IMG/VR virus record: IMGVR_UViG_3300047557_002530
Length of the DNA: 64,000 bases
Strand: one strand, 5' to 3'
DNA from: a virus
Taxonomy: Duplodnaviria > Caudoviricetes
Shown: piece by piece, positions 1 to 64,000 of the stretch
Layout of the letters: each line of letters begins with the position of its first letter
How positions within the stretch are numbered: the first letter of the stretch is position 1
Translations under genes and position numbers: made by a program
The notes under the pieces: generated by a model
What the model saw: the letters and a program-made list of their open reading frames with translations, nothing else
What the model was told of the DNA's origin: nothing
Databases searched by the model: none

Positions 1-146
1 CACCGACCCTTACGAGACGACTACTCCAGAAGTGGTTTTTGATTATGTGAAATCTACAGTTCGAGAAACTGCAACTGTTTGAAGAATACTCAAAGCGTCC
101 GAAAGGGCGCTTTTTTAATAAATAAAATATCGAATGAGTAGGAAAG

Positions 147-836
147 ATGAGAGTAGATCTTCATAACTTTTTTCAATATTATGATCCAAAGAATCCTAAG
201 CACGTTGCAGCAGTTGAGCAACTAGAAGTAGATCTTAAGGATTCTCCACTTCTTGACGATAGTTCTAATTGGGTCAAAATTTACAGGACAAAACCAACTG
301 TTCCTGGTGTTCTATCTGTTCCTTTTTATCCACAGACAGATAATTACAGAGATGCGCAAAGAACTTGCAATTCATCTGCTTGTGCTATGTGCTTAGAGTA
401 TTTCAAACCAGGCACTCTCCAAGGAGCAAAGGGCGATGATGCCTACGTTCGAAAAGTTTTTGCGATTGGTGATTCAACTGATCACACCGTCCAGACAAAA
501 GTTTTGGAAGGTTATGGAATTAAGTCACGCTTTAGTTACAATTTATCTTTTTCTGATCTTGATCGTGAGTTATCTGCTGGGAGACCTGTCGTTATTGGTA
601 TCTTGCACCGCGGCTCTTTATCTAATCCTACTGGTGGGCACATGGTTGTAGTGATTGGTAAGAGAGGTGAGGATTATGTTGTGAATGATCCCTATGGTTC
701 TCTCAATGATGGTTACACTGGACCTGTAACAAATGGTAAGGGTGCAGTCTATAAGAAGTCTGATCTTACTTATCGTTGGTTAGAAAGAGGTAAAGATAAG
801 ACTGGTTGGGGTCGTATCTTTGACGCAAAAAAGTAG
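147..836 (+). CDS. C39-like cysteine peptidase (putative endolysin component)
   Basis: Cys motif QRTCNSSACAM, His motif GGHMVVVIG and VNDPYG, the usual C39-like catalytic set; adjacent to a lysozyme. Confidence 0.75.
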   Translation: MRVDLHNFFQYYDPKNPKHVAAVEQLEVDLKDSPLLDDSSNWVKIYRTKPTVPGVLSVPFYPQTDNYRDAQRTCNSSACAMCLEYFKPGTLQGAKGDDAYVRKVFAIGDSTDHTVQTKVLEGYGIKSRFSYNLSFSDLDRELSAGRPVVIGILHRGSLSNPTGGHMVVVIGKRGEDYVVNDPYGSLNDGYTGPVTNGKGAVYKKSDLTYRWLERGKDKTGWGRIFDAKK

Positions 837-883
837 AAACGCCAACTAACATTAATAATGCCAATGAAGTGCCGTTGGTTGGC
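827..883 (+). promoter_or_regulatory. Candidate -1 ribosomal frameshift signal (A AAA AAG plus 3' stem-loop)
   Basis: Heptamer 827-833 in phase just before the TAG; 7-nt spacer; stem gccaactaac (841-850) / gttggttggc (874-883); the -1 frame is open into the lysozyme ORF. Confidence 0.65.
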
Positions 884-1327
884 ATTAATTTAATTAAAGA
901 GTTTGAAGGATGTCATTTGAATGCTTATCCAGATCCTTTAACAAAAGGACCACCTATTACAATAGGTTGGGGAAGCACTAAAGACTTTGACGGAACACCA
1001 TTTAAAATAGGTAGAGTGATTACTCAAAAGTATGCAGACACTCTACTTGAGTTTGATTTAAAGAATAGATTTTTACCAGCACTTCAAAGAATACCTTATT
1101 GGAGCGAAATGAATGAAAATCAACAAGGCACAATTCTTAGCTTTGCTTATAATCTTGGTGCTAATTTTTATGGAAGCTCTAATTTTAATACGATAACTAG
1201 AGTTCTTAAAAACAAAGAATGGACTAAAGTACCTGATGCCTTATATCTTTATCATAACCCAGGAACAAGTGTAGAAGCAGGATTGAAGAGGAGGAGAGTT
1301 GCAGAAGGTAAACTTTGGAGTTCTTAA
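869..1327 (+). CDS. Phage lysozyme (GH24); GTG start without a clear RBS, possibly made mainly as a frameshift fusion
   Basis: EFEGCHLNAYPD...TIGWG catalytic region, SFAYNLG, GLKRRRVAEGKLW terminus. Confidence 0.85.
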   Translation: MPLVGINLIKEFEGCHLNAYPDPLTKGPPITIGWGSTKDFDGTPFKIGRVITQKYADTLLEFDLKNRFLPALQRIPYWSEMNENQQGTILSFAYNLGANFYGSSNFNTITRVLKNKEWTKVPDALYLYHNPGTSVEAGLKRRRVAEGKLWSS

Positions 1328-1569
1328 TCGTCCATCTTTGCTTTTAATCCAAGCAATGCCGTAAACAAAGTAAACAAAGCATCATATCCTCTTCTTTCAG
1401 ATTCTTTGCAATCTAAGGGAGGGGAATTTTTTAATCCACCTAGTGCATCTGCTCTTTCCATAGAACCTGGAACCATAAAGTTACAGTTGGCAAAAGTAAC
1501 ACCAACGTATCCAAGTGTTCCTACTACAATAACGACGATTAACTTATCAATTAGTTTTAAGTTTTTCAT
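1324..1569 (-). CDS. Small membrane protein, hypothetical
   Basis: Two hydrophobic segments; overlaps the neighbouring ORF by 4 nt. Confidence 0.55.
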   Translation of the reverse strand: MKNLKLIDKLIVVIVVGTLGYVGVTFANCNFMVPGSMERADALGGLKNSPPLDCKESERRGYDALFTLFTALLGLKAKMDD

Positions 1570-1757
1570 CTTCCTTCTTGTTTATGAATCCAAGTTTTCA
1601 ATTCGTGCAAATATTGCCTAAGTTCATCTGCTTTACGAAGATGCCACGAATCACCACTCTTGAAATACTCTTGAGTGTGATTATCAATTGCTTTTAGAAT
1701 ATTATGTATTGGTGCGTTCCATCGCTCACGCTTCGGAGTATTCCATTCGCGTGGCAT
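1566..1757 (-). CDS. Hypothetical protein
   Basis: RBS (gaggaatt) before ATG; chained with neighbours. Confidence 0.6.
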   Translation of the reverse strand: MPREWNTPKRERWNAPIHNILKAIDNHTQEYFKSGDSWHLRKADELRQYLHELKTWIHKQEGR

Positions 1758-1763
1758 AATTCC

Positions 1764-1877
1764 TCACTTCTTCTTGCCACCATTCTTTGCTTTTTTCGCA
1801 GTCGCATTACCTTGATTTTGTTTGGATTGCTTGCCCCCAGCAGAACCCTTCTTACCTTTGTTTGCAGACTTTGACAC
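1764..1877 (-). CDS. Small Lys/Gly-rich basic peptide (about 37 aa, GTG start)
   Basis: Read manually: (M)SKSANKGKKGSAGGKQSKQNQGNATAKKAKNGGKKK. Confidence 0.45.
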   Translation of the reverse strand: MSKSANKGKKGSAGGKQSKQNQGNATAKKAKNGGKKK

Positions 1878-1956
1878 TGCACCGCCCCATATGATACAAT
1901 GATATTTAGGAAAAACTGTTCCTATTTATACTGTGCCACCTAGGCAATTCGACCTA

Positions 1957-1990
1957 TTGACACCGCTTTCTGGTCGTGCTATCATAAATA
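1957..1990 (+). promoter_or_regulatory. psbA promoter: sigma70-type plus overlapping T4 late-type box
   Basis: TTGACA-17 nt-TATCAT, with CATAAATA at 1983-1990. Confidence 0.7.
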
Positions 1991-2039
1991 GGTAAACAAA
2001 TGTTACGAAACGCTAACGATTCTTAACATTGTTAAACAC

Positions 2040-2140
2040 CCGCTAACCGAGACCTATGGGTGTATAAAAACGTCTCTCATACCCACAGTGGAGGGTGCTG
2101 TGGGGAATAATCGTATCAGTTCGTCCCCCCGAACTTTTAA
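2040..2140 (+). ncRNA. Structured psbA 5' leader, PhotoRC-II-like RNA motif
   Basis: Complementary segments (gagac/gtctc, tatgggt/(a)taccca, ccacag/ctgtgg) directly upstream of a cyanophage psbA, where PhotoRC-II RNAs are known; boundaries approximate. Confidence 0.55.
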
Positions 2141-2157
2141 CTAACTCTCTTAAACAA

Positions 2158-3237
2158 ATGACTGCTACAATTTCACGTCAACAACAATCGAATACTTGGG
2201 AACAATTCTGCAACTGGGTTACTAGCACTGATAACCGTCTCTATGTAGGTTGGTTCGGAGTCCTGATGATTCCAACATTGCTCGCCGCAACAATCTGCTT
2301 CATCATCGCATTTGTCGGTGCTCCCCCTGTAGACATTGATGGAATCCGTGAACCAGTCGCTGGTTCTCTAATGTATGGAAACAACATCATCTCTGGTGCT
2401 GTTATTCCTTCGTCCAACGCGATTGGACTGCACTTCTACCCCATCTGGGAAGCTGCTTCACTTGATGAGTGGCTTTACAACGGCGGACCTTTCCAACTGG
2501 TAGTGTTCCACTTCCTCATCGGCATCTATGCTTATATGGGTCGTGAATGGGAACTCTCATACCGCCTAGGTATGCGTCCTTGGATCTGTGTTGCTTACTC
2601 TGCACCTGTTGCTGCTGCCAGCGCAGTGTTCCTAGTCTATCCTTTCGGTCAAGGTTCTTTCTCTGATGCAATGCCTCTGGGTATCTCTGGTACCTTCAAC
2701 TACATGCTTGTTTTCCAGGCAGAACATAACATCCTGATGCACCCCTTCCACATGCTTGGAGTTGCTGGTGTCTTCGGTGGTTCACTGTTCTCTGCAATGC
2801 ACGGTTCTCTAGTTACTTCCTCACTGGTTCGTGAAACCACCGAGCAAGAGTCGCAGAACTATGGTTACAAGTTCGGTCAAGAAGAAGAGACTTATAACAT
2901 CGTTGCAGCACACGGTTATTTCGGTCGCCTGATCTTCCAATATGCTTCCTTCAATAACTCTCGTTCGCTACACTTCTTCCTTGCTGCTTGGCCTGTTGTC
3001 GGTATCTGGTTCACTGCTCTTGGTGTTAGCACCATGGCCTTTAACTTAAATGGCTTTAATTTCAACCAGTCTCTGCTTGATAGTCAGGGTCGTGTAGTTA
3101 ACACCTGGGCTGATGTTCTTAACCGTGCTGGACTGGGAATGGAAGTGATGCACGAGAGAAATGCACATAACTTTCCTTTGGACCTGGCTGCTGCCGAAGC
3201 AACTCCTGTTGCTCTAACTGCACCTTCTATCGGTTGA
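2158..3237 (+). CDS. psbA: Photosystem II D1 protein
   Basis: Full-length D1 ([10 protein letters not shown]...HNFPLDLA plus C-terminal extension); no intron; real start at 2158, not 2095. Confidence 0.99.
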
Positions 3238-3260
3238 GTTTCGTAAAAACTGAATAATCT

Positions 3261-3301
3261 AAAAGGAGGGACTTGCAAAAGTCCCTTTTTTGCTATATAA
3301 T
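3261..3301 (+). terminator. Intrinsic terminator that also carries a sigma70 promoter for the downstream endonuclease
   Basis: Stem gggactt/aagtccc plus T run; TTGCAA (3273-3278)-17 nt-TATAAT (3296-3301). Confidence 0.65.
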
Positions 3302-3331
3302 AATTGAAGTTAAGAAATCAAAGATTGAATT

Positions 3332-3760
3332 ATGAAAACTTGCAACATTTGTGGAGAAACGAAATCACTTGATGAGTATTATATCAATAATTTTGGATAC
3401 CCTCACGGTAAATGTAAAAAGTGCTATGTTAAAAAACAGCAAGAAAAATATGACCCAATGAAAAAAAGAAACGAAAACTTAAAAAGATGTTATGGAATAA
3501 CACTCCAAGAATATAATGAAATGTTAGATAATCAAAATGGTAAATGTGCCACTTGTGGAACTACTGAACCAGGAGGTAGAAAATCTGGTAGGGGCGGTGG
3601 TGCTGATGTATTTGTAGTAGATCACTGCCACGATACTGGTAAAGTTAGAGGTCTTCTTTGTCATAGTTGTAATAGGGCTATGGGACTATTAGGAGATAAT
3701 GTAAGCGTTATTGAAAGTATGATTAAATACCTTGAGCAGCACGAAATTAATGTCTCATAA
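3332..3760 (+). CDS. Free-standing homing endonuclease, endonuclease VII/HNH family (F-CphI-like)
   Basis: N-terminal CxxC...CxxC; VVDHCHDTGKVRGLLCHSCNRAMG endo VII motif; lies just downstream of psbA, as F-CphI does. Confidence 0.85.
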   Translation: MKTCNICGETKSLDEYYINNFGYPHGKCKKCYVKKQQEKYDPMKKRNENLKRCYGITLQEYNEMLDNQNGKCATCGTTEPGGRKSGRGGGADVFVVDHCHDTGKVRGLLCHSCNRAMGLLGDNVSVIESMIKYLEQHEINVS

Positions 3761-3872
3761 TACTCAACACGAACCTATGCCTAACTGGGTAATCTGGGTA
3801 GGCGTAGGTATGATGGTATTTACGGTTCTTGTTTTTGTCTTATTCACTCTTGGGCAAATTTACTGGGGATAA
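3750..3872 (+). CDS. Small membrane peptide (40 aa)
   Basis: MSHNTQHEPMPNWVIWVGVGMMVFTVLVFVLFTLGQIYWG; one transmembrane segment. Confidence 0.5.
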   Translation: MSHNTQHEPMPNWVIWVGVGMMVFTVLVFVLFTLGQIYWG

Positions 3873-3940
3873 GTGCTAATACTCATTGACTCTTATTATG
3901 AAGTATTGTAAACTAAATATGAGAAATCACATAGGAGGCT

Positions 3941-4087
3941 ATGACTTCTTCAACACTTTCACAACCAATTCAACAAAGGGGGTGGTTTGATGTCCTGGAT
4001 GACTGGCTTAAACGAGATCGCTTTGTATTTGTGGGTTGGTCTGGACTATTACTTTTTCCCACTGCTTATTTGGCCCTTGACTGGTAG
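3941..4087 (+). pseudogene. psbD: Truncated 5' end of psbD (46 homologous codons, then a stop)
   Basis: [48 protein letters not shown]; GGAGG RBS; homology ends at 4078. Confidence 0.92.
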
Positions 4088-4199
4088 GACTGCTGAATGA
4101 CTTTTCTGGGATTGTATCTAATCTTTATTGGTGTGAAGGGATTGTTTAGAGATTTACAGAGATACAGAGAACAAACTGATAATAGGTAAAAATATAAAA

Positions 4200-4256
4200 G
4201 ACACTTTCTAAACTGGAACAGGGGCACTTCGCAGGTGCCCTTTTTGATGGTATAAT
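4200..4256 (+). promoter_or_regulatory. Early-region-type promoter/stem-loop cassette (copy 1)
   Basis: GACAC-N7-ACTGGAAC, hairpin gggcac/gtgccc, TATAAT at 4251; same layout as copies at 54877, 56835, 61331, 63439. Confidence 0.65.
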
Positions 4257-4280
4257 ACTCTCATATACAAAGAGTTTCAA

Positions 4281-4676
4281 ATGCTAAAAACTAAAACTGT
4301 AAAGATAGTAAGTGTGAGTGATTGGGATGACTTTGTAATCCTTATCTATGGAAAGCATTACAGTTTTCAACAACAAGATGGGTGTAAATCAAGAGGAACT
4401 GCTTATTTTACTGTTCCAAATCAATATGATGCGGAAGAGTTTGATAGTGAGGCAACTACAATCCCATTTGAAGTTAATGGTGAAGAAATGGGTGTGAGTT
4501 TTGAAACTTGGTTGAATACAAATTTGGAGGATACTGCTTCACACTTTGAATCTGATTGGGAGAATAAGTTGTTCTGGGAAAGGAATTTTTATCCAGATGT
4601 AAACACAATTGTTTGGGACTTATACAAACGAGGATTGCTTGAAGAAGGTGAATATATGATTGATATTGATTGGTGA
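4281..4676 (+). CDS. Hypothetical protein of early-gene type, inserted in the psbD locus
   Basis: 131-aa acidic ORF behind the promoter cassette. Confidence 0.7.
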   Translation: MLKTKTVKIVSVSDWDDFVILIYGKHYSFQQQDGCKSRGTAYFTVPNQYDAEEFDSEATTIPFEVNGEEMGVSFETWLNTNLEDTASHFESDWENKLFWERNFYPDVNTIVWDLYKRGLLEEGEYMIDIDW

Positions 4677-4737
4677 CTAAAAAGTAAAAATATTCATTTG
4701 TATAAATAATAATGTAGTTAACACAGTAGTAGTAAGA

Positions 4738-5319
4738 ATGAAACATAAGCACCATATTATTCCAAGACATATGGGTGGTAGTGATGACCCATCAAATCTT
4801 ATTGAACTGACTGTGGAAGAACACGCAGAGGCACACAGAAAGTTGTGGGAGCAATATGGTAATATCAAAGATTATTGTGCTTGGAAAGGTTTAGAAGGAA
4901 CTATTGGTAAAGAAGAGATTGTAAGGTTGCTGATGGACCCAACTGGAAGAGTTCATACAGAAGAAACCAAGAAGAAAATGAGTGAGGCACATAAAGGCAA
5001 ACCAAAGCATACACCTGAAAGTAAAGAAAAAATAAGTGAAGCAAGAAAAGGAAAGCCTTTGAGTGAGGAGCATAAAAGAAAAATAGGTGAGGCAGGTTTA
5101 GGTAATAAAAGATGTCTTGGAAATAAACTAACAGAAGAGCACAAAGAAAAACTTTCTAAAAGTATGAAAGGAAATAAAAATGCTTGTGGTCCTCAAAAAG
5201 TTAGTGAAGAAGCAAAGAAAAATAGAAGTGAAGCAACCAAAGAAAGATGGAGAAAATATAGAGAACAAAAAGGATTTGACCCTAACAAACCTATTGATGG
5301 TAGATACTCTAAAATATAG
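4738..5319 (+). CDS. HNH homing endonuclease with NUMOD3 repeats
   Basis: [34 protein letters not shown] core; repeated [12 protein letters not shown]-type motifs; TATAAATA late promoter upstream. Confidence 0.85.
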
Positions 5320-5419
5320 TGCCCGCAAGGGCACCTGCCGAAGGCAGTAAGTATAAATACACTTCCCTTTTTATCCAGTTTCCATTACAATAAATATGTA
5401 AAGTAATGTAAAGGAGGCT

Positions 5420-6484
5420 ATGACTTCTTCTGTTTTACAGACACCCTCCCAATCACAGCGTGGATGGTTTGATGTCCTTGATGATTGGTTGAAAAGGGAC
5501 AGATTTGTGTTCGTAGGTTGGTCTGGCCTACTTTTATTTCCAACAGCATACCTCGCACTTGGTGGGTGGCTTACTGGTATTACATTTATCACTAGTTGGT
5601 ATACACACGGTATTGCTTCAAGTTTTTTAGAAGGTTGTAATTTCTTAACAGCTGCGTTGAGTACCCCAGCAGATGCTCTCGGACATTCCCTTCTACTTCT
5701 CTGGGGTCCTGAGTCTCAAGGGGATTTCATCAGGTGGTGCCAACTTGGGGGACTCTGGACTTTTGTGGCGCTCCACGGATCTTTCTCTCTGATTGGATTC
5801 ATGCTTCGTCAGTTTGAGATTGCTCGTCTTGTAGGCATTCGTCCTTATAATGCTATTGCATTCTCTGGACCCATTGCGGTCTTTGTGAGTGTCTTCCTGA
5901 TGTATCCTCTGGGTCAATCCAGTTGGTTCTTTGCACCATCGTTTGGTGTTGCTGCTATCTTCAGGTTCCTTCTGTTCCTTCAGGGTTTCCACAACTGGAC
6001 CCTCAACCCCTTCCATATGATGGGAGTTGCTGGTATACTGGGTGGAGCACTGCTCTGTGCTATTCACGGAGCAACCGTAGAAAACACACTATTTGAAGAT
6101 GGTGACCAAGCAAATACCTTCAAAGCATTTGAACCGACACAGGAAGAAGAGACCTACTCTATGGTTACTGCTAACAGATTCTGGTCTCAAATCTTCGGTA
6201 TTGCGTTTAGTAATAAGCGTTGGCTTCACTTTTTTATGCTATTTGTTCCTGTTATGGGTTTGTGGACTTCCAGCATCGGTATCATTGGTCTTGCCCTTAA
6301 TCTTCGTGCTTATGATTTTGTAAGTCAGGAGATTCGTGCTGCAGAAGATCCGGAATTTGAGACCTTCGTAACAAAGAACATATTATTGAATGAGGGAATT
6401 CGTGCTTGGATGGCACCTGTAGACCAACCTGGAGCAAACTTTGTATTTCCAGAGGAAGTTTTGCCTCGTGGAAATGCTTTATGA
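5420..6484 (+). CDS. psbD: Photosystem II D2 protein, with recoded 5' and 3' ends
   Basis: Full-length D2 ending [10 protein letters not shown]; GGAGG RBS. Confidence 0.99.
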
Positions 6485-6513
6485 TATAAATAATTCTATC
6501 GTGCGGTAGAATT

Positions 6514-6960
6514 ATGGAAAAGATGGGAATGCTTACCATTCTTGATGAATGGTCTGATAAGGTTCACAGATACTGTAAAGTTCAGTGTGAATGTGGAACT
6601 ATAAAAACAGTTCGCAGATCATCTATGAAACCTGGACAAACAGTATCTTGTGGATGTTATAGACGAGAACTTGATAGAAAGAAGGGGAGAGATCTTCGTT
6701 CACCTATGTGGTCTCGGGCAAAATATAGAGCAAAACAAAAGGGTCTGGATTTTAATATCACAAAAGAAGATATTGTTATTCCAGACACCTGCCCTTTGTT
6801 AGGCACTCCTATGGAATCGCCATCATTAGATCGTATTGATTCTTCCAAAGGATATATCAAAGGTAATGTGTGGGTCATCAGTAATAGAGCAAATACTTTA
6901 AAAAATGATGCTACATTACAAGAACTCAAAACATTAGTTGAAAATCTGGAGAAACTATGA
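6514..6960 (+). CDS. HNH homing endonuclease
   Basis: SLDRIDSSKGYIKGNVWVISNRANTLKN HNH motif; N-terminal CQCECG...SCGC; TATAAATA upstream at about 6485. Confidence 0.85.
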   Translation: MEKMGMLTILDEWSDKVHRYCKVQCECGTIKTVRRSSMKPGQTVSCGCYRRELDRKKGRDLRSPMWSRAKYRAKQKGLDFNITKEDIVIPDTCPLLGTPMESPSLDRIDSSKGYIKGNVWVISNRANTLKNDATLQELKTLVENLEKL

Positions 6961-7103
6961 AAGATACTTCTACAAATCAACTTCCACCAAATCAAAAATA
7001 CATTGGGTGGAAAGAAGTAAATGAAAAAGAATTTGATGAGTTGTTTCCTCCCATCCAAAAGAAAAATCGTGAGGAAGTTCTACCGCGAGGTAATGCACTC
7101 TAA
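6957..7103 (+). pseudogene. 48-codon ORF ending in a displaced copy of the last 10 psbD codons (7071-7103)
   Basis: MKDTSTNQLPP...[14 protein letters not shown]. Confidence 0.75.
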
Positions 7104-7111
7104 AAATAAAT

Positions 7112-7139
7112 AAAAGGAGTTCTCTGAACTCCTTTTTTT
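7112..7139 (+). terminator. Intrinsic terminator (probably the original psbD terminator)
   Basis: aaaaggagttc-tct-gaactcctttt followed by a T run. Confidence 0.75.
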
Positions 7140-7210
7140 ATGCTCCTTATTCTTATTCTTTTTCAACTCTTTGGAATCCTAATGTTTATATTATCTGTTA
7201 TGCAAGACCT

Positions 7211-7330
7211 ATGATAACTTCTACAACACCATATAAATTGGCAGAGATCATTAGAGATACTTGGCCAAACCTTTACAGACCGCCAATAAAGACTTATAAT
7301 CAATCAAAAGCACAAGAAAAGAATGTATGA
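7211..7330 (+). CDS. Small hypothetical protein (39 aa)
   Basis: MITSTTPYKLAEIIRDTWPNLYRPP..., read manually. Confidence 0.45.
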   Translation: MITSTTPYKLAEIIRDTWPNLYRPPIKTYNQSKAQEKNV

Positions 7331-7607
7331 CTATTGGGTGGTGACAGACAAAACCACAGGTAGAGTAATCGCTCATTGCGGGGAAGAGAATGATGCATTG
7401 ATGTTAGTTGGATTTGATAAAGATAAAAGAAATTATCGTAAACAAAAGTTTATTCTGGATCAGGTCATTACAGTAACATCAACAACAGATAAACAACTTC
7501 CTGGTCAATTGGGTTTACCTGCAGCAAAAGAAGAACTTCCTCCTATGGATCTTCAACAACAAGTATGGTTGCCTGAGGGACAGGGAATTCCAGTTAACGC
7601 TAAATAA
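7323..7607 (+). CDS. Hypothetical protein
   Basis: 94-aa ORF in the operon chain. Confidence 0.65.
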   Translation: MYDYWVVTDKTTGRVIAHCGEENDALMLVGFDKDKRNYRKQKFILDQVITVTSTTDKQLPGQLGLPAAKEELPPMDLQQQVWLPEGQGIPVNAK

Positions 7608-7627
7608 CTTTCAGTTTTATAACAATT

Positions 7628-7864
7628 ATGAAATTTACAGTTTATTCAAAAGACGGTTGCCCATATTGCACAAAGGTTCAACAAGTGCTAGAGTTGGCAC
7701 AACTACAATACGTAGTCTACAAATTGAATACTGATTTTACTCGTGATGAGTTTTATGCTGAGTTTGGAGAAGGTTCTACCTTTCCTCAAGTAATTATTAA
7801 TGACAAACACATTGGTGGGTGTTCGGATACCGTTCAATATCTACAGGAGCAAAAATTAGTTTAA
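7628..7864 (+). CDS. Glutaredoxin (NrdC-like)
   Basis: CPYC active site; TFPQVIIND..IGG. Confidence 0.92.
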   Translation: MKFTVYSKDGCPYCTKVQQVLELAQLQYVVYKLNTDFTRDEFYAEFGEGSTFPQVIINDKHIGGCSDTVQYLQEQKLV

Positions 7865-8223
7865 TGAATACGAACATTCACGAAGTTTACAACGATGTAG
7901 AAAAAGCAATTGATTATGCATTCAATGGTCAGTTTGTTTTAAAATTTTATGACTATCTAAAAGTTCGTGGAACAAAAAAAGTAGAAGTCGAACAATTTAT
8001 TGAAAGTTCTACTGCTACTGAAATTAGTAATCTTGTAATGGATTTGGATGATTATCTTGAAGGTGGATCAGATGAGATTCATAAACAACTTCGCGAAGGA
8101 TACGGGCACATTCCAAAACCACAGGCAAGAAAAATAAGAAATTATCTATATGGTATTCTTGAAGATGCCTGGAGATATAATCATGATAAACGACCAGGAA
8201 GAAGAAAGAAGCAAACTAAATAA
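7864..8223 (+). CDS. Conserved cyanophage hypothetical protein
   Basis: ATG at 7864 overlaps the glutaredoxin stop. Confidence 0.7.
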   Translation: MNTNIHEVYNDVEKAIDYAFNGQFVLKFYDYLKVRGTKKVEVEQFIESSTATEISNLVMDLDDYLEGGSDEIHKQLREGYGHIPKPQARKIRNYLYGILEDAWRYNHDKRPGRRKKQTK

Positions 8224-8386
8224 GTCAGAACCCCAAATCAATAGGGGCGTTGAATTATTACTACGCAATAGGAGGAGATCATCTGCACCAAAGACTTTTC
8301 AAGTGAAGTTTGGTAAAATGATCTCTCTTTTTCGTAGGGAGTTTCATTTCTTTATAGAATTTAACTTTGATGTAAGAAAAAAATAA
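8150..8386 (+). CDS. Hypothetical protein (start uncertain)
   Basis: INRGVELLLRNRRR motif; position in operon. Confidence 0.5.
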   Translation: MVFLKMPGDIIMINDQEEERSKLNKSEPQINRGVELLLRNRRRSSAPKTFQVKFGKMISLFRREFHFFIEFNFDVRKK

Positions 8387-8404
8387 ACTCTCTGGAGAAA
8401 ACAA

Positions 8405-8641
8405 ATGGAAACAGCATATGTAGTAACATTCATTACAATGTTTACCTTGCTCTTTTTTATGGTAGGAGGTATAATAGGCTGGTTAACTTACCGACATTTG
8501 CTGGAATCAAGACCTCCATATTTGCATCCAGAGTTCTTTGACGAAAATGGGCAGGTTATTCCTGACGAAATAGTATCTGTACGATTTGAAAACAATTACG
8601 ACTATGACTACGACGACGAAAACGAAGAGAGCGACGACTGA
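8405..8641 (+). CDS. Membrane-anchored hypothetical protein
   Basis: GGAG RBS; N-terminal TM helix; HPEFFDENG motif. Confidence 0.7.
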   Translation: METAYVVTFITMFTLLFFMVGGIIGWLTYRHLLESRPPYLHPEFFDENGQVIPDEIVSVRFENNYDYDYDDENEESDD

Positions 8642-9176
8642 AAAACCGATTGAAACTCTTCCGACAAACCCCTTTGTTTTTGAGATTCTAGAACTTGCAT
8701 CAAAGCAAAGAAGCGATGCAAAGAAGGTTGAAGTTCTTAAAACTTATGAACATGATTCTCTAAAGACTATTTTTATTTGGAACTTTGACGAATCTGTTAT
8801 TTCTCTTTTACCTGAAGGAGAAGTTCCCTATGGCGATGTGAAAGATCAAAATGTATATTCTGGATCACTTTCAACAAATCTCTCCATGGAAGCAAGGGGA
8901 GGAGAGTCTGCTACCGGTCAAGATCTAGATGGTAGAGGAAGAACTTCTTTGAGGAGAGAATATCAAAACCTATATCACTATGTAAAAGGTGGTAACAATA
9001 CTCTATCTACGATCCGTAGAGAGATGATGTTTATTAATCTTCTCCAGGGACTTCATCCTAGGGAAGCGGAAGTTTTGATTCTTACAAAAGATAAAAAACT
9101 CCAAACTAAATACAAGATAACTCTTGAGAATGTAAAAGAAGCATACCCCGATGTTCAGTGGGGTGGTCGTTCATGA
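8604..9176 (+). CDS. Conserved T4-like phage hypothetical protein
   Basis: RREMMFINLLQGLHPREAEVLIL...K motif; long ORF. Confidence 0.75.
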   Translation: MTTTTKTKRATTEKPIETLPTNPFVFEILELASKQRSDAKKVEVLKTYEHDSLKTIFIWNFDESVISLLPEGEVPYGDVKDQNVYSGSLSTNLSMEARGGESATGQDLDGRGRTSLRREYQNLYHYVKGGNNTLSTIRREMMFINLLQGLHPREAEVLILTKDKKLQTKYKITLENVKEAYPDVQWGGRS

Positions 9177-9511
9177 GTGTAGCAGTAGGAGAAAAGAAAA
9201 AAATGGCAGAAAATAAAACTAAGATTAATAAAGTTCTGCCTCATGAATATGGATGTGAAATTCTTTTAGAAAAAACTACTGTAGAAAAAGCAAAAGATTC
9301 TTCACTTCCTAATGATGCATACTTGATTTGGTATGTTGTGGGGGGTGAAGAGCACATTGATCTAACTCGTTGCCCCAAGCGAGTGAATCTTTTTGATATG
9401 TATTATGATAAGTATGGTCCAGGTGCAGTTAAAAAGATTGATTTTGGATATGGTAGAACTAATCCAAAACTTTGGGGATACAAACAACCAGAGAAGAAAA
9501 AAAGAAAATGA
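9173..9511 (+). CDS. Hypothetical protein
   Basis: ATGA overlap with the upstream ORF. Confidence 0.7.
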   Translation: MSVAVGEKKKMAENKTKINKVLPHEYGCEILLEKTTVEKAKDSSLPNDAYLIWYVVGGEEHIDLTRCPKRVNLFDMYYDKYGPGAVKKIDFGYGRTNPKLWGYKQPEKKKRK

Positions 9512-9687
9512 GTCAAGGATTTGATGTAGAAATTGAAATGCCGAAGTCTGACATTGACAGACTTCTTAAGCAATATAAAAAAGTAAAAAAATATCAAAAA
9601 TCATCTCTGTACGCTATCAAAACAATGGACGGAACAGAAGAGATTGTTAGTTCATTGGTGAAGGAAGCGGAGGAGAATCCACTGTAA
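9508..9687 (+). CDS. Small hypothetical protein
   Basis: ATGA overlap; abuts speD. Confidence 0.6.
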   Translation: MSQGFDVEIEMPKSDIDRLLKQYKKVKKYQKSSLYAIKTMDGTEEIVSSLVKEAEENPL

Positions 9688-10014
9688 ATGGGAAAGCATT
9701 ATCTACTTAACTTGTATGGATGCTCGTTTGTTCTTTTGGACGACGAGCGTTGTCTTATAGACTTATTGGAAAACGCAGCAGTTGCAAGCGGTGCTACTGT
9801 GGTTCAAACTATCTCAAAGAAGTTTGAACCACAGGGAGTCACTGTGATTTGCCTGTTATCTGAAAGTCATATTAGCATTCATACTTGGCCTGAGGAAGGT
9901 AAGGCAGCAGTGGACGTTTATACTTGTGGTGATTGTAATCCAAAGATTGGGTGTGATATTATCATTCAACAACTTTATGCAACTAATCACACGTTAAGTT
10001 ACATAGAACGGTAA
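9688..10014 (+). CDS. speD: S-adenosylmethionine decarboxylase proenzyme
   Basis: MGKHYLLNLYGC, LLSESHISIHTWPE (ES self-cleavage site), DVYTCG. Confidence 0.92.
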   Translation: MGKHYLLNLYGCSFVLLDDERCLIDLLENAAVASGATVVQTISKKFEPQGVTVICLLSESHISIHTWPEEGKAAVDVYTCGDCNPKIGCDIIIQQLYATNHTLSYIER

Positions 10015-10068
10015 CAAAAGTTACAGAACTTTTTGCATAACTATACTAACAGGTCTATAATGACCTTA

Positions 10069-10162
10069 CGTTCATCCCTATGGGACGGAAGTAAGCCGAC
10101 GCGGAACGGAACGTTCATTCGCTATTCGCAAATAGCGAACGCAAACGCCGACTGAAGGAACG
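10069..10162 (+). ncRNA. Tandem glutamine-riboswitch-like RNA (glnA/Downstream-peptide family)
   Basis: Two units, each closed by CGTTC...GAACG (10069-10108, 10112-10162); GGAAGTAAG core in unit 1, GAAGGAACG end in unit 2; upstream of a YRG peptide gene; own TATAAT promoter at about 10056. Confidence 0.7.
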
Positions 10163-10194
10163 CTCTTTAACCTAAACCATTAAGGAGAGCCCTA

Positions 10195-10332
10195 ATGTCT
10201 AAAGTAGTATATCGCGGTGTTGAGTATGACACCCAAAAGCGTCTTGAGTATCAACAACAAATGATGCAGCAACCCCAACAATACAATGAAACCTATCGTG
10301 GTGTTAAGTTTGTAAAGGAGGGGCACAAATGA
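10195..10332 (+). CDS. DUF4278-like small protein (45 aa)
   Basis: MSKVVYRGVEYD...TYRGVKF, two YRG motifs; AAGGAG RBS. Confidence 0.7.
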   Translation: MSKVVYRGVEYDTQKRLEYQQQMMQQPQQYNETYRGVKFVKEGHK

Positions 10333-10427
10333 AAAAACTCAATGTACTTCAACTCATTAAAGAGCAGAAGCAAAAAGAAGAGAGGCGTCGTAAGGCATCT
10401 CTTGCTATTCTGGTAGCAGCAAAATAA
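10329..10427 (+). CDS. Small basic peptide (32 aa)
   Basis: MKKLNVLQLIKEQKQKEERRRKASLAILVAAK; ATGA-coupled to the upstream ORF. Confidence 0.5.
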   Translation: MKKLNVLQLIKEQKQKEERRRKASLAILVAAK

Positions 10428-10430
10428 TTT

Positions 10431-10469
10431 AGAGGAGTGCTTGACACTCCTCTTTTTTTTGTCTATAAT
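10431..10469 (+). terminator. Terminator hairpin with an embedded sigma70 promoter
   Basis: agaggagtg/cactcctct plus T run; TTGACA (10441)-17 nt-TATAAT (10464). Confidence 0.7.
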
Positions 10470-10491
10470 ACCTTTGTCGAGGTTGATAAAA

Positions 10492-10674
10492 ATGGATAGA
10501 GAAAAGATTAAGCTAATTGTCAGAAACCTTGAGTCTCTGGTAGAATGCTTGAAGGCAGAGATTGAACCTGAGATTGAAAATGAGGTAAAGGATCCTGTCT
10601 ATGATGAGATTAAAACTTTTTTAACTGACTACGACGAAGTATTTTATGACGAGGAAGATGAATACGATGTATGA
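10492..10674 (+). CDS. Hypothetical acidic protein
   Basis: MDREKIKLIVRNLESLVECLKAEI... Confidence 0.65.
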   Translation: MDREKIKLIVRNLESLVECLKAEIEPEIENEVKDPVYDEIKTFLTDYDEVFYDEEDEYDV

Positions 10675-11377
10675 TGACTTTGAGTTTATGAAACCAGAAG
10701 TAAAACTCATTAGTGTTACTCCTGACGCAGAAAAGCACATGGCATATTGTGCTCGGGTAAGTAATCCTGCTAATCAGGATAATGAAAAGTTTTCTGGTCT
10801 ACTTAAGTATTGTATTCAACATCAACACTGGAGTATCTTCGAACAAGCTTCAATGACTGTTGAGATCAATACTACTCGTGGACTGGCAGCTCAAATTCTT
10901 CGACATCGTTCATTTACATATCAAGAATTTTCACAACGTTATGCTGACACGAATCTTCTGAATAATATTATTCCTCTTCCTGAACTACGTCGTCAGGATA
11001 CTAAGAATCGTCAGAACAGTATTGATGACATTCCTGACTATTTGAAACTGACTCTGACAGAAGACATTCGCGTTCATTTTGAGCAGGGTCTACGCCTCTA
11101 CAACCGCCTTCTAGAGAAGGGTGTAGCAAAGGAGTGCGCGAGGTTCGTATTGCCCCTAGCGACGCCCACAAGACTCTATATGACCGGTTCTGTAAGGTCG
11201 TGGATACATTACATTGATCTTCGCTCTGCACATGGTACGCAGAAGGAACATATGGAGATTGCAGAACTTGTCCGCTGTATCTTTACTTGCCAGTTCCCTG
11301 CTGTATCTGAAGCACTTGGTTGGACTCGTGATGGGTGTATTGAATGCAATGATGCACCTTCCATTACTATTGAATAA
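10667..11377 (+). CDS. thyX: Flavin-dependent thymidylate synthase
   Basis: HWSIFEQA; RHRSFTYQEFSQRY ThyX motif; start approximate. Confidence 0.95.
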   Translation: MYDDFEFMKPEVKLISVTPDAEKHMAYCARVSNPANQDNEKFSGLLKYCIQHQHWSIFEQASMTVEINTTRGLAAQILRHRSFTYQEFSQRYADTNLLNNIIPLPELRRQDTKNRQNSIDDIPDYLKLTLTEDIRVHFEQGLRLYNRLLEKGVAKECARFVLPLATPTRLYMTGSVRSWIHYIDLRSAHGTQKEHMEIAELVRCIFTCQFPAVSEALGWTRDGCIECNDAPSITIE

Positions 11378-11406
11378 ATATCCTTACATACGATGGAGGT
11401 GTAACA

Positions 11407-11655
11407 TTGGCAACATATCCAGTTTATAATAAAGTTACTGGTGAACAAAAAGAAGTCTCTATGAGTGTTCACGATTGGGATCAGTGGAAACAAGATAATC
11501 CTGATTGGGATAGAGATTGGTCTGACCCATCAACTTGCCCTAACTCTGGGGAAGTTGGTGAGGTTTATGATAGACTTAAGAAGTCTCACCCAGGATGGAA
11601 TGATGTTCTTAAGCGAGCATCACAAGCACCAGGTTCAAAAGTAAAACCAGTTTAA
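11407..11655 (+). CDS. Conserved hypothetical protein (TTG start)
   Basis: GGAGG RBS; MATYPVYNKVTGE; lies before phoH. Confidence 0.7.
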   Translation: MATYPVYNKVTGEQKEVSMSVHDWDQWKQDNPDWDRDWSDPSTCPNSGEVGEVYDRLKKSHPGWNDVLKRASQAPGSKVKPV

Positions 11656-11661
11656 TTCTAT

Positions 11662-12417
11662 ATGGCAAGAAAAAGAAGAGTAGAAGATCAACCAATTGGT
11701 GTTGGAATGACTGCCAAACAAATGAAACGCAAGAAACCAATTGGTCTTGACTTAATGAGAGATATTGAACCTCTCACAGATAATCAGAAACTTCTATATG
11801 AAGCATATGAAAAGGGACAAAACCTTGTTGCTTATGGATGTGCGGGAACAGGTAAAACATTTATCACTTTATATAATGCCCTTCAAGATGTACTAGATGA
11901 AAGAAGTCCTTACGAAAAAATCTATATTGTAAGATCTCTTGTTGCTACTCGTGAGATTGGTTTCCTACCTGGAGACCATGAGGACAAGTCATCGCTTTAT
12001 CAGATTCCTTATAAGAATATGGTGAAGTATATGTTCCAAATGCCAGATGACGCATCGTTTGAAATGCTCTATGGAAACCTCAAAACTCAAGGTACGATTA
12101 GTTTTTGGAGCACTTCTTTTATTCGCGGAACTACTCTGGACAATGCAATCATTATCGTAGACGAGTTCCAAAACTTGAACTTTCATGAACTTGATAGTAT
12201 CATTACTCGTGTTGGTGAGAACTCAAGGATTATGTTCTGTGGTGATGCTACTCAATCTGATCTTATCAAAACAAATGAGAAGAATGGAATTGTTGATTTT
12301 ATGAAAGTTCTTCGTATTATGCCCTCCATTGATACTATTGAATTTGGCGTAGATGACATTGTTCGTTCTGGTCTAGTTAAGGAATATATTCTCGCAAAAA
12401 TGGAAGTTGGTGTATGA
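11662..12417 (+). CDS. phoH: PhoH-family ATPase
   Basis: GCAGTGKT Walker A; FIRGTTLDNAIIIVDEFQNL; GDATQSDL. Confidence 0.95.
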   Translation: MARKRRVEDQPIGVGMTAKQMKRKKPIGLDLMRDIEPLTDNQKLLYEAYEKGQNLVAYGCAGTGKTFITLYNALQDVLDERSPYEKIYIVRSLVATREIGFLPGDHEDKSSLYQIPYKNMVKYMFQMPDDASFEMLYGNLKTQGTISFWSTSFIRGTTLDNAIIIVDEFQNLNFHELDSIITRVGENSRIMFCGDATQSDLIKTNEKNGIVDFMKVLRIMPSIDTIEFGVDDIVRSGLVKEYILAKMEVGV

Positions 12418-13094
12418 CCTTTAATCATTGTAATTTTTTGGGTGATCTTGAACTAGAAAAGAAAGAAACAAATGGCATCCGCTTGTATAATCTTCCCGAT
12501 GGTCAGTGGGTGCCTTCTATCACATCTATAACCTCTTTCTACAATCGACAGATCTTTGTTGAATGGAGAAAGAGGATTGGTGAAGAAAAAGCAAATGCAA
12601 TTACAAGAAAAGCAACTGCAAGAGGAACTGACTTTCACCAAGTCTGTCAGGACTACTTGGAAAATAAAGAACTTGTTTGGGATGATTATCAACCCATGAC
12701 AAAGTTCATGTATATTCATGCAAAGCCTTATCTGGATAAGATAAATAATATTCACGCCATTGAAAGGACTCTCTATTCTGAATACCTTGGACTTGCTGGA
12801 CGAGTTGATTGTATCGCAGAATATGAAGGAGAATTGGCAGTTATTGACTTCAAAACTTCAGACAAGATCAAACCAGAAGAATGGATTGAAAATTACTTCG
12901 TTCAAGAGACATTCTACGCCGCTGCATATTACGAACTCACTGGTCAAGTTGTTAAAAAACTCATCACACTAATGGTAACTCCTGGCGGCGAAGTTAAAGT
13001 ATTTGACAAAAGGAACAAGGGGGACTATATTAAACTATTAGTTCGTTATATCAAAGAATTTGTACATCACAATACTAGGTCAGATGGAGAATGA
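12414..13094 (+). CDS. PD-(D/E)XK exonuclease (Cas4-like fold)
   Basis: PSITSI; RGTDFH; AGRVDCIAEY...VIDFKTS; Q..FYA. Confidence 0.85.
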   Translation: MTFNHCNFLGDLELEKKETNGIRLYNLPDGQWVPSITSITSFYNRQIFVEWRKRIGEEKANAITRKATARGTDFHQVCQDYLENKELVWDDYQPMTKFMYIHAKPYLDKINNIHAIERTLYSEYLGLAGRVDCIAEYEGELAVIDFKTSDKIKPEEWIENYFVQETFYAAAYYELTGQVVKKLITLMVTPGGEVKVFDKRNKGDYIKLLVRYIKEFVHHNTRSDGE

Positions 13095-13341
13095 ATTAGA
13101 GAAAGCATTAGAGAGTAAGTTCTTTTGTCCATCACGTTTTGCTCAAGAGATTGAGAATCTCGTTCAAGTAAACGTTGAGATGAATTATATTGATGCGATT
13201 ATCTATTTCTGTGAACAAAACAACATTGATTTGGAATCAGTTCCAAAACTCATCTCAAAACCTTTGAAAGAAAAGATTAAGTATGAGGCGATGGAACTGA
13301 ATTTTCTAAAGAAAACTTCCCGTGCTAAATTAATTTTTTAA
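13084..13341 (+). CDS. 33: Late transcription coactivator gp33
   Basis: YIDAIIYFCEQNNIDLESVPKLISKPLKEKIKYEAMELNFL; synteny with 59 and 32. Confidence 0.85.
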   Translation: MENELEKALESKFFCPSRFAQEIENLVQVNVEMNYIDAIIYFCEQNNIDLESVPKLISKPLKEKIKYEAMELNFLKKTSRAKLIF

Positions 13342-13937
13342 TGATGCCATACGATGCGTACCGTGAATACCTTGCTCTAAAAAATCATTTTACAAAAGAT
13401 AACTACGATTATTTTAAGTATAATAAAAAAGTAAGAGCAACAGTTCAATCCTTCTATAAGAGGAAGGATAGAATGTGGTTTGAAAAGATTTCTAGGCAAA
13501 AATCAGATAAAGAAGTCGTTGATTTTTTTGTTGCTAACTTTGCATCTTGTCCTGACCCAGAAACACTTTGGATTGGTGAGATGATTAAAGAAGGTGAAGA
13601 AAGATATCAGAACTGGCAAAAGAAAGTTCAATCTCTTTCTTATATCTTTAAAGAAGAAAGTCAATCTTTGTTTGGAGAAAATAAGTTTGAAGAGGTTTTT
13701 AAGTGTTCGAAGGGACATCCGCCTCTTCTAAAGAAGTTCCTGAGCGGGAATATTAGCCTAGAAACTATGGTGATATACGATAGAATATTCCTGTTCGGGA
13801 ACAAGTTTGATAGTAAACTTCAAGACCCGGTGTGGCAAACCGTCAGTCGTCGGATTAAAAAATATAATCCATTTCTAAATATTGATGTATTTCGTTTTCG
13901 CAAAATCTTGAAAGAAATTATTCTGGAGGGTCAATGA
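13341..13937 (+). CDS. 59: Helicase loader gp59
   Basis: YLALKNHFTKDNYDYFKY...FYKRKDR. Confidence 0.88.
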   Translation: MMPYDAYREYLALKNHFTKDNYDYFKYNKKVRATVQSFYKRKDRMWFEKISRQKSDKEVVDFFVANFASCPDPETLWIGEMIKEGEERYQNWQKKVQSLSYIFKEESQSLFGENKFEEVFKCSKGHPPLLKKFLSGNISLETMVIYDRIFLFGNKFDSKLQDPVWQTVSRRIKKYNPFLNIDVFRFRKILKEIILEGQ

Positions 13938-14278
13938 GTTTCTTTAACTCCGAAGTCGTTCGTGCAGAGATGACTGAAATTGCAGAACTTCAGGAACAAA
14001 TCTACGGAAACATTTTTAAGTTTCCTACAATGTCTAAAGAAGAAAAACTTGAGCATGTTGGATTTCTTGAAACTCTCTTAGATAAACAAAAAGTTCTTTA
14101 CACAAGAATGAGTTTGTCTGATGATCCTGAAGCAAAAGAGATGAAGGAACGTGTTATCAATTCTGCTATTATGATGGGTATGCCTCCTGGCACTGATATG
14201 AACATCATCCTTAATAATATGTCTCAGATGCTTGATGTCATGAGGAAACAGATTGACAAAACAGGTTCAGACCTGTAG
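13934..14278 (+). CDS. Conserved hypothetical protein (DUF1825-like)
   Basis: FFNSEVVRAEM...QKVLYTRMSLSDDPEA. Confidence 0.7.
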   Translation: MSFFNSEVVRAEMTEIAELQEQIYGNIFKFPTMSKEEKLEHVGFLETLLDKQKVLYTRMSLSDDPEAKEMKERVINSAIMMGMPPGTDMNIILNNMSQMLDVMRKQIDKTGSDL

Positions 14279-14326
14279 AATAACGAAGTACACAAAAGCC
14301 AAATCCTACTAATACGGAGAAATCTA

Positions 14327-15271
14327 ATGTCATTCGAAAATCTCAAAAAACAATCCAAACTGGGTTCTCTCACTTCTAAACTGGTGAAGGAAGTTGAGAA
14401 GATGAGTACAACTTCTGGTGGTGCTGATGAGCGTCTCTGGAAACCTGAAATGGATAAAACTGGTAACGGTTTCGCAGTTATCCGTTTCCTCCCTGCCCCT
14501 GAAGGTGAAGAACTTCCTTGGGCAAAGATGTATTCCCACGCTTTCCAAGGTCCTGGTGGTTGGTACATTGAAAACTCTCTGACTACCATCGGACAAAAAG
14601 ATCCTCTTGGTGAACATAACCGCGAACTGTGGAACAGTGGTATTGAATCTAACAAAGAAACTGTTCGTAAACAAAAGCGTAAACTGTCTTATTACAGCAA
14701 CATCTACGTTGTAAAGGATCCCGTTAATCCTCAGAACGAAGGTAAGGTCTTCCTCTTTAAATATGGCAAGAAGATCTTTGATAAGATTATGGAAGCAATG
14801 CAACCTGAGTTTGAGGATGAAACTCCTATCAATCCTTTTGACTTCTGGCAAGGTGCTAATTTCAAACTCAAAATCGTAAAGAAAGATGGGTATTGGAACT
14901 ACGACAAATCTGAATTTGGTTCTGTTGAACCACTACTGGATGATGACGATGCTCTGGAAGCCCTCTGGAAGAAAGAGTATTCTCTGACTGCAATCACTGC
15001 TCCAGATCAGTTCAAGTCCTATGAAGATCTTGAGCGTCGTATGAATATGGTTCTGGGTCTTAAGAACTCTTCTCCTGCTCGTTCCCGTGCAGTAGTCGAA
15101 CAAGAAGATGATCTCGAAGAGTTTACACAAACTCCTACAGTCCAAGATCGTGTTGTGGAAGAACTGGAACAGTCTTATGCTCGTTCTAAGTCCCCTTCAC
15201 TTCCCCAAATCTCTCAAGACGATGATGAGGATGATGCACTTTCTTACTTCCAGCGTCTTGCTGAAGATTGA
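14327..15271 (+). CDS. 32: Single-stranded DNA-binding protein gp32
   Basis: DERLWKP; AVIRFLPA; YIENSLTT; INPFDFWQGANFKLK; acidic tail ending LSYFQRLAED. Confidence 0.96.
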   Translation: MSFENLKKQSKLGSLTSKLVKEVEKMSTTSGGADERLWKPEMDKTGNGFAVIRFLPAPEGEELPWAKMYSHAFQGPGGWYIENSLTTIGQKDPLGEHNRELWNSGIESNKETVRKQKRKLSYYSNIYVVKDPVNPQNEGKVFLFKYGKKIFDKIMEAMQPEFEDETPINPFDFWQGANFKLKIVKKDGYWNYDKSEFGSVEPLLDDDDALEALWKKEYSLTAITAPDQFKSYEDLERRMNMVLGLKNSSPARSRAVVEQEDDLEEFTQTPTVQDRVVEELEQSYARSKSPSLPQISQDDDEDDALSYFQRLAED

Positions 15272-15940
15272 TTAAGAATAGAGTCTAATATTATCTCCTT
15301 TCTTTAAGGTGTCGCTTACATATTGAGCGGCACCTTTTTTATATGTCATCAATTCGTTCATATCATTAAAGATTAGATTTAAGTATCTTGCTTTAAGAAT
15401 AAAGATGTTTCTTTTATCATCTTCAATTTTTTGTTCGTATTGATAGTTTGTGATTGGTACTGTAAAGTTTCTTATTGTTACTTTTCTTCCTAAACCATCA
15501 TCATAGTAACTTGTTGAAAAGTTTGATGGAACTACTAACCCAGCAGGAATAATAGTAATGCCATTTGAGTTTACTACTTCTGTTGTTTCATAGTGACGAA
15601 CTGCATTCATATTTTGATATGATCCATACTTTTCTAATAAGAAATTATCAAAACCAGATTGGGGTAAGGGCCATTCTGTCTGAACGTTCAAAATATTATT
15701 AGCAAGTAAAACAACCCAGTCCAAGCTTTCATCTTCATACACATTATATGCAACATTATCTGGTCTTTCATCTCCAACGATCTTATACTTTGTGAAGAAA
15801 TTTAAGTTGCCAAAAATGTCTTCTCTTAACTTCCCTCTCTTAAAAAGATTTTTGACAGTCTGATAGTCAGAGATACTTTGTGCATCTGGAGTTCTATTGA
15901 CATATTGGAAGTCTGGAACTTGTCGAAAATAGCTTGGCAT
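15272..15940 (-). CDS. 53: Baseplate wedge subunit gp53
   Basis: YFRQVPDFQY; GDERPDNVAYNVY...DWVVLLANNI. Confidence 0.85.
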   Translation of the reverse strand: MPSYFRQVPDFQYVNRTPDAQSISDYQTVKNLFKRGKLREDIFGNLNFFTKYKIVGDERPDNVAYNVYEDESLDWVVLLANNILNVQTEWPLPQSGFDNFLLEKYGSYQNMNAVRHYETTEVVNSNGITIIPAGLVVPSNFSTSYYDDGLGRKVTIRNFTVPITNYQYEQKIEDDKRNIFILKARYLNLIFNDMNELMTYKKGAAQYVSDTLKKGDNIRLYS

Positions 15941-15941
15941 A

Positions 15942-17330
15942 TTAGTAACCTATTGGATGACTATCAACGTAATCTGTATTATAAACAGGATCAAGTTCAC
16001 TAAATCTTAAGGTTAATTGATATGATGTTATAGTTTTTTCTTCATCATTAAAAGTCATATAAGTTCCATCTGGAGTGTAATCAACATCACAACTAAGAAG
16101 GGCACACTCTTTTATTCTATTTAATGATTTGTGTGGTTCCAATCCTTTGTCTGAAGTTCCAGTTTGATATTGAATGGAAAATACATAAGGAGCTTTTAAG
16201 AATACCGCAGTATTTGCTCTTCTTGTTGCCATCCCAGCTTTAAAAAAGTATATAATTTCTTTTACTTTTTTTGCTTCACTTTCACTTCTTGGAGATAATC
16301 TGAATGTGAAGTTAAATGGTCTTAGTGATGGTCCAGTAAATAGTAGTTCTAAGTTTGGGTTTAAAACCGCTCCGGTTCCTCTTGAAAATAATCCTTGTGC
16401 TCCAATTGCTTCTTGTGCCAAAAACAGATGTAATGCGCTGGCATATGCTCCATAATTGGTTTTAAATTCCTTAGCAGCAATTTTGGCTTGATTTCCAACT
16501 TCTTGTATAATCTGATCACTTGTTTGCATTGCTAGAGATGCTCTTCCCGCAAAAGCTGAAAGAGGATCTAAAGTAGGATTTCCCCAATCAACACTATTAC
16601 TATCAGTTATTGAGGGTTGTATTGGTAATACCACTGATCCAAAAGGTTGTGAAAGAGATTTTGTTCCAAAAGTAAAATTTGCATCTTTTGGTTGAGTTCC
16701 TGTAAAATCTCTTCCAATTATTTCTTTTAATCTGAATAAAATAGTATCTTGTTTAGTGCTTATATCTTCTGGATATCTTGCATTTATCGCAGATAATCTC
16801 GCCTTTACTGTTGATTCTCTTGGATCGCTTATAATTTTATTTGTTAGTTTATTTATATCTTCATTGGTAGTTGTTAATGGTTCTGTTGCTGGTTGTTGAT
16901 TTAGATCTGGTTCATCTGGAGATGCTGTATTTCCGGCACCTGGAATTCCTAAAGTTTTTGCTTTTTGCGGAGCTCCATGATTATTAAACTGTCCCAATCT
17001 CCCATCATTTAATTGTCCTGTTGGAGATCCAACTCCGGTTCCAGCACTATAAAATGCCGTTGCTAATGCTTCTTTTGTAGAATATGCGGCCGCTAACGAG
17101 GTGTTTCTATATCTTAATTCATTGAATACATTGCCAGAACCTATCCATCCGCTCCAGGTTCCGTCTGCATTTTGTTTTGATTCTAAGTAAATATTACTAC
17201 TTAAATCATAATTTGGACCATCATATGGATACCAGCGCGACTTTCCACTATCTAAGTCGGTCAATACTCTTCCCTTTACTTGAATTCCTTTTATTCTAAT
17301 AGTTAAATCATCATCTCTATTATTTGCCAT
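15942..17330 (-). CDS. 48: Baseplate tail-tube cap gp48
   Basis: NPNLELLFTGPSLRPFNFTFRLSPRSESE; CALLSCDVDYTPDG. Confidence 0.85.
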   Translation of the reverse strand: MANNRDDDLTIRIKGIQVKGRVLTDLDSGKSRWYPYDGPNYDLSSNIYLESKQNADGTWSGWIGSGNVFNELRYRNTSLAAAYSTKEALATAFYSAGTGVGSPTGQLNDGRLGQFNNHGAPQKAKTLGIPGAGNTASPDEPDLNQQPATEPLTTTNEDINKLTNKIISDPRESTVKARLSAINARYPEDISTKQDTILFRLKEIIGRDFTGTQPKDANFTFGTKSLSQPFGSVVLPIQPSITDSNSVDWGNPTLDPLSAFAGRASLAMQTSDQIIQEVGNQAKIAAKEFKTNYGAYASALHLFLAQEAIGAQGLFSRGTGAVLNPNLELLFTGPSLRPFNFTFRLSPRSESEAKKVKEIIYFFKAGMATRRANTAVFLKAPYVFSIQYQTGTSDKGLEPHKSLNRIKECALLSCDVDYTPDGTYMTFNDEEKTITSYQLTLRFSELDPVYNTDYVDSHPIGY

Positions 17331-17332
17331 CA

Positions 17333-17390
17333 GAAATCCTCCCCAACTACAAGAGGATTAGTCATCTCAATTTTTTGTAGAGTATGAGAC
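17333..17390 (-). promoter_or_regulatory. Structured leader of gene 48 (two hairpins with complementary loops, SD sequestered)
   Basis: On the minus strand: tctca/tgaga and aatcctc/gaggatt stems; loops contain ctacaa and ttgtag. Confidence 0.45.
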
Positions 17391-17409
17391 ATTTATAGAT
17401 GTTTTTTAT

Positions 17410-17796
17410 TTATTTAGTTCTAAATTTTCCATATCGAAGAGAACGAAGATAATCAATCTCATTCTTTTTAACTTCTAGTAGTAAACTATTAACTTCAAAC
17501 CAGGTATAATTTCTCACTGTTCCCCAATGAAAATTAAGTCCAGTAAACCCCCATTTTTCTATTGAAAGTGCTGCGATTAAAGGGAACTCATCATATCTTA
17601 ACCCTTTTGTTTTTGCTGAGTATATAAAAGTATAATATTTTCCAACATCAGGAACAAAATCTCCTTCACGGAAAACTTCCATAATAGTCATCATAATATC
17701 ATCAGGTTTTGTATATTTGTATTTCTTTAGTTTCTCTTTTAGTTCATTAACTCTTTTAGAACCTGAACCGACATATTGACCGAATCCTTGTGCCAT
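17410..17796 (-). CDS. Putative DNA end protector (gp2-like)
   Basis: YYTFIYSAKT...YDEFPLI...GFTGLNFHW; adjacent to gene 4. Confidence 0.55.
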   Translation of the reverse strand: MAQGFGQYVGSGSKRVNELKEKLKKYKYTKPDDIMMTIMEVFREGDFVPDVGKYYTFIYSAKTKGLRYDEFPLIAALSIEKWGFTGLNFHWGTVRNYTWFEVNSLLLEVKKNEIDYLRSLRYGKFRTK

Positions 17797-18248
17797 TATT
17801 TTATGCCTAGGTTGTCTTCTGTTATAATCTTGAATTCAATCATACGATCATCACACCATTCTTTAATAGATCTCCATTTTGATTGATTAACTGCATAAGT
17901 ATTTACTTCATTAATATAGGTTTTATTTTTCTTTTTTCCTTGAACTGGAGGAACTGTTTGTTTTTTTGGTTTTATTTCTATCACATATTTTTGGGTTTTT
18001 CCATTATTTTCAAGAACTTCAATAATAAAATCCGGAAAGTATCTACATACTTTTTGTTTTACTGGATTATAATATGGAATACAAAATTCTTCTGATCCAT
18101 ACTTTAACACATTAGGTGTGCGATCACACCACTGCATAAATTTTAGTTCCCAACTACTTCTATACACTATATTTTCGGAGTTTCCAATATATTTTTCTGG
18201 ATTTTTTGGATGAAAATATCCCTGATGATACTTAGAGTCACGAGGCAT
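17796..18248 (-). CDS. 4: Head completion nuclease gp4
   Basis: YRSSWELKFMQWCD; RYFPDFII; EIKPKKQT; NQSKW. Confidence 0.9.
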   Translation of the reverse strand: MPRDSKYHQGYFHPKNPEKYIGNSENIVYRSSWELKFMQWCDRTPNVLKYGSEEFCIPYYNPVKQKVCRYFPDFIIEVLENNGKTQKYVIEIKPKKQTVPPVQGKKKNKTYINEVNTYAVNQSKWRSIKEWCDDRMIEFKIITEDNLGIK

Positions 18249-18675
18249 TTTTCCAACCCCTGTGAAATTTTCTTTTTCCAGATAAGACCTGACCTAGATG
18301 TGTGGGATTTAAATTCAATTTTTTGCATATGTGGGATATACAATCAAATTCAATTATTTCACCTTCTTTTGAAATTATTTTTCCTCCCTTTTGGAATTGT
18401 GGATATTCGCATCCTTTATTAAGTGCTGGTTTTCCTTTTCTTTTTTTAGAAGATGTTTCTATTGCTTTACTCATATCCCTTCCCTTTGCAATTTCACTCA
18501 TTTTCTTTTTTGTTTCTTCGGAGTGTTTTTGTCCTTTCATTCCTGGAAAATGAACTCCAGTTATTATACATTCATAAGTTTCTGATACAATCGTTGCTCC
18601 ATCAACATTGAATGTTTCGCACAATTTAGTTGTATCCCAAATATACGAATGTATTTTTATTTTTTTCATATACAT
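18238..18675 (-). CDS. NUMOD3/HTH protein of homing-endonuclease type, no recognisable nuclease domain
   Basis: [12 protein letters not shown]; C-terminal CKKLNLNPTHLGQVLSGKRKFHRGW; TATAAATA upstream. Confidence 0.6.
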   Translation of the reverse strand: MYMKKIKIHSYIWDTTKLCETFNVDGATIVSETYECIITGVHFPGMKGQKHSEETKKKMSEIAKGRDMSKAIETSSKKRKGKPALNKGCEYPQFQKGGKIISKEGEIIEFDCISHICKKLNLNPTHLGQVLSGKRKFHRGWKNAS

Positions 18676-18704
18676 AATATATCAATAAGAGTATTTATAG
18701 ATAG

Positions 18705-19547
18705 ATGGCATCTCCTAGTTCATCTAATAAGTCGCCTAGATTCAATCCAACTTCCGAACTTGTATCAAAGATAATGCGTCCAGCATTAACTTCTCATTAT
18801 AATGTTTATTTAAATCCTGACCAACTTTTAAGTGAAAATGAAAAAAGTAAGGAAGGTATAAGAAACTTTTTTAACAATAGACAGGCAAATATTGAAGAAG
18901 AAATTTTGGCTCTTTCTTGTTCTGAAGCATCTCTACCTGGATCTTCATTGGCTACACATGAAATCAATAATGACTTTACTGGCGTAACAGAAAGGCATGT
19001 ATATAGAAGACAATATGATGATAGAATAGATTTTACTTTTTATGTAGATCACGATCATAAAGTTATAAAGTTTTTTGAAACTTGGATGTCTTGGGCTGTT
19101 GGAGAAACCCAACTCACCGAGCAATCAAATTTAAATTATTCATATAGAGTTAGGTTTCCAAAAGGTTATAGATGCAATATTTTCGTTCAAAAGTTTGAAA
19201 AAGATTATACTAACTATTCTGAATATACTTTTATAGGAGCATATCCAATATCAATTGCTTCAATGCCTATTTCATATGACTCTTCTCAACTTCTAAAGTG
19301 TACTGTATCTTTTAGTTACATTAGATATTTTATGAATAACTTAAAATCTAATGTTAATTCATTAGTCGATATTCAACTAAGATCAGAAGAAGAACTTCGC
19401 AATAATTTACCTCAGGGAACAACTTTTCTTCAGGGTGGAGTTGATGATATTATAAATTCATTACCGCCCGCATTAAGAGCGTCCTCTGCAGTATTTACTC
19501 CGGATCAATTGCAGCAAAGATTTCCTGGTCTTTTCTCACGTCAATAA
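18705..19547 (+). CDS. Tail-tube-related baseplate protein (gp54/gp19-like)
   Basis: SCSEASLPG; RRQYDDRIDFTFYVD; FIGAYPISIASM..SYD; CTVSFSY. Confidence 0.7.
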   Translation: MASPSSSNKSPRFNPTSELVSKIMRPALTSHYNVYLNPDQLLSENEKSKEGIRNFFNNRQANIEEEILALSCSEASLPGSSLATHEINNDFTGVTERHVYRRQYDDRIDFTFYVDHDHKVIKFFETWMSWAVGETQLTEQSNLNYSYRVRFPKGYRCNIFVQKFEKDYTNYSEYTFIGAYPISIASMPISYDSSQLLKCTVSFSYIRYFMNNLKSNVNSLVDIQLRSEEELRNNLPQGTTFLQGGVDDIINSLPPALRASSAVFTPDQLQQRFPGLFSRQ

Positions 19548-19577
19548 ATAATTATACTGAAATTTCTATAGGTCATT

Positions 19578-20297
19578 ATGCCTTTACCAAAAATCTCTAC
19601 GCCAACATATGAGTTGGAACTTCCTTCTACAGGACAAGAAATTCAATATAGACCATTTCTTGTCAAAGAAGAAAAACTTCTTGTTCTTGCATTAGAAAGT
19701 GAGAATATAAAAGAAATCACAACAGCAATTAAGAATGTAATCAAGAGTTGCATTCAGACAAAAAACATCAAAGTTGAATCTCTTCCTACTTTTGATATTG
19801 AATATCTCTTTTTGAATATTCGCGGTAAGTCTGTTGGGGAAGAGATTGAAGTTAATGTCATCTGCCCTGATGATGGGGAGACTTATGTTCCCGTGAAAAT
19901 TAATATTGACGAAATTCAAGTTCAAAAGAATGAAGAGCATACGAATAAAATTCAAGTAGATGATAATATCGTTATGCAAATGAAGTATCCTTCATTGGAT
20001 CAATTCATTAAAAACAACTTTGATTTTTCTGGTGATACAAATATGGACCAGTCCTTTGATCTGGTCGCTAGTTGTATTGATAAAATCTTTAATGAAGAAG
20101 AAGTTTGGACTTCAGGTGATGTAACTAAAAAGGAACTCATTGATTTCTTGGAGCAAATGAACTCTGCTCAATTCAAGCAAATTGAAAAGTTCTTTGAAAC
20201 AATGCCTAAACTTTCTCATTCGGTAAAGGTTAAGAATCCAAAAACTGAAGTTGAAAGTGAAGTTGTATTGGAAGGGTTATCCAGTTTTTTCGCATAG
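19578..20297 (+). CDS. 26: Baseplate hub assembly protein gp26
   Basis: MPLPKISTPTYELELPS...YRPFLVKEEKLL; FDIEYLFLNIRGKSVGE; ends LSSFFA. Confidence 0.88.
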   Translation: MPLPKISTPTYELELPSTGQEIQYRPFLVKEEKLLVLALESENIKEITTAIKNVIKSCIQTKNIKVESLPTFDIEYLFLNIRGKSVGEEIEVNVICPDDGETYVPVKINIDEIQVQKNEEHTNKIQVDDNIVMQMKYPSLDQFIKNNFDFSGDTNMDQSFDLVASCIDKIFNEEEVWTSGDVTKKELIDFLEQMNSAQFKQIEKFFETMPKLSHSVKVKNPKTEVESEVVLEGLSSFFA

Positions 20298-20315
20298 GTA
20301 TGGTCCATATGGACC
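20285..20315 (+). promoter_or_regulatory. Candidate -1 frameshift signal (T TTT TTC plus hairpin) joining gene 26 to gene 51
   Basis: Heptamer 20285-20291; the -1 frame runs into the gene 51 ORF; hairpin ggtcc-atat-ggacc at 20302-20315. Confidence 0.55.
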
Positions 20316-20476
20316 TAGAAAATTTCTATAAGTTGAACTTTGCTTTGATGCAGTACCATAAATATTCACTATGGGAGATTGAAAATATGATGCCCTGGGA
20401 AAGGGATGTGTATGTTGCAATGTTGAAGAATTATTTGGAAGAAGAAAAATCAAAGCAGCAACAAAATGGAAACTAA
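20300..20476 (+). CDS. 51: Baseplate hub assembly catalyst gp51-like
   Basis: Below the track cutoff; read manually: MDLENFYKLNFALMQYHKYSLWEIENMMPWERDVYVAML. Confidence 0.8.
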   Translation: MVHMDLENFYKLNFALMQYHKYSLWEIENMMPWERDVYVAMLKNYLEEEKSKQQQNGN

Positions 20477-22868
20477 TGCCCCATCTAAATTACCAATAAC
20501 GTGGTTTACCGTAGACCAAATTGGTGTGTCAACATGGGGCAAATTAAAGGCGAAACTTACTGGGATAAAAAGTCAGTTTGGAAATTATTTTTCTCACGTA
20601 AACATATCAGAAAGTGACGCTGATAAATTAATAGAAAATATTAAGAAGTCTGGTCGTTATCCTGTATTGACCGATGAATCTGGAGATAATTTAGAGACAT
20701 ATGAGAACTGGTTAGTCGATACTTATTTAAAATCTGCGTCAACAGAATACAAATCAAATGGTGATAGTGATAATGAAAAAAAGAACGAAATCGTAAAGGT
20801 AGAGTCTAAAAAAGAGTCTGCCCCTCCTTTGTATGAAGGTGTCAGAGAGACCGACTTAGTTGACGAAGAGATTGATGAGAGAATATTAGAAATACTTGGA
20901 TTAGAAGAAGTTTATGACTTCACCTATGGTGAATATAAACAACTTCTTTTTACTGAACTTCAAAAAATAGATAGGGGAGAAGAAAAATCTACTGATAGAG
21001 CAATGCTCCTTCAGGATGAATTTAAAAGAATAAAAGGTAAAGTAGGAAAATTTAAACTAAAGAAGAAAAAAATAACTGCAGAAAGTATTGGTACAACTGG
21101 TCCTATACAGATTTCAAAAGATAAGTTTTTTGTCACAAGTAGAGCAATCGTTCCAACGACTCCTACTTCAATACAAGAGTCCTCTAAAGATATAACTGAT
21201 ATTGAAAAAGCACTTGATGATATTCTAAAAAGTTTAACATTACAAAATAAAGAAAAGAAAAAAAGAGCAGACGAAGAAAGAAAAAAATCAGAAGACCGTA
21301 AAAGAAGACAGAGAGAAGGTGATTTAGAAAAACCACTGTCGCAATTAAAAGCACTAGCAAAAAAAATCATTGCGCCCGCACAGGGAATACTTAATCGCAT
21401 CTTTAGGTTTATCAAGTTTACTTTATTGGGATATGCGTTCAATCAACTTGTAAAATGGTTTAGTGATCCTAAGAATGCAGATAAGGTAAAGGTTCTTGGA
21501 AGATTCTTGTCAGATTGGTGGCCTGCATTACTATCTGCATATGTTCTATTTGCTACTCCATTTGGTAAGTTTATTCGAGTTACTTTAAAACTGTTGAGGG
21601 GACTTATTCCCCAGATGGTTAAGTTTATTGCCAAACATCCATTTGCATTTGCTGGAGTTACTGCTGCTCTTGCTGTTGGTGGCGCTGAAATGTGGAGACA
21701 GCAAAAAGAAAAAGGACAAATAGAAAAGGAATCGCAAAAACGTAACGTAAAACCAGAAGTTGTTCAGAGAGAAGTTACTGAAGCAAAGAGTTCTCCCCTC
21801 GGAATGATTGGGGAGACTTTTTCAAAGATTGGACCTTTAGGTATGTTTAATACCGGTGGTTTAGTCAGAAGAAAGTCATTCTTTGGTGGTGGAGAAATAC
21901 AGAAAGAACTTGATATAAATCAAATCGCATTTGCTGAGGGCGGTGGTGTTGATGATAGTAGTGGAGTAAGAATTAAAGGTGCTGGACCTGATACTCAGTT
22001 GATTGCTGCCGCTCCTGGTGAAGTAGTAATGTCTAAGAAAGCAGTTGATAAGTATGGCGCAAACTTCTTTCTAGACTTAAACAAAAAAGCAGGTGGAACT
22101 AATATTCCAAAGATAGCAAATAATATTCAACTCGCTGCTGGTGGTGGATTAATTAAGAGAACTATAAAGTCATTCCAAGGTGGTGGAATGGTTGGTGGCA
22201 ATAGAAGTTCTATTCCATCTACATCGGGTGGTGGAAGTGGATTTAATCCTATGCGTGGGTTTATGAATTGGTGGAATCGCGGAAGAAATGTTAGAGTTCC
22301 AAATGAAAATACTGCAAAGTTTGGTGGACTTAAACAATACATTAAGAAAAATCCAAATCCAAAAACTTTATTTGGAGATGATGCATTACAGATAACTAGA
22401 GGTAATAAAGCATTTCAATCTGGTGCAACTGGATATAGTGGGTGGAATCCATTCAAAGCATTTACTCCCAATATGGTAAAGACGGGACCAACTCCAGCAA
22501 TTCGCCAAGCAGTTGAAAGACCATTAAGATCTTTCTCTTCTGCTCCTAAAGTTTTAAAAGGTATTGGTGGTGGAGTTGGTAGTATTCTTATGGACATGGC
22601 TTTCCCAGAACCTGCATTTAATCCAACGTTAGATGATGCAAGAAGAATGGGATTCCCTATGGGACCACAATCCAAAGCAATGCCTCCAGGACCACCAACC
22701 ATTATATCAAAAACAACTTTTACTGTCCTTCCTCCAATTAAAGTGCCAAGTAAATCTCAATCTGTTCCTAAAACATCTGAACTTCCTTCTTTTAATATAT
22801 CTGCTAATAGTGATTCTCGTTCTAATATTGCAATTAGCCTTGGTATTAGAGATTTAGTAGGAGTATAA
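20466..22868 (+). CDS. Putative tape-measure/baseplate hub protein
   Basis: 800 aa; coiled-coil and hydrophobic segments; follows genes 26 and 51. Confidence 0.55.
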   Translation: METNAPSKLPITWFTVDQIGVSTWGKLKAKLTGIKSQFGNYFSHVNISESDADKLIENIKKSGRYPVLTDESGDNLETYENWLVDTYLKSASTEYKSNGDSDNEKKNEIVKVESKKESAPPLYEGVRETDLVDEEIDERILEILGLEEVYDFTYGEYKQLLFTELQKIDRGEEKSTDRAMLLQDEFKRIKGKVGKFKLKKKKITAESIGTTGPIQISKDKFFVTSRAIVPTTPTSIQESSKDITDIEKALDDILKSLTLQNKEKKKRADEERKKSEDRKRRQREGDLEKPLSQLKALAKKIIAPAQGILNRIFRFIKFTLLGYAFNQLVKWFSDPKNADKVKVLGRFLSDWWPALLSAYVLFATPFGKFIRVTLKLLRGLIPQMVKFIAKHPFAFAGVTAALAVGGAEMWRQQKEKGQIEKESQKRNVKPEVVQREVTEAKSSPLGMIGETFSKIGPLGMFNTGGLVRRKSFFGGGEIQKELDINQIAFAEGGGVDDSSGVRIKGAGPDTQLIAAAPGEVVMSKKAVDKYGANFFLDLNKKAGGTNIPKIANNIQLAAGGGLIKRTIKSFQGGGMVGGNRSSIPSTSGGGSGFNPMRGFMNWWNRGRNVRVPNENTAKFGGLKQYIKKNPNPKTLFGDDALQITRGNKAFQSGATGYSGWNPFKAFTPNMVKTGPTPAIRQAVERPLRSFSSAPKVLKGIGGGVGSILMDMAFPEPAFNPTLDDARRMGFPMGPQSKAMPPGPPTIISKTTFTVLPPIKVPSKSQSVPKTSELPSFNISANSDSRSNIAISLGIRDLVGV

Positions 22869-22869
22869 A

Positions 22870-25800
22870 ATGGCAACTATAGATTCCAGAAAACTTTTAC
22901 CTCCAAGTAAAGAAAGCAGTGCAATAGAGAAACCAATGTTTCTTGTGCCTGCTAAAAGTATTTCCGCAAAAGAAATAACAGGTCCTGATCTAAAACCTGT
23001 AGATAAAACAGGAACTGATGAACCCGGAAGTTTAGTTGTAGTTAAAAAGAAGGTTGTAAGTTTAAGTAAGATAATAAACAACAATCTTTTACTTGATCAA
23101 AGGGAAGCATCTACAAAAAGAAAAGAAGAAGAAAAATCTAAAAGAGAAAGGAAAGAAAAGGATTTAGAGAAAAAAGTTAAGAAAAATAATATTAAACCAG
23201 ACCTGATAGGATCAATTCCAGGGCAGAGTATTTTAGATAAGATTAATCGTTTCATTGGATTTACTCTACTTGGTTATTTGTTTAATCAATATGGAGAACT
23301 ACTTCCCAAACTTATGGAGTTTGGAAAAGTTCTCGAACCAGTTGGAAAATTTGTTGAAGGATTTGCTAAAAATATATTAAAAGGTGTAGTTGATTTTGTT
23401 GAGTTTGGTTATAAAGCATACGATCAAACAAGAGACTTTGTTAAACAGATTGGTGGAGAAGGCGCAGAAAAAACATTTGATGAGTTCTCAAAGAACTTAA
23501 ACCTTTTATTGAATGGTGCTATTGGCGCCGCAATGTTGATTGCAAGTACTGAACCTAAAAAATCTAATAATCTTTCTGGTAAAGGTGGTGGATATGGTGT
23601 TGGGTATGCGGCTGGATATGCTGCAGGTCTTGCTTCAGGCAAAGGTATTAGACCTGGCGCTGGATTTAGAGACCCTGGTAGATATAGAGCACAAGGTCAA
23701 GCTAGAGCAGGTGGATTTGATCTAGAACAGTCAAGGAAAGCAAATACCAGACAAAATATGCTTTCCCCTACTGGACCAAGAGGACCCTTAGATGGAATTG
23801 GGAGAAGATTTAGGGGAGCATCAGCGCAACTTGAGACTGGAACTTTATTTAAAAGAGGTGCTGGAATTCAAAAAGCATTATATAATGCTCCAGGAAAAAT
23901 AAAGGGCGTAATGCCAAAAGGTGTTGGAAAAGTATTTGGTAGAGTTCCTATTGTTGGTGGACTGATTGATTTTGCATTCTCTCTTGCTATGGGGGAAAAT
24001 CCAGGTAGAGCAGCAGCAAAAGCAGTAGGTGCTACTGTTGGTTCTGCACTTGGAACTTTTATCCCAGTTCCATTTGCAGGTACTATTCTTGGTGGTATTC
24101 TTGGTGACATTGTTGGTGGGGCAATGTATGATACTTTGGTTGGAAGTAGACCAGAACCTGTTAAAGCAAAAGCAGGAGGGGGAACTGTTACTAGAGGTGG
24201 ACAATCTACTGCTGCGCCATCAAGAAAACTTAAAACTGGACCAAAGAAGACTGCGCCAAAGATTCAACTACAAAAAACGCAACCAGGAAAAGATGTTGGT
24301 GGTAAGTTAAAACTAGAGGAACTTTATGGCAAAGAAGAACCTGGAAAAAGAAGTGCATTAAGAGCACTAAGAAAAAGTGCCGAAGATGTTAAAAAAATGA
24401 CATCTTTAAATGGTCTTGCCGGTTCAATGTTTGGGGCTGGTATTGATATGGCACTCGGACAAAAACCAGATAAGAAACTTGCAAAATCAATTGGCGATGT
24501 ATTTGGTTCAGTCGTTCAGAATGCAGTAAACGCAGAACTTAGTAGTTCTTTTGGTGATATTTCTAAAACAATTGCGATGGCAAATGGTGGAGTAGTTCCT
24601 ACAAGAGAGATTGGAAGCGGGCTGAGTATTGGTGAAAGAATAGGGAAGTTTATTTCCAATGCTCTTGCGATTTCTATTGAGAATTCTGCATCAAAGATAC
24701 TTCAGAACTTGAATAGAGAGATGAATTTGGAAGGTGGTCCTCCTGGATCTATGCCAGATACTGGACCTGGTGGAGGACCTTTAACACAAAGTCAACAAGA
24801 AGCATTTGAGAAAATTAGAAAGATTGCTGAAAAAGTTGGGTCTCCAAAACCAGAGGTTACTGCAGCAATTGCTATGATTGAGACTGGATGGTTATCAAAT
24901 CCAAATAGTGTTTATTTCGCAAGTGGAAAAACAAATCCATTTGGGCAAACTGGGAGGGGACCAAAGGGGTCTGTTATTGGTAAGGATGGTCAAGAACACG
25001 CTGTTTATAATAGTCTTGAAGAGGGAGTTAAATCTCATGTTGATAGGTGGAAGAGTTCTTATATTGGAAAAACTCCACAAGAAATTATAGAAAGTATTAG
25101 GACGGGTAGAGGTGCTGGTGCTCCTGGAATGTATAATACAAGTCCAAGTTGGACTTCTAAAGTTTTAAGTGCGCTTCAAAGTGGTACTCAACCACAACCA
25201 AGTGGAAAACCAACAAAAGGCGCATTTGCTTCTGTTCTTCCTAGAGGGAATCCTCAATTTGCAAGTGGATTTGGATCAAGATGGGGAAGACAACATAAGG
25301 GAATTGATATTGGTGTAGATGCAAATTCTCCGGTTACTGCGTTACAAAATGGTGAAGTTACTGACATTTATAAAGATTTTGGTGGACATGGTGATGGAGT
25401 TGTTGTTACTCATTCTGATGGAACTAAAATTGTATATGGTCACGTAAACTCAAAAGTTAGAAAGGGCGAAAAAATTAAAAAGGGACAGATTGTTGCAACA
25501 GTAAAAGGTTGGTATAATGCATATGGTAACAAAGATAATACGCATTTACACTTGGAAAGATATGTTGGTGGAGCAGCTACAGACCCAACAGGATACTTAA
25601 ATTCTTTAGTACCGCAATCACCACCACAACAACCTCCATCAAGGGTTTCGGCATCTCCAGGAACTACATTTTCATCTAATGGAGTTAATTTTTTTAAAGG
25701 AACTGATGGAAAATATTATAAAATGGGAAGAGGAAAACCTGTTGAAATTGATAAGTCCACATATGATTCAAATAAGCGAAGCACCCAAGTATCATTAGCA

Positions 25801-25911
25801 CCATCCCAATCCTCAACTGTTGCCACTTTAAATTCTGGTATTTTAAATGAAAATACGGGTATGGTTATTCTTGAAATCAAAGAAACTCAATATCAAGCAA
25901 TCATAGCTTAA
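22870..25911 (+). CDS. Tail protein with glucosaminidase-like and M23 peptidase domains
   Basis: AAIAMIETGW...NPFGQ...YNTSPSWTSKV; RQHKGIDIG...YGHVN...HLHLE. Confidence 0.7.
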   Translation: MATIDSRKLLPPSKESSAIEKPMFLVPAKSISAKEITGPDLKPVDKTGTDEPGSLVVVKKKVVSLSKIINNNLLLDQREASTKRKEEEKSKRERKEKDLEKKVKKNNIKPDLIGSIPGQSILDKINRFIGFTLLGYLFNQYGELLPKLMEFGKVLEPVGKFVEGFAKNILKGVVDFVEFGYKAYDQTRDFVKQIGGEGAEKTFDEFSKNLNLLLNGAIGAAMLIASTEPKKSNNLSGKGGGYGVGYAAGYAAGLASGKGIRPGAGFRDPGRYRAQGQARAGGFDLEQSRKANTRQNMLSPTGPRGPLDGIGRRFRGASAQLETGTLFKRGAGIQKALYNAPGKIKGVMPKGVGKVFGRVPIVGGLIDFAFSLAMGENPGRAAAKAVGATVGSALGTFIPVPFAGTILGGILGDIVGGAMYDTLVGSRPEPVKAKAGGGTVTRGGQSTAAPSRKLKTGPKKTAPKIQLQKTQPGKDVGGKLKLEELYGKEEPGKRSALRALRKSAEDVKKMTSLNGLAGSMFGAGIDMALGQKPDKKLAKSIGDVFGSVVQNAVNAELSSSFGDISKTIAMANGGVVPTREIGSGLSIGERIGKFISNALAISIENSASKILQNLNREMNLEGGPPGSMPDTGPGGGPLTQSQQEAFEKIRKIAEKVGSPKPEVTAAIAMIETGWLSNPNSVYFASGKTNPFGQTGRGPKGSVIGKDGQEHAVYNSLEEGVKSHVDRWKSSYIGKTPQEIIESIRTGRGAGAPGMYNTSPSWTSKVLSALQSGTQPQPSGKPTKGAFASVLPRGNPQFASGFGSRWGRQHKGIDIGVDANSPVTALQNGEVTDIYKDFGGHGDGVVVTHSDGTKIVYGHVNSKVRKGEKIKKGQIVATVKGWYNAYGNKDNTHLHLERYVGGAATDPTGYLNSLVPQSPPQQPPSRVSASPGTTFSSNGVNFFKGTDGKYYKMGRGKPVEIDKSTYDSNKRSTQVSLAPSQSSTVATLNSGILNENTGMVILEIKETQYQAIIA

Positions 25912-25935
25912 ATAGTATCATAGTAAGAAGTAAAA

Positions 25936-27249
25936 ATGTCAGTAAATACTCAAACATCAACAATACAAAAATTTGAAATTTATTCACACACTCCTGGAAA
26001 ATCTGTTAGTGTAGATGCAGGTAGTCCAAGGATTGAATATCGTGAGAGTATGATAGATAATACTATTCGTTTGACTTCATATTTTATTGAAGGTGGAGAT
26101 AGTGCTAATGATGGATCTAAAACAATCAGTGCGTTAGAATCACTTAACATACAAGGTGCAGAAAAAGTACTATTTAAATGCAGTGATAAAAGGGGAAATA
26201 TTTTGGATCTTAGTAAGGATACTTCTTTAAGAGTATCAAACAGAGTTCATGAATATAAAACACTGAAGAGTACATCTTATATTCTACAGATGGTTTCAAA
26301 AGAATTTTTTGATAATAAAGAACTAGAGAGAGCAGTTCTTAGAAAATATACTGGTAAAATATCTGACTCTGTGAATAAGATTTTAAAAGAAGATCTTAAA
26401 ACCGATAAGGATCTTTTTATTAGTCCAACATTAAAAGATTGTAATGATTTTGGATTAAGAAAACCACCATTTGAAGTCATTCTTGAGTTACAACAATTGG
26501 CAATTCCTGCTTTTAAAAAATCTGAAAATAAAACTGCTGGATTTTTCTTTTGGCAAACTTCAAAGGGATTTTATTTTAAGTCTCCTGATGAGATTTTTAA
26601 TTCAAAACCAATAAAGAAATACATTTATAATTTTGCTGTTGATAGAGAAGTGCCTGATGGATATACTGATAAAATTAAACAACTCTATGTGAATAGGAGC
26701 GTTGATGTTGAAAGACAAATGGACCATGGTGCTTATGGTACAGTAACTGAAACATTTGATTTTTATTCTCTAGAGGTCAATAAAAACGCTCCATTATTAG
26801 CACAGGAGGCAGGAAAAGTTTTATCTGGAAAAGAACTTCCAAAATATGGTGATTATTTTAAAAAACCAACTAAGTATTTGGCAATACCTGAATCTATTGG
26901 TATGGCATATATGACTGGTGATTCTATTGATTTGCAACTTGATAAATCAAAAAAAGAAAACTTTAGTGTTGAGACAATCGCGCAAGCAGTCCAGAACTAT
27001 CGTCAAAGGTTAAACTATATGATTGAGGTTGTAATAGATGCAGACTTTAGTTTACAGGCGGGTGATTTGATTCGTTGTGATTTACCACCTTTGTCTAGTG
27101 CAAAAACTCCGGAACCAAATGCTATTGATAGTGGTATATATATGATATTGGAGTTATGTCATTTCATTTCACCTAGGAGTGCCGGAACAGATTCCTCTTT
27201 TTATACTGGATTAGTTCTGGTTAGAGACTCTTACGGCATAAAAAATTAA
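25936..27249 (+). CDS. Putative baseplate hub protein
   Basis: 437 aa; FFFWQTSKGFYFKS; SGIYMILELCH; position in the tail block. Confidence 0.5.
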   Translation: MSVNTQTSTIQKFEIYSHTPGKSVSVDAGSPRIEYRESMIDNTIRLTSYFIEGGDSANDGSKTISALESLNIQGAEKVLFKCSDKRGNILDLSKDTSLRVSNRVHEYKTLKSTSYILQMVSKEFFDNKELERAVLRKYTGKISDSVNKILKEDLKTDKDLFISPTLKDCNDFGLRKPPFEVILELQQLAIPAFKKSENKTAGFFFWQTSKGFYFKSPDEIFNSKPIKKYIYNFAVDREVPDGYTDKIKQLYVNRSVDVERQMDHGAYGTVTETFDFYSLEVNKNAPLLAQEAGKVLSGKELPKYGDYFKKPTKYLAIPESIGMAYMTGDSIDLQLDKSKKENFSVETIAQAVQNYRQRLNYMIEVVIDADFSLQAGDLIRCDLPPLSSAKTPEPNAIDSGIYMILELCHFISPRSAGTDSSFYTGLVLVRDSYGIKN

Positions 27250-27261
27250 TTTAAGAAACTT

Positions 27262-27477
27262 ATGGAAAAGTCACTTCAGCAACACATTAACGATGATCGT
27301 GATGAGATAGATAATCCAAATACAAGCAGTCAACGCCGCCGTCATTTAGAAGATGAACTTGATTCTCTTGAAAAATATCAGGCAAATCATCCAGATGACG
27401 ATCACGATCCAACATCATTAGAACTTTACTGTGACGGACACCCAGATGCTCTTGAATGTAGAATTTACGAAGATTAA
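27262..27477 (+). CDS. cp12: CP12-like Calvin cycle inhibitor
   Basis: C-terminal PTSLELYCDGHPDALECRIYED (CP12 cysteine-pair motif). Confidence 0.85.
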   Translation: MEKSLQQHINDDRDEIDNPNTSSQRRRHLEDELDSLEKYQANHPDDDHDPTSLELYCDGHPDALECRIYED

Positions 27478-27479
27478 AA

Positions 27480-29789
27480 ATGACCTCAAACTTGTATCAA
27501 CCCTATGTTTATGATCCCGATAAAGAATATGAATTTATAGGTATAGGTCAAATTGTCGATCCAAAAACCTATAAACTTTTTTGTGTTCCTAATAAAGGAG
27601 ACACAAAAGGTGAAGATGCAAAAGGTTGGGGAGAAAGATATAAAGTAAGACTTTGTTTTAGGAATTCAAATGAAACAAAGGATGAAGATTTGATTGATGC
27701 AACTCGTCATATGTCCTTTCCATCAGGACATGCTGGATTGCAGATTTATGTTCCACTAGCACCAAATACTTTTGTTAATATTCATAAAAACAGACTGAAT
27801 AGGCAATACGTTATATCAAGTGTAATTGGTAGTTCATTATGTTCTTTTAGTGATAACAAAGATCCGAAGCAAGGTTGTGCTCCAAGGTCTGGTTTTGGTG
27901 CAGGGATTGGTGGATTTACTGTACCAGATACAAATACTGACGGCGGAAAAGTAGTCAATGAAAATGGTGCTGGTGCCGATTGTACTATTTCCGCAGCAGA
28001 TAAGCAACAGCAAGATTTAAACAAATATATTTTTGCACCATCTGCTTGTACTCCCGTAGATTCTAATGCGATTAATCGCGATTTAATCAATCTCAAAAAA
28101 GATATTGAAGGTTTAAGAAATAAAATTAATGGTCCAAATAGTGCTCTCTCTAATGCAGAAAAGTTTTTAAGTGAGGCACAACAAAAAGTAAGTTCATATG
28201 CAGATAAGATTACTGGTTGGATTAAATGGTTAATTGATGAAATAAAACTTAGAGTAGAAAGAGGTGTTAACTGGACTGTCAATAAAGCAAAGGCAGCATT
28301 ATATTTAAATCAAAGAGTTCCTTTGCAAGAAAAGAAAACAACCGCCTTGGACTTGATTGCTTGTTTATTCAATAAGATATTAGATAACTTGAGCTCTTTG
28401 ATAGAGCAGTTTTTGAATCAAATTATTGGTCGTTATGTTAATATGGCAGTTTGTGCCATTGAAAAATTTTTAAATGAATTAGTAGGTCAAATTCTAGGGC
28501 AAATTTTAGCAGCAGTTAATGGAATACTTGGCGCAGTACTGGGAACTATTGCTGGTATCAAAGGTCTTGTTGATTCTGTTTTAAACGCTATTGTTTCTTT
28601 ACTGGACTTTTTATCTTGCGATGTAAAGGCACAGTGTCCGGATGTAAAGGAATGGAATTTCCTTGAAGGTGGTAAACCATCTAGCGTGGCTTTAGATGTA
28701 AATGCTATTTTTAATTCTGCCAAGTCAATTATATCTTCAGCAAAATCTATTGTTGATCCAAATAACTTTAAGTTTAATCTTGATATCAACTCAATGATTG
28801 TTGGTGTTGGTGATGCTTGTAATGTTGGACCTATTCTGTGTGGTCCTCCTAAAATTTCTTTCTGGGGTGGTGGCGGACAAGGCGCTACAGGCAATGCAAT
28901 TGTTAGTGCTGCAGGTGACATTCTGGGTATTGATATTATTTCTCCTGGATTTGGTTACACCAAAGCACCATTTGTAAGCATTGAAGACTCTTGTGGAAGA
29001 GGAAAAGGTGCCACTGCTGTTGCTGTGATTGGTGACGTTCCGTATGTTCCACCTGTTACTGGAATTGGAAGCACAGTAACTGTCGGAACAACTGGAATAG
29101 GAACAACAGGAACAACTGGAATAGGAACAACAGGAACCACACCAAACCTAGGAGACATTGTAAAGGGAATAACGAAAATTGTTATGATTGATAATGGAAC
29201 CGAGTATCTACCAAGACCTGATGGCAGTAAAGGTGGTGATGAAAGAACGTGGGCTACAAGGTGCCAATCAACAATAAGAAGAGCAGATGGCAACTGGGAA
29301 TATCCTTATAATCCTGGGGAGATTATGAATATTAAAGTTGGAGATTACGTTCAACTTGCAGGAGAATCTCCATTCGTTTCTATTAATGAGGAAAGTGTCA
29401 CTGCTCCGCAGTGTCCGCCAGAAGACATTCCAATTACTGGACCAACAATTCCTAATGGATCTTATCCAGTAATCATTGAAATAGTTGATACCGAAATCAC
29501 TAATCCTGGATTTGGTTATACTTCTGGTGATACTATAGTGATTAATCCAAGTAATGGAACCCAGATGACCCCGCAGTTTGGATACAACGGACAACTCACT
29601 GGCATTACTATGGTAAAAACTGGAATAGGATTTACTGAACTCCCTGAAATAGGTATAGATAGTAGTACAGGTCATAATGCGGTTATCAAACCAGTCTTTA
29701 AAGTTCTAAAGGGCGATGGATTGATTACAAGACTTGGTGCAGTAGATACAATTATAAACGTTGTAGATTGTGTAGGTAAACCTGGATGA
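27480..29789 (+). CDS. gp5-like baseplate hub/spike protein
   Basis: N-terminal OB-fold-like region (RYKVRL...PLAPNTFV); repeated PGFGYT motifs. Confidence 0.55.
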   Translation: MTSNLYQPYVYDPDKEYEFIGIGQIVDPKTYKLFCVPNKGDTKGEDAKGWGERYKVRLCFRNSNETKDEDLIDATRHMSFPSGHAGLQIYVPLAPNTFVNIHKNRLNRQYVISSVIGSSLCSFSDNKDPKQGCAPRSGFGAGIGGFTVPDTNTDGGKVVNENGAGADCTISAADKQQQDLNKYIFAPSACTPVDSNAINRDLINLKKDIEGLRNKINGPNSALSNAEKFLSEAQQKVSSYADKITGWIKWLIDEIKLRVERGVNWTVNKAKAALYLNQRVPLQEKKTTALDLIACLFNKILDNLSSLIEQFLNQIIGRYVNMAVCAIEKFLNELVGQILGQILAAVNGILGAVLGTIAGIKGLVDSVLNAIVSLLDFLSCDVKAQCPDVKEWNFLEGGKPSSVALDVNAIFNSAKSIISSAKSIVDPNNFKFNLDINSMIVGVGDACNVGPILCGPPKISFWGGGGQGATGNAIVSAAGDILGIDIISPGFGYTKAPFVSIEDSCGRGKGATAVAVIGDVPYVPPVTGIGSTVTVGTTGIGTTGTTGIGTTGTTPNLGDIVKGITKIVMIDNGTEYLPRPDGSKGGDERTWATRCQSTIRRADGNWEYPYNPGEIMNIKVGDYVQLAGESPFVSINEESVTAPQCPPEDIPITGPTIPNGSYPVIIEIVDTEITNPGFGYTSGDTIVINPSNGTQMTPQFGYNGQLTGITMVKTGIGFTELPEIGIDSSTGHNAVIKPVFKVLKGDGLITRLGAVDTIINVVDCVGKPG
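29085..29137 (+). repeat. 24-bp tandem repeat (about 2.2 copies) encoding GTTGIGTT
   Basis: ggaacaactggaataggaacaaca repeated exactly. Confidence 0.9.
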
Positions 29790-30400
29790 GTAAAAGATTA
29801 GAAACGAGTTGGGACTATTCCCGCATTGGTACAACTCAAGGTGAATTGAGATTTGGTGATGTAATGCTTAATGGCACTAAGCTTGCCGCATTAATTCGTA
29901 ATTCAAATCCAGCAAAGCCATCAGACCATTTTATGGCATATGGTAGTTCTGGTAAATTTGCTGGTTCAACTTGGAATCAATGTCCTGGAGTTTATCAGAT
30001 TATCTGTGGAACTACTCCCGTTGATGGTGTTGCTTTTGTTACTTATGCAGAGAACGGAGATGTAATCATCGGTGCTCCTGGGGGCAGATTGAGACTTTAT
30101 GCTAAGGACATAGATCTTATTGCAACTGGAACTGATACTAAAACTGGGTATGTAAATATTATAACCAACCAAGGAATAGAACTTCAGGCTGGTTCGTCAA
30201 TCAATATACAATCAAAGACAAATCTTACTATTGCTGCAGAGAGACAAGTTCAAATTGCTTCTCCTGGGAATATTAAAATTACAGGTCCAGGTGAATGGTT
30301 TGAAGATTGTGACTTTACCTTTGGTCCTACAGTAGGAACAATTACGGCATTGAAATTTTTAGATGGTCTTAAAAAAATGATAGGTAGTATCGGAGGTTAA
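29786..30400 (+). CDS. Putative structural (beta-strand-rich) protein
   Basis: ATGA overlap; Gly/Ile-rich beta repeats. Confidence 0.65.
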   Translation: MSKRLETSWDYSRIGTTQGELRFGDVMLNGTKLAALIRNSNPAKPSDHFMAYGSSGKFAGSTWNQCPGVYQIICGTTPVDGVAFVTYAENGDVIIGAPGGRLRLYAKDIDLIATGTDTKTGYVNIITNQGIELQAGSSINIQSKTNLTIAAERQVQIASPGNIKITGPGEWFEDCDFTFGPTVGTITALKFLDGLKKMIGSIGG

Positions 30401-30401
30401 T

Positions 30402-31361
30402 ATGGCTGGTTTTGGAAATCTCTTAGTCGGAGGTCAGTTTCAAGTTACCGCAGGTCTTCCTAAAGGAGTTCCTGGACCACCTGCAACAGCACTTGGTGGT
30501 AGTGCTGCTGGTCCTCCAGTAAATGGTAGTGCTTGGATTGAAGGTCCTGCGTTAATTGGTTCACCTCTTACATATCCTTCTCCAAGACCTCTTGCTACTA
30601 TGATGTTAGGTAGAACTAAAAACTACCTGGCACCAGAGGCAAATGGATTGCCTATTTTGATGATAAGTAGTAGAGCATCTGCACCCACTCCAACAGATCT
30701 TTTGATTGGAGATCCATCAGGACCAGTTGGACTTACTGCTACTCTTGCGCCAAAAGTTACTGTTACTGTTCTGGGGAAAACAACTTATACTTGCCCCAAA
30801 ACAACTGCGTTAGGTATACTAGAATGGTCTGGGAAAATAGATGTTAAAGGAAATACTATTTTTAAAGGTCGTAGTGTTACGACTGGCACGAAAGTTATTA
30901 ATGGACCAACAACAATTAATGGACCTTTGACAGTTAAAGGTTTATGCAATATTAAAGGTTTTCTTAAGTTTGAACGTTCAATCGTCGGTACTACCAAAAA
31001 GTTTGATATTCCACACCCAACCAAAGAAAATCATCGATTAGCGCATTCTTGTATTGAAGGTCCAGAGAATGGAGTTTACTACAGAGGAAGACTTACAAAC
31101 TCAAATGTAATCAATCTGCCTGATTATTGGAGAGGACTGGTAGATCCGGAAACAATCACAGTTACATTGACTCCACATAGTTCATATCAAGAGTTATATG
31201 TAAAAAATATTGAATGGGGCACTAAAATTAATGTGTTAAATAATTCTGGTGGACTTATTGACTGTAGTTATACAGTATTTGCAAAGAGAAAAGACGTTGC
31301 AGATTTAGTTGTTGAATATGAAGGAAATGAATCAAAAGAATGGGGCACAGTAGGAAAGTAA
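30402..31361 (+). CDS. Putative structural protein with a C-terminal FDIPHP...EGPE...RG domain
   Basis: KKFDIPHPTKENHRLAHSCIEGPENGVYYRG. Confidence 0.65.
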   Translation: MAGFGNLLVGGQFQVTAGLPKGVPGPPATALGGSAAGPPVNGSAWIEGPALIGSPLTYPSPRPLATMMLGRTKNYLAPEANGLPILMISSRASAPTPTDLLIGDPSGPVGLTATLAPKVTVTVLGKTTYTCPKTTALGILEWSGKIDVKGNTIFKGRSVTTGTKVINGPTTINGPLTVKGLCNIKGFLKFERSIVGTTKKFDIPHPTKENHRLAHSCIEGPENGVYYRGRLTNSNVINLPDYWRGLVDPETITVTLTPHSSYQELYVKNIEWGTKINVLNNSGGLIDCSYTVFAKRKDVADLVVEYEGNESKEWGTVGK

Positions 31362-31364
31362 ATT

Positions 31365-32723
31365 ATGGATCCTAGATATTATTCAGTTGTTAATGACGAT
31401 TTAAAGGCAAAGTTAGATGGTTCTTATTCTGCTATTGAGGATTCTACAGAGGCAATCATTGAAACTGATGCAACAAAAGGTGCATATGACGATATTATAA
31501 CTTCGTTGGACGTAGATATTTTTAATGAGATTCAAAGCGTAAACTCAAATATTGTTGATGTTGCTAGTGCATATCAAGATAGAATCAATGTTGGTTGTAG
31601 GACTGATGTATTTTGGAGACTGACTGGGACTGCAGGAACAACTTATACTTTAGTAGCAACTCAACTTTCTCTTGCTGGTTATGCAGGAACTCTTCCTAGT
31701 GTTGAATATTTTAATGGCGTTGGGTTTGTAACTTATGGCAACTACAGTACTTTTGGTTTTAGTACAGAAAGTGCATATGGAGTTAAGTATTATAATGAAC
31801 CAGTAACAGAAGATTTTGAAGATACTTTTGTCACTAGTTTTATTGGAACAATTTCTACAGGTTCCAATAAACTCATTGCTTTATCTGTTGTAGGTTCTTC
31901 TTCAACTCTTGGTATCACCACAGGACAGTTAGTTACCTCATCAAAATCTGGTGTTCTTCCCTCTTCAAGTAATATTGTGGGTATTGGGACAACTACATTG
32001 TCTCAATCTATTCTGGGAATATCTACAGAATCTCCAGTCACTATTTTGACATTAGATACTACAGCAACTGGAACTGCATCAGCACCAGAATCTGATGGAT
32101 CTTATGTGTCCTTTACTATTTCAAAATCAACAACACAATTTACGTATGATGATTATGAGATATTTGCAGAAAGTGATCCATTTATTCCACAAACCATTGG
32201 TATTATGACGACTGGTGATATTGGTATTGGTGTATCAATCAAATATGATAACTCTGGATATCTTTCCAATCCAATTTCCTGGAATCCATACCTTGTTGAT
32301 CCAGAAGATCCAAATACTTTTGAACCTAATGTTGGTGCAGGTACGTATTATCTAAAAGTTGGATTTTCTTCTTACCCAGTTACTTTAAGTGGACAAAGGG
32401 TTGCTGTTGGTTTTGTTACTACTGTTGATGCAACTCAATTTAGTGGTATTCTTTCAGCAACTTCTGCTTGTCCTACTCAAGAGACAAACTTGACTAATGC
32501 AATTAATGCCCTAAATACTGCGAAGTCTGATATAACCTCTGGTATTAGCACACTTAATTATAAAATAGACGTTGCAAATACCTTTAGAGAGCAAAGAAAA
32601 GAGTTCCAATCCGAAATTTGGGGATTGAGACAACAAATCGCATCATATCGCGCTGATATTATTAACTACGAAAAAGCACTCAACTATCTTGGTGTATCTA
32701 CAGTAACAAATGTAATCTTATGA
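31365..32723 (+). CDS. Putative virion structural protein
   Basis: 452 aa, Ser/Thr/Gly-rich, coiled-coil C-terminus. Confidence 0.65.
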   Translation: MDPRYYSVVNDDLKAKLDGSYSAIEDSTEAIIETDATKGAYDDIITSLDVDIFNEIQSVNSNIVDVASAYQDRINVGCRTDVFWRLTGTAGTTYTLVATQLSLAGYAGTLPSVEYFNGVGFVTYGNYSTFGFSTESAYGVKYYNEPVTEDFEDTFVTSFIGTISTGSNKLIALSVVGSSSTLGITTGQLVTSSKSGVLPSSSNIVGIGTTTLSQSILGISTESPVTILTLDTTATGTASAPESDGSYVSFTISKSTTQFTYDDYEIFAESDPFIPQTIGIMTTGDIGIGVSIKYDNSGYLSNPISWNPYLVDPEDPNTFEPNVGAGTYYLKVGFSSYPVTLSGQRVAVGFVTTVDATQFSGILSATSACPTQETNLTNAINALNTAKSDITSGISTLNYKIDVANTFREQRKEFQSEIWGLRQQIASYRADIINYEKALNYLGVSTVTNVIL

Positions 32724-33043
32724 AATTTCAACATCCAATAGACAAGTCCAAAACTCTTCATTACGAACACCCATTAACTAATAAACACCTTGTATTCACT
32801 CAAGGTCGTATTTCTAGTGGAAAATATATTCAACTTCCCCCAGAATGGGAAGGTTTAATCAATCCATCAACGATTACCGTCCACCTAACGCAAGTTGGTG
32901 CAGATCAAGCACTCGTTGTAAAGAGGATTGAAGACCTTAAGGTATATCTAAGCACTAATGGTATGCCAGCAAATTGTTACTATTTGGTGTTTGCCGAAAG
33001 ACGTGACCTGCCTCGCCCTGAAACGCTTGACACTGACCTCTGA
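32720..33043 (+). CDS. Paralog of the C-terminal domain of ORF 30402-31361
   Basis: IQLPPEWEGLINPSTITVHLTQ vs INLPDYWRGLVDPETITVTLTP. Confidence 0.65.
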   Translation: MKFQHPIDKSKTLHYEHPLTNKHLVFTQGRISSGKYIQLPPEWEGLINPSTITVHLTQVGADQALVVKRIEDLKVYLSTNGMPANCYYLVFAERRDLPRPETLDTDL

Positions 33044-33080
33044 TCGTGTTATGATAATTGGGTAATCAAAGGACGACCGA

Positions 33081-33263
33081 ATGCAAGACGAGTACCTCTC
33101 ACGCTGCGTTGTGGACCCCATCAAGCGTACAGTGTATCTGTATTCTAATGAAGGTTCAGAAAAGCAAGTGACCTGTGATACAGTAGATGAGTTTATGAAT
33201 GTGCTAAAGTTCGTTCGTGCTACAGTGGATGAAGAGACACTTTCTTATGCAAGTCCTCTCTGA
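33081..33263 (+). CDS. Hypothetical protein
   Basis: Preceded by TTGACA...GATAAT promoter and RBS. Confidence 0.65.
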   Translation: MQDEYLSRCVVDPIKRTVYLYSNEGSEKQVTCDTVDEFMNVLKFVRATVDEETLSYASPL

Positions 33264-33343
33264 AACCAAAATGGACTTTTAATTCCATTTTAGGTCCAAA
33301 AAAATTCCCGGTAAAAATTGCCTCTATTACTTTTTTGAAAACT

Positions 33344-33547
33344 ATGGTTTACAAAATCTCATACAAAGACCTTAAAGAAGAGACTGTTAAAACCACTCCT
33401 GAAAATGTAAAAGAGGCAAATGAGGCACTCTTTTCTGCAAAGTGGAATCTTCCTAAAGCCGCAAAGCACTGTGGAATGAGTATTAAAGAGATGCGCTTGA
33501 CATTCTTTGAGTATCTGAAGTATAATGATGTAACTTACAAAGCGTAA
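33344..33547 (+). CDS. Small HTH-like hypothetical protein
   Basis: WNLPKAAKHCGMSIKEMRLTF. Confidence 0.6.
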   Translation: MVYKISYKDLKEETVKTTPENVKEANEALFSAKWNLPKAAKHCGMSIKEMRLTFFEYLKYNDVTYKA

Positions 33548-33554
33548 GTTTTTT

Positions 33555-33992
33555 ATGAAAATATATGGTCCTTACACAGCAAAAGACGGAAGACAAAGAA
33601 TTGTTCTCTATGAAAATGGTAAAAGAACAACAGTTTCTTATCCAAAATATCTTTTAGAACAAAAACTTGGTAGACCACTTTTACCTGATGAAACCTGCGA
33701 CCATATAGATGGTGATTTTACCAACAACTCACTTGACAACTTACAAGTTTTGAGTAGAGTAGATAACATAAGGAAACACGCAGCAGTACATAACAGAGCA
33801 GAAATGATTTGTTGTGTATGTCCTGAATGTGATAAATCTTTCTATAAACCAGCAAGAGACATTAGACATAACAATCTAAAACAACAAAAAGTTGGTCCAT
33901 TTTGTTCTAAATCTTGTGCTGGAAAATATAGTCAAAGGTTAAATAAAACTTTTAGAGGAGGAAAACCAAATCTAAACTACAAGCCCGTGTGA
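33555..33992 (+). CDS. HNH homing endonuclease overlapping tRNA-Leu
   Basis: CDHIDGDFTNNSLDNLQVLSRVDNIRKH HNH core; C-terminal CPEC...FCSKSC. Confidence 0.85.
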   Translation: MKIYGPYTAKDGRQRIVLYENGKRTTVSYPKYLLEQKLGRPLLPDETCDHIDGDFTNNSLDNLQVLSRVDNIRKHAAVHNRAEMICCVCPECDKSFYKPARDIRHNNLKQQKVGPFCSKSCAGKYSQRLNKTFRGGKPNLNYKPV

Positions 33993-34056
33993 CCCAGCGG
34001 AATGAGGTTCTCGACTTAAAATCGAGCAGTCGGCGGTTCGAATCCGCCCACGGGTA
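33983..34056 (+). tRNA. tRNA-Leu(UAA), short variable loop
   Basis: Cloverleaf: gcccgtg/cacgggt, anticodon arm ctcga-cttaaaa-tcgag, ggcgg-ttcgaat-ccgcc; no encoded CCA. Confidence 0.88.
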
Positions 34057-34098
34057 TGAGGTTCTTCCTCTAAATAAACAAAAGTAAAGGACTATTCT

Positions 34099-34368
34099 AT
34101 GAAATACAGAATAGATGCCAGATACGTTTGGTATAATCGCGGAACTCAAATAGTTCTATTGTACTTTATAAATCAGATTCCTTTTACTTTTGACGATCTT
34201 CCAAAAGACTCTTTGTTCGATTTGGAACTGATCAAATTGGCAGATAACGAAAGAAGGTTTGAACCAGAAGACCTTTATCAAGCATCATACTATTTGATGC
34301 TTGAAGAATGTCATCCACTCTTATATGAGTTGGAACTGGAAAATCCAGAAATGTTACCTGCTGATTAA
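34099..34368 (+). CDS. Hypothetical protein
   Basis: 89 aa; AAGGA RBS. Confidence 0.7.
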   Translation: MKYRIDARYVWYNRGTQIVLLYFINQIPFTFDDLPKDSLFDLELIKLADNERRFEPEDLYQASYYLMLEECHPLLYELELENPEMLPAD

Positions 34369-34369
34369 T

Positions 34370-34441
34370 GCCCTTGTAGCTCAGTGGTAGAGCAACGGTT
34401 TTGTAAACCGTTGGTCGCTGGTTCAAATCCAGTCGGGGGCT
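34370..34441 (+). tRNA. tRNA-Thr(UGU)
   Basis: gcccttg/cgggggc acceptor; TAGCTCAGTGGTAGAGC D arm; aacgg-tttgtaa-ccgtt; GGTTCAAATCC T arm. Confidence 0.93.
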
Positions 34442-34459
34442 CTGAGTTCTATAACTCCA

Positions 34460-34618
34460 ATGTCACTTATTTCACAAACCGACCGTCAAATGGTCATTGA
34501 AGCACTTGAATATTATGTTCAAAAACTTAAGGAAGATAACTGCACTCCTGCCTCTATCGGTGCATTCCAAACCCTCCTTAACTGGATCGAACTTGAGCAT
34601 TTCAAACATGCGGATTAA
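34460..34618 (+). CDS. Small hypothetical protein (52 aa)
   Basis: MSLISQTDRQMVIEALEYYVQKLK..., read manually. Confidence 0.55.
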   Translation: MSLISQTDRQMVIEALEYYVQKLKEDNCTPASIGAFQTLLNWIELEHFKHAD

Positions 34619-34787
34619 TTTATGGTTCTGTCCGGAAATGAAACAATGGCGCTGGACACTTATAAAGAATGATGTTCCCATTTGTAAACAAGAATCTGGA
34701 CAAAGACCAGATTTACATACTGCTATGGAAGATATAGCAAACACTGTAAAATACTTAATGAGTCAAAATATAAATAATGATGCCTGA
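34608..34787 (+). CDS. Small hypothetical protein
   Basis: MRINLWFCPEMKQWRWTL...; overlaps the upstream ORF. Confidence 0.6.
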   Translation: MRINLWFCPEMKQWRWTLIKNDVPICKQESGQRPDLHTAMEDIANTVKYLMSQNINNDA

Positions 34788-34788
34788 A

Positions 34789-34860
34789 GTTGACTGCAAT
34801 CTCTACAGGTTGGAGAGGAGAAATCCTCTCCTTTGTATTATAAATATTAATGCAGTCAAC
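34789..34860 (+). repeat. Nested inverted repeat with a late promoter upstream of the GIY-YIG ORF
   Basis: gttgactgca (34789-34798) / tgcagtcaac (34851-34860), inner ggagagg/cctctcc, TATAAATA inside. Confidence 0.8.
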
Positions 34861-34874
34861 TAAAGAGCAGAGTT

Positions 34875-35669
34875 ATGTATTCTCCAAGAATATACACATA
34901 TAAGATTACCTTTGAAGAAGTTCCTTATTACTATTATGGTAGTAAGAAAGAAAAGTATTTTGATGAAGAGTATTGGGGTTCTCCTATAACAAACAAATGG
35001 TGTTGGGAACTTTATACTCCAAAGAAGCAGATACTAGAAATATTTGATTATACTGATGAAGGATATATAAAAGCACAAGAAGTTGAAAAAAGATTAATTA
35101 GACCAGTTCTCAATGACTTTTGGTGTTTGAATGAAAATGTTGGTGGAATAATTTCAATAAGACTATGTAAGGAAGGTGGTAAAAAGGGTTATGAGCAAGG
35201 TATTTTAAAGTCAAAACATTTGTTAAGTGATTATGGGAAAAAAGGTGGAAAAATCGCAGGAGAAAAGAACAAACAAAATAAAATAGGAATATGTGGATTA
35301 AGTTATGAGGAAAGGTCTTCTTACGGAAAAAAGTTAAAAGAAAATAAGATAGGAATTCATAATTTATCTTCAAAAGAATTATCAAGTGCAGGAAAAAAAG
35401 GATATAAAAACGGTTTAAGTAAATTGAGTAAAGAAGAGAGAATAGAGAAAATAAAAAAAGCACATTTGAAAAATCATAAGTTTATATTTACTTTAATATC
35501 TCCTACTAGTGAAGTCATTGAAACAATATATTTGTCGGATATTTGTAAAAAATTTAATTTAGACAGAGATTGTATGTGCAGAGTTTCTAGAGGAGAAAGA
35601 CCTCAACATAAAGGATGGAAAGTAACCAGAAAATTAAAAGATGCCAACAAATATGCACAAACCCCATAA
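34875..35669 (+). CDS. Putative GIY-YIG (Seg-like) homing endonuclease
   Basis: IYTYKITF...YYYYGSK...YWGS; E..LI; C-terminal CRVSRGERPQHKGWK DNA-binding motif. Confidence 0.7.
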   Translation: MYSPRIYTYKITFEEVPYYYYGSKKEKYFDEEYWGSPITNKWCWELYTPKKQILEIFDYTDEGYIKAQEVEKRLIRPVLNDFWCLNENVGGIISIRLCKEGGKKGYEQGILKSKHLLSDYGKKGGKIAGEKNKQNKIGICGLSYEERSSYGKKLKENKIGIHNLSSKELSSAGKKGYKNGLSKLSKEERIEKIKKAHLKNHKFIFTLISPTSEVIETIYLSDICKKFNLDRDCMCRVSRGERPQHKGWKVTRKLKDANKYAQTP

Positions 35670-35691
35670 ATACTCAAAATCATTGAAAATT

Positions 35692-35895
35692 ATGACTGAA
35701 CAACAACAACATTTATCTCAAGCACTTGAACAACAAAAAGACGTTGTTAATGACATCAACAATCTTACAAATCAACTAACAGTTAAAAAAGAACTTGCTC
35801 TTAAACTTCAAGGTATTATTGAATATCTAGATCAGATTGGAGTGACACTTCCTGATGGGGAAGAAGAAGAGGAAACAGAAGAACAAAGTGCTTGA
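35692..35895 (+). CDS. Small coiled-coil protein
   Basis: CATAAATA late promoter upstream; heptad pattern. Confidence 0.6.
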   Translation: MTEQQQHLSQALEQQKDVVNDINNLTNQLTVKKELALKLQGIIEYLDQIGVTLPDGEEEEETEEQSA

Positions 35896-35990
35896 CATTC
35901 GACTAAATTATGTTATAATATAAGAGCGATACAATTCGCAGTGACCCAAAAAGTGTGACTTCAGAACCCTCTTTTAGAGGGTTTTGTTGT
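35892..35990 (+). ncRNA. Candidate small RNA unit (promoter, about 60 nt without an ORF, terminator)
   Basis: TTGACA (35892)...TGTTATAAT (35911-35919); terminator aaccctct-ttt-agagggtt (35965-35983). Confidence 0.35.
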
Positions 35991-36051
35991 ATGTAAATAC
36001 CAATAATAGATGGTGATAAATAATCTATAACGGAACTTATAAAAAAATAAA

Positions 36052-39000
36052 ATGGGATTAAGTCGTCTTGATAATTTTCTCAAAAACACCCGAGGGGAAA
36101 TTTTATATGTAGATCCTTCAAATGCTGACTCTACAGATTCTGTAGAAAATCGTGGAAATAGTTTAACAAGGCCATTTTCCACAATTCAGCGTGCTTTAAT
36201 TGAAGCATCAAGGTTCTCCTACCAGCGTGGTTTGGATAATGATAGATTTGGTAAGACTACCATTATGCTCTATCCAGGAGAGCACATCGTTGATAACCGT
36301 CCTGGATGGATTCCACTAAGTCCAAATGGTGGAACATTCCAGACAAGATCTGGGGAGATCGCAACAGACTTCCAACCATTTGACTTAACAACAAACTTTG
36401 ATATCAACTCAGATAGCAATATCCTTTATAAGTTCAATAGCATTAGTGGGGGTGTTATTCTTCCTCGCGGTACTTCTCTTGTTGGTCTTGATCTAAGAAA
36501 GACAAAGATTCGTCCTAAGTATATTCCAGATCCACAGAATACGAATATTGAAAGAGCAGCAATCTTTAGACTGACTGGTATTTGCTATCTCTGGCAGTTT
36601 AGTGTTCTTGATGCAGATCCAAATGGTTCTTGCTATAAAGATTATACCTCAAACTCATACGTTCCCAACTTCTCCCACCATAAACTCACTGCATTTGAAT
36701 ATGCAGATGGTGTGAATAATATCAATATTAATGATGCCTTCCTAACATACTCTTCAAATAAAACTGATCTTGATGCATACTATGAGAAGATTGGTATTGC
36801 ATATGGTCCTTCGAGTGGCAGAGAGATTCCACCTGAAACCACTGGTTCACCACTTGATATTCAACCAAAGATTGATGAATTTCGTATCGTTGGTTCAAAG
36901 GGAGGTAATGTTGGAATCACAAGTATCAAGGCAGGTGATGGTGTAGTATCAACCAATGTTATTACAGTTACACTAGAACCAAATGAACTTGGATTAGATG
37001 TAGATACACCAATTCGTATTGAAGGTATTAACTCTACAGGTTATGATGGACAGTTTGTTGTCAGTGAAGTTTTAAGTTCTACTCAAATTAAGTATCAAGT
37101 ATCAAACCCACCAGTTACTGCACTTCCTGCGGTAACTGGATCAACTCTGAATATTACTGTTGATACTGTTACATCAGCATCTCCATATGTCTTTAATATT
37201 TCATTGCGTTCTGTTTATGGAATGTGTGGTCTTCATGCTGATGGAAATAAGGCAGATGGATTTAAGTCAATGGTCGTGGCACAGTTCACGGGTATTGGAC
37301 TTCAAAAGGACGATAATGCATTTGTAAAGTATAATACAACATCTGGTCTTTATGAAGATAATACTGTAAGTGGTAATGAGAATATTCATACAGACTCTAG
37401 AGCAAGATTTAAACCAGAGTATGAAAACTATCACATTAAGTGTTCAAATGACTCATTTATCCAGGTAGTTTCTGTTTTTGCGATTGGTTTTGCACTTCAC
37501 TTTGTTACCGAAAGTGGCGGTGACCTATCAATCACAAACTCCAACTCAAACTTTGGCGCAAAGTCTCTAGCATCTTCTGGATTTAGAATCGATTCCTATC
37601 CAAGAGATGATGTTGGTTACATTACACATATCATCCCACCAAAAGAGTTTGAACCCACAGAAACTGCTCTTGAATTTTCTTCAATTGATGTAGCAAAAAC
37701 AGTTGGTATTGCGTCTACTAATAGACTTTATCTTTATAATGAAATCAACCCATCTATTCCTCCTGATAATGTCATTGAGGGATATCGTATTGGTGCAAAA
37801 ACAAATGACCAACTGAATGTTCTTCTGTCGCAAGCAGGAGTTACAACACAGTACTCGGCAAGAATCATTATGCCAAGTACTCAATATAGTGGAAATGAAA
37901 TATCTTCTGAGAAATCGTATCGCGTTAATATTAGCGGCAGTTCTAATGATATTTCAAGCAATATTATTACTCTAACGACAACTCATTCACTCATCAATGG
38001 TGAGACTGTAAGAGTAATTAGTAGCAACGGACAACTCCCAGATGGTCTATCTGCAAATCAAGTGTATTATGCAATTACTAGTGGACTATCTGCAAACCAG
38101 TTGAAGTTAGCACAAACATTAAATGATGCTTTGGATGCTTCTGCAATTACAATTAATAATAAGGGTGGTATTCTCACAGTCATAAGTAGAGTATCTGACA
38201 AGAATTCTGGTGATATTGGACATCCTATTCAATATGACACCACCCAAAATCAATGGTATGTTAATGTTGGAACAGCAGCAACAGATAATAGCATTTATTC
38301 CACATTAGTTGGTCTGGGTACTGCAGGTCTTGGTGCTGCAACCCCAAGAACATTTATTGTTCGTAAATCAGATACGAGACCACTAAACGATTCTATTTAC
38401 AGAGTTCGTTATGTAATTCCAAAGGATGCTGCAACAACTGCAAGACCACCATCAGATGGATTTATTCTTCAGGAGTCTAGTTCTACTTTAGGATCTACAA
38501 ATACTGAAATCGCATATCAATTTAATCCATCACCCGTTACAATTGCAAATGTAACAAATCTAAGAAATCAAAGAATCATTGCAAATGCAACTTGGGATGG
38601 TAGCAATGTTAATGTTATTACTGAACTTCCTCATGATTTGAGTGTTGGTTCTCAGGTTAAGATTGTGAACGTAACCAGCACAGCAAATCTTGCTGGTGTT
38701 GCTAATTCTGCATATAATGGAACGTTTACAGTTGCTGGAATCAGTAGTTCTAAGCACTTTAGTTATGCTCTTACTTCTAATCCTGGATCATTTACTAATA
38801 ATATTTCTGATCGTACCACATCTCTTCCATACTTCCAGAGAAAGAGATACAATAATACGTATTTGATTTACAGAACACAAGAAGTCAAGAAGTATATTAA
38901 GAACGAGCAAGATGGAATTTATCATCTAACACTAGTTAACTCTTCCAACTCACCTAATGTATCCCCATTTACTAATTTAAAATTTATTCAGCCAGTTGTA

Positions 39001-41508
39001 AATCTATATCCACAATTAAATAGGGATAATCTTGTTTCTGATCCAGATCAATCTGCAAGTTATGCTCTTCCAGAACCAATCGGTCAAGTTGTTATTGATG
39101 AACCACAGAATAGTCTCACGAAAGAAACTATTCAAAAAGCGATTGGAGACTTTAACGTTGGGTTTGGTATTACAAACGTAGTATCAAATGCTACAGGAAC
39201 CGCTCACACAATTTTCTCCGAAATCGATCACGGTCTGAATAGAGCAACTGGTCTGAGTATTGTTACTGGTGGTTCCGGTTATGGGGTTGGAGTTGGTACA
39301 GAATACTATTATAATGTAAAACTTGTGGGCGAACCTGGAACAGGTCAGAATGCAACTGCAAGAATTAAAGTTGACTCTGGTGTTATCACTGGCGTCAAGA
39401 TTATGGATGGTGGTAGTGCATTTGGTATAGGAAATACACTTGCTGTTGTTGGTGTTGCAACCACTACAGGATATTCTGTTGGTGTTGTGAGTGTAACATC
39501 AATTTATAGTAACACCGATGAGATTATCAAGATTAGTGGAATTTCTTCTCTTGGATATAGGAGTTACAATACTCTTTATCGTATTACTGGTGTTACCGCA
39601 GGAAACACAAAACAAGTCGAAGTTGCTCCTATTTCTACAGTAAGTCCAGAAGCACAATCTGGTTTGGGGGCATTAATTACTTCAGACGCTACTGGTTCTC
39701 TGATTGGTAAAGCAATTGGTGTTTCTTCGCTTACTTATAATGCAACAACTGGAATTGGAATTGTTACTACATCTAATAATCACGGATTCCAAGTCAATAA
39801 TGTTATTTCTTTAGGTGGTGCTACAAATTCACTTTACAATGGATCATTCATTGTAAAGCAAGTTAATAGTCTTACTTCATTCTCTATTAATGTTGGAGTT
39901 GGTACAACAGCACCAGTTGGATCTGGTGCAATCTATGCTTATAGAAGAGGAGTTGCTGCGAATGCAGGAACAATATCAGTCGAGAATGAAAATATTGGTG
40001 GACGTTTAGTTACTAAGTATGATAATGTAACAACTAATCTTTCCGCTGCTGTTACTGGTCCTACTGTAGGAACCATTACAATTCCAGTATCTGGTCTAGA
40101 TCTGAATGTTGGAGATTATCTTGAGATTGATGATGAGATTGTAAGAATTAAAACAACTGTCAGTAGTGATGTAGTCTCTGTTTATAGGGGTGTTCTTGGA
40201 ACTCCAAGTGCCTCACATCTATCTGGCGCAACAGTTAGAAGAATTAAACCACTTCCTGTTGAACTAAGAAGACACTCAATCATTCGTGCTTCAGGACACA
40301 CATTTGAGTATGTCGGTTATGGACCTGGTAACTACTCAACTGCATTCCCAGATCGTCAGGATCGTCAGATTTCTGCACAAGAAGAACTGATTTCTCAATC
40401 ATTTAAGTCTGATGGTGGTATCAACTTCTTCACTGGAATGAATGATAAAGGTATCTCATATTCTGGTAATAAGAAGTTAAGTACGATTACCGGACAAGAA
40501 GAAATCTTTGACACTCCAATTCAAACAGTAACTGGAGAAGACATTACAAGTCAGGCTTCTATCAACGTTATTAATCCAGTAGAGGGTAACTTCAGCAACT
40601 CAATCCGTGTTGAAGGTGGTCCAAACAATAAGGTTGTTTCTAAGTTTGATGGTCCAGTAGTCTTTACAAATAAGGTTACTTCAACCTCATCAAAAGGAAT
40701 GGAGGCAACTTCGCTCTTCTTACAGGGCGATGCAACTATTTCCAGAAAGTACACTGTTGGTATTTCAACTCCAACAAATGCGGGTAACCCAGGAGATGTT
40801 GTTTATCAAGCAACACCAGAAAGTGGGGGAACTGCTGGATGGATTTATACTGCAGATAATAACTGGAGAAGATTTGGTCCAGTAAGCACTTCAACTACTA
40901 GTGTCAATCTAACAGTAAATCAAGTCACATCCAACTCATTTATTGGAACATTTAGCGGTGATGGTTCTGGTCTGACTAATGTTTCTGACATTTGGAGAAC
41001 TGATCCTGTTGGCGTCCACACGTCAACTCCGATTGGTATTGGCACTACTGGCGCAAAAGCAGGATTTGGTCTATACGTTGAAGGAAGCACTTCAATTAAT
41101 GGTACACTGAGAGTTTATGAAATTATTGAAACTGCTACGATTAGTGCTGGTATTTTAACCGCAACCACAGTTCAGAATATTGATCTGGGTGATAATAATG
41201 TTTATTACTTTACTTCAGCGGCACAAGGTAACTGGACTCTGAACTTTAGAAGTAATGCATCACAAACCCTAAATGACTTTTTGAATGTTGGCGAATCAAT
41301 GACCGTTGCAGTAATGACAACTCAAGGTGCAACTCCATATTACAATAACATTGTTCAAATTGATGGGGCAACTCAGACAGTTAAATATTATGGTGGTGTC
41401 CCAATTACTTCGGGCAATGCAAACGGAATTGACTTGTATACCTACGTAATTATTAAGACTGCGGCAAATACATACACCGTTCTTTATTCACAATCTCAAT
41501 ACAGTTGA
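36052..41508 (+). CDS. Giant virion structural/tail-fibre protein (1818 aa)
   Basis: Begins MGLSRLDNFLK; beta-rich; GSGYG repeats; FSGDGSGLTN shaft motif. Confidence 0.8.
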   Translation: MGLSRLDNFLKNTRGEILYVDPSNADSTDSVENRGNSLTRPFSTIQRALIEASRFSYQRGLDNDRFGKTTIMLYPGEHIVDNRPGWIPLSPNGGTFQTRSGEIATDFQPFDLTTNFDINSDSNILYKFNSISGGVILPRGTSLVGLDLRKTKIRPKYIPDPQNTNIERAAIFRLTGICYLWQFSVLDADPNGSCYKDYTSNSYVPNFSHHKLTAFEYADGVNNININDAFLTYSSNKTDLDAYYEKIGIAYGPSSGREIPPETTGSPLDIQPKIDEFRIVGSKGGNVGITSIKAGDGVVSTNVITVTLEPNELGLDVDTPIRIEGINSTGYDGQFVVSEVLSSTQIKYQVSNPPVTALPAVTGSTLNITVDTVTSASPYVFNISLRSVYGMCGLHADGNKADGFKSMVVAQFTGIGLQKDDNAFVKYNTTSGLYEDNTVSGNENIHTDSRARFKPEYENYHIKCSNDSFIQVVSVFAIGFALHFVTESGGDLSITNSNSNFGAKSLASSGFRIDSYPRDDVGYITHIIPPKEFEPTETALEFSSIDVAKTVGIASTNRLYLYNEINPSIPPDNVIEGYRIGAKTNDQLNVLLSQAGVTTQYSARIIMPSTQYSGNEISSEKSYRVNISGSSNDISSNIITLTTTHSLINGETVRVISSNGQLPDGLSANQVYYAITSGLSANQLKLAQTLNDALDASAITINNKGGILTVISRVSDKNSGDIGHPIQYDTTQNQWYVNVGTAATDNSIYSTLVGLGTAGLGAATPRTFIVRKSDTRPLNDSIYRVRYVIPKDAATTARPPSDGFILQESSSTLGSTNTEIAYQFNPSPVTIANVTNLRNQRIIANATWDGSNVNVITELPHDLSVGSQVKIVNVTSTANLAGVANSAYNGTFTVAGISSSKHFSYALTSNPGSFTNNISDRTTSLPYFQRKRYNNTYLIYRTQEVKKYIKNEQDGIYHLTLVNSSNSPNVSPFTNLKFIQPVVNLYPQLNRDNLVSDPDQSASYALPEPIGQVVIDEPQNSLTKETIQKAIGDFNVGFGITNVVSNATGTAHTIFSEIDHGLNRATGLSIVTGGSGYGVGVGTEYYYNVKLVGEPGTGQNATARIKVDSGVITGVKIMDGGSAFGIGNTLAVVGVATTTGYSVGVVSVTSIYSNTDEIIKISGISSLGYRSYNTLYRITGVTAGNTKQVEVAPISTVSPEAQSGLGALITSDATGSLIGKAIGVSSLTYNATTGIGIVTTSNNHGFQVNNVISLGGATNSLYNGSFIVKQVNSLTSFSINVGVGTTAPVGSGAIYAYRRGVAANAGTISVENENIGGRLVTKYDNVTTNLSAAVTGPTVGTITIPVSGLDLNVGDYLEIDDEIVRIKTTVSSDVVSVYRGVLGTPSASHLSGATVRRIKPLPVELRRHSIIRASGHTFEYVGYGPGNYSTAFPDRQDRQISAQEELISQSFKSDGGINFFTGMNDKGISYSGNKKLSTITGQEEIFDTPIQTVTGEDITSQASINVINPVEGNFSNSIRVEGGPNNKVVSKFDGPVVFTNKVTSTSSKGMEATSLFLQGDATISRKYTVGISTPTNAGNPGDVVYQATPESGGTAGWIYTADNNWRRFGPVSTSTTSVNLTVNQVTSNSFIGTFSGDGSGLTNVSDIWRTDPVGVHTSTPIGIGTTGAKAGFGLYVEGSTSINGTLRVYEIIETATISAGILTATTVQNIDLGDNNVYYFTSAAQGNWTLNFRSNASQTLNDFLNVGESMTVAVMTTQGATPYYNNIVQIDGATQTVKYYGGVPITSGNANGIDLYTYVIIKTAANTYTVLYSQSQYS

Positions 41509-41519
41509 GGAGAAAATAA

Positions 41520-44500
41520 ATGAGTCCACTTCTAGGTGCTTTAGGCGATTCATCGGAATATGCCTATAGAGGAACACTTGATGATGTACCTGCTGATTTT
41601 AACTTTACGGATGTAACTAATGCAGAACCTGGAACTGCACACACAACAGGACCAGTTACAATCACTGGTCTTAATAATAAGGTCAGAGTTTCAGTGAGTG
41701 CAGGTGCATCAATTGCTGTTAATAGTGGCATCTTTACAAGTGGACCTTCATTTGTAAGAAGTGGAGAAACAATTGCACTTTACATTCCAACAACATCTGG
41801 AAATGATGTTGATTTTGGTAAAACATACTCAGTAACTGCAACTGTAGGAAAAACTTCAAAAGTTTGGACAGTAAAGACAAGAGATAAGGATTCTTTACCT
41901 GATGCATTTTCTTTTACAAATTCTACAAATCAAGAACTTGGTATTACTTCAACAAGTAACGCCATTACAGTTTCTGGTTTAGATTCCACAGTTTTTTCAA
42001 ACGCATCAATTACTTCTGGTATTGGTTCATTTAGAAAAAATGGCGGTGTTCCAGGAACAGCAACAACTATTGGAAATGGTGATACCATCGCAATTGTATT
42101 GCAAGGACCTACTGATTATTCAAAAACAAATACAACTGCAATTACTGTTGGTACTTATACAACAACATATTCTGTTTCTACAAGACCAGCAGATACAACC
42201 GTAAATCAATTTGTGTTTAATAACTATACAAATGTTGCCATATCATCAGCATTCGATAGCAACTCGATTACATTGAGTGGAGCAGACCCTGATACTTTCC
42301 TTGCACCTGTTCCTTTAACTGCGACAGTCTCTGGTGGATTTTTAAGAGTTGTAAGAGGTTCTAGCACTGTAAGAGACTTTAGTGCCGACTCTACAACAGT
42401 CTATAATGGAGATATTCTCACTTTAAAGGTTAATTCTTCTGCAAGTTATAGCACAACAACAAGTGCAACATTAAGAGTCACTGGAGCAAATGATGCTGTC
42501 GGTATTTCGAGTACCTTTAGTGTCACCACAAGACCTATTGTAAGTGATACTATTGTTAATCAATTTCAGTTAGTTGATAAATCCGGACAAGGAAGAAACA
42601 TTGCAGTAATCAGTGATCCAATTACTATTTCTGGTATTACAACTCACGCTGATGATTCTGCATTTGTTTTTCTTACAAATAATAATGATGGTGCTCAGTT
42701 TAGAATCAGAAGAAATGGTGTAGTAGTTAGAGATTTTAGTTCAAGTGATGGTAGTGTTCGTAATGGTGATGTTGTCGATGTAAGAATTACAACATCACCT
42801 GCATCAGAAGGCACTGTTCTTACTAATGTTAATATTGCAGGTACAGATAATAGTGATATTAATAATATTATACAGCAAACAAGAAGTGATACTTGGGTTG
42901 TCCAAAGTGCTAGAAGAAATTGTCCCCTAGTTGCTCCAACTTTAAATAGTATCACTGGTATCGAACCATCATCATTGCAATCAGTTACCTTTATTCCAAC
43001 AAGTTATGATAGTGATTGTAATGTAGTTGTTAATACATCAAATGCGAACTCATATCTTAGTGTCAATGGAACGACCGGTAATAATCTTGTAGTTCTCCCT
43101 GGTGTTGCTTGTACTGTTTTTATGACAGCAGGTACGTTTTCTGAAACAAGAACAACTACTGTCACATTAACTGCAAATAATAATGTCCCAACTCCAACAT
43201 CAACATCAACAACTTGGTCAATTACTCCCAGAAGTATTACCAATCCAACAGTAACACTTACCGCAAGTCCGGCAAGTGTTACTTGTAATCAAAATACTAC
43301 ACTTATTTGGTCTTCTACTGGCGCAACTAAAATTACAACAAATGGATTCGTTGGAGTTACTACTTCCGGTTCATTATCTGTTGGGCCACTAAAAGTAAAT
43401 ACAACATACTCTATTACTGCAACTGGAACTGATAACACGACGACAACAGCATCTGCAACAGTTTTAGTAAATACAACAGCTACTGCAACATTACAAGCAA
43501 GTTCAACTAACATTTCATATAATGGTAGTGTGACATTAACTTGGTCAACTTCAAATGCAAGTAGTGTAGTTTCTAATTTTGGTGCAACCGCATCTTCAGG
43601 TTCTATTACAATAAACAATTTAAAATCATCTCAAACTTATACACTTCGCGCAATATCTAATGGTGGTTGTGCGGATTCTCCAACTCAAAGTGTAACGATT
43701 AATGTTGCTGCTTGCGCTGAAGACATACAAAATGATACGGATTATCCTGGTATTAATTTGAGATATACTTATGCAGATCCTGGAAATGGATTTAATTATT
43801 ATTTTTCTGGATTGAGTGGTAGTGGAACTGGCAATGCTTCTAGAACTGCAAGAAGTGATACTGGCGATTTTTATGCTAGTGGAAATACTCCTGGATATGC
43901 TTATCAATGCTATTCCCAAAATCCATATAATGATAACTCTCCGGATTACGGTGAATGGACGGTCCCCCAAGGCGTAAGTTCAGTTTTGATTTATGCATCT
44001 GCCGGAGGAGGAGGTGGTGGTGGAGGAGGACCTGTTTTACCTGGGGGTAGAGGTGGAAATGGATCATTAGCAATCTTTACATATCCTTGCAGTCCTGGGC
44101 AAAAGTTTTATTGGAATTTTGGTGCAGGTGGTGTTGGCGGTAATGCAATGTCATCCGGCAATACTCCAAATAATGGTGGTAGCGGATGTTATGCAGGACC
44201 TGGTTGGAACTGTTATGTTCGTAATAATGATGGACAACAACTTGCTGGATGTCAAGGAGGAGGCGGTGGAGGAAGAAATATTAATGGTCCTACTTTTGGG
44301 GGCAGTGTAATATCAGGTGGTTCTTTTTATCCTGGCGGTGGATCAAACGGCGGTAACGGAGGTGAATTAAATTCTCCAGGAAGTCCCGGAAGTCCTGCTT
44401 ATGTCTACTTCCAATACACTGTCAACATTGAAGGTGCTTCTTGGAGCACACTAATAAATGCAATTAATAATCAATACAGAAGTTCTTTTGGTCGTCCACC

Positions 44501-44645
44501 ATCAATAAGTGAAATGGACTATTGGATAGGACAATATATTTCTTATAATATAGATAGTGTTTCTCAAGTTCAATCCCTAATATCTACATCAGGCGCATAC
44601 AGATCATCGACAGGTGCAGTAAGTGAATGCGGTAGAACGTTGTAA
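41520..44645 (+). CDS. Tail-fibre/adhesin-like protein with Ig-like repeats and a Gly-rich domain
   Basis: Repeated D..P..F.F modules; TLTASP..V...TL.WS repeats; GGGGGGGGP. Confidence 0.75.
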   Translation: MSPLLGALGDSSEYAYRGTLDDVPADFNFTDVTNAEPGTAHTTGPVTITGLNNKVRVSVSAGASIAVNSGIFTSGPSFVRSGETIALYIPTTSGNDVDFGKTYSVTATVGKTSKVWTVKTRDKDSLPDAFSFTNSTNQELGITSTSNAITVSGLDSTVFSNASITSGIGSFRKNGGVPGTATTIGNGDTIAIVLQGPTDYSKTNTTAITVGTYTTTYSVSTRPADTTVNQFVFNNYTNVAISSAFDSNSITLSGADPDTFLAPVPLTATVSGGFLRVVRGSSTVRDFSADSTTVYNGDILTLKVNSSASYSTTTSATLRVTGANDAVGISSTFSVTTRPIVSDTIVNQFQLVDKSGQGRNIAVISDPITISGITTHADDSAFVFLTNNNDGAQFRIRRNGVVVRDFSSSDGSVRNGDVVDVRITTSPASEGTVLTNVNIAGTDNSDINNIIQQTRSDTWVVQSARRNCPLVAPTLNSITGIEPSSLQSVTFIPTSYDSDCNVVVNTSNANSYLSVNGTTGNNLVVLPGVACTVFMTAGTFSETRTTTVTLTANNNVPTPTSTSTTWSITPRSITNPTVTLTASPASVTCNQNTTLIWSSTGATKITTNGFVGVTTSGSLSVGPLKVNTTYSITATGTDNTTTTASATVLVNTTATATLQASSTNISYNGSVTLTWSTSNASSVVSNFGATASSGSITINNLKSSQTYTLRAISNGGCADSPTQSVTINVAACAEDIQNDTDYPGINLRYTYADPGNGFNYYFSGLSGSGTGNASRTARSDTGDFYASGNTPGYAYQCYSQNPYNDNSPDYGEWTVPQGVSSVLIYASAGGGGGGGGGPVLPGGRGGNGSLAIFTYPCSPGQKFYWNFGAGGVGGNAMSSGNTPNNGGSGCYAGPGWNCYVRNNDGQQLAGCQGGGGGGRNINGPTFGGSVISGGSFYPGGGSNGGNGGELNSPGSPGSPAYVYFQYTVNIEGASWSTLINAINNQYRSSFGRPPSISEMDYWIGQYISYNIDSVSQVQSLISTSGAYRSSTGAVSECGRTL

Positions 44646-44682
44646 GAACCATAAATAAAGAAAAGGTAGGCGTTCTCCTCCA

Positions 44683-47049
44683 ATGGCAGTTCAAAAGAAT
44701 TTCGTCATTCGCAATGGTCTGGAAGTAAATAACAATTTACTCGTCGCTGATAGTGCAACAGATTACGTTGGTATTGGTACATCAAGTCCGAAATACACCC
44801 TTGAAGTCATTGGTGGAATTGGTGTTACGTATGCGAATATTCTTGGTATCGCTACAGTAGGTCAAGAGTTTAATGTAGGAACTGGTGGTACTGTAATCAC
44901 CTCATTAGACTCTGGACTTACCGGTTTTGGTACAGCAACGCCAGCATATATTGTTGACATACGATCTCCAGTCTCAACAGGGCAAACTGCACTTTACGTT
45001 CAAGGTGATGTAAGAGTTACTGGAGACGTATACGCAGATGATATTTCACTGGACCAGGCAACTTTTAATAACATAGAAGTTTCTGGTGTTGGTACAATTA
45101 GAACTGCTTCTATTGACCTTGGATATGTAAAGACCGGTATTGTAACCAACTTAAGTACGAGTGGTATTGGATCTATTACGATCGCAGCAATTCGTGATGG
45201 TTATATCAATACTGGCATTGTTACAAATCTAGTCACAACCGGAATTGCAAGCATTAATACTGGTGTTGTTACAACAGCATATGTTAACACCGGCATTATC
45301 ACGACTTTAAGTGGTTCTAACCTTTCTTATAGTGGCATTGGTTCTTTTGGAAGTATTAACGCTGATACTGGAAGAATTAATACTGGTATTGTAACTAATT
45401 TAGTAACTACTGGTATTGCATCAGTCAATACTGGAGTTCTAACAAGTGCTTATGTAACAACAGGTATCGTTACTACAATCAGTGGTACTACGCTAAATTA
45501 CACTGGTATTGGTACAGTTGCCAACTTTAACGCAACAAATGCAACAGTATCTGGACTTACTACTACGGGTTCTCTGGCAGTTGCGACCGGATTTGATGTT
45601 TATGCAGCAGACTCAACTTTCCACGGTAGCGTAACTATTGATGGAAACCTATCAATCGGTGGTACTTCTGCAATCCTGAATGCAGTACAAGTAAGAGTAG
45701 AAGATAAAGATATTATTCTTGGATTTACTACTGCAATAACACCATCCGATGATACTGCAAATCACGGTGGTGTTGCTATTGCATCAACTGAAGGGTATCC
45801 ATTAGTTTCTTTTGCAGTTGCTGGTATTAATACACTACCCGACACATACAAGCAAGTTATGTGGGTGAAGCGCAATACAATGGGATCTGGAACCACTGAT
45901 GCTTTCTTATTTAATTATGCTGTTGGTGTTGGAAGTACTCAAGTACCCAATGGAGTAAGATTTGCTGCTGGTAGTATTCAGTTTACTGAGAATGTAATCA
46001 ACACCCCAAATCTAAATGTAACTGGTGTTAGTACTATTGCCACTGCATCAGTTGACCTTGGATATGTAAAAACTGGTATTATCACTACATTAAGTGGATC
46101 TAATCTTTCTTACAGTGGTATTGTAACTGCAGGATCTGTTACTATTAATGGAACTTCAGTTATTAGTTCTGGCAGACAACTTCAAAACATTGCTTCACTT
46201 GATGCAACGACAACTGCAACGATTGAAGCAGCGATTGCTAATGCACCAAATACTTCTCAAGATATTGTAGTCACTGGTATTGCAAGCATTAATACTGGTG
46301 TATTTACTTCATTCTTCTCACCAACAGGTATTATTACAACTCTAAGTGGTTCTAATATTAACTATAGTGGTATTGGTACATTTGGAACAGTATCTGTTGA
46401 CCTTGGATATGTAAAAACTGGCATTGTAACTAATTTAACGACTTCTGGTATTGGTACAATTACCACTGCAGTAATTGAGACAGGTAATATTGTAACTGGT
46501 GTTGTTACTACAATCACTGGTACTACACTAAACTATAGTGGAATATCAACTGTTGGTAACTTCAGAATTACTCCAGTTGGTTCTGGTGCAACTGTAGGTA
46601 ACTCTGGCATTGTTACTTATTATGGTGACGGTTCTCAACTTTCCAATATCATTTCCGGTGTTGGTATTCAGTCAGCAGGAACTCTAGTTGGCACTGGATT
46701 TACTACACTCAACTTCATTGGCGCAGGAAATACTTTTGCAGTCAATGGAACAACGATTGATATTAGTATTTCTGGTGGCGGCGCAGGTGCTGGTGGAACT
46801 TGGACGACTTATAATGCTGGTATTGCAACCAGTAAATCTGTTGGAGTTCATACTTCTACGATTGATAATGCAAACCTCACAGGTGTTGGAAACTCATTCC
46901 AAGGACTCTATGTTGGTAATGGTATGATTATTGTTGATAATCAGTTAAATGGAGATCATTACATTGGAACTGCTTATAATGGTTTAATGGCAGGTCCTGT
47001 CACCATTAACGGAATACTGACCGTTGATGGTAACTATGTTGTAGTCTAA
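44683..47049 (+). CDS. Tail-fibre protein with degenerate TG(I/V)(V/I)T repeats
   Basis: Many GIVT/GIIT repeats; YYGDGSQLSNI; C-terminal AGPVTING.LTVDG. Confidence 0.8.
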   Translation: MAVQKNFVIRNGLEVNNNLLVADSATDYVGIGTSSPKYTLEVIGGIGVTYANILGIATVGQEFNVGTGGTVITSLDSGLTGFGTATPAYIVDIRSPVSTGQTALYVQGDVRVTGDVYADDISLDQATFNNIEVSGVGTIRTASIDLGYVKTGIVTNLSTSGIGSITIAAIRDGYINTGIVTNLVTTGIASINTGVVTTAYVNTGIITTLSGSNLSYSGIGSFGSINADTGRINTGIVTNLVTTGIASVNTGVLTSAYVTTGIVTTISGTTLNYTGIGTVANFNATNATVSGLTTTGSLAVATGFDVYAADSTFHGSVTIDGNLSIGGTSAILNAVQVRVEDKDIILGFTTAITPSDDTANHGGVAIASTEGYPLVSFAVAGINTLPDTYKQVMWVKRNTMGSGTTDAFLFNYAVGVGSTQVPNGVRFAAGSIQFTENVINTPNLNVTGVSTIATASVDLGYVKTGIITTLSGSNLSYSGIVTAGSVTINGTSVISSGRQLQNIASLDATTTATIEAAIANAPNTSQDIVVTGIASINTGVFTSFFSPTGIITTLSGSNINYSGIGTFGTVSVDLGYVKTGIVTNLTTSGIGTITTAVIETGNIVTGVVTTITGTTLNYSGISTVGNFRITPVGSGATVGNSGIVTYYGDGSQLSNIISGVGIQSAGTLVGTGFTTLNFIGAGNTFAVNGTTIDISISGGGAGAGGTWTTYNAGIATSKSVGVHTSTIDNANLTGVGNSFQGLYVGNGMIIVDNQLNGDHYIGTAYNGLMAGPVTINGILTVDGNYVVV

Positions 47050-47077
47050 ATAGTAAAAAATAGGGGATAGTGAACCT

Positions 47078-47956
47078 ATGACGGTTATCAGGCCAAATAG
47101 CATCGCTGGTATTACTTCTATTGCCGCGCTGGGAGATAATATTAGTTTCTATAACTCCGATGGAGTAAACATTAGTCAGTTTAATGCAAATATTAACTCA
47201 ATAAGTGGCGTTAGTACTATTGCAAACTTAAGAGTAACTGGCGTAAGTACTATTTCCAATTTAAATGCCACTGGCGTTAGTACTATTGCAAACTTAAGAG
47301 TAACTGGCGTAAGTACTATTTCCAATTTAAATGCCACTGGCGTTAGTACTATTGCAAACTTAAGAGTAACTGGTGTTGTTACTGCCAGTTCATATTATGG
47401 TGATGGGAGCAATTTAACAGGCATTTCCTCTGTTTCATTTGCTACAACTTCATTTGGATTATCAGGTAATCCTTCAGTATTGGTTTCTGGTATTGGCATT
47501 AATACGACATCTGCATCACAACAATTTCAAGTTGGATCTGGAACATCAATTGTAGTTATTGATAGTTCTGGCGATTTGGGTATTGGTACAGTATCAGTAC
47601 CTTCAAGATTTTACGTTCAAGGAAATGCAGCGGGCAATATTGTAAGTATTGGAAATACAAACGCAACGACAACTCTTGATTTTACAAGAGGAAATAATTT
47701 TACTTTGACACTAACTGGAAATATTACAATTGCTAATCCAACTGGTGTTACAACCGGACAGTCTGGAGTTATTTTGATTCAGGAAGATGGTACTGGCGGA
47801 TATACTTGTGCCTGGGGAACCAGTTGGGACTTTGCAAGTTCTACTGCACCAACTTTAACAACAACAGCAAATGCACTAAATGCACTTCCTTATTTTGCAA
47901 GAAGTACTACTAGTATTGTAGTTGGTTCTGTAATCGCAGGTATTGGTACTCTTTGA
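47078..47956 (+). CDS. Short tail-fibre-like protein
   Basis: YYGDGSNLTGI; LDFTRGNNFTLTLTGN...GQSG C-terminal domain. Confidence 0.75.
   Translation: MTVIRPNSIAGITSIAALGDNISFYNSDGVNISQFNANINSISGVSTIANLRVTGVSTISNLNATGVSTIANLRVTGVSTISNLNATGVSTIANLRVTGVVTASSYYGDGSNLTGISSVSFATTSFGLSGNPSVLVSGIGINTTSASQQFQVGSGTSIVVIDSSGDLGIGTVSVPSRFYVQGNAAGNIVSIGNTNATTTLDFTRGNNFTLTLTGNITIANPTGVTTGQSGVILIQEDGTGGYTCAWGTSWDFASSTAPTLTTTANALNALPYFARSTTSIVVGSVIAGIGTL
47207..47373 (+). repeat. Perfect 66-bp tandem repeat (about 2.5 copies)
   Basis: Units start at 47207, 47273, 47339; encodes GVSTIANLRVTGVSTISNLNAT. Confidence 0.93.
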
Positions 47957-47971
47957 TAACGGAGAAAAACT

Positions 47972-50380
47972 ATGAGTATTCCAGGTAGCCTTACTCCCCT
48001 CTTTAATTCTGGTGGTGGAGCGGGGTATCAGGTGTCCAGATCAATTCGGCTGAACGCATCGGACTCGGCCTATCTCAGCCGCACCCCCGCATCAGCCGGC
48101 AACCGCAAGACGTGGACCTGGGCGGGGTGGGTGAAGCGGAGCAAGTTCAGCCAAAATATGCCGATTTTTGGAACCGATTACAATGGGGCCAGTTACTTCA
48201 CCTTGTATTTTACAGGTGGAAATAATTTTGCTATTGAAAATTATAACGCAAGCTATCAACTTCGAGTTCAAACGACACAATTATTTCGAGATCCATCAGC
48301 ATGGTTTCATCTGGTTGTCACTCTTGACACAACTCAAGGCACAGCTTCCGACAGGTGCAAAATTTACGTCAATGGATCTCAGGTAACGGCATTAGATTTT
48401 AATACCTACCCGTCTCAAAACGCTGATTTGCTTATAAACAACAATCAGTATCACGAAATCAGCACGACAAACAGCACTTACACGTTTGGCGGCTACCTAG
48501 CCGACATCCACTTCATCGACGGCCAAGCGCTAACCCCCACCAGCTTCGGCGAGTTCTCCGCCACCACCGGCGTGTGGATGCCCAAGGCGTACGCCGGCAG
48601 TTATGGCACCAACGGGTTCAAACTCAACTTCTCCGATAACAGCACCGCCGCCGCATTAGGAACGGACACTAGCGGGAATGGGAACACGTGGAGTGTCAAC
48701 AACCTATCCGTCACCGCTGGTGCAGGCAACGACAGCCTCGTAGACGTTCCCGTCAACGGCAGCGAGGTTGATACCGGAGCGGGCGGGCAGGTGAGGGGAA
48801 ATTACTGCACGTTGAATCCACTGGATAAGGGAAGCAACGTCACGCTGACCAACGGCAATCTGGACGTTTCTACAAACTCAACCTGGAACTCAGTTAGAGC
48901 GACTTTCGGTATCACATCAGGCAAGTGGTACTGGGAATACACCATGACTGCCGCCGGATACACAATGGTCGGCATAGGCTCTCGTGTCATTGATCTTGCT
49001 GGATACATTGGCCAGAGTTCTGCCGGTTACGCCTACTATTCACTGAACGGCAATAAATGGAATAGCGGTTCAGCAGCAAGCTACGGCAGTTCCTTCACCA
49101 CTAACGACGTGGTTGGTGTCGCTTTTGATGCAGATGCTGGCAAGATCTGGTTTTCTAAAAACGGCACTTGGCAGGCCAGTGGTGATCCCGCTGCAGGCAC
49201 AAATGCTGCGTACACCAGCATCCCAAGCAGCACTTACTTCCCCACCATTTCGCAAGACAACTCTCTACCTGCTTCCACTGGCGGAACACTGAACGCAGGC
49301 GCTCGTAGTTTCGCCTACACCGCCCCCAGCGGCTTCAAGGCGCTCTGCACGGCAAACCTGCCCGCACCCACCATCGTGAAGCCGAGCACGGTGATGGATG
49401 TGAAGCTGTATACGGGCAATGGCAGCACGCAGACTATTTCGGGGTTGGGGTTTAGTCCTGATTTGGTGTGGATGAAGGTCCGCAGCATTGGCTATAACCA
49501 CACGCTGATTGACTCAGTTCGTGGAGCGACTAAGACCCTTAGCTCCAGTATGACCGTGCAGGAATACACCGAACCGACAGGTCCGACAGCTTTCACCTCA
49601 GATGGCTGGTCGATGTCGGGGGATGTAACTTACGTCGGCTCTGTTAATGCCAACGGGCAAACATATGCGGGCTGGTGCTGGGACGCCGGCAGCTCCACCG
49701 TCACGAACACACAAGGCTCCATCACTAGTCAGGTGAGGGCTAATGCCAGTGCGGGGTTCTCGATTGTTACTTACAGCGGCAACAGCACTGCAGGTGCAAC
49801 CGTGGGACATGGGTTAGGTGTTGCACCAGCATTTGTTATTGCCAAAAGCCGCAATAATTCAAGTGAATGGATGTGTTATCACCAATCACTCGGAAATGCG
49901 CAGTCAATCATTCTCAATACAACTGCAGCAGCGGGAGGCTCTTCTGGTTGGAATAGCACCAGCCCCTCATCGACAGTTATCACACTCGGCGTTTCGGGTG
50001 CTGGTAATTTCTCCGGCTACACGCATGTGATATACGCCTTCGCCCCAGTAGCCGGGTACTCTAGTTTTGGTTCATATGTAGGGAATGGATCGTCAGATGG
50101 GGTTTTTGTGTATACCGGCTTTAGGCCAGCAGTGGTTATTATAAAGTCAACAGGCGTAGAAAATTGGTTTATTTTTGATAACGATAGATTAGGATACAAT
50201 CCTGATCACAGCTATTTGCTTCCAAACAGCAGTGCAGCAGAAACCTCCTTTTCTGGTTTCGACTTGTTATCAAACGGTTTCAAATGGCGCACAAATTCTG
50301 TAGCATTAAATAACAATGGAACTTCTTACGTCTACGCCGCCTTCGCAGAATCGCCCTTCGCCTACAGCCGCGCTAGGTAA
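47972..50380 (+). CDS. Tail fibre with ConA/LamG-like and SPRY-like lectin domains; high-GC mosaic
   Basis: RKTWTWAGWVKR; WFHLVV; GYLADIHFIDG; GKWYWE; GVAFDADAGKIWF; FKALCTANL. Confidence 0.8.
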   Translation: MSIPGSLTPLFNSGGGAGYQVSRSIRLNASDSAYLSRTPASAGNRKTWTWAGWVKRSKFSQNMPIFGTDYNGASYFTLYFTGGNNFAIENYNASYQLRVQTTQLFRDPSAWFHLVVTLDTTQGTASDRCKIYVNGSQVTALDFNTYPSQNADLLINNNQYHEISTTNSTYTFGGYLADIHFIDGQALTPTSFGEFSATTGVWMPKAYAGSYGTNGFKLNFSDNSTAAALGTDTSGNGNTWSVNNLSVTAGAGNDSLVDVPVNGSEVDTGAGGQVRGNYCTLNPLDKGSNVTLTNGNLDVSTNSTWNSVRATFGITSGKWYWEYTMTAAGYTMVGIGSRVIDLAGYIGQSSAGYAYYSLNGNKWNSGSAASYGSSFTTNDVVGVAFDADAGKIWFSKNGTWQASGDPAAGTNAAYTSIPSSTYFPTISQDNSLPASTGGTLNAGARSFAYTAPSGFKALCTANLPAPTIVKPSTVMDVKLYTGNGSTQTISGLGFSPDLVWMKVRSIGYNHTLIDSVRGATKTLSSSMTVQEYTEPTGPTAFTSDGWSMSGDVTYVGSVNANGQTYAGWCWDAGSSTVTNTQGSITSQVRANASAGFSIVTYSGNSTAGATVGHGLGVAPAFVIAKSRNNSSEWMCYHQSLGNAQSIILNTTAAAGGSSGWNSTSPSSTVITLGVSGAGNFSGYTHVIYAFAPVAGYSSFGSYVGNGSSDGVFVYTGFRPAVVIIKSTGVENWFIFDNDRLGYNPDHSYLLPNSSAAETSFSGFDLLSNGFKWRTNSVALNNNGTSYVYAAFAESPFAYSRAR

Positions 50381-50428
50381 ATAATAACCACTGTGTTCAT
50401 AATAAATATTTAAAAAGTACTATCTAAA

Positions 50429-50932
50429 ATGTTTATATTAAACGAAAAACCATTAGCATTAGATGTCCCATTTACTCATAATGGCGTACAGTATCCTGCA
50501 AATTGGTTAAGATTAACTACTTTTGAAGAAAAACAAGCAATTGGAATTACAGAAGAACCCGATCCTATTATCCACGATCAAAGGTATTATTGGGACATTG
50601 GAATTCCAAAACAACTTGAAGATGAAACAGTTACTACTGAAGATGGGAGAACTTATATTCAAACAGGACTAAAAACTCAACATATTACACAAACCAAAGA
50701 AACTGCAAATACACTTCTACAACCAACTGATTGGTATATTATAAGAAGTTTTGAAAGAGGTATTGATGTCCCTGTAGGTGTTGCAACTTATCGTGCTGCT
50801 GTCATTTCAGTTGCAGAAGAAAGAGAAGAATTAATTTCTGCAGTAACCACTGTAGAAGAACTTAAAGCACTTTATGAATCTTCTGCAAACGGTAGTGCAA
50901 TGCCAAGTTGGCCTTCTCTTGAAAATATTTAA
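50429..50932 (+). CDS. Tail-fibre assembly/chaperone-like protein
   Basis: YPANWLRL; LLQPTDWYIIR..E; YRAAV; follows a fibre gene. Confidence 0.65.
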   Translation: MFILNEKPLALDVPFTHNGVQYPANWLRLTTFEEKQAIGITEEPDPIIHDQRYYWDIGIPKQLEDETVTTEDGRTYIQTGLKTQHITQTKETANTLLQPTDWYIIRSFERGIDVPVGVATYRAAVISVAEEREELISAVTTVEELKALYESSANGSAMPSWPSLENI

Positions 50933-50993
50933 AAGAAATCCTAGCAGCATAAAACTAATAAATAGTAAAAAGTAGGGGGAGAGTGAACCCGAG

Positions 50994-53042
50994 ATGGCTG
51001 CAGAAATCAGAGTAGATACTATCAAATCTAGGAGTGGTATTAATACTATTTCCTTAAACAATAATTCATTTTCTGTTCTTACTAATGTTGGTATTGGTAC
51101 TACAGTTGCAACATCTAAATTAGAAATCGTAGGTTCAGTTAATATATCTGGTATTACAACTATTGGTACAGTATTAATTACTTCAGGTATTGTAACTGCA
51201 ACTTCACCATCAGGAATTGTTACTTACTATGGTGACGGTTCTGAGTTGCTTGGTGTAATTGGTGGTATTGGTATTCAATCAGCAGGAACTATCATAGGAA
51301 CCGGAGTAACCACACTTAACTTTATTGGTGCTGCAAATACAATCAGTGTATCGGGTTCCACGGCAACAATAAGTATTACTGGAAATTCCGCACCAGTCAC
51401 AAAGATTTCAACAGCAACATTTAATCCAGTTGGTTTTGCAACAGCAACAATCAATATCAATAATTCTACATCAGTTGGTTATGCAATCACTGGACTTTCA
51501 CCATCCCAAGTAGTGACATTTGATATTAATAGTACTGGTGGAACAGCAACATCTCCTGCAGTTCAGTGTGGAGCAGCGGGAACAGTATCAGGAACAATTT
51601 CATTTACTGCCGCTGGTACTGCATATACATCAGGTTCTCCAGCAACTCAAATCATAAGATTCATTTCTGGTGGCGACATTGTAACCAAGAACTGGAATAT
51701 TGTAATTAATCCAATTGAAGCAACAACGGCACTTGGTTGGGATGCATCTGCTGACACTTATGCTTACTATACCTACGGAACTTCAACACAAATATTAGGT
51801 ATTGGTGTAACAACAAGAGATTATAAGAATCTTGATGTTCAATCCAGAATGAGACGCTGCGTGATTAATAACTCTGGTGTTGTTCAATATTACTTAGATG
51901 CTGATGATAGTACTAAAAAAGCAGGTGATTGGTTAAGAATTGTAGAAAGAAATGGACTTAATGTAGAATACACTGGAGTTCATACAGAAGAATCACATCC
52001 AGGTTTAAGAATGGGTGTTTCAAATTGGAGTGCTGGTACTTATACGCAAGGTCAAAGAGTCATTCATAATGGTTCTCTATGGGAATGTATTGTCGCATCT
52101 ACCACAGCAACACCAGCAGCAGGAAGTGTATCATCAAATCTTTCTGGTACTGATGGTCAGGTAATGGTAGAAATACCGACATTTAGTGTAAGACATACAA
52201 AATCGGGAAATGTGCATACCTTCCAAGTTGGTTTAGGAACTACAGTTTCTGGTTCTGGATATGAAGTTCATCCAGCATTTGTAAAGAGTGATAATTCTTA
52301 TCGTACTCATATTTACTTGGGCGCATATCAAGGAACTGGAGGAACCACAAGTGGAGCACTGTCTTCAGTTTCTGGTGTCAGTAATGTAGTCAATGCAACT
52401 CGTGCAACCTTTAGAACTGCAGCATCAGGAAGAGGAACTGGATGGCATCAATTGAGTTATTATGAGATGGCAGCTGCGTATCTGCTGATGGTAACAGAGT
52501 TTGATAGTGTGAATATTCAAAGAAGACTTGGAAACGGCGCTCAAGAAGGTTCTGTTTATGTCGTGAATACTGGACTTTCTAATTCCTCTGGTAATAAGTC
52601 ACAGAACAATTATACTGCTGGTGGGAGCGCTGCAAACTATATTACCTATCGTGGTCTTGAGAACATTTATGGTCGTGCGTGGCAGTGGGCAGATGGATTT
52701 AATGCAAACACAACTTCAGCATATCTAAACAAGAACTGGACAACTTGGTCAGATGATACTTCTACCAATTATACATTAGTTGGAACTACTGCATCAGGAG
52801 GTGGTTCTTATCAAACTGATTTCTTAAGTATCAATAATGTTCTTCTACCATCCACTGCATCTGGTGGTAGTGCAACAACTTATATTGCCGATGGTTTATG
52901 GACTTCTACTGGTTGGCGGGTGGCCACTGTGAGCGGCGCTAATGTTGGTTCGCTTGTTGGTCCTTTCTGCTTGGATCTGGGTAATGGTTCTTCCCTTGCT
53001 AGTGCCAACGTCGGCGGTCGTCTTTCTTGGGCGCCTGTTTAA
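50994..53042 (+). CDS. Tail fibre/receptor-binding protein, DGR target (Mtd/CLec-like C-terminus)
   Basis: DGQVMVEIP; YRGLENIYGRAWQWADG; the last 45 codons contain the VR. Confidence 0.88.
   Translation: MAAEIRVDTIKSRSGINTISLNNNSFSVLTNVGIGTTVATSKLEIVGSVNISGITTIGTVLITSGIVTATSPSGIVTYYGDGSELLGVIGGIGIQSAGTIIGTGVTTLNFIGAANTISVSGSTATISITGNSAPVTKISTATFNPVGFATATININNSTSVGYAITGLSPSQVVTFDINSTGGTATSPAVQCGAAGTVSGTISFTAAGTAYTSGSPATQIIRFISGGDIVTKNWNIVINPIEATTALGWDASADTYAYYTYGTSTQILGIGVTTRDYKNLDVQSRMRRCVINNSGVVQYYLDADDSTKKAGDWLRIVERNGLNVEYTGVHTEESHPGLRMGVSNWSAGTYTQGQRVIHNGSLWECIVASTTATPAAGSVSSNLSGTDGQVMVEIPTFSVRHTKSGNVHTFQVGLGTTVSGSGYEVHPAFVKSDNSYRTHIYLGAYQGTGGTTSGALSSVSGVSNVVNATRATFRTAASGRGTGWHQLSYYEMAAAYLLMVTEFDSVNIQRRLGNGAQEGSVYVVNTGLSNSSGNKSQNNYTAGGSAANYITYRGLENIYGRAWQWADGFNANTTSAYLNKNWTTWSDDTSTNYTLVGTTASGGGSYQTDFLSINNVLLPSTASGGSATTYIADGLWTSTGWRVATVSGANVGSLVGPFCLDLGNGSSLASANVGGRLSWAPV
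52908..53036 (+). repeat. DGR variable repeat (VR, 129 nt)
   Basis: 17 substitutions relative to TR, all at TR adenines, plus one in-frame 3-nt deletion. Confidence 0.95.
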
Positions 53043-53163
53043 TATTACGGAATATTGTGGAAGCACACGGAGACTTGCGGATTTTTTGCTCTTCGTTTAT
53101 AATACATATATGAATTGAGGAAACTTCCATTGCAGTAACTTTTGAGTAGGTTTGGTCTATGTC

Positions 53164-53295
53164 ACTGGTTGGCGGGTGGCCAATGTGAGCGGCAACACTA
53201 ATAATGGTTCGCTTGATGGTCCTTTCTACTTGAATCTGAATAATGATTCTTCCAATGCTAATACCAACATCAGCAGTCGTCTTTCTTGGGCGCCT
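53164..53295 (+). repeat. DGR template repeat (TR, 132 nt)
   Basis: 10 AAY codons; 30 adenines, none at third codon positions. Confidence 0.95.
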
Positions 53296-53486
53296 TGGTT
53301 TGAGTCTCAGTTGAGTTTCAGTTTACTTCAGTGAGTTTCCAGTGCTCTTTCACTTCTCTTCGGTTATAGCAAATCTTTAATCGCATTTAGACAAACCTTA
53401 CCACTCGGTAAAAATACACAGCAACGACAATAAGGATTAGTAAGTCTTTATGAATTTGAAAATCCTGTCACGACAGAGAAAATGTT

Positions 53487-54533
53487 ATGAAACGAATTGG
53501 ATTTCTTTACGAAAAAATCTATTCATTTGAAAATCTTCTAACTGCATATGAAAATGCAAAAAGAAATAAAAAACACTATAAACAAGTTCAAGAGTTTGAA
53601 AAAGAAAATGTAGAACAAAAACTTTTAGAACTTCAACAAATACTTATTAACCAACAATATAAGAGTTCACAATATCGTACATTTAATATTATAGAAAGAG
53701 GTAAAGAAAGGACAATATATTCACTTCCTTTTTATCCGGACAGAATTGTTCATCACGCAATTGTTCAAGTACTTGCTCCTATTTGGATTAAGAGTTTCAT
53801 TAGAGACACTTATGCATCTATACCAAATAGAGGAATACACGACGCAGTAAAAAGAATACAAAAAATCAAACATAACTGGAAAAATCACTATGTTCTTAAG
53901 TGTGATATTTCCAAGTTTTACCCATCCGTAAATCATCAAGTATTAAAAAATATACTAAAATTAAAAATTAAAGATAAAAAACTAATAACACTATTAGAAG
54001 AAATTATAGACTCCGAAGAAGGTATACCTATTGGAAACTATCTTTCGCAATATTTTGGTAACATTATTCTTTCTCCACTAGATCATTATATCAAAGAAGT
54101 CCTAAAAGTCAAATACTACTATCGTTATTGTGACGATTTTGTTTTAATTCATTCAAACAAAAGACACTTACACTACCTTAAAAATAAAATAAATGAATAT
54201 GTAGCAACACTCAATCTTAAATTAAAATCAAATTGGCAAGTATATCCAATAGAATCAAGAGGACTTGATTTTGTTGGATATGTCTTTTATGTATCTCACA
54301 CAATCATAAGAAAAAATAATATTCAAAGATATAAAAAACGAATTAAATATAGAAAATATAATTTAATATCCAACATAATCATTCTAAATCATATCAAATG
54401 TTTCAAAGGTTGGAAAAAATATGCAAACACAAGAAATCTAAATAATACTATAGAAACTCCAAGATACTTCAATGTCCAATCATATTTTAGTCAATTACGG
54501 AGGAGACTGTCCAGAGATACAAAAGTATCGTGA
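53487..54533 (+). CDS. DGR reverse transcriptase
   Basis: GKERTI; PFYPDRIVHHA; KCDISKFYPSV; GIPIGNYLSQYFGN; YYRYCDD; LDFVGY. Confidence 0.96.
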   Translation: MKRIGFLYEKIYSFENLLTAYENAKRNKKHYKQVQEFEKENVEQKLLELQQILINQQYKSSQYRTFNIIERGKERTIYSLPFYPDRIVHHAIVQVLAPIWIKSFIRDTYASIPNRGIHDAVKRIQKIKHNWKNHYVLKCDISKFYPSVNHQVLKNILKLKIKDKKLITLLEEIIDSEEGIPIGNYLSQYFGNIILSPLDHYIKEVLKVKYYYRYCDDFVLIHSNKRHLHYLKNKINEYVATLNLKLKSNWQVYPIESRGLDFVGYVFYVSHTIIRKNNIQRYKKRIKYRKYNLISNIIILNHIKCFKGWKKYANTRNLNNTIETPRYFNVQSYFSQLRRRLSRDTKVS

Positions 54534-54876
54534 TGGTTGGTTAGTTCCTGTAAATATAACAGAAACAACTCGTGAAGATAGTTCTGTTTCTTATGATGCT
54601 TATCAGGTATTTGTACCAGTTCTCACAGAACATGAACTTGAAAAAGCATTTGGAGACCTTAAAGACTTATATCCAGAAGACTTTAAGAAAGCAGCATTTT
54701 ATCATATAAGACAAAAGAGAGACCAATTACTTGTAGAAACTGATTGGTTAATCACAAAAGCAAAAGAAACAGGAACTAATATTCCAGCAGCACTTAAAGA
54801 ATATCGTCAAGCATTAAGAGACCTTCCCGATACTTATGAGAGTGCTGATGATGTAGTGTTTCCAGTGAAACCATAA
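54472..54876 (+). CDS. Phage tail-fibre assembly chaperone-like protein
   Basis: IRQKRDQLLVETDW...EYRQALRDLP...FPVKP; overlaps the RT 3' end. Confidence 0.75.
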   Translation: MSNHILVNYGGDCPEIQKYRDGWLVPVNITETTREDSSVSYDAYQVFVPVLTEHELEKAFGDLKDLYPEDFKKAAFYHIRQKRDQLLVETDWLITKAKETGTNIPAALKEYRQALRDLPDTYESADDVVFPVKP

Positions 54877-54933
54877 GACACTCCAAAAACTGTCACATAA
54901 ACCTCCCAGAACACAACTAGGAGGTTTTATAAT
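54877..54933 (+). promoter_or_regulatory. Promoter/stem-loop cassette (copy 2)
   Basis: GACA-N10-TGTC dyad; aacctcc/ggaggtt stem; TATAAT at 54928. Confidence 0.65.
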
Positions 54934-54955
54934 ATCTGGAGACACACGAAAACCG

Positions 54956-55060
54956 ATGAGGTTCTCCAACCTGGACAGATTACTCTTTATAATTTCTTTT
55001 ATGACTTTTATGAATTGGTGTGTTAGGATCTGTAACGTAGCAATCAACGCAGTATTCTGA
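54956..55060 (+). CDS. Small hydrophobic peptide (34 aa)
   Basis: MRFSNLDRLLFIISFMTFMNWCVRICNVAINAVF; TGATG coupling. Confidence 0.45.
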   Translation: MRFSNLDRLLFIISFMTFMNWCVRICNVAINAVF

Positions 55061-55497
55061 TGCTTACATTATATACCAGTGGATACGCTTATAGCAAGCG
55101 TCGCTGTGAATCAATTGTAAACTGGTTCATTTCCAAACATCTTCCAAGACATCATCTTGAGATTGTTGTCAATCATCGCGGTATGTTGCGCGATGGTGTT
55201 TATGGTTGGGTTGGAGTGACTGATTGTGATTGGCGTCCAAGATCTTTTGAGATTGAACTACACAATCAGTTGAGTCCAGAACATTACGCCGTAGTCCTCC
55301 TACACGAACTCTGGCACGTAAATCAACACGTCAAGGGTGCTCTAAGGGATAAGTATGGAAGGAGGCACTGGAGGGGCATAGAGCACTCAGATACTGACTA
55401 TTCTGAGCAACCTTGGGAACTACAAGCATTTCAAATGGAAGCGGTTCTTTATGAAGAATTCCTAAACCACTTGACAGACACCCAACAATCCCTGTAG
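55060..55497 (+). CDS. Zincin-like metallopeptidase
   Basis: VLLHELWHVNQ (HExxH); QPWELQAF. Confidence 0.75.
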   Translation: MLTLYTSGYAYSKRRCESIVNWFISKHLPRHHLEIVVNHRGMLRDGVYGWVGVTDCDWRPRSFEIELHNQLSPEHYAVVLLHELWHVNQHVKGALRDKYGRRHWRGIEHSDTDYSEQPWELQAFQMEAVLYEEFLNHLTDTQQSL

Positions 55498-55548
55498 ACT
55501 ACCTTTGTTGGGTTTGATGACGATCATCTAAACACTTTCAAAAACACA

Positions 55549-55749
55549 ATGAAAACCAAGAAAAAACTTATCAACATTCAACCAAAGAGTTCAAAGGCTA
55601 AGAACAGATTTGTGAATCAAATGGATAAACTTCATGCAATGGAGGTAGAACAAGAGACTGAGACTCAACTCTTTGTTGTTTCTATTAATCGTAAGTATTG
55701 TTTTTGGATGAATAAAGAAAACGATCCTCATTGGGAGGTGATTAAGTGA
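55549..55749 (+). CDS. Hypothetical protein
   Basis: TTGACA...TAGACT promoter upstream. Confidence 0.65.
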   Translation: MKTKKKLINIQPKSSKAKNRFVNQMDKLHAMEVEQETETQLFVVSINRKYCFWMNKENDPHWEVIK

Positions 55750-56057
55750 TTGGATTGATTGCAGCACTTACTTGTGGAATTTCTACATACTATGGTGTCG
55801 GAGATGGATTTCATGGAAAAGTTACTGCAAATGGTGAGCGGTTTGACGCTTATCGTTGGACTGCAGCTCATCCTTATCTACCTATGGGTTCACGCATACG
55901 GGTAACGAATCAAGATAACGGTAAACAAGTTATCGTTCGCGTAAATGATCGTGGACCCTATTCTCATGCGGATCTAGATCTTTCTTATGCTGCTTTTGCT
56001 CACATTCAATCTGTAAAAAAAGGTAACGCTGTCGTTTGTTGGAGGGTTGTTGGATGA
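55746..56057 (+). CDS. RlpA-like (DPBB) lytic transglycosylase/expansin-like protein
   Basis: TANGERFD...TAAHPYLPMGS..RVTN..NGK.V.VRVNDRGP. Confidence 0.85.
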   Translation: MIGLIAALTCGISTYYGVGDGFHGKVTANGERFDAYRWTAAHPYLPMGSRIRVTNQDNGKQVIVRVNDRGPYSHADLDLSYAAFAHIQSVKKGNAVVCWRVVG

Positions 56058-56407
56058 AAAAACTGATTGTTTTTGCTGCACTTCTGTTCTCTTCTCCTGT
56101 CTTTGCTCAGGAAACACATCGTCCATTTCGTTATGAAACTGCATGTGGAATTGAAACTCCCACAGAATTTTTTGAAGATACCTGTGTTGTAATTGAAACA
56201 AGGGAACCTAGTGGGGCACTTCGCACTCGTAATGTATTCTCTAATAAACATCGTCTGACAATTAAAGGGCGTTTTGATAAAGAAAAAGGTTATATGACTT
56301 GGGATAGCCATAATCAAAGAGAATATAAGTGGGAATATAAACTTGGTGGAAGTGGTTGGACGTACATTATGCCTGGGGTACTTTTGGAGAACGTTAGCTG
56401 GGATTAG
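56054..56407 (+). CDS. Secreted hypothetical protein
   Basis: Signal peptide MKKLIVFAALLFSSPVFA. Confidence 0.65.
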   Translation: MKKLIVFAALLFSSPVFAQETHRPFRYETACGIETPTEFFEDTCVVIETREPSGALRTRNVFSNKHRLTIKGRFDKEKGYMTWDSHNQREYKWEYKLGGSGWTYIMPGVLLENVSWD

Positions 56408-56440
56408 TCTATTAAATAGTAATCAAATACAAAAGTAAAA

Positions 56441-56614
56441 ATGAACGAAGAATCTCAAATCGACAAGTGGAATCGTGGAGTAACTCTTTTTGAGGAAAGT
56501 GTATTGAAACCTGATTCAGAACTTCGTAACTGTGCTCACAATCAACTTTGTTTTCATGAGTTGATGGCAGTTCGTGAACAAGTGCTACAATATCTTAAGA
56601 CTTTAAGACAATGA
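56441..56614 (+). CDS. Small hypothetical protein (57 aa)
   Basis: MNEESQIDKWNRGVTLFEESVLKPD..., read manually. Confidence 0.55.
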   Translation: MNEESQIDKWNRGVTLFEESVLKPDSELRNCAHNQLCFHELMAVREQVLQYLKTLRQ

Positions 56615-56847
56615 ATTCTACATACATATATTTCATTATTTTCTTTTGTATTGCTTACTTGATTGTCACAGACCAATCTGTAGCGAGGGCATTCTATATG
56701 CTTACTCAACTGGCAAAAGTAGAATATGAGAAAGTTAAGTGGTGGATTTTGCACAATCCTGCAAATCCAATCGTCAAGTATCTTATTTGGCGTAAATCCA
56801 TAAAAATGGCAGAAGAACTTATGAAAGAATTTGAGGACAAAACCTGA
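56611..56847 (+). CDS. Membrane-anchored hypothetical protein
   Basis: N-terminal TM; WWILHNPANPIVKYLIWR. Confidence 0.6.
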   Translation: MNSTYIYFIIFFCIAYLIVTDQSVARAFYMLTQLAKVEYEKVKWWILHNPANPIVKYLIWRKSIKMAEELMKEFEDKT

Positions 56848-56892
56848 ACTGGCACAAGACCCCTTGATTTTTCTGTCAGGGGGTTTTATAGT
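56835..56892 (+). promoter_or_regulatory. Promoter/stem-loop cassette (copy 3)
   Basis: GACA..ACTGGCACA; acccc-ttga/tca-ggggg stem; TTGATT-17 nt-TATAGT. Confidence 0.65.
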
Positions 56893-56914
56893 AAGTACGT
56901 ACAAATTCAGAACA

Positions 56915-57481
56915 ATGACCTACACAGCAAAACTCAAAGTTTCTTTTGATACTGAATGGACTCCTACTTATGGTGGGTCTGGAATTTATGATGATGACAC
57001 TCTTCCAGAAGAGCATTATACTTTTGAGATTCCTTGCGAAGATATTAACACCATTCAACTATTTCGTTTCTTTGGTACGATTGCTCGTGCAATGGGACAT
57101 AATGAAATCGGTATTATGAAAGGTGCTTGTTCGCTTGCATTTAATGATATGCGTAGTGAAGAAGATATGAAAAAGATTGCTTATGAATTTGATCTTAAAC
57201 TCTCTGAAGAGTATTCAAAAGAATTTTCTGAGATGCAAGATGAGATTTATGATTTGAAAGCAAAACTGTCACGTTGCCAGCAACCTGATAATCCACAATA
57301 TACTGAAGAAGAAATGGAAGCAATGACATCCGAGCAGTATAAAGGATGGAGTGGTCTTGTTCCTGGTTCTTCTGAAGCAGTTGAAAAAGGTTGCAAATGT
57401 CCTGTAATGGATAATGAAGATATGCCCGATGGTCGCAAATGGGTGAATGGTGATTGTCCTCTTCATGGTAAAGCAAAATGA
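56915..57481 (+). CDS. Hypothetical early protein
   Basis: ATG behind the cassette; C-terminal CKCPVMDN...CPLHG. Confidence 0.65.
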   Translation: MTYTAKLKVSFDTEWTPTYGGSGIYDDDTLPEEHYTFEIPCEDINTIQLFRFFGTIARAMGHNEIGIMKGACSLAFNDMRSEEDMKKIAYEFDLKLSEEYSKEFSEMQDEIYDLKAKLSRCQQPDNPQYTEEEMEAMTSEQYKGWSGLVPGSSEAVEKGCKCPVMDNEDMPDGRKWVNGDCPLHGKAK

Positions 57482-57756
57482 AACTCATTCAATTTGGTGT
57501 AAGAAACGATTATGGAAAAGAGTATTATATGACTCTTTGTACTGGAAAACGATATTCACTTTTTCAGGCTGCCATTGATGTAGGAGAACTTTCTAAATGG
57601 AATGAACCACCATACATTCAGATTTCTTCTGGTTATGGGAAACTTTTTTCTTTTCTCTTCACAATTTCTAAATTTGGATTTTGCTTTGATTTATTTGGTC
57701 GCAACTGGAGAGACGAACTTTTTTATTCTCAACCAAACGAAATTACTAAAGACTAA
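57478..57756 (+). CDS. Hypothetical early protein
   Basis: ATGA-coupled; resembles ORF 58321-58590. Confidence 0.6.
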   Translation: MKLIQFGVRNDYGKEYYMTLCTGKRYSLFQAAIDVGELSKWNEPPYIQISSGYGKLFSFLFTISKFGFCFDLFGRNWRDELFYSQPNEITKD

Positions 57757-57759
57757 ACT

Positions 57760-58050
57760 ATGAGTTTTTCGAAGACTGTTTCAATTTTTGCTGCACTCGC
57801 TAGTATTTTTGGTGCTGGTATTACTGGTTGGAAACTTGCTGAAGAAAGTAAAAATCCACCCCCAGTAGAAGCACCAAGTATTAATGCATTTGAAGAAAAG
57901 ATTAGTGAACTTGAAAAACAAATTGAAGAAACTAAAAAACCAGTTGAGCAAGTGACACAACCTCAAGTCCAAGAAGTTCAACAACCTGTTATACTACCTC
58001 CTGTAGCACCACCAGCGCCACCCCAAGTACCAACGGAGGCACAACCATGA
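57760..58050 (+). CDS. Membrane-anchored Pro-rich protein
   Basis: N-terminal TM, coiled coil, Pro-rich tail. Confidence 0.6.
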   Translation: MSFSKTVSIFAALASIFGAGITGWKLAEESKNPPPVEAPSINAFEEKISELEKQIEETKKPVEQVTQPQVQEVQQPVILPPVAPPAPPQVPTEAQP

Positions 58051-58334
58051 GCGGCGGACATTTTGGCGATTGCGGTTACGATTACTACAAGGTAGCACAG
58101 TTTGCTGATGAGTTGGAAGTAGAAATCCAAAACAACAACAAAAAACTAGATGAGTATGAGTATGCTCCCAATTTTTCACCAGAAACTATCAAATATTTGA
58201 GGAAGCAACTTCGTCTGATGCGTAAGGTATCAGAAATTATGAGACACGTGGACTATTTGTATAGTGGAGACCACGGAGAGGATAGTTTCATGGCTCGTGT
58301 AAAAGAGGTGGAGGAAAAATATGAAACTCTTTGA
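58047..58334 (+). CDS. Hypothetical early protein
   Basis: MSGGHF...DYLYSGDHGEDSF. Confidence 0.65.
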   Translation: MSGGHFGDCGYDYYKVAQFADELEVEIQNNNKKLDEYEYAPNFSPETIKYLRKQLRLMRKVSEIMRHVDYLYSGDHGEDSFMARVKEVEEKYETL

Positions 58335-58590
58335 TTATGAAACCTACGAGGACTTTGGAAAAGAATGGTTCTTCCAAGTCCTTAGATTCCAAAAGTTTGC
58401 TCTACTTGATATTACAGTCCAGTGGGATGATTTTGGTTCCGATGCCATCCTCCCAGAATTTTCTTTGTGCATCAGTTCGGGTTTTTTGCTTGGATTTTTT
58501 ATTCAATACAAACGATTTCAATTTTATTTGGATGTAATTACTGCTCGCCCTAGGGATTTGCAATGGTACAGGAGAAATCACGATGACTGA
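58321..58590 (+). CDS. Hypothetical early protein
   Basis: Overlapping ORF chain. Confidence 0.6.
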   Translation: MKLFDYETYEDFGKEWFFQVLRFQKFALLDITVQWDDFGSDAILPEFSLCISSGFLLGFFIQYKRFQFYLDVITARPRDLQWYRRNHDD

Positions 58591-58909
58591 CATTTCTAAA
58601 CTTTCTTTCAAAGAACTTCAACAACTTGAAAGGCAGATTGGTGAACGCAAAGAGGTATTGTGCAAGTCAAAGGATTGTGTTGAAGGGTATAAAGTAACTT
58701 TCTGTGTGAAGTTCAATCCTGCTAAACACGAATTTGATGAATTGAATAGTCCAGAAGAGTTTGGTGATTACTTGGCAAATGATGTAGCAAATTACATTAT
58801 TAAAGATGGTTTTCCTGATTTGATTGTGAGCGGTTTTGAAGTTGAAGAGATGAATGACGAGTATAAGGTAGAGTGGAAGGACTTTTGGGAGGATGGAAAT
58901 GACAACTAG
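58583..58909 (+). CDS. Hypothetical early protein
   Basis: Overlapping ORF chain. Confidence 0.6.
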   Translation: MTDISKLSFKELQQLERQIGERKEVLCKSKDCVEGYKVTFCVKFNPAKHEFDELNSPEEFGDYLANDVANYIIKDGFPDLIVSGFEVEEMNDEYKVEWKDFWEDGNDN

Positions 58910-59090
58910 AGCACTGCAAATCTTGGAATGCACGATGGAACTCTCTATGAGACCCAAAAGTAAAGATAGGCAGAAGTTGATTGCCCGTGTAATCAATGAA
59001 GTTGCTGATAGGTTATGTACTGATTGTGGTGAACTTGAAGACCCTGTATCTGTGTTGCGTGAAATTGCTAATGAGGTAGAAGCATTATGA
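58893..59090 (+). CDS. Hypothetical early protein
   Basis: Overlapping ORF chain. Confidence 0.55.
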   Translation: MEMTTRALQILECTMELSMRPKSKDRQKLIARVINEVADRLCTDCGELEDPVSVLREIANEVEAL

Positions 59091-59335
59091 GTAGAAAAAA
59101 CCGAGCACAACAAGTAATGAATGAGTATTATGCTAAGTTGGGTCCAGGTCCATATTACTATGATAACTCTGCCGTTGCTACTGCTCTTCGTGAAGCAGTT
59201 AAAGGTCTCAATATTGAACCAGACCCTGACCGAGAGTTGAGTGCGGAAAAACATCATTTCATCAAAGGACAAAACTGGGTAAAGGATGCTATACTGCGTC
59301 TTGCTAATGAGTTGGAGAATACTGATGAAATTTGA
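59087..59335 (+). CDS. Hypothetical early protein
   Basis: ATGA-coupled. Confidence 0.6.
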   Translation: MSRKNRAQQVMNEYYAKLGPGPYYYDNSAVATALREAVKGLNIEPDPDRELSAEKHHFIKGQNWVKDAILRLANELENTDEI

Positions 59336-59546
59336 CCCAGATTGGATGTTTTTGACTATCCCTGTTTGTGTAATCGTTGCTGCTGGTGTTCTCACCTATG
59401 ATGCTCAACAACAACGAATAACATTCCAACAAACATACAATAAGAACTTGGAGTGTCGTCAATCACTCAAAACCCAAACGATGGTAAGAGTGAATGATAT
59501 TTGTGGTCCTGTTCCACAAATCAAAGATTTTACTGGAGGAAACTAA
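59325..59546 (+). CDS. Small membrane protein A1 (paralog of 59909-60127)
   Basis: DWMFLTIP...VLTYDAQQQR..FQQTYNKNLECRQ. Confidence 0.7.
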   Translation: MKFDPDWMFLTIPVCVIVAAGVLTYDAQQQRITFQQTYNKNLECRQSLKTQTMVRVNDICGPVPQIKDFTGGN

Positions 59547-59547
59547 A

Positions 59548-59745
59548 ATGAATGATAATGATGATTTCTTTGGAATTATTGTTCTATTTGTTCTTATTGC
59601 GTCTTTTATGGGTATGTTGGTATTTGCTCACGGAGAAGGATATAAAAGGGGAGTGGATGAAACTCTTGTTTTGTGTATGGAAAACGCAAAGGATTGTAAA
59701 ATCAAGTATGATTATTTGAAGTTGGAGGAGCAGAAGGGATTATGA
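59548..59745 (+). CDS. Small membrane protein B1 (paralog of 60124-60324)
   Basis: TM segment followed by C.E..K.CKI.YDYLKL. Confidence 0.65.
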   Translation: MNDNDDFFGIIVLFVLIASFMGMLVFAHGEGYKRGVDETLVLCMENAKDCKIKYDYLKLEEQKGL

Positions 59746-59912
59746 TATTAAAAATTCTCAAGTTCTTATTCTCAAGAGAAATTGAAGTTGCTCCTGGAGT
59801 TTTTTGGTTAGGTGGAGTATTATATGAGAACCGCAACAAACCAACAACACCACGACCACTCAAATGGAGAACAGCACCATATGTAAATGTAAAGGAGATT
59901 GAAAAACTATGA
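59742..59912 (+). CDS. Small hypothetical protein (56 aa)
   Basis: ATGA-coupled on both sides. Confidence 0.5.
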   Translation: MILKILKFLFSREIEVAPGVFWLGGVLYENRNKPTTPRPLKWRTAPYVNVKEIEKL

Positions 59913-60127
59913 AATTTGAAGGATTTGATTGGGTATTTTTGACTATCCCTATTTTTATAATCGTTGCTGCTGCTGTGCTTACCTATGATGCTCAACAACA
60001 ACGAGTATTATTCCAACAAACATACAATAAAAACGTGGAGTGTCGTCAAGCACTCAAAGACCAAACAGTAGTAAGAGTGAATGAGATTTGTGGTGAAGTT
60101 CCTGTGATTGGAGATTTTGTGAAATGA
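59909..60127 (+). CDS. Small membrane protein A2
   Basis: DWVFLTIP...VLTYDAQQQR..FQQTYNKNVECRQ. Confidence 0.7.
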   Translation: MKFEGFDWVFLTIPIFIIVAAAVLTYDAQQQRVLFQQTYNKNVECRQALKDQTVVRVNEICGEVPVIGDFVK

Positions 60128-60324
60128 TTGAACCAGGTATTATTATTCCTTTTATATTGGGTATTCCAACGATTGCTACTGTGATATTCTTTCTTGGTTT
60201 CAATATCGGTGGGCATAATGGTATGAGTGTAGGAAAGAATGAGGGTATTGTGTATTGCATAGAGAAACCAAAAGAGTGTAAGATTTCTTATGATTACCTG
60301 AAACTTCAAGAGAACCAGAAATGA
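60124..60324 (+). CDS. Small membrane protein B2
   Basis: TM segment followed by CIEKPKECKISYDYLKL. Confidence 0.65.
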   Translation: MIEPGIIIPFILGIPTIATVIFFLGFNIGGHNGMSVGKNEGIVYCIEKPKECKISYDYLKLQENQK

Positions 60325-60602
60325 ACCAAATACTTGAAGGTTGGAAAATGGTTCTCAAAGATTATCGGCACTGGAAAATGATAATCAAATATCCTTATGA
60401 TGCTTTTGATTGTGCTGTTTTCTTTGGTAATCTTGCTCAACCACCAAACTCACTTGATGATTATATCAAAGAATTGAAAGAACTTGACCCAGATTGGGAG
60501 AAGAATTATTATGATAATCTCTGGGTTCTTTATGATGGTATTGAGGAACGAATGGAAGAAACAGATAAGTTGCTTGAAGAAGTTGATGAGATATTGAAAT
60601 AA
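60321..60602 (+). CDS. Hypothetical early protein
   Basis: ATGA-coupled. Confidence 0.6.
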   Translation: MNQILEGWKMVLKDYRHWKMIIKYPYDAFDCAVFFGNLAQPPNSLDDYIKELKELDPDWEKNYYDNLWVLYDGIEERMEETDKLLEEVDEILK

Positions 60603-60604
60603 CT

Positions 60605-60787
60605 ATGACTGACCTTACACCAGAACAAGTTGAGTTTTTACAAGGCAAACTAAAATCTCAACTTGAGTTTGCCGATTTACTCAAAAAACTCAATCAAAAC
60701 GACCCTGAAACGCAAGAAAATCTTTCAAGATTAGAAAAAGATATTCAACTACTTCAAACTAAATTAAACTTGGAGAAACTGAAATGA
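60605..60787 (+). CDS. Small coiled-coil protein
   Basis: Operon chain. Confidence 0.55.
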   Translation: MTDLTPEQVEFLQGKLKSQLEFADLLKKLNQNDPETQENLSRLEKDIQLLQTKLNLEKLK

Positions 60788-61035
60788 AACTCACACGAAT
60801 AATCTTTGATAAATGGAAAATCTGGATGACCCTTCCAGATAGAACTCTAATGTGGGCACTCAAAAGCAAAGAGAACTTGGGGTTTTATGATTGGTATTGT
60901 ATGAATTTCTGGTGGTGTCTCAATCACGATTGGTATAAGATGAATAACAAAATGTATGCCTATACTGGTTGTGAAGACCCTTATACTGAACCCAGAGATT
61001 TTGATGATTATGAAGAGTATTGGAGTGAAAAATGA
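60784..61035 (+). CDS. Trp-rich hypothetical protein
   Basis: ATGA-coupled. Confidence 0.55.
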   Translation: MKLTRIIFDKWKIWMTLPDRTLMWALKSKENLGFYDWYCMNFWWCLNHDWYKMNNKMYAYTGCEDPYTEPRDFDDYEEYWSEK

Positions 61036-61205
61036 TTGAACTTCGTATCGTTGAGAATGAACTGGGAGTGAAACCAGATATTCAGTATCGTTTTATGTTG
61101 TTTTCTGTTGGTCAGGGTGGTTATTTGTGCCCACCAAATCCTGATATGAAATGGTCTGAATGGAGAACTGCCGAATATGTGAAGGCAGAGGAGATTGAAG
61201 AATGA
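61032..61205 (+). CDS. Small hypothetical protein (57 aa)
   Basis: MIELRIVENELGVKPDIQYR..., read manually. Confidence 0.5.
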   Translation: MIELRIVENELGVKPDIQYRFMLFSVGQGGYLCPPNPDMKWSEWRTAEYVKAEEIEE

Positions 61206-61339
61206 GTATTCTTGAAGATTTTAGAACTTGGTTGTGGATTATGAAAAATAACTATAATCCACATATGAGTGAATATTTTTTCAATCGTGTTGGTTCTAAC
61301 CTTCCAGAACAAACATTTATAAAAGCAGAGGACACTTGA
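61202..61339 (+). CDS. Small hypothetical protein (45 aa), stop codon inside the cassette
   Basis: Ends AEDT* within GAGGACACTTGA. Confidence 0.45.
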   Translation: MSILEDFRTWLWIMKNNYNPHMSEYFFNRVGSNLPEQTFIKAEDT

Positions 61340-61386
61340 AGAACTGGCACAAGACCCACCATCCAGACCTCTGGGTGGTGTATAAT
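61331..61386 (+). promoter_or_regulatory. Promoter/stem-loop cassette (copy 4)
   Basis: GACACTTGAAGAACTGGCACA; ccacc/ggtgg stem; TATAAT at 61381. Confidence 0.7.
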
Positions 61387-61412
61387 AGTAGGAACAACAA
61401 AGGATAACTCCA

Positions 61413-61622
61413 ATGATTACCGAAGAACAAATCCTTGAACTTGCTTCATCATATTTGAGAGAACTGTATTCTGGTGATGTTGGTGATGTAGTGTGGCAAC
61501 CTTTACGAGAAGATGCTCTTTTGAAATTTGCTCAACGAGTTGCTGAAATTGAATATGAAAGAGGTTATACTGATGGTTGGGATAGAGAAAAATATTCTGG
61601 ACTTGTAGGAGACCCACAATGA
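61413..61622 (+). CDS. Hypothetical early protein (paralog of 63267-63437)
   Basis: EEQILELA...LLKFAQ...YERGYTDG. Confidence 0.6.
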   Translation: MITEEQILELASSYLRELYSGDVGDVVWQPLREDALLKFAQRVAEIEYERGYTDGWDREKYSGLVGDPQ

Positions 61623-61928
61623 TTGAAATTCAAAAGAACTACAAACTCACACTCACAGAGCAACAAGCAAAAGAACTCTACTGGATTTTGAAAGATGTAA
61701 ATTTGGATGTTGATAATGAGTTGAAACTTGTTTATCACGAACTCAAAAAGCTCTTTGATAGTGGTATCCGATGAAACACATTATTTCTTTTTTACTTAAA
61801 TTTCCACTTTACTATGTGGTAATAAATGGTCTTGTAGCACTCACAGGACTTTCAATTTGGTGGTGTATTCCAATCTGCACCGTGATTGGTTTGTCTTATG
61901 ATATTGGTGAGATGGTGAGGAAAAGGCA

Positions 61929-62147
61929 ATGAAAAAGTATCGTATCAAAAAACAAACTTATGGTGACACTACAAAGTATTTTCCACAAGAGAAATTTTTG
62001 TATTCTTGGTATAATATCTTTGCCTATGAGGTTTATTTTGATGGTGGATATGATACTCTAGAAGAAGCACGGAAACGGCTTTGTGAGTATTGTAGAAAAC
62101 CTGTGGTAGAATATCTGAACTTTGACCCTAATGAGGACTGTAAATGA
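61929..62147 (+). CDS. Hypothetical early protein
   Basis: MKKYRIKK...YFPQEK. Confidence 0.6.
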   Translation: MKKYRIKKQTYGDTTKYFPQEKFLYSWYNIFAYEVYFDGGYDTLEEARKRLCEYCRKPVVEYLNFDPNEDCK

Positions 62148-62491
62148 CTAACTACAAACAACTTGCCGAAGAACTTTACGATACTCTCAAAAGAGTTAGA
62201 TGTTTCTCTACTTCCAACGCAGAAATGGATGATGTCATCTCAAAATACGAAGAAGCAACAACCAGAGGAACTGGAAGAACTACTGCTCTGTATATGAAAG
62301 CAATCACAGAAGCACTTGAAAATCCTGGTAAGAGTGTGGAGTTTATTGACCATCACCCTCATCGTTGGGATAGTGCTCAACATCACGCAAGTAATTTGAT
62401 GTATATTATCAAGAAACTTGGTTATGATATTGTGGTTACTACTCCTGCTGGGTCAAACCAAGTGTTCCTTTACAATAGGTTTGGAAAATGA
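62144..62491 (+). CDS. Hypothetical early protein with a degenerate P-loop-like motif
   Basis: RGTGRTT; ATGA-coupled. Confidence 0.6.
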   Translation: MTNYKQLAEELYDTLKRVRCFSTSNAEMDDVISKYEEATTRGTGRTTALYMKAITEALENPGKSVEFIDHHPHRWDSAQHHASNLMYIIKKLGYDIVVTTPAGSNQVFLYNRFGK

Positions 62492-62829
62492 AAGTTTATT
62501 CACTCTACTATAAAGACACATTCGTAGTAGCATTTCCAAATCGGGAAGATGCTATGGATTATGGTAAGAAGTATTATGATGAGTATGCTTGGGATTGTAA
62601 TATCCTTGAAGAGTATTTGAATAAGACACCTTATCAAATGTATACTCCTCCTTATACTCCACCTAATACTATTCCTTGTGTTTCTCCTAATACTACAAAG
62701 ATTGTTCATACTGCTCAACCTAATGACCCTAAACCTTATTTTGATACTTATGGTGGAGTAAAAGCAGAACCTTATAAAGATGTGAGTATAAGTTGGTATG
62801 GAGGTTATAGAGACCATTTGGGATTATGA
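62488..62829 (+). CDS. Hypothetical early protein
   Basis: ATGA-coupled. Confidence 0.6.
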   Translation: MKVYSLYYKDTFVVAFPNREDAMDYGKKYYDEYAWDCNILEEYLNKTPYQMYTPPYTPPNTIPCVSPNTTKIVHTAQPNDPKPYFDTYGGVKAEPYKDVSISWYGGYRDHLGL

Positions 62830-63116
62830 ACGAAACACTTAATAAGAACCTCACACTCATTCAAGAGGTTGCTACAAAGGCACTTGAAGAACTCAAGAAT
62901 TCCACAGAACGATTTAGTGGTGTAAATTATGCTGACCTACGAGTTGTGGATGTATGGGTGAAGTATAGTATTCACGAAGAAGATTTGGAGTATGGTGTGT
63001 TGATTGAAGAGTGCTCACCAACTGCTTATGATTTACAGGATTATATGTTAGAATACTTGAAAGACAATCTACCTAATAATTTGGGGTGGAGCATTTATGT
63101 GGAGTTGGATTGGTAA
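62826..63116 (+). CDS. Hypothetical early protein
   Basis: ATGA-coupled. Confidence 0.6.
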   Translation: MNETLNKNLTLIQEVATKALEELKNSTERFSGVNYADLRVVDVWVKYSIHEEDLEYGVLIEECSPTAYDLQDYMLEYLKDNLPNNLGWSIYVELDW

Positions 63117-63118
63117 TT

Positions 63119-63286
63119 ATGACTAAAACCCAATCAGCATTAGAACGAGTTATTATTGAGCTTGATAGTTGGTGTGATAATTGGACACCCACATCTTACA
63201 ATGACCCTCGCATTAGTTTGAGACAGATTGCTGACCGTGCTCGTAATGTTTTAGAACAGGAGAAAAATGACTATGATTTTAAATGA
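63119..63286 (+). CDS. Small hypothetical protein
   Basis: MTKTQSALERVIIELDSWCD... Confidence 0.55.
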   Translation: MTKTQSALERVIIELDSWCDNWTPTSYNDPRISLRQIADRARNVLEQEKNDYDFK

Positions 63287-63437
63287 AGAAATCCTCAAAC
63301 TTGTAAAAGAACACTTTGAAGAAGATTGGGATGAGAATGATGGTTGGGAGTATTCTGGAAACTTTGATGCCTTTGTGAAGTTTGCCCAAGAAATCTATGA
63401 TAAGGCTTATGATGATGGTTGCTTTGACAATTATTGA
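63267..63437 (+). CDS. Small acidic hypothetical protein (56 aa)
   Basis: NEEILKLV...FVKFAQEIYDKAYDDG, read manually. Confidence 0.5.
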   Translation: MTMILNEEILKLVKEHFEEDWDENDGWEYSGNFDAFVKFAQEIYDKAYDDGCFDNY

Positions 63438-63438
63438 G

Positions 63439-63494
63439 GACACTTGAAGAACTGGCACAGGGGATGCTCTGGGTGCCTCTGGATGCCCTATAAT
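63439..63494 (+). promoter_or_regulatory. Promoter/stem-loop cassette (copy 5)
   Basis: GACACTTGAAGAACTGGCACA identical to copy 4; TATAAT at 63489. Confidence 0.7.
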
Positions 63495-63519
63495 ACTCTT
63501 GTACACACAGACACCTGAA

Positions 63520-63705
63520 ATGACTAATCTTCTTCAAAACTATACTCTTGAAGATTTCGTAAAATGTCGTAATCAAAAAGAGTGGGTTTGTGATAATTGT
63601 ATGAAATGTGGTGATAGAGATTGTTGCTCTGGAAATCACATTATGTTTAGAGTTCCTAAAACTGATGATTGTCTTTGTTCTATTTGTTTGGATGGATTGA
63701 AATGA
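63520..63705 (+). CDS. Small Cys-rich (zinc-finger-like) protein
   Basis: CDNCMKCGDRDCC...CLCSIC. Confidence 0.55.
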   Translation: MTNLLQNYTLEDFVKCRNQKEWVCDNCMKCGDRDCCSGNHIMFRVPKTDDCLCSICLDGLK

Positions 63706-63872
63706 AACCCTTTTTGGGAGAAGAAATGACTTACGAAGTTCAAACTTGGGATGATGCAGATAAAACTGTGTATTATGAAACCGTAAAGGATGCTATTGAT
63801 TATGAGAGTGCTCGTGATATAATTGTAGAGAAGTATCCAAATCGTAAAGTAATTGCTGTGATTAGAAAATGA
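63702..63872 (+). CDS. Small hypothetical protein
   Basis: YEVQTWDDADKTVYYE...; start could be 63726. Confidence 0.55.
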   Translation: MKPFLGEEMTYEVQTWDDADKTVYYETVKDAIDYESARDIIVEKYPNRKVIAVIRK

Positions 63873-64000
63873 ATTTACTTGAAACACTTGAATACTTTCT
63901 CACAGAAACCGCAGCAGATATGGATGGTTTGTCTTGGGAAATCCGTGAGGAAACTAACTATGAGGACAACAACATAGAATATTTGACTGAATGTTATGAC

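Follow-up and report, generated by a model that had tools for sequence, protein, structure and literature searches.

Candidate −1 programmed ribosomal frameshift in a cyanophage lysin gene: a conserved, unannotated signal of the dnaX/IS3 type

We propose that positions 147-1327 of the DNA analyzed here form one lysin gene that is decoded in two ways, giving a 229-aa peptidase and a 393-aa two-domain lysin, and we regard this reading as highly likely. We consider it likely as well, with nearly the same confidence, that the two products would arise through −1 programmed ribosomal frameshifting of the dnaX/IS3 type, a recoding event in a phage lysin gene that is conserved among relatives and missing from the annotations examined. 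The DNA is a stretch of 64,000 nucleotides (here called the window; G+C content 37%), and it belongs to a 92-kb IMG/VR record, a freshwater metagenome fragment with an estimated completeness of 43%. The phage is a freshwater T4-like cyanophage, and psbA lies at positions 2095-3237 of the window.

Our model suggests that most ribosomes would translate the C39-like peptidase and terminate at the TAG at position 834, releasing the 229-aa product. In a fraction of the ribosomes, the two Lys-tRNAs on AAA and AAG would slip back one base on the A_AAA_AAG heptamer, and the hairpin 7 nt downstream, together with the adjacent stop codon, would probably hold the ribosome and stimulate the slip. So-called shifty stops stimulate frameshifting. 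After the slip, translation would proceed in the −1 frame, first across a short linker and then into a GH24 muramidase, producing the 393-aa two-domain lysin. The pattern of conservation described below leads us to infer that the slippage takes place on the ribosome. The features of the locus are as follows.

95-116, + strand: intrinsic-terminator-like hairpin (GCGTCC GAAA GGGCGC) and T6 run, read directly from the sequence.
117-124, + strand: AATAAATA, a putative T4-type late-promoter-like motif, proposed from its resemblance only.
147-836, + strand: 0-frame ORF of 229 aa, a C39-like papain-fold cysteine peptidase and the predicted short product, with the C-terminus ...DAKK (PF13529, PHROG and fold matches).
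827-833, + strand: slippery heptamer A_AAA_AAG in X_XXY_YYZ phase, read directly and found in 77 distinct junctions.
834-836, + strand: 0-frame stop codon TAG, directly 3' of the heptamer, read directly.
833-1327, + strand: −1 frame that would be read after the slip, with a Thr/Pro/Asn-rich linker, then the GH24 lysozyme domain (164 aa in all) and a stop (PF00959, PDB and PHROG matches).
841-850, + strand: 5' arm of the putative stimulatory hairpin, GCCAACTAAC, 7 nt after the heptamer (folding and conservation).
869-871, + strand: GTG, a possible independent start of a 152-aa lysozyme, not conserved (ORF list and stem-family comparison).
874-883, + strand: 3' arm of the putative stimulatory hairpin, GTTGGTTGGC, which in the −1 frame encodes ..LVG.. 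of the linker/lysozyme N-terminus (folding and conservation).

The first ORF begins with the ATG at position 147 and its 3' end reads GAC GCA AAA AAG TAG. The original prediction, made from the sequence of the window, had placed an A_AAA_AAG heptamer in phase just before the stop, and the sequence has it there, at positions 827-833. The ORF matches Pfam PF13529 (Peptidase_C39_2, E 5e-12), corresponds to positions 1-235 of PHROG 3617 and also matches PHROG 10051, labelled 'endolysin'. In the alignment of homologues, the Cys and His columns of the peptidase are nearly invariant. Searching the PDB by sequence gave no meaningful match for the peptidase. A natural in-frame homologue was modelled with AlphaFold (pLDDT 70, moderate confidence). 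The model contains two domains with a disordered linker between them; in fold searches its N-terminal half matches 3erv, staphopain and the pseudomurein endoisopeptidase PeiR, and its C-terminal half matches phage GH24 endolysins.

From 824 onward, as had been claimed, the −1 frame is open; it follows a TGA at 821-823 and extends to 1327, reading ...KKVETPTNINNANEVPLVG into the lysozyme. This second ORF matches Pfam PF00959 (Phage_lysozyme, E 3e-20) and, in the PDB, the GH24 lysozymes 9kbq and 2anv (E 5e-15). It corresponds to positions 247-405 of PHROG 3617, a family of 405 positions that therefore spans both ORFs of the window end to end, and the catalytic-Glu motif EFEG of the GH24 domain is conserved. 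Joining 147-833 to the −1 frame gives 229 + 164 = 393 aa for the predicted peptidase-muramidase. These lengths agree with the 229-aa product and the fusion of about 393 aa expected beforehand, the junction peptide that a slip would create is likewise exactly the predicted one, and the natural in-frame counterparts have 395-407 aa. From the domain families, the PHROG 'endolysin' labels and the late-promoter-like motif, we infer that the peptidase cuts peptidoglycan and that the locus encodes the late lysis enzyme of the phage.

A heptamer of this kind in one genome is not far above chance. In the window, 7 of the 271 stop-to-stop ORFs of at least 60 aa carry an in-phase slippery heptamer no more than two codons from the stop, and AAAAAAG is present in two of these seven. 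Since comparable heptamers occur at this rate in the window, the significance of the one studied here comes from the relatives.

Peptidase queries were used for three scans of IMG/VR; with the isolate genomes added, 175 loci had both domains in the peptidase-lysozyme order. The non-fused loci collapse to 100 distinct junctions (IMG/VR contigs and isolates), and 77 of them have an in-phase A_AAA_AAG with the lysozyme in the −1 frame, which is open in every one. The stop adjoins the heptamer in most junctions and lies one codon further on in all the others. The codon before the heptamer may be GCA, GTA, ACA, ATA or GAA (Ala, Val, Thr, Ile or Glu), so the amino acid changes, but its third base is always A, whereas the third positions of the neighbouring codons vary freely. 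The terminal G of the heptamer is invariant as well (77/77). Thus, when the junction is aligned across relatives, the heptamer, the adjacent stop, the frame relation and the compensatory stem changes expected of a frameshift signal are kept in 77 distinct junctions.

These junctions also differ in whether the lysozyme could begin on its own. In 40 of the 77, the stretch from the −1-frame stop to the conserved LIKEFEG motif holds no ATG, GTG or TTG, and in the other 37 some such codon is present. In contrast, all 17 −1-frame junctions that have no heptamer carry a start codon, which in nearly every case is an ATG that overlaps the stop (ATGA); most of these junctions encode a lysozyme with an additional N-terminal segment of about 50 aa. 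The model phage S-PM2 belongs to the first kind. Its peptidase ends in GAT GCA AAA AAG TAA. The frame of its lysozyme, again −1, has no start codon, and the gene is therefore annotated only as a 72-aa "putative lysin" from an internal ATG. The junction of S-PM2d, an independent resequencing, is identical. In the S-SRM01 subclade, where the lysozyme has acquired an overlapping start of its own, hairpins are weak or lacking, and 2 of 5 members have an altered heptamer. Frameshifting would very probably explain why the lysozyme genes of these phages so frequently lack a start codon.

The same observations bear on the alternative that the window contains two separate genes, with the lysozyme starting at GTG 869, or at near-cognate codons elsewhere, perhaps by termination and restart at the TAG. 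The hairpin would then regulate the restart, and the heptamer would merely encode the Lys-Lys C-terminus of the peptidase. GTG 869, followed by TTG 875, is the first common start in the lysozyme frame of the window, and the 152-aa product from GTG 869 would be a complete GH24 domain. Initiation in cyanobacteria often proceeds without a Shine-Dalgarno (SD) sequence, the 37 junctions with some start codon would be open to this route, and the overlapping ATGA starts are clearly used by some relatives. However, the 40 start-less junctions do not fit, and neither does the invariant wobble A before the heptamer, which is kept despite the amino-acid changes. The hairpin is lost where a real ATG start exists, and the S-CAM7 type described below has exchanged the Lys-Lys heptamer for a Phe-Phe one, not for a start codon. 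The GTG that the original prediction had given to the lysozyme is in frame and could start translation, but across the 20 sequences that share the stem of the window the codon at this position is GTG, GTT, ATT or TTG. As it is not conserved even inside this closest family, GTG 869 would be at most an auxiliary route to the lysozyme. We consider two separate genes improbable.

Next to the heptamer and the stop, the frameshift reading calls on a downstream structure. A 10-bp stem 7 nt after the heptamer had been claimed, and positions 841-850 do pair with 874-883 through 9 Watson-Crick pairs and one G-U, with a 7-nt spacer and a folding energy of −13.7 kcal/mol. A rival fold at 851-894 reaches −14.3 kcal/mol, and in isolated RNA the probability of the 841-850/874-883 stem is only about 0.25. 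RNA folding of the heptamer-class junctions gave, in nearly all of them, a stem of 8-16 bp that begins 2-8 nt after the heptamer. The stem sequences are many and unrelated (for example CGCCAAC.., AGTTCTACTCC.., TCAACACCACA.., CCCACTAC.. and CCCCG..). Compared with shuffled sequences, the hairpins of the heptamer class have a mean z of −4.14 (n = 77). The two control sets score closer to zero: −0.47 in plain in-frame fusions, measured over the homologous region (n = 12), and −0.82 where the heptamer is lacking (n = 17).

The distance from the protein anchors to the stem differs among the 77 junctions, and the stems lack positional homology. We therefore defined the 5' and 3' windows by the protein anchors, not by the fold, and swapped the partners between junctions. 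Each junction's own windows gave −16.5 kcal/mol, compared with −8.75 ± 0.54 after permutation, and none of 5000 permutations reached the observed value. Column-wise pair counts were limited to the window's own stem family (20 sequences), where 89.8% of the cells pair and four pairs are changed on both sides; in shifted registers, pairing falls to 12-50%. These results point to a downstream structure that is backed by covariation, and the 7-nt spacer of the window lies within the roughly 5-9 nt expected of a stimulatory element.

The upstream element fared differently. The SD-like GGGGT predicted as a stimulator is present at 808-812, with 14 nt between its end and the heptamer. However, its GGGG, which ends 15 nt upstream, forms the conserved Trp-Gly codons of a GWGR motif, and plain fusions carry GGGG too. 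Because these codons force the sequence and non-shifting fusions share it, its presence does not count as evidence of an upstream stimulator.

The heptamer itself has a second, independent version. In S-CAM7 and two IMG/VR relatives, the peptidase ends in GTT TTT TTT CCA CAG TAG, an in-phase T_TTT_TTT with the stop two codons on, followed by a different hairpin (GTAGAACC/GGTTCTAC). The S-CAM7 lysozyme is start-less and is annotated as a 90-aa fragment from an internal ATG. Loci L093, L118 and L121 were assigned by eye to the S-CAM7 type and to the ACG-2014f type described below.

The shift site of S-CAM7 is a run of eight T, and this raises the alternative that RNA polymerase, not the ribosome, slips. 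An A added within the A6 run (or a T in the T8 of S-CAM7) would yield some mRNAs that encode the fusion. All the shift sites are homopolymer runs, and contigs with a seventh A exist, as this explanation would expect. Efficient transcriptional slippage in bacteria takes runs of about 8-9 or more, in any phase and with no downstream structure required, and A6 falls below this length. The run in the 77 junctions is never lengthened and always ends in G, and a covarying hairpin 2-8 nt downstream is a signature of ribosomal frameshifting and not of slippage by the polymerase. Metatranscriptome contigs that reach the site contain no indel, weak evidence given that they are contigs which stop 10 nt beyond the heptamer or start only downstream of it. 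Transcriptional slippage is more plausible for the T8 site of S-CAM7 than for the A6 sites; overall we judge it unlikely, slightly more so than two separate genes.

A still simpler explanation is that a homopolymer error or a recent frameshift mutation has split a fused gene, leaving the lysozyme part unexpressed. In-frame fused homologues do exist, and the A7 variants are one base away. These variants, in which the two ORFs are in frame, make up two distinct junctions (five contigs) and are nested singly among A6 relatives in the peptidase tree, so each reflects either a recent insertion of one base or a homopolymer error. They show that the length of the A run does vary, in nature or in assemblies. 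Nevertheless, A6 and the stop recur in many independent assemblies, in both separate S-PM2 records and in a DNA metagenome contig from an unrelated study, which crosses the junction without a gap; an assembly indel, which the original prediction had named as a possible refutation, is thereby excluded. On the peptidase tree, a clade of 101 rows has A6 as its ancestral state. Start-less lysozyme ORFs are intact (n = 39), with a median dN/dS of 0.20 at a dS of about 1.3, and are thus under purifying selection. We regard artefact or decay as very improbable, more so than either of the other two explanations. Among the proteins themselves, the best 120 peptidase homologues in a collection of 5.8 billion proteins are all peptidase-only, at 226-237 aa.

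In-frame fusions, also named beforehand as a possible refutation, are found in a sister clade, where they encode 398-407 aa in a single frame. However, they have neither heptamer nor hairpin and so do not mark the split genes as errors. In S-CREM1 and S-CBS2 the same two domains are fused in the reverse order. Together, these natural fusions indicate that the joined peptidase-muramidase is a natural, functional form.

One fusion carries the signal. The ACG-2014f gene is an in-frame fusion with an in-phase GCA AAA AAG and a GGAGGG/CCCTCC hairpin 6 nt downstream. Here the −1 frame meets a TGA two codons in, which would leave nearly the same short C-terminus (KK versus KKV). This dnaX-like topology would give nearly the same short product; the case is only suggestive, as the arrangement is confined to one shallow clade and the −1 stop is also found in plain fusions.

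The elements assembled here are known from other systems, and the original identification of a dnaX/IS3-type −1 signal is supported by the heptamer, the hairpin covariation and the start-less −1 ORFs of the relatives. The dnaX gene of E. coli (tau/gamma) likewise has A_AAA_AAG, a stem-loop a few nucleotides downstream and two products that share their N-terminus, and its topology is matched by ACG-2014f, where the 0 frame would give the long form and the −1 frame an immediate stop. In the window, by contrast, the shift would lengthen the protein and not truncate it, and the gene is a phage cell-wall hydrolase. In addition, dnaX has an upstream SD stimulator, whereas the GGGG of the window is inseparable from the GWGR coding constraint. 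The slipperiness of A_AAA_AAG in E. coli is determined by the tRNA-Lys complement; the 64-kb window contains no tRNA-Lys gene.

In the IS3 family (IS911, IS150), A_AAA_AAG or a similar heptamer near the end of orfA is followed by a hairpin, and the shift likewise fuses two ORFs, orfA and orfB, into an active two-domain protein, the unshifted product being shorter. The window differs in having no transposase and no sequence relation to these elements, and in that its 0-frame stop adjoins the heptamer. The lambda G/GT tail assembly chaperone also depends on a conserved phage −1 shift, which sets the ratio of a short to a long isoform, and it is chiefly comparative genomics that has revealed such cassettes. 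In lambda the site is G_GGA_AAG and does not require a hairpin. The lambda gene encodes a morphogenesis chaperone, whereas that of the window encodes a lysin.

Two isoforms from one lysin gene, a full-length and a shorter one, are produced by the endolysins CD27L, CTP1L and Lys170. In these, the short form is the C-terminal binding domain and arises by in-frame internal initiation, whereas the short form of the window would be the N-terminal peptidase and the mechanism would be recoding. Finally, the in-frame C39-GH24 lysins of cyanophages (ACG-2014f gp211, PHROG 3617) have the same domains and linker position, with a peptidase identity of 60-70%, but are encoded by a single ORF, and the plain fusions among them have no heptamer and no hairpin.

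The mechanism is thus known from dnaX, the IS3 family and phage tail chaperones. The case is unusual in that it concerns a lysin, is widespread in an ecologically important phage family, and comes with natural variants of heptamer and stem and with "off" states. Such recoding was thought not to have been described for a cyanophage lysis gene, and our searches agree. A full-text literature search that covered few subscription journals found no description of recoding in a cyanophage lysin or lysozyme, none of the isolate records examined annotates a joined CDS, and no Rfam frameshift family matches positions 700-1000, even at E ≤ 10.

Much of the carbon that picocyanobacteria fix in marine and fresh waters is released when T4-like cyanophages lyse them, and the lysis genes of these phages are poorly defined. 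If the frameshift reading is correct, the lysin annotation would be corrected in S-PM2, where it is currently a fragment of 72 aa, in S-CAM7, where it has 90 aa, and in metagenomic contigs numbering in the hundreds. A large, well-conserved family would also be added to the few −1 frameshift cassettes known from bacteria and phages. The stem variants, the two heptamers and the "off" states (plain fusions and ATG-coupled genes) would lend themselves to the study of how frameshift efficiency is tuned. It would further mean that the amount of a muramidase relative to a peptidase can be set by translational recoding, and would open a testable route to the control of lysis timing or of wall-cutting stoichiometry in cyanophages.

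A further, doubtful step would be that the peptidase and the peptidase-muramidase are made at a selected, fixed ratio from Kyanoviridae lysin loci, with one cassette working in both directions. It would extend the protein in the window, S-PM2 and S-CAM7 types and truncate it in the ACG-2014f type. The isoforms might then co-assemble or act in sequence, timing lysis, and the system would parallel, by way of recoding, the endolysin isoforms that Gram-positive phages make from internal starts. We hold this idea tentatively and rate it as distinctly less probable than the frameshift itself.

Upstream of the gene, the hairpin and T6 run at 95-116 would form the terminator-like end of the preceding gene and separate the lysin transcription unit from it; a hairpin followed by a T run also precedes the peptidase gene in many relatives. 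Immediately downstream, the ATAAATA core within AATAAATA begins 29 nt before the peptidase ATG. We take this motif to resemble the T4 late promoter TATAAATA, and such a late-promoter-like element would fit a role in lysis. Among 114 distinct upstream regions, 53 contain ATAAATA, in most cases 28-31 nt upstream of the ATG that opens the peptidase.

Five related contigs carried one extra A in the slippery A_AAA_AAG heptamer (A7 for A6), representing two distinct junctions (about 1686 in L147; about 1686 in L150, L153, L154 and L156). In these contigs the peptidase-lysozyme fusion is in frame and the hairpin is kept. The metagenome that yielded L147 also contains a contig with A6. The A7 contigs could reflect either real variation between A6 and A7 in nature or a homopolymer miscounted during assembly.

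An in-frame fusion was also found in phage ACG-2014f:

L087, NC_026927, junction about 1900-1960: peptidase-lysozyme in-frame fusion, 405 aa

This junction contains an in-phase GCA AAA AAG with a GGAGGG/CCCTCC hairpin 6 nt 3', and its -1 frame reaches a TGA after two codons. The ACG-2014f junction could be a dnaX-like frameshift, resembling dnaX in that the possible frameshift would shorten the product, truncating it instead of extending it.

Three other ORFs in the window have an in-phase slippery heptamer at most two codons from their end (AAAAAAG, AAAAAAA and TTTTTTT), and we took them as the chance background for the heptamer count:

53203-53391, minus strand: ORF with a heptamer near its end
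8138-8386, plus strand: ORF with a heptamer near its end
7579-7995, minus strand: ORF with a heptamer near its end

Many loci carry a second type of downstream lysozyme gene, whose own ATG overlaps the peptidase stop (ATGA) and which encodes about 50 additional N-terminal aa ahead of the GH24 domain:

L017, L022, L043, L045, L074-L082, L086, L139-L145 and others, directly 3' of the peptidase stop: ATGA-overlap gene type

As this type is dispersed across the peptidase tree, with at least 8 switches, our data suggest repeated module exchange by recombination.

Existing annotations of the lysozyme include two short CDSs:

L002, S-PM2, NC_006820, 2454-2672: 'putative lysin'/'lysin' CDS, 72 aa
L088, S-CAM7, NC_031927, 2145-2417: 'putative lysin'/'lysin' CDS, 90 aa

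Both are truncated annotations: each phage encodes a full GH24 domain that lacks its own start codon, and the annotated CDS begins at an ATG within that domain. The 'endolysin' family PHROG 10457, with 95 positions, appears to have been built from truncated fragments of this kind.

In S-ShM2, S-SSM2 and S-RIM14 the C39-like domain is part of a much larger protein, about 1205 aa long (T4-like GC 847; PHROG 10075), which may have a structural role or be associated with the virion:

L092, S-ShM2, NC_015281, 1-2919: large protein with C39-like domain

Upstream of the peptidase gene we observed the following element:

95-124 of the window: terminator-like hairpin and T-run, directly followed by AATAAATA

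Its ATAAATA core, which starts 29 nt 5' of the peptidase ATG, resembles a T4-type late promoter. Of 114 distinct upstream regions, 53 contained ATAAATA, in most cases 28-31 nt 5' of the ATG.

Finally, two small ORFs, convergent with the lysozyme gene, adjoin its stop:

1324-1569, minus strand: 81 aa, hydrophobic N-terminal stretch
1566-1757, minus strand: 63 aa

Neither had a PHROG match. Minus-strand ORFs of similar size occupy the equivalent position in S-SRM01 and S-PM2, and the two window ORFs are candidates for a lysis role (holin or spanin-like).

Follow-up and report, generated by a model that had tools for sequence, protein, structure and literature searches.

In the 64,000-nucleotide stretch of cyanophage DNA analysed here (below, the window, with positions counted from its first letter), psbA is uninterrupted and is followed directly by a free-standing nuclease gene of the F-CphI family, while the stretch of psbA that corresponds to the F-CphI substrate carries a cluster of codon changes, all of them silent. 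We consider it probable that this is a case of intronless homing by an F-CphI-family enzyme, in which the neighbouring psbA would have been made refractory by silent recoding instead of by an intron. Of two recoded patches, the downstream one (“site 2”) has more of our confidence than this, and we are less sure that the upstream one (“site 1”) is a second target. The source is a 92-kb IMG/VR cyanomyophage record, ~43% complete. The window is one of a group: together with dozens of metagenomic relatives, it has an F-CphI-family nuclease beside an intronless psbA with a recoded target. Set beside sensitive and intron-protected alleles, these recoding-protected ones would make up a natural series from which the determinants of recognition by this nuclease family can be deduced.

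Silent codon patches in an intronless psbA

The features of psbA and its leader are:

2024–2118, plus strand: PhotoRC-II RNA motif in the psbA leader (Rfam RF01717, 81.3 bits)
2158–3237, plus strand: psbA (D1), a continuous open reading frame of 359 codons without an intron, from the ORF and its translation
3037–3066, plus strand: patch 1, or site 1, codons 294–303 with its core at codons 299–302, from the codon table
3151–3180, plus strand: patch 2, or site 2, codons 332–341, spanning the position equivalent to the S-PM2 intron (between 3159 and 3160)

Most of psbA is written in a narrow set of codons, as the original prediction had stated: gene-wide, TTC accounts for 23/27 of the codons for its amino acid, AAC for 16/21, CAC for 8/10, and CGT for 9/12. 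The two patches reported to break with this usage, 3037–3060 and 3151–3180, match codons 294–301 and 332–341 letter for letter, and by the codon table every change in them is indeed silent. The core of patch 1 reads GGC TTT AAT TTC in the window, against the common GGT TTC AAC TTC, and the core of patch 2 reads AGA AAT GCA CAT AAC TTT, against the canonical CGY AAY GCT CAC AAC TTC. The sole AGA of the gene (codon 334) and its sole TTA (codon 297) both fall within the patches, as do 3/4 of its TTT, 3/5 of its AAT, and 1/2 of its CAT codons. Counted together, T-ending codons make up 7/10 of the Phe/Asn/His codons within the patches and 4/48 of those elsewhere in psbA (Fisher 1e-4, a post hoc comparison).

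When synonymous codons were shuffled among the psbA positions, a single patch as extreme as the best arose in 4–7% of shuffles (p 0.04–0.07, marginal) and two non-overlapping patches as extreme in 0.06–0.6%. Both patches are real, and rare codons cluster beyond chance (two-patch permutation p ~0.001); a third, equally strong group of rare codons, at codons 34–45 (~2257–2292), had been overlooked. That stretch is generally variable, and its cluster, when tested across the psbA alleles described below, had no association with a nuclease. An Rfam search of positions 1500–8000 returned the PhotoRC-II motif only, with no group I intron and no RNA family over the patches.

The claim that one patch lies at the known intron and F-CphI target region also holds. 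By psbA alignment, the 212-nt introns of S-PM2 (L147) and of locus L004 are inserted between codons 334 and 335, that is, between positions 3159 and 3160 of the window and within patch 2. Rfam assigns both inserts to the group I introns, with 91.8 bits for L004 and 87.8 bits for S-PM2, and an intron at the same position is present in about 30 other loci. The published cleavable substrate of F-CphI is a 60-mer from the psbA of S-BM4 (PMC6083498 Table S3). This 60-mer corresponds to window positions 3129–3188 and its site 2 is fully canonical; the window differs from it at 11/60 positions, all silent, with 8 of the 11 lying within 3157–3180. The stretch concerned includes D1 His332, Glu333, His337, and Asp342, which are ligands of the Mn4CaO5 cluster or close neighbours of it, and a target in this segment fits the habit of homing elements of aiming at the most conserved parts of genes.

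A nuclease cassette between psbA and psbD

Downstream of psbA, the features are:

3256–3945 (approximate), plus strand: nuclease cassette in the psbA–psbD spacer, from homology breaks against nuclease-free relatives
3267–3286, plus strand: hairpin followed by a T run, terminator-like, 3′ of the psbA stop codon
3273–3301, plus strand: TTGCAA-17-TATAAT, which resembles a sigma-70 promoter by consensus alone, upstream of the nuclease ORF
3332–3760, plus strand: free-standing Endo VII-motif homing endonuclease gene, 142 aa, from Pfam PF02945 and the alignment with F-CphI

That a nuclease of the endo VII family follows psbA, as originally predicted, is borne out by Pfam: ORF 3332–3760 matches Endonuclease_7 (PF02945) over residues 48–135 of its 142, with E = 1.5e-23 and 82.9 bits (cutoff 23.6). 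In the alignment with F-CphI, residues C84, C87, D101, H102, R110, D126, and N127 are retained, and D103 is replaced by cysteine, giving DHCH for DHDH. The same replacement is found in four other aligned psbA-linked nucleases, and DHCH is common across the Pfam Endonuclease_7 family too. Mutagenesis of F-CphI has placed C84, D101, H102, D103, and R110 among the catalytically important residues (PMC6083498); of these, the ORF retains C84, D101, H102, and R110, whose mutation abolished the activity of F-CphI. The layout of the ORF, with an N-terminal CxxC...CxxC region that aligns with F-CphI and then the catalytic domain at the C-terminus, is also that of F-CphI, in which DNA binding is N-terminal and catalysis C-terminal, whereas T4 gp49 has its domains the other way round (PMC6083498). 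By these sequence-level tests, ORF 3332–3760 is an intact member of the F-CphI (Endo VII-motif) family. Its specificity is predicted: the ORF is only ~42% identical to F-CphI, with about equal similarity to the Endo VII-type nucleases of T7-like phages, so its target could differ from that of F-CphI.

Homology between the window and nuclease-free relatives (L155, L174, L181, and L067) stops at 3237–3255 and restarts at 3946–3968, and the psbA–psbD spacer of these relatives is only ~65 nt long. Their short, intact spacer shows that the nuclease cassette (~690 bp) is optional. A nuclease stands beside psbA at a minority of loci, roughly 1/8 of the psbA loci in the random sample.

Further downstream, the psbD region of the window consists of a 5′ stump (3941–4087; 93% identical to the psbD start of nuclease-free L181), an HNH/NUMOD3 nuclease (4738–5319), a full psbD (5420–6484), another small ORF (6514–6960), and a duplicated psbD 3′ end (6957–7103). 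The endonuclease cassettes at the two ends of psbD, in the same region of the genome, are likewise selfish nucleases accompanied by an altered segment of a photosystem gene. There, however, the alteration is a replacement gene end with a stump left behind, whereas psbA has no duplication and shows codon changes alone.

Nuclease-linked and nuclease-free psbA alleles

We collected psbA loci from IMG/VR by way of the window nuclease, of a degenerate any-synonymous pattern for a 10-residue peptide (120 loci), and of the D1 protein (80 loci), and later by way of F-CphI and a third nuclease clade. An allele was called nuclease-linked if either strand carried an Endo VII-type gene in the 1.5 kb downstream of psbA. 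Loci gathered in the scan for recoded alleles did not enter the statistics for site 2, since that scan selects on the very allele being counted. A naive per-nucleotide association test gave hits gene-wide (codons 83, 85, 157, 257, 325, and others) and was uninformative, because the nuclease-linked psbA genes are partly one lineage; we therefore relied on a scan for loss of the modal 9-mer, on near-neighbour subsets, on GC3 matching, and on independent pairs. In the scan, the 9-mer commonest among the nuclease-free alleles was taken for each 3-codon window between codons 15 and 343 (329 scan windows), and its frequency compared between two sets of unique alleles, 22 of them nuclease-linked and intronless and 83 nuclease-free.

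The strongest contrast in the gene is at codons 337–339, where CACAACTTC occurs in 0/22 nuclease-linked intronless alleles and 50/83 nuclease-free alleles (p = 5e-8, rank 1/329). Second in rank are codons 299–301, with GGTTTCAAC in 1/22 and 41/83, respectively (p = 5e-5). Next come the overlapping neighbours of these two, all others being at ~3e-4 or above, and the profile rises sharply at two places and dips between them. The original prediction had proposed a sliding-window comparison with psbA genes lacking the nuclease, and the top two scan windows coincide with its two patches. The psbA tail nearest the nuclease gene (the last ~15 codons, 340–353) gave no association signal.

The contrast persists when only alleles that differ from the window by no more than 16% or 20% of nucleotides are counted, and at codons 337–339 it stands at 0/21 against 39/68 among GC3-matched alleles. 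The heptamer CAACTTC, which is found in both canonical sites, is missing from 16/18 nuclease-linked genes and present in at least one copy in 71/93 nuclease-free ones. The psbA alleles are related and recombining, and phylogeny was controlled with a psbA tree built without the two sites. On this tree the presence of the nuclease changes at least 12 times, and 9 well-supported independent pairs are available: for site 2, five of these pairs tie loss of the canonical sequence to the nuclease, none shows the reverse, and 4 are ties (5:0, sign test p ~0.06), the result for site 1 is similar, and 1/19 control windows is as skewed as site 2.

An enlarged, nuclease-ascertained set of alleles, unique over codons 290–344, brings in the intron. 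A fully canonical site 2, meaning CGN at codon 334 together with CACAACTTC, is found in this set as follows:

nuclease-linked, intronless alleles: 1/32
nuclease-linked alleles with the intron between codons 334 and 335: 12/29
nuclease-free alleles: 53/113

The nuclease-linked intronless alleles differ both from the nuclease-free ones (p = 9e-7) and from the nuclease-linked ones with the intron (p = 3e-4). Among the 32, three exceptions retain CACAACTTC. One of them (L087) has both sites canonical, and its nuclease lies 777 nt off, behind another gene; in the other two (L392 and L448), the codon abutting the intron site, 334, is AGR. The intron is nearly always found beside nucleases of the F-CphI clade and nearly never beside those of the window's clade. 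In the clearest case, that of L004 and L035, the nucleases are 98.7% identical over 156 residues, and L004 has the intron flanked by canonical exons (CGT before it, AAT GCA CAC AAC TTC after it), whereas L035 is without an intron and reads AGA AAT GCT CAT AAT TTC. The nuclease of L003 is 94–95% identical to these two and its psbA also lacks the intron; over codons 334–339, the sole difference of this psbA from the S-BM4 substrate is CAC to CAT at codon 337.

Carriers of the nuclease have at least eight non-canonical versions of codons 337–339, which argues for repeated avoidance and not for one inherited haplotype. They also show changes in D1 itself (F300L/I/M, F302Y/L, M331V, and F339Y) that are absent or nearly so from nuclease-free alleles; M331V and F339Y lie in the D1 segment with the Mn4CaO5 ligands. 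At one locus with an intronless psbA and an F-CphI-clade nuclease (L397), the residues at the site are R-N-S-H-Q-F, against R-N-A-H-N-F. The idea put forward originally, that immunity would come from silent recoding in place of an intron, thus finds support in two kinds of allele comparison, the scan and the alternation of intron and recoding.

The recoded allele itself is more widespread than the nuclease. Among 83 unique alleles of the form AGA-AAY-GCN-CAT-AAY-TTT, an Endo VII gene is adjacent in 31, an HNH gene in 7, and neither is present within 1.5 kb in 45, so that the prevalence of nucleases is roughly three times that in the random sample, yet far from exclusive. As regards co-conversion of flanking markers, the patch 2 allele is common to divergent psbA backgrounds, and the association profile has no tract reaching the nuclease gene. 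The original prediction had named the same codons in relatives without the nuclease as evidence against it, and taken literally they do occur there (45/83). We do not regard this as a refutation, since one would expect resistant alleles to persist beyond the nuclease or to forestall it. What is telling, we would argue, is the opposite direction: carriers almost never have a canonical site. Recoded alleles without a nuclease fit persistence after loss of the nuclease, or selection in exposed populations, and neutral polymorphism would look equally like this.

Site 1 presents a more clade-specific picture, its link to the nuclease lying mainly within the window's own nuclease clade. It is non-canonical in 27/27 distinct allele types of that clade, the intron-bearing L004 included, and canonical in S-PM2 and many F-CphI-clade loci; being canonical in S-PM2, it is no target of F-CphI itself. 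Non-silent changes at site 1 are frequent in the window's clade, with F300 replaced by L, I, or M and F302 by Y or L. F300 is altered in 4/18 nuclease-linked alleles of the random sample and in 1/93 others, and that one allele (L185) carries an opposite-strand nuclease. Compared by eye, the two canonical sites are alike at ~11/18 aligned bases (AAC GGT TTC AAC TTC against AAY GCT CAC AAC TTC), a likeness that arises because the peptides are similar, N-G-F-N-F and N-A-H-N-F. Site 1 could accordingly be a look-alike that enzymes of the window's clade recognise as well; most likely, we hypothesise, it is a secondary or alternative recognition site for that clade.

Proposed intronless homing, competing explanations, and related loci

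The proposed course of events is as follows. In a mixed infection, the product of ORF 3332–3760 would cut the canonical psbA of phages without the nuclease, within the stretch for D1 residues 332–341, which is the location of the intron in S-PM2 and many relatives. With the nuclease-bearing genome as the repair template, the nuclease gene would pass into the cut genome together with the linked psbA 3′ end, in other words, intronless homing. The carrier genome would itself need protection, for which some relatives would use an intron splitting the site. The window phage, without an intron, would depend on the 8 silent substitutions in 24 nt (3157–3180) that remove CGY-AAY-GCT-CAC-AAC-TTC, and the second silent patch, 111 nt upstream (codons 295–301), would remove the look-alike TTC-AAC-TTC, which has C-AAC-TTC in common with the main site. 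Both the cutting at site 2 by this enzyme and the resistance of the recoded allele are what we infer from comparing alleles.

A different reading of the same patches is that they are neutral markers of a psbA lineage, or of a co-conversion tract travelling with the nuclease, and confer no resistance. We think this unlikely, even though many synonymous states gene-wide are common to nuclease-linked alleles, AGA AAT GCA CAT AAY TTT CCT TTG occurs in divergent psbA backgrounds and with different nuclease clades, suggesting that it moves as a block, and the phylogeny-controlled test is borderline. A hitch-hiking tract fits poorly with two sharp association peaks that both lie away from the 3′ tail, the part of psbA closest to the nuclease gene, with carriers that have many non-canonical versions and not one haplotype, and with near-identical nucleases that go either with an intron and a canonical site or with no intron and a recoded site; moreover, a site-specific nuclease that is active always requires the allele of its own genome to be refractory. 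It is less probable again that the patches are a recombination mosaic, short segments from AT-rich (Prochlorococcus-phage-like) psbA genes that have nothing to do with the nuclease. CAC AAC TTC is still present in most low-GC3 nuclease-free alleles, although AGA AAT GCA (codons 334–336) is frequent among them; GC3 gives no explanation for a contrast of 0/21 against 39/68 in the same GC3 range; and the association with the nuclease is the strongest of the whole gene. In favour of a mosaic, patch 2 is 92–97% identical between the window and alleles that are 86–89% identical overall.

Two further explanations carry very little weight with us. Selection on the RNA, through mRNA structure, pausing near the Mn-cluster ligands, or CfrI-like antisense pairing, could draw on the S-PM2 antisense RNA CfrI, which overlaps psbA exon 2 and the nuclease gene (annotation; PMC2984593), but an antisense RNA is complementary under any codons and so does not dictate codon choice, and no Rfam family lies over the patches. 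Plain chance, which we put together with RNA selection as very improbable, has on its side the single-patch permutation p of only 0.04–0.07 and the unrelated third rare-codon patch at codons 34–45, yet it leaves the population-wide association unexplained. Least probable of all is that ORF 3332–3760 is the Holliday-junction resolvase of the phage, in the role of T4 gp49, which would need no immunity of a target. It does have the Endo VII catalytic motif and is the sole Endo VII homologue found in the 92-kb record (~43% complete); a resolvase would nevertheless sit oddly with a sporadic distribution (~1/8 of psbA loci in the random sample), with an insertion missing from nuclease-free relatives, with both orientations beside psbA, and with a domain order as in F-CphI and not as in gp49 (PMC6083498).

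Intronless homing with a recoded psbA, the reading we prefer, stands between two known systems. The standard example of collaborative homing is F-CphI with its neighbour psbA, in which the intron shields the genome from the neighbouring free-standing nuclease, and this system is said to have been described in S-PM2 by Zeng, Bonocora, and Shub in 2009. Collaborative homing by F-CphI of S-PM2 was also treated by Fang et al. in 2018 (PMC6083498). The window has in common with it a free-standing Endo VII-motif nuclease directly downstream of psbA, with an N-terminal Cys-rich and a C-terminal catalytic part, and the same psbA stretch, codons 332–341. Unlike S-PM2, with its 212-nt group I intron between canonical exons and its canonical upstream site, the window phage has silent substitutions, no intron, and a recoded upstream site. 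[quoted passage not shown] In the literature searched, psbA-adjacent cyanophage nucleases are described only beside intron-containing psbA (PMC3428280; PMC6083498), and a 2012 paper has all of them adjoining such genes (PMC3428280).

The second system is that of the T-even phages, which resembles the window in having an optional endonuclease gene between conserved genes. Its carrier and sensitive alleles differ by nucleotide polymorphisms, and intronless homing by T-even free-standing endonucleases was reportedly described by Belle et al. in 2002. SegF, SegG, and MobE cut in the neighbouring conserved gene of genomes without the endonuclease, with co-conversion of flanking markers, and target polymorphism in intronless homing is known for these T4 enzymes (PMC2988022). 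The T-even enzymes are of the GIY-YIG or HNH type, whereas that of the window has an Endo VII motif and its predicted target is a host-derived photosynthesis gene. A further difference is that, for near-identical enzymes in natural populations, we find what would be protection by either intron or recoding, from comparative data rather than from crosses. Since protection of the carrier by target polymorphism is already established in the T-even phages, the psbA case is an extension and not a new kind of system.

Our results suggest that part of the patchy codon usage of phage psbA is the footprint of selfish nucleases, and these may occasionally force amino-acid changes in photosystem II. A much wider proposal, which we offer tentatively and regard as possible but rather doubtful, is that psbA-adjacent Endo VII nucleases drive an arms race that reshapes the D1 gene: the two C-AAC-TTC look-alike sites would be recoded repeatedly, conserved residues would be replaced once the silent options are exhausted (F300L/I/M, F302Y/L, M331V, F339Y), and resistant alleles would spread through nuclease-free phages. 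If this were true, much of the synonymous polymorphism in psbA of freshwater and coastal cyanophages would be nuclease-driven, and not a matter of codon bias or host–phage recombination.

Among the isolate genomes searched, the closest psbA is only ~85% identical to that of the window and there is no DNA-level match to the nuclease, so the window has no close cultured relative. A comparable arrangement is found in the cultured phage S-B05 (L457, MK799832.1; host Synechococcus MW02), which has an intronless psbA, a nuclease ORF 57 nt downstream, and then psbD. The ORF product, QCW23048.1 (177286–177729; annotated as “hypothetical protein”), is an Endo VII-type nuclease 44% identical to that of the window. 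Site 2 of S-B05 reads AGG AAC GCA CAC AAT TTC and site 1 reads TTT AAT TTC, both non-canonical. The annotated psbA start of this phage falls 108 nt short of the full alignment.

Other arrangements occur at the 3′ end of psbA. Nucleases of a separate Endo VII-type clade are encoded on the other strand, convergent with psbA and overlapping its last 10–31 nt (L070, L151, L185, and L445–L453); psbA genes linked to this clade mostly have CAT at codon 337, and L448 keeps CAC with AGG at codon 334. At five loci (L075, L058, L260, L305, and L314), an HNH endonuclease gene, not of the Endo VII type, follows psbA at 86–164 nt. One of them, L058, has a canonical site 2 and TTT AAT TTC at site 1, a hint that the upstream site may be what the HNH enzymes target.

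Finally, psbA is interrupted elsewhere along its length at several loci (L011/L012 and, in the F-CphI clade, L383, L387, L395, L398, L400, L421, L426, L430, and L435). The interruptions measure 230–910 nt each, number up to three per gene, and lie at codons 60/61, 88–93, 106/107, 183–187, 214–216, and 231/232. Rfam identifies both interruptions of L011 as group I introns, one with an HNH-like ORF inside.

Follow-up and report, generated by a model that had tools for sequence, protein, structure and literature searches.

Putative homing-endonuclease cassettes carrying replacement gene ends at both termini of psbD in a freshwater T4-like cyanophage

We find it probable that free-standing homing-endonuclease cassettes invaded the psbD gene of a freshwater T4-like cyanophage at both of its ends, each bringing along its own version of the gene end next to it. 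The psbA and psbD genes of cyanophages are textbook cases of auxiliary metabolic genes, and general recombination has been held responsible for their patchwork ancestry. The stretch of DNA analyzed here, which we call the window, is 64,000 nucleotides long and contains a complete psbD with a nuclease gene and a stranded piece of psbD on either side. The features of this island, all on the plus strand, are listed below by window coordinates.

3332–3760, plus strand: Endonuclease VII-type gene (F-CphI-like; Pfam PF02945, 1.5e-23), the third nuclease of the island, beside an intron-less psbA
3886–3935, plus strand: resident psbD promoter-like site TTGACT-17-TAAACT (3886–3914, sigma-70-like) and GGAGG ribosome-binding site (RBS), kept together with the stump
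3941–4087, plus strand: 5′ stump, psbD codons 1–46 (3941–4078) followed by D-W-stop; psbD homology stops at 4079
4097–4189, plus strand: sm30, a conserved 30-aa hydrophobic open reading frame (ORF) and the first gene of the cassette (73–97% amino acid identity among relatives)
4220–4256, plus strand: hairpin and U-run (~4220–4245), then an extended −10 promoter-like site (4228–4256; 10/12 with TG), preceding the cargo gene
4281–4676, plus strand: exchangeable cargo gene of 131 aa, function not assigned (PHROG 27943)
4701–4708, plus strand: TATAAATA, a late-promoter motif of the T4 type that precedes the ATG of the nuclease gene by 30 nt
4738–5319, plus strand: HNH-NUMOD3 free-standing homing-endonuclease-type gene (Pfam and PHROG matches)
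5319–5359, plus strand: double hairpin and TATAAATA, replacing the usual psbD promoter in this sublineage
5420–6484, plus strand: complete, uninterrupted psbD of 354 aa (Pfam Photo_RC, 5.7e-72), aligning end to end with other D2 proteins
5420–5674, plus strand: psbD codons 1–85, the haplotype that moves with the nuclease (co-conversion tract)
6485–6960, plus strand: TATAAATA (6485) and the second nuclease gene (6514–6960), 148 aa, HNH/EndoVII-like (PHROG 3322, 2.9e-32)
6957–7103, plus strand: orf48 (48 aa), whose last 10 codons and stop (7071–7103) are the stranded original psbD tail
7112–7136, plus strand: original psbD terminator, now downstream of the 3′ stump (z −6.0; conserved with contig L005)

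A preliminary description of this DNA had reported a cut-off psbD start with a promoter, a GGAGG RBS and 46 codons, then a small ORF, a promoter-like site, a hypothetical gene, an HNH/NUMOD3 nuclease and finally a full psbD, and all of these were found. The ORF at 3941–4087 consists of 46 psbD codons followed by D-W-stop. The block carrying the promoter-like site and RBS is also conserved 5′ of nuclease-free psbD alleles, and the similar RBS context that had been pointed out at the two starts proved to be an 18-nt block, GGAGGCTATGACTTCTTC, identical in the stump and the full copy. The description had proposed a comparison with uninterrupted psbD genes; in our blastn comparison of the stump with nuclease-free alleles, every match ended at 4079, and past this junction we detected no psbD similarity above that of shuffled sequences at the nucleotide level. 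An uninterrupted psbD allele that runs on past 4079 coexists with the window's arrangement in sequencing runs X1 and X4.

The window comes from a short-read metagenome contig, and the bin at 3942–4062 stands at double depth, as might be expected of an assembly artefact or of a tandem duplication within one genome. Against this reading, which we judge wholly improbable, the 4079/4080 junction lies inside full-depth unitigs from two studies (4040–4967 in runs X1/X2 and 4040–4171 in run X6, from another study), depth in X1 is uniform along the whole path at ~100–125, and the same architecture occurs in more than ten other assemblies. Misassembly, a concern raised at the outset, is thereby ruled out. 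Another genotype shares the words of the double-depth bin. Local tandem duplication is likewise excluded, as stump and full copy fall into separate allele clades: the stump is 94% identical at the nucleotide level to psbD of cyanophage S-PM2 and 69% identical to the window's own full psbD. The 3′ cassette is also spanned by unitigs, from X1 (6310–7279) and X4 (6322–7204).

The nuclease lineage of ORF 4738–5319 sits 66–104 nt 5′ of psbD in ~35 contigs, hereafter HEG+ (L005–L024, L038, L209–212, at 48% identity, and L246–L262). Another 19 unique psbD alleles lack it, as does S-PM2 (HEG−), so that a single fixed locus is either occupied or empty. All comparison sequences were short-read metagenome contigs, and strain-switching at conserved psbD blocks could be the source of some apparent breakpoints at codons 85 and 120, or could have shifted them. 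Among these sequences, HEG+/HEG− differentiation was high over psbD codons 1–84 and fell after codon 85; the nuclease lineage is linked to a distinct psbD haplotype over codons 1–85 only. Separate trees for psbD segments, as the preliminary description had suggested, turned out to be incongruent. In the tree of codons 1–47, 14 HEG+ and 22 HEG− rows split at 99/100, with the stump among the HEG− rows, whereas over codons 90–300 the HEG+ rows are scattered (8 changes) and do not form a clade by the AU test (p 0.0019 for rejection). Neither outcome that the preliminary description had named as refuting its reading was observed. Pairwise comparisons gave the same picture. The window has one mismatch to L005 over 4398–5674 and differs from L246 by one base over 3846–5778, stump included; beyond these tracts, identity to both contigs is ~80–88%. 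At the 5′ element, then, a flanking marker is co-converted with the nuclease and the effect decays with distance, as judged among metagenome contigs. The earlier proposal that the nuclease carries its own psbD 5′ end is borne out by this linkage. Differences fixed between HEG+ and HEG− alleles were found at codon 24 and at the third bases of codons 62 and 76, and they may reflect linkage alone.

Two of the earlier observations on the full copy read differently in this light. Over the 34 codons RGWF...AYLAL, the stump and the full copy do encode the same peptide and differ at 20 codons (27 bases), all synonymously. The idea of a specially "recoded" copy, however, fails: 20 of 34 differing codons is ordinary for HEG+ versus HEG− pairs (median 21, range 16–27), and because such values are the norm between the allele lineages, the "recoding" is ordinary divergence. 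The unusual psbD residues that had been listed are present, but they are shared polymorphisms rather than evidence of escape from cleavage: ITF and SSF also occur in L005, L021, L212 and L216, DALGH in L007, L178, L193 and L194, and FIRW in L169, L170 and L182. More generally, psbD is mosaic everywhere.

The product of ORF 4738–5319 matched Pfam NUMOD3 (1.1e-18), with three repeats forming a separate DNA-binding module, and the PHROG family "homing endonuclease" (7.8e-23); its Pfam HNH match (E 3.4e-4, 21.2 bits) fell marginally below the cut-off of 21.4. His5/His6, Asn20, His29 and His33 are invariant in 28 homologues, and an AF2 model places two strands and a helix at residues 2–40, so that sequence and model together point to the HNH beta-beta-alpha-metal catalytic motif. 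Foldseek searches with the model returned weak local matches to the HNH cores of colicin, pyocin and Gme (rmsd ~1 Å over 36 residues, E > 1); sequence searches of both nucleases (4738–5319 and 6514–6960) against solved structures gave no useful match. The gene is intact in all relatives, with dN/dS of 0.18–0.34, and its NUMOD3 repeats are mosaic among homologues. These comparisons support a free-standing homing-endonuclease-type gene linked to psbD. An intron- or intein-encoded nuclease is excluded, as the ORF is separate and upstream and psbD is one continuous 354-aa frame. We infer the activity of this nuclease, its target and cut position, the immunity of the carried psbD copy and the direction of transfer. 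Because the stump, with HEG− states over codons 1–46, coexists with the nuclease, the predicted cut site probably does not lie entirely inside those codons.

The mosaicism of psbD everywhere would also suit a passenger nuclease, inactive or directed at another target, in genes where general recombination is high, as in cyanophage photosystem genes. We rate this very unlikely. The ORF has stayed intact under purifying selection and keeps its fixed place beside psbD in homologues as distant as 48% identity; the perfect separation in the 5′ tree breaks down exactly past codon 85; and the second nuclease family shows the mirror pattern.

Between the two psbD starts, the cassette combines a conserved gene with an exchangeable one. 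We found sm30 in L006–8, L038, L246–250, L255–258, L260 and L262, whether or not a stump was present. Derivation of sm30 from psbD, or decay of the stump into sm30, was rejected for want of nucleotide similarity above shuffles; a weak resemblance of the sm30 peptide to D2 residues 277–297 (p ~0.002) had no DNA support and was taken as a composition effect of membrane helices. The cargo slot holds other genes in L007, L038 and L255, and run X4 contains a variant that skips 4198–4697. The motif TATAAATA has five plus-strand copies in the 64 kb, three of them at 4701, 5352 and 6485. The claim that the element brings its own late promoter for psbD is supported by this late-promoter motif, within this sublineage.

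The stump stop lies 10 nt 5′ of the sm30 ATG, the promoter and RBS of the stump are intact, and sm30 is conserved wherever the stump occurs. The stump might accordingly be kept by selection as a leader, its old promoter, RBS and short ORF driving sm30 and the cargo gene, or its 48-aa peptide might itself be useful; this would be compatible with our main explanation. We regard such a role as unlikely, since sm30 is equally conserved without a stump (L038, L256, L257) or with a frameshifted one (L247–250) and so does not depend on the stump ORF.

Stumps recur in relatives. The intact 46-codon form lies directly before sm30 in the window, L246, L255 (nuclease 77% identical) and L262 (67%), and a decayed 22-codon form, with a frameshift and a ~50 nt deletion, occurs in at least nine contigs (L006–8, L247–250, L258, L260); the 5′ architecture is therefore found in independent genomes. 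The stump–sm30 spacer of L262 has diverged from the window's, and the same junction is likely there, if not exact. An exact-match search of viral contigs with the 20-mer across the junction gave no match, and the relatives came from a protein search. Across loci, stump codons 1–14 are 57–100% alike and the sm30 side is 80–100% alike. In eight of ten loci, codons 1–14 have 90–100% identity to a working HEG− allele (L249 and L260 are lower, at 76–83%), and each of the four possible pairings of left type with stump form is represented. These comparisons show that the left part of the stump has recombined repeatedly with working psbD starts. In an AU test for several stump origins, a single stump clade was not rejected (p 0.19, only 72 columns).

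The preliminary description took the old start to be a scar. It was right that the cut-off start is of the resident, nuclease-free allele type, but the stump appears to be more than a scar, and about half of the ~35 HEG+ contigs lack it, with psbA, nuclease and psbD in succession or with sm46 and sm30 adjacent. A one-off scar would follow from a single unequal, non-homologous crossover between co-infecting phages: the stump would be an inert relic, the nuclease would spread through ordinary flanking homology only, and later exchanges in the stump would be incidental phage recombination. The many stumpless HEG+ loci agree with this and imply that the nuclease can persist, and probably spread, via ordinary flanks. 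The decay of the 22-codon form agrees as well, and so do the stump-to-sm30 arrangement common to all stump loci, which fits one origin, and the stump monophyly that was not rejected. Yet a neutral relic as old as the divergence of the nucleases (67–77% amino acid identity, dS ~0.6) should not have stayed an open 46-codon frame, 87–100% peptide-identical to working alleles, and its left parts mostly match different working alleles in all four type-by-form combinations. We consider the scar explanation rather unlikely. Given a stump that is intact in deeply diverged lineages and a left part that recombines with working psbD starts, we see in the stump the element's left homology arm, renewed at each invasion.

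Invasion by cassettes would proceed as follows. The 5′ element would extend from the small gene through the exchangeable cargo gene and the gene for the HNH-NUMOD3 nuclease to a promoter and the first ~85 codons of psbD. The nuclease is predicted to cut nuclease-free psbD somewhere between ~codon 46 and codon 85. Only past codon 85, in sequence that hardly differs among the alleles, would the right-hand break end be able to pair with the donor, and the donor's diverged first 85 codons, promoter and nuclease gene would consequently be copied in. The left-hand end, bearing the recipient's promoter and first 46 codons, would pair with the donor's stump, and in this way the recipient's own start would survive as the new stump. 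On this mechanism a single non-homologous join at codon 46 must have produced the first stump; later, acting as a left homology arm, it would let the cassette enter coding sequence without an intron.

The 3′ element, made up of a replacement tail, the second nuclease and a stranded 10-codon tail with terminator, is the mirror image of the 5′ element. The second nuclease lies directly 3′ of psbD in ~55 contigs and in isolate S-SKS1; as far as our searches show, psbD-linked nucleases carry no annotation beyond "endonuclease" (S-SKS1). The stranded tail (7071–7103) encodes the same peptide as 6452–6484 and differs from it at 7 of 11 codons, stop included; together with the terminator it matches the genuine psbD end of L005. 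Both ends of psbD show a foreign-type working end, with the native end stranded beyond a nuclease. The stranded 3′ tail recurs in L172, L173, L175–179, L181 and L194. In L172, L173, L178 and L179 the nuclease ORF is in frame with the native psbD tail, while the window's nuclease ends at a stop of its own and the tail lies in the 48-aa ORF. Linkage between the second nuclease and the 3′ end of psbD comes from pairwise profiles only, the 3′-segment tree (150 columns) being without resolution.

Tentatively, and with less confidence than in the invasion itself, both ends can be read jointly. Cyanophage homing endonucleases may enter psbD coding sequence without an intron by bringing a replacement end (on the 5′ side together with a promoter), the stranded native end serving as an arm renewed with every invasion; the stump ends (~codon 46 and ~codon 344) would mark in vivo cut sites, and the process could be a main driver of the mosaicism long observed in photosystem II genes of phages and possibly of hosts. 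On the main explanation, a specific agent of the psbD patchwork is visible here, in nuclease cassettes that move a defined piece of psbD between genomes: codons 1–85 at the 5′ end and roughly the final 15 codons at the 3′ end. Homing endonucleases have in this a route into coding regions that needs no intron or intein. The psbD 5′ and 3′ segments are unsafe for naive phage or host phylogeny. Testable predictions follow on cut sites and preferential inheritance.

Phage relatives of such elements are known. F-CphI, beside psbA of cyanophage S-PM2 (Zeng, Bonocora and Shub 2009; PMC3037559, PMC10055350), is likewise a free-standing nuclease adjoining a photosystem II gene of a T4-like cyanophage, and the product of 3332–3760 is its 42%-identical homologue. 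It differs in belonging to another enzyme family and in targeting psbA at the intron insertion site, and no stranded gene ends are described for it. The S-PM2 psbA intron was looked for in the window's psbA and is absent. The seg and mob genes of phage T4 carry out intron-less homing (SegF, SegG; Belle 2002, Liu 2003; PMC3037559, PMC10055350). These too are free-standing nuclease genes between conserved genes, often behind a late promoter, with a cut in the neighbouring gene of nuclease-free phages and co-conversion of flanking markers, but ordinary flanking genes provide homology on both sides and no duplicated gene piece is left. "HEG islands" that bracket essential phage genes (Barth et al., PMC10055350) resemble the window in having several nuclease genes, not all of one class, on the flanks of a single conserved gene, where they mark exchange boundaries, with mosaic DNA-binding repeats; replacement gene termini and stumps are not described there, "duplication" referring to repeats inside nuclease genes. 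In the literature that we searched, neither homing endonucleases linked to psbD nor phage genes with stranded ends are described.

The closest known parallel, by analogy, is with the mobile endonuclease ORFs (mORFs) of fungal mitochondria, which replace gene C-termini. They make "gene hybrids" in atp6 of Allomyces macrogynus and in Glomus atp6, atp9, cox2 and nad3 (PMC3630166), and partial C-terminal duplications of cob and atp6 lie beside endonuclease ORFs (PMC6279837). There, as here, the incoming endonuclease gene brings a foreign version of a gene end and leaves the native end stranded on its far side; close relatives match the stranded piece, while the working piece has diverged mainly at synonymous sites. 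On these points the window's 3′ element agrees with them one by one. In the mitochondrial elements the endonuclease ORF can also continue in frame into the native tail, as it does in L172, L173, L178 and L179. The mitochondrial elements belong to an organelle rather than a phage and encode LAGLIDADG or GIY-YIG rather than HNH-type enzymes, and all cited cases are C-terminal. The window's 5′ element, by contrast, replaces the start of a gene and must therefore carry a promoter and RBS, and in the window both ends of one gene have been hit. As far as we found, the terminus-replacing arrangement is known from fungal mitochondria and had not been described for phages; the window would add phages to the range of such elements and the N-terminus to the gene ends that they replace.

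The window is part of a 92-kb viral contig from a T4-like cyanophage in freshwater metagenomes. As the preliminary description had stated, it carries a cut-off psbD start (the stump) followed downstream by a second, complete psbD. The two starts have an 18-nt RBS/ATG block in common.

Features of the psbA-psbD region; TATAAATA is a T4-type late-promoter motif
2158-3237, +, psbA, intron-less
3332-3760, +, endonuclease VII-type gene (42% identity to F-CphI of cyanophage S-PM2)
3732-3872, +, sm46, 46-aa ORF, homologue of S-PM2 ORF178 end
3941-4078, +, stump: 46 psbD codons, preceded by promoter-like site and GGAGG; psbD sense lost at 4079
4097-4189, +, sm30, conserved 30-aa ORF
between sm30 and cargo ORF, +, hairpin with U-run, then promoter-like site
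4281-4676, +, cargo ORF, 131 aa, function unknown, downstream of promoter-like site
between cargo ORF and HNH-NUMOD3 gene, +, first TATAAATA
4738-5319, +, HNH-NUMOD3 nuclease gene
between HNH-NUMOD3 gene and psbD, +, double hairpin and second TATAAATA
5420-6484, +, psbD, complete
between psbD and second nuclease gene, +, third TATAAATA
6514-6960, +, second nuclease gene (HNH/EndoVII-like)
6957-7103, +, orf48, 48-aa ORF; its final ten codons duplicate the psbD tail (7071-7103)
7112-7136, +, psbD terminator

The window psbA (2158-3760 region) lacks the S-PM2 intron, yet the F-CphI-like gene adjoins it downstream; where S-PM2 has its intron, the Arg codon reads AGA. The hydrophobic sm30 is 73-97% conserved in every cassette lineage, whether a stump is present or not, and had no family match. 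Homologues of the cargo gene (PHROG 27943) occur mostly in non-cyanophage contigs, and its slot is exchangeable: a contig from run X4 skips exactly 4198-4697, and contigs L007, L038 and L255 have other genes there. Elsewhere, a 145-aa ORF on the minus strand (18238-18699), preceded by TATAAATA at 18692-18699, has NUMOD3-like repeats with no recognisable catalytic domain and is possibly a degraded homing endonuclease.

Over RGWF...AYLAL, both psbD copies encode the same peptide while differing at 20 of 34 codons (27 bases), all synonymously. The stump DNA was 94% identical to S-PM2 psbD and only 69% identical to the neighbouring full copy. Every match of the stump to nuclease-free alleles stopped at 4079, and no psbD resemblance was found past that point. 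The observation of a truncated start, a cassette and a rebuilt psbD is confirmed. The full copy had also been called recoded, with unusual residues. The recoding is ordinary, as 20 of 34 codons is typical of pairs of alleles with (HEG+) and without (HEG-) the upstream HNH-NUMOD3 gene (median 21, range 16-27), and the unusual residues are polymorphisms common to other alleles, some of them nuclease-free.

Logan unitigs of runs X1 and X2 covered 4040-4967 with zero differences, and an X6 unitig from a separate study covered 4040-4171, across the 4079 junction. The 3' cassette was spanned by unitigs from X1 (6310-7279) and X4 (6322-7204), and X1 depth was even over the whole path (~100-125). The stump/cassette arrangement is real DNA. 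An allele running on past 4079 as normal psbD was present in the same runs; nuclease-free relatives therefore coexist with the window genotype. One X4 unitig, on the evidence of only 11 bases, switched at 3951 from the region upstream of the stump to the beginning of a psbD of the nuclease-linked type. This hybrid could be a deletion product between the identical 18-nt RBS/ATG blocks (3931-3951 and 5410-5430); if so, it would be nuclease-free but probably resistant.

Homologues of the 4738-5319 gene lay 66-104 nt upstream of psbD in ~35 viral or metagenome contigs, regardless of the genes further upstream, with identities of 67-100% (48% in L209-212). All psbD-linked homologues were intact; the catalytic N-terminus was nearly invariant, the NUMOD3 half was mosaic, and dN/dS was 0.18-0.34. 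No cultured phage had this nuclease adjoining psbD. These patterns mark it as a psbD-linked gene of homing-endonuclease type.

We compared 14 unique HEG+ with 19 unique HEG- alleles. Differentiation was high over codons 1-84 and collapsed past codon 85, the alleles being from short-read contigs, where some breakpoints could have been moved by strain switching at conserved blocks of psbD. The segment trees that had been proposed were incongruent: codons 1-47 split HEG+ from HEG- at 99/100, with the window full copy within HEG+ and the stump within HEG-, whereas codons 90-300 scattered HEG+ alleles, whose monophyly was rejected there by the AU test (p 0.0019). The outcome named beforehand as contrary to the proposal, a 5' segment of the full psbD grouping as its middle segment does, did not occur. 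Only one base differed between the window and L005 over 4398-5674, with ~80-88% identity beyond; one base likewise differed from L246 (a 93-kb contig from a different assembly, without the 3' nuclease) over 3846-5778, stump included, with divergence from codon 120 on. Sequence comparison thus indicates that only codons 1-85 of psbD travel along with the nuclease, and we regard it as very likely at the least that the psbD start is a genuine nuclease-linked replacement. Fixed HEG+/HEG- differences at codon 24 and at the third bases of codons 62 and 76 may be immunity positions, or may reflect linkage alone.

Upstream of sm30, metagenome contigs showed three states. An intact 46-codon stump preceded sm30 in the window, L246, L255 (nuclease 77% identical) and L262 (67%); the junction was the same in the first three, and in L262 a short spacer past codon 46 had diverged. 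A decayed stump, intact up to codon 22, then frameshifted and ~50 nt shorter, occurred in L006-8, L247-250, L258 and L260. The stump was absent, with sm46 abutting sm30, in L038, L256 and L257. Other HEG+ contigs had the order psbA-nuclease-psbD with neither stump nor sm30.

The 46-codon stump peptide was 87-100% identical to working D2 starts, whereas many changes would be expected in a neutral relic dating back to the divergence of these nucleases (dS about 0.6). Stump codons 1-14 were 57-100% alike among loci (80-100% on the sm30 side), and in 8 of 10 cases they matched a working nuclease-free allele at 90-100% identity, the allele matched differing by stump. Left type (window/L248 or L255/L007) and stump form (intact or decayed) occur in all four combinations, so recombination inside the stump is required. 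Stumps took at least four positions in a tree, one split at 98/99; a single stump clade was not rejected by the AU test (72 columns, p 0.19). The preliminary interpretation is partly supported: the nuclease is tied to psbD and brings its own copy of the psbD 5' end. The stump, which recombines with working alleles, is probably not just a scar.

We suggest that the first stump arose by a single non-homologous join at codon 46 and later served as the element's left homology arm. After a break in a nuclease-free psbD, the left end (promoter to ~codon 46) would pair with the donor stump; the right end would pair stably only past codon 85, because in codons 47-85 its identity to the donor is just ~70-75%. 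Repair would bring into the recipient the donor's first 85 psbD codons together with the promoter, nuclease gene, cargo and sm30 that precede them, and the recipient's own psbD start would be left as the new stump. Because stumps in the nuclease-free sequence state persist in genomes that carry the nuclease, its recognition site is probably located across codon 46 or downstream of it. We favour this homology-arm model with moderate confidence; nuclease activity, cut site and transfer direction are its predictions.

At the 3' end, the stranded tail (7071-7103) and the terminator behind it matched the true psbD end of L005, and the working tail (6452-6484) differed from the stranded one at 7 of 11 codons, stop included. 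In about 55 contigs a member of the second nuclease family lay 3' of psbD. A further psbD-tail peptide with its stop was found in frame at the nuclease ORF end in L172, L173, L178 and L179 (corresponding position in L181), via orf48 in L175-177 and the window, and, in L194, on a 28-aa piece. Deletion between GAG repeats could have turned the orf48 form into the in-frame one; the two are therefore not counted as independent. The 3' event (6352-7139: replacement tail, second nuclease, stranded ten codons and terminator) is the mirror image of the 5' event and is seen again in many contigs.

The window's second nuclease is mosaic: its first two thirds are close to L166, with ~98% identity running from the last ~15 psbD codons to 6860; its last third and orf48 resemble L175 (93-100% identity from 6694 through orf48). 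The working D2 has V for the usual Y (FETF-V-TKN) and GA for the usual HE (DQP-GA-NF) at 6368-6436, just upstream of the tract common with the nearest second-nuclease relative. Isolate S-SKS1 has a family member (51% identity) 3' of psbD, annotated just as 'endonuclease'. In this cultured, non-T4-like phage (L245, NC_020851.1 21500-27500), an endonuclease VII gene and an HNH gene come after psbA.

We found no description of psbD terminus replacement by nuclease cassettes in the literature searched. Among described systems, the mobile endonuclease ORFs found in fungal mitochondria come closest: a foreign C-terminus is inserted and the native one stranded, sometimes in frame (PMC3630166; PMC6279837). 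Phage parallels (PMC3037559; PMC10055350) are intron-less homing by the T4 seg and mob genes, F-CphI at psbA, and 'HEG islands' that surround essential genes. New in the present case are its occurrence at an auxiliary metabolic gene of a phage, the types of enzyme, an N-terminal version obliged to carry a promoter, evidence for continued exchange between the stump and working alleles, and the fact that one gene has been invaded at both its ends.

Follow-up and report, generated by a model that had tools for sequence, protein, structure and literature searches.

In a T4-like freshwater cyanophage, the gene psbD, which encodes the D2 protein of photosystem II, ends in a foreign tail that is linked to the gene of a predicted free-standing nuclease, and what comparison with relatives identifies as the native end of psbD lies stranded downstream of that nuclease gene. 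The arrangement probably arose when a psbD gene ending in the codons now found at 7071-7103 received a copy of a mobile cassette, most likely by intronless homing. A preliminary description of this DNA, made from its letters, had proposed a second, independent intronless invasion at the 3' end of psbD, and the analysis supports that interpretation: the native tail is present in nuclease-less relatives, and the working tail is nuclease-linked.

The psbD locus

The window, by which we mean the whole stretch of 64,000 nucleotides that was analysed, belongs to an IMG/VR viral contig of 92 kb. The features of the locus are, in order:

2095-3237: psbA
3332-3760: Endo VII-type nuclease gene, directly after psbA (Pfam 1.5e-23)
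3941-4087: 5' fragment of psbD, 48 codons
between this 5' fragment and the HNH+NUMOD3 gene: hypothetical gene
4738-5319: HNH+NUMOD3 nuclease gene
5420-6484, plus strand: psbD (photosystem II D2), intact, 354 codons, mosaic (Pfam Photo_RC 5.7e-72)
6401-6484, plus strand: cassette-borne psbD tail (84 bases common to L004; the minimal 45 bases, 6440-6484, common to L009-L012)
6485-6492, plus strand: TATAAATA box, T4 late-promoter consensus, abutting the psbD stop codon
6492-6515, plus strand: RNA hairpin, next to the nuclease start codon and overlapping part of it
6514-6960, plus strand: free-standing nuclease gene, 148 amino acids (phrog_3322 match, fold model)
6957-7103, plus strand: ORF48, a chimeric frame whose ATG overlaps the nuclease stop codon
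6963-7046, plus strand: foreign fragment of a cyanophage gene of ~102 amino acids (79% identity to residues 51-78 of the L148 protein)
7071-7103, plus strand: displaced psbD end, native by comparison with relatives, last 10 codons and stop (33/33 bases identical to L101)
7112-7136, plus strand: native psbD terminator, 11-bp stem and T run

Beyond the terminator follow small genes and then nrdC. The layout in the cultured Synechococcus phage S-SKS1 is alike (psbA-EndoVII-HNH ... psbD-nuclease).

The window comes from a metagenome-derived viral contig, of which chimeric assembly might be suspected; the probability of this is vanishingly small, given that three independent studies each contain contigs, 708-743 bases in length, that run from 6401 or 6436 to 7143 with 0-3 differences, spanning both junctions, and that the same architecture is present in other IMG/VR contigs. 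The copy at 7071-7103, whose absence from reads the preliminary description had named as evidence against an invasion, is contained in these cassette-spanning contigs. The stretch is present in runs from 14 studies, mostly freshwater, and nuclease-less tails occur as alternative continuations in the same samples. In one RNA library, contigs cover 6296-6843 (from a relative, with 20 differences) and 6879-7029.

Two copies of the psbD end

The working psbD gene ends in GAG GAA GTT TTG CCT CGT GGA AAT GCT TTA TGA (6452-6484), and the second copy of this end reads GAG GAA GTT CTA CCG CGA GGT AAT GCA CTC TAA (7071-7103). Both the repeated decapeptide and the synonymous differences in six of the last seven sense codons, as reported in the preliminary description, can be read directly from the two copies, and so can the terminator behind the second copy and the ATGA coupling, in which the TGA of ORF 6514-6960 overlaps the ATG of ORF 6957-7103. 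Between the copies, 8 of 30 bases are changed, all synonymously, and the stop codons differ; the first 9 bases of both form a perfect direct repeat, 619 bases apart. A match of 10 residues is far beyond chance.

Set against the local psbD genes, the synonymous differences show a foreign origin and not necessarily a selected recoding, because these genes differ by ~20% anyway. We considered whether the differences prove recoding for immunity, and rejected this, a divergence of 27% being ordinary among these psbD genes; the tail difference of 8/30 lies within ordinary psbD divergence and does not by itself prove immunity.

The terminator sequence 7118-7144 was sought in IMG/VR and found exactly in 62 contigs, ~48 of which are without the nuclease and lead from psbD through codons of the 7071-7103 type and a AAAATAAATAA spacer into the terminator. 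Thus, as the preliminary description had predicted, nuclease-less relatives carry 7071-7103-type codons directly at the psbD end, and in one of them, L101, the match to the remnant is complete. Positions 7071-7699 of the window are collinear with L101 (90%) and L133 (87%), beginning inside the psbD tails of these relatives, both of which are without the 619-base insert; the locus is therefore polymorphic for its presence or absence. Of the 53 nuclease-less tails, 47 resemble the remnant more closely than they do the working tail, the opposite of the use of 6452-6484 codons in relatives without the nuclease that would have spoken against the invasion. The tails closest to the working tail are those of nuclease carriers (1-4 differences), and some nuclease-less tails, on type-B backbones, resemble the cassette tail. 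By these comparisons, 7071-7103 is the native psbD end, stranded downstream of the nuclease gene. The order of foreign end, nuclease ORF and native end is that of a gene-end replacement with a stranded native terminus, of the mitochondrial type.

Boundaries of the cassette

The last 45-84 bases of the working psbD gene are 93-98% identical to nuclease-carrying contigs (80/84; 40-44/45), with psbD bodies at 76-82%, and the jump in identity at the tail is significant (Fisher p from 3e-5 to 8e-27); these bases are linked to the nuclease gene, as in co-conversion. When the window is compared with L004, identity is 78.5% in the psbD body (5420-6400) and 97.8% over 6401-6860. For L009-L012, the corresponding values are 76-82% in the body and 92-94% from 6440, and for L014, 77.5% in the body and 98.1% over 6711-7070. 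At the right-hand side, the window and L014 are identical at 110/110 bases over 6961-7070 and then at 21/29 inside the remnant. From the edges of identity with L014 on one side and with L004 and L009-L012 on the other, it therefore follows that the unit extends from the last 45-84 psbD bases exactly to the first base of the remnant. Judged by these identities, the cassette of the window is itself recombinant, with an L004-like left part and an L014-like right part.

In D2, the cassette-linked stretch brings DQPGANF in place of DQPHENF (6431-6436). The GAN of this motif lies inside the tract common to L004 and L014-L016, and Gly at this position is also found in some nuclease-less phages (DQPGERF). 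A separate difference in D2 was observed at 6368-6370, where the window has FETFVTKN and most relatives have FETFYTKN, Val being found only here and in L044.

The preliminary description had presented the old psbD end as finishing a 48-codon ORF. This holds, but ORF48 is chimeric, with part of a different gene built into it: the match of its residues 3-30 to the L148 protein has an E value of 1e-9, and the cyanophage gene from which the fragment derives is normally located just 5' of nrdC, with a divergent copy in the window itself at 7323-7607. On this comparison, ORF48 is a start codon followed by a 28-codon captured foreign fragment and the old psbD tail, that is, a scar and not a gene. The likeness of ORF48 to L014 reflects recent shared ancestry and not selection, because the identity holds in the DNA. 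We rejected ORF48 as a real conserved gene on account of this identity at the DNA level and of its core, which is a piece of a different gene.

The 3' invasion is independent of that at the 5' end of psbD, as had been proposed: L133 has the 5' cassette without the 3' nuclease, and L008, L014 and L016 show the reverse. Over 4222-5700, a stretch that takes in both the 5' cassette and the new psbD start, L133 is 99% identical to the window; within the working psbD gene, identity to L133 is 100% for the first ~260 bases. The region 3941-5680 has the appearance of a mirror-image event at the 5' end of psbD; in relatives without the HNH+NUMOD3 cassette, the sequence of 3941-4079 is the true psbD start (86-91% identity, contiguous with psbD).

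Occurrence of the nuclease gene and of stranded tails

Relatives of the 148-amino-acid nuclease (48-97% identity) are located directly 3' of psbD in ~54 IMG/VR contigs, and a homologue occupies the same place in S-SKS1. In the window, the ORF starts 29 bases past the psbD stop codon, outside any intron or intein, and is thus free-standing. A DNA search of GenBank phages with 6485-7200 revealed no close relative, S-SKS1 being the only match (86% over 104 bases).

Stranded tails begin at the same codon in L011, L012, L014, L015, L017, L018 and L020. In L011, L012, L017, L018 and L020, the tail continues the reading frame of the nuclease as a fusion, and in L014-L016 it stands behind the same ORF48 filler; the stranded remnant of L033 comprises 28 codons. 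Each remnant has its own backbone-specific sequence and its own terminator type, and for the second terminator type, nuclease-less relatives carry the matching tail type as the true psbD end. L014 and L015 have a common cassette and differ in both remnant and terminator. Such a pattern would be expected if the remnant and the sequence downstream of it belong to the recipient and act as right-hand homology. Bearing indirectly on a possible site-specific cleavage, the junction recurs between FP and EEV, and neither of the two donor copies has the sequence of the intact site. Remnants are missing from L004-L010 and many further lineages; a possible 7-base trace in L006-type contigs is too short to be claimed as one. 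At the level of sequence comparison, these data establish the insertion 30 bases before the psbD end, the origin of both tails, the boundaries of the cassette, its recurrence and its polymorphism in the population.

Approximately 1.3 kb upstream of the window (L002:1120-1644, G000:C1), the interval from an hli gene to petF, downstream of pstS, encodes a 174-amino-acid paralogue of the psbD-linked nuclease (46% identity), which may represent a second cassette with another target.

Late-promoter box and hairpin

Nearly all lineages, among them S-SKS1, have the TATAAATA box at a distance of 21-26 bases upstream of the nuclease start. The hairpin at 6492-6515 (minimum free energy -10.5 kcal/mol) reaches into the AUG; across 8 lineages it has 9 pairs with 90% of the cells paired, compared to 28-56% when slid, and compensatory changes are seen in 4 of the 9 pairs. 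Thus, at the sequence level, the nuclease gene has the T4-type combination of a conserved box near the ORF and a covarying hairpin over its start. Control by box and hairpin has been described for I-TevI, I-TevII, I-TevIII, segB and Aeh1 mobE (PMC2988022). By analogy, the TATAAATA box would act as a late promoter, and the nuclease would be expressed only late. L053, L056 and L084 (S-SKS1) have a long-range hairpin, with the 5' arm before the box and the 3' arm just before the ATG; this places the promoter in the hairpin loop, the classic I-TevI-type layout.

The predicted nuclease

The label "HNH" given to the protein in the preliminary description needs correction, as the gene is not a canonical HNH: a Pfam scan of the 148 residues detected no HNH family even at E 0.1, and Arg or Lys stands where the catalytic His should be. 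Matches among PHROG families include phrog_3322 'endonuclease' (2.9e-32), as well as phrogs labelled EndoVII, HNH and Srd, the phrog_1400 'Srd anti-sigma factor' matching residues 70-145 at 9e-11. The AlphaFold model (pLDDT 91) has a Cys-rich beta domain at the N-terminus and, at the C-terminus, a beta-beta-alpha unit with strands at 103-107 and 119-123 and a helix at 124-132, and the motif of this presumed beta-beta-alpha-metal domain is SLD-R-ID..GY..N..N. D106, Y114, N118 and N127 are invariant in 29 relatives; the position after D106 is Arg, or Lys in some relatives.

When residues 58-148 were compared with known structures, PacI (Z 6.5, rmsd 2.7 over 80 residues) and Hpy99I (Z 5.1) were the best matches, followed by Gme HNH (Z 4.7) and McrA (Z 4.0), all of them below Z 8 and modest. 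Sequence profiles matched none of the solved structures at E values up to 1, and with Foldseek nothing in the PDB reached E 0.001 (PacI being the best, at 0.014). PacI has no His general base and uses Tyr instead (PMC4081073), and a PacI-like active site with Y114 is a reasonable reading of the model. The protein is, as modelled, a divergent beta-beta-alpha-metal nuclease without the canonical histidine, and its activity is predicted. Weak relatives of the C-terminal domain were found by tblastn in ~350 Escherichia phage records (T4-like coliphages), and the T4 Srd family may share the His-less beta-beta-alpha domain.

Proposed mechanism and alternatives

Cleavage, its position, the immunity of the donor and homing are steps that we infer, as follows. 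The cassette itself comprises no fewer than 45 bases of foreign psbD tail, the late-promoter box, the regulatory hairpin, the nuclease gene and a 110-base hitch-hiking fragment. In a mixed infection, the nuclease would cut or nick a nuclease-less psbD near the boundary of FP and EEV, ~30 bases before the stop codon, and the break would be repaired from the donor genome, with the psbD body as the left homology arm and the last 30 psbD bases plus the terminator as the right arm. The insertion splits the presumed target, and the imported tail keeps D2 intact. The founding event was probably a one-sided, illegitimate break repair, for which there is a documented precedent in T4 (PMC2988022). We also lean, if only slightly, towards the broader view that the previously uncharacterised His-less (PacI-like) family is specialised in homing into psbD, is widespread among cyanophages of fresh and estuarine waters and enters coding sequence without an intron or intein by means of a replacement gene end, the stranded 30-base end being both the mark of the cleavage site and the right homology arm.

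Alternatively, the module might be a passive passenger that spreads by ordinary homologous recombination in the psbA-psbD region, its protein being inactive as a nuclease or serving another role, for example, that of an Srd-like regulator. The missing catalytic histidine, the failure to match Pfam HNH families and the similarity to phrog_1400 are compatible with such a passenger, as are the general mosaicism of psbD and the proneness of the psbA-psbD region to recombination. We nevertheless consider this unlikely: the position of the gene 3' of psbD is strictly maintained over 48-97% protein identity and on different backbones, the edges of the cassette are sharp, stranded tails recur at one junction, and D, Y, N and N are invariant in the beta-beta-alpha-metal model, whose best structural match, PacI, likewise dispenses with His in favour of Tyr (PMC4081073).

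The remaining alternatives concern the two tails. If the stranded decapeptide were translated and owed its retention to some use, forming the C-terminus either of ORF48 or of the nuclease, this could explain its in-frame position in ORF48 of the window, its in-frame fusion to the nuclease in five lineages (L011, L012, L017, L018 and L020), and the conservation of the peptide in spite of differing bases. However, only two or three independent junctions are involved, and the in-frame state may be due to chance; moreover, the base differences follow the recipient backbones, a Gly-to-Arg change is present in L015, and the remnant is wholly lost in L004-L010 and most lineages, so that we regard selection on the peptide as decidedly improbable. 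Even lower is the probability, very slight in our estimate, that the polarity is the reverse, with a native working tail and a downstream copy imported with the cassette together with its terminator. A duplication by itself gives no polarity, but the collinearity of 7071-7699 with the nuclease-less L101 and L133 does, the working tail is the one common to nuclease carriers with unrelated backbones, and the same cassette is joined to different remnants and terminators in L014 and L015. The reading that we prefer remains the copying of a mobile cassette into psbD.

Photosystem genes flow between cyanophages and cyanobacteria, and phage psbD and psbA are major carriers in this exchange. If gene conversion at the psbD end is indeed forced by a nuclease, such an enzyme would be a concrete driver of psbD/psbA mosaicism, and the cassette could bring amino-acid changes into D2, such as DQPGANF for DQPHENF. 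Gene-end replacement would be a third route for endonuclease genes into phage coding sequence, beside introns and inteins. The target is predicted by sequence, ~30 bases before the psbD stop codon, and S-SKS1 on Synechococcus WH7803 offers a cultured entry point.

Relationship to known systems

F-CphI of cyanophage S-PM2 is a free-standing homing endonuclease encoded beside psbA (PMC6083498, PMC3037559). In both cases, the gene of a free-standing nuclease lies directly 3' of a photosystem gene, with the neighbour gene as the target, here a presumed one. The two differ in protein family (a His-less DRID motif here, an Endo VII motif in F-CphI) and in target (psbD vs. psbA), and the S-PM2 donor is protected by an intron, whereas protection here would come from the split site and the replacement gene end. 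The Endo VII-type gene of the window at 3332-3760 is placed after psbA as F-CphI is in S-PM2.

T4 SegF, SegG and MobE resemble the present system in being free-standing nucleases with co-conversion of flanking markers, a late promoter and hairpin, and one-sided illegitimate repair (PMC2988022), but they are encoded either in intergenic positions or within a gene that is thereby divided into two functional pieces. The same T4 review describes no gene-end duplication or stranding, the string 'duplicat' being absent from its text (PMC2988022). PacI and Hpy99I are the best structural matches, and the Tyr base of the His-less PacI (PMC4081073) has its counterpart in the invariant Y114; they are, however, restriction enzymes and not mobile elements, no sequence relationship to them is detectable, and the Z scores are modest.

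In the literature searched, neither a nuclease linked to psbD nor a stranded end of psbD or of another phage gene was found described; the arrangement is known from fungal mitochondria, and the same search gave no report of it from phages. The atp6 gene of Allomyces is the classic example of such a C-terminal duplication. In atp6 and cob of fungal mitochondria, an intact gene is accompanied by endonuclease ORFs and a partial C-terminal copy of the same gene, the same architecture as that described here, with the duplicated C-terminus beyond the endonuclease ORF (PMC6279837). The fungal nucleases are of the LAGLIDADG or GIY-YIG type and organellar, whereas the psbD cassette belongs to a T4-like phage, encodes a nuclease of the beta-beta-alpha-metal type and is followed by a remnant of 33 bases.
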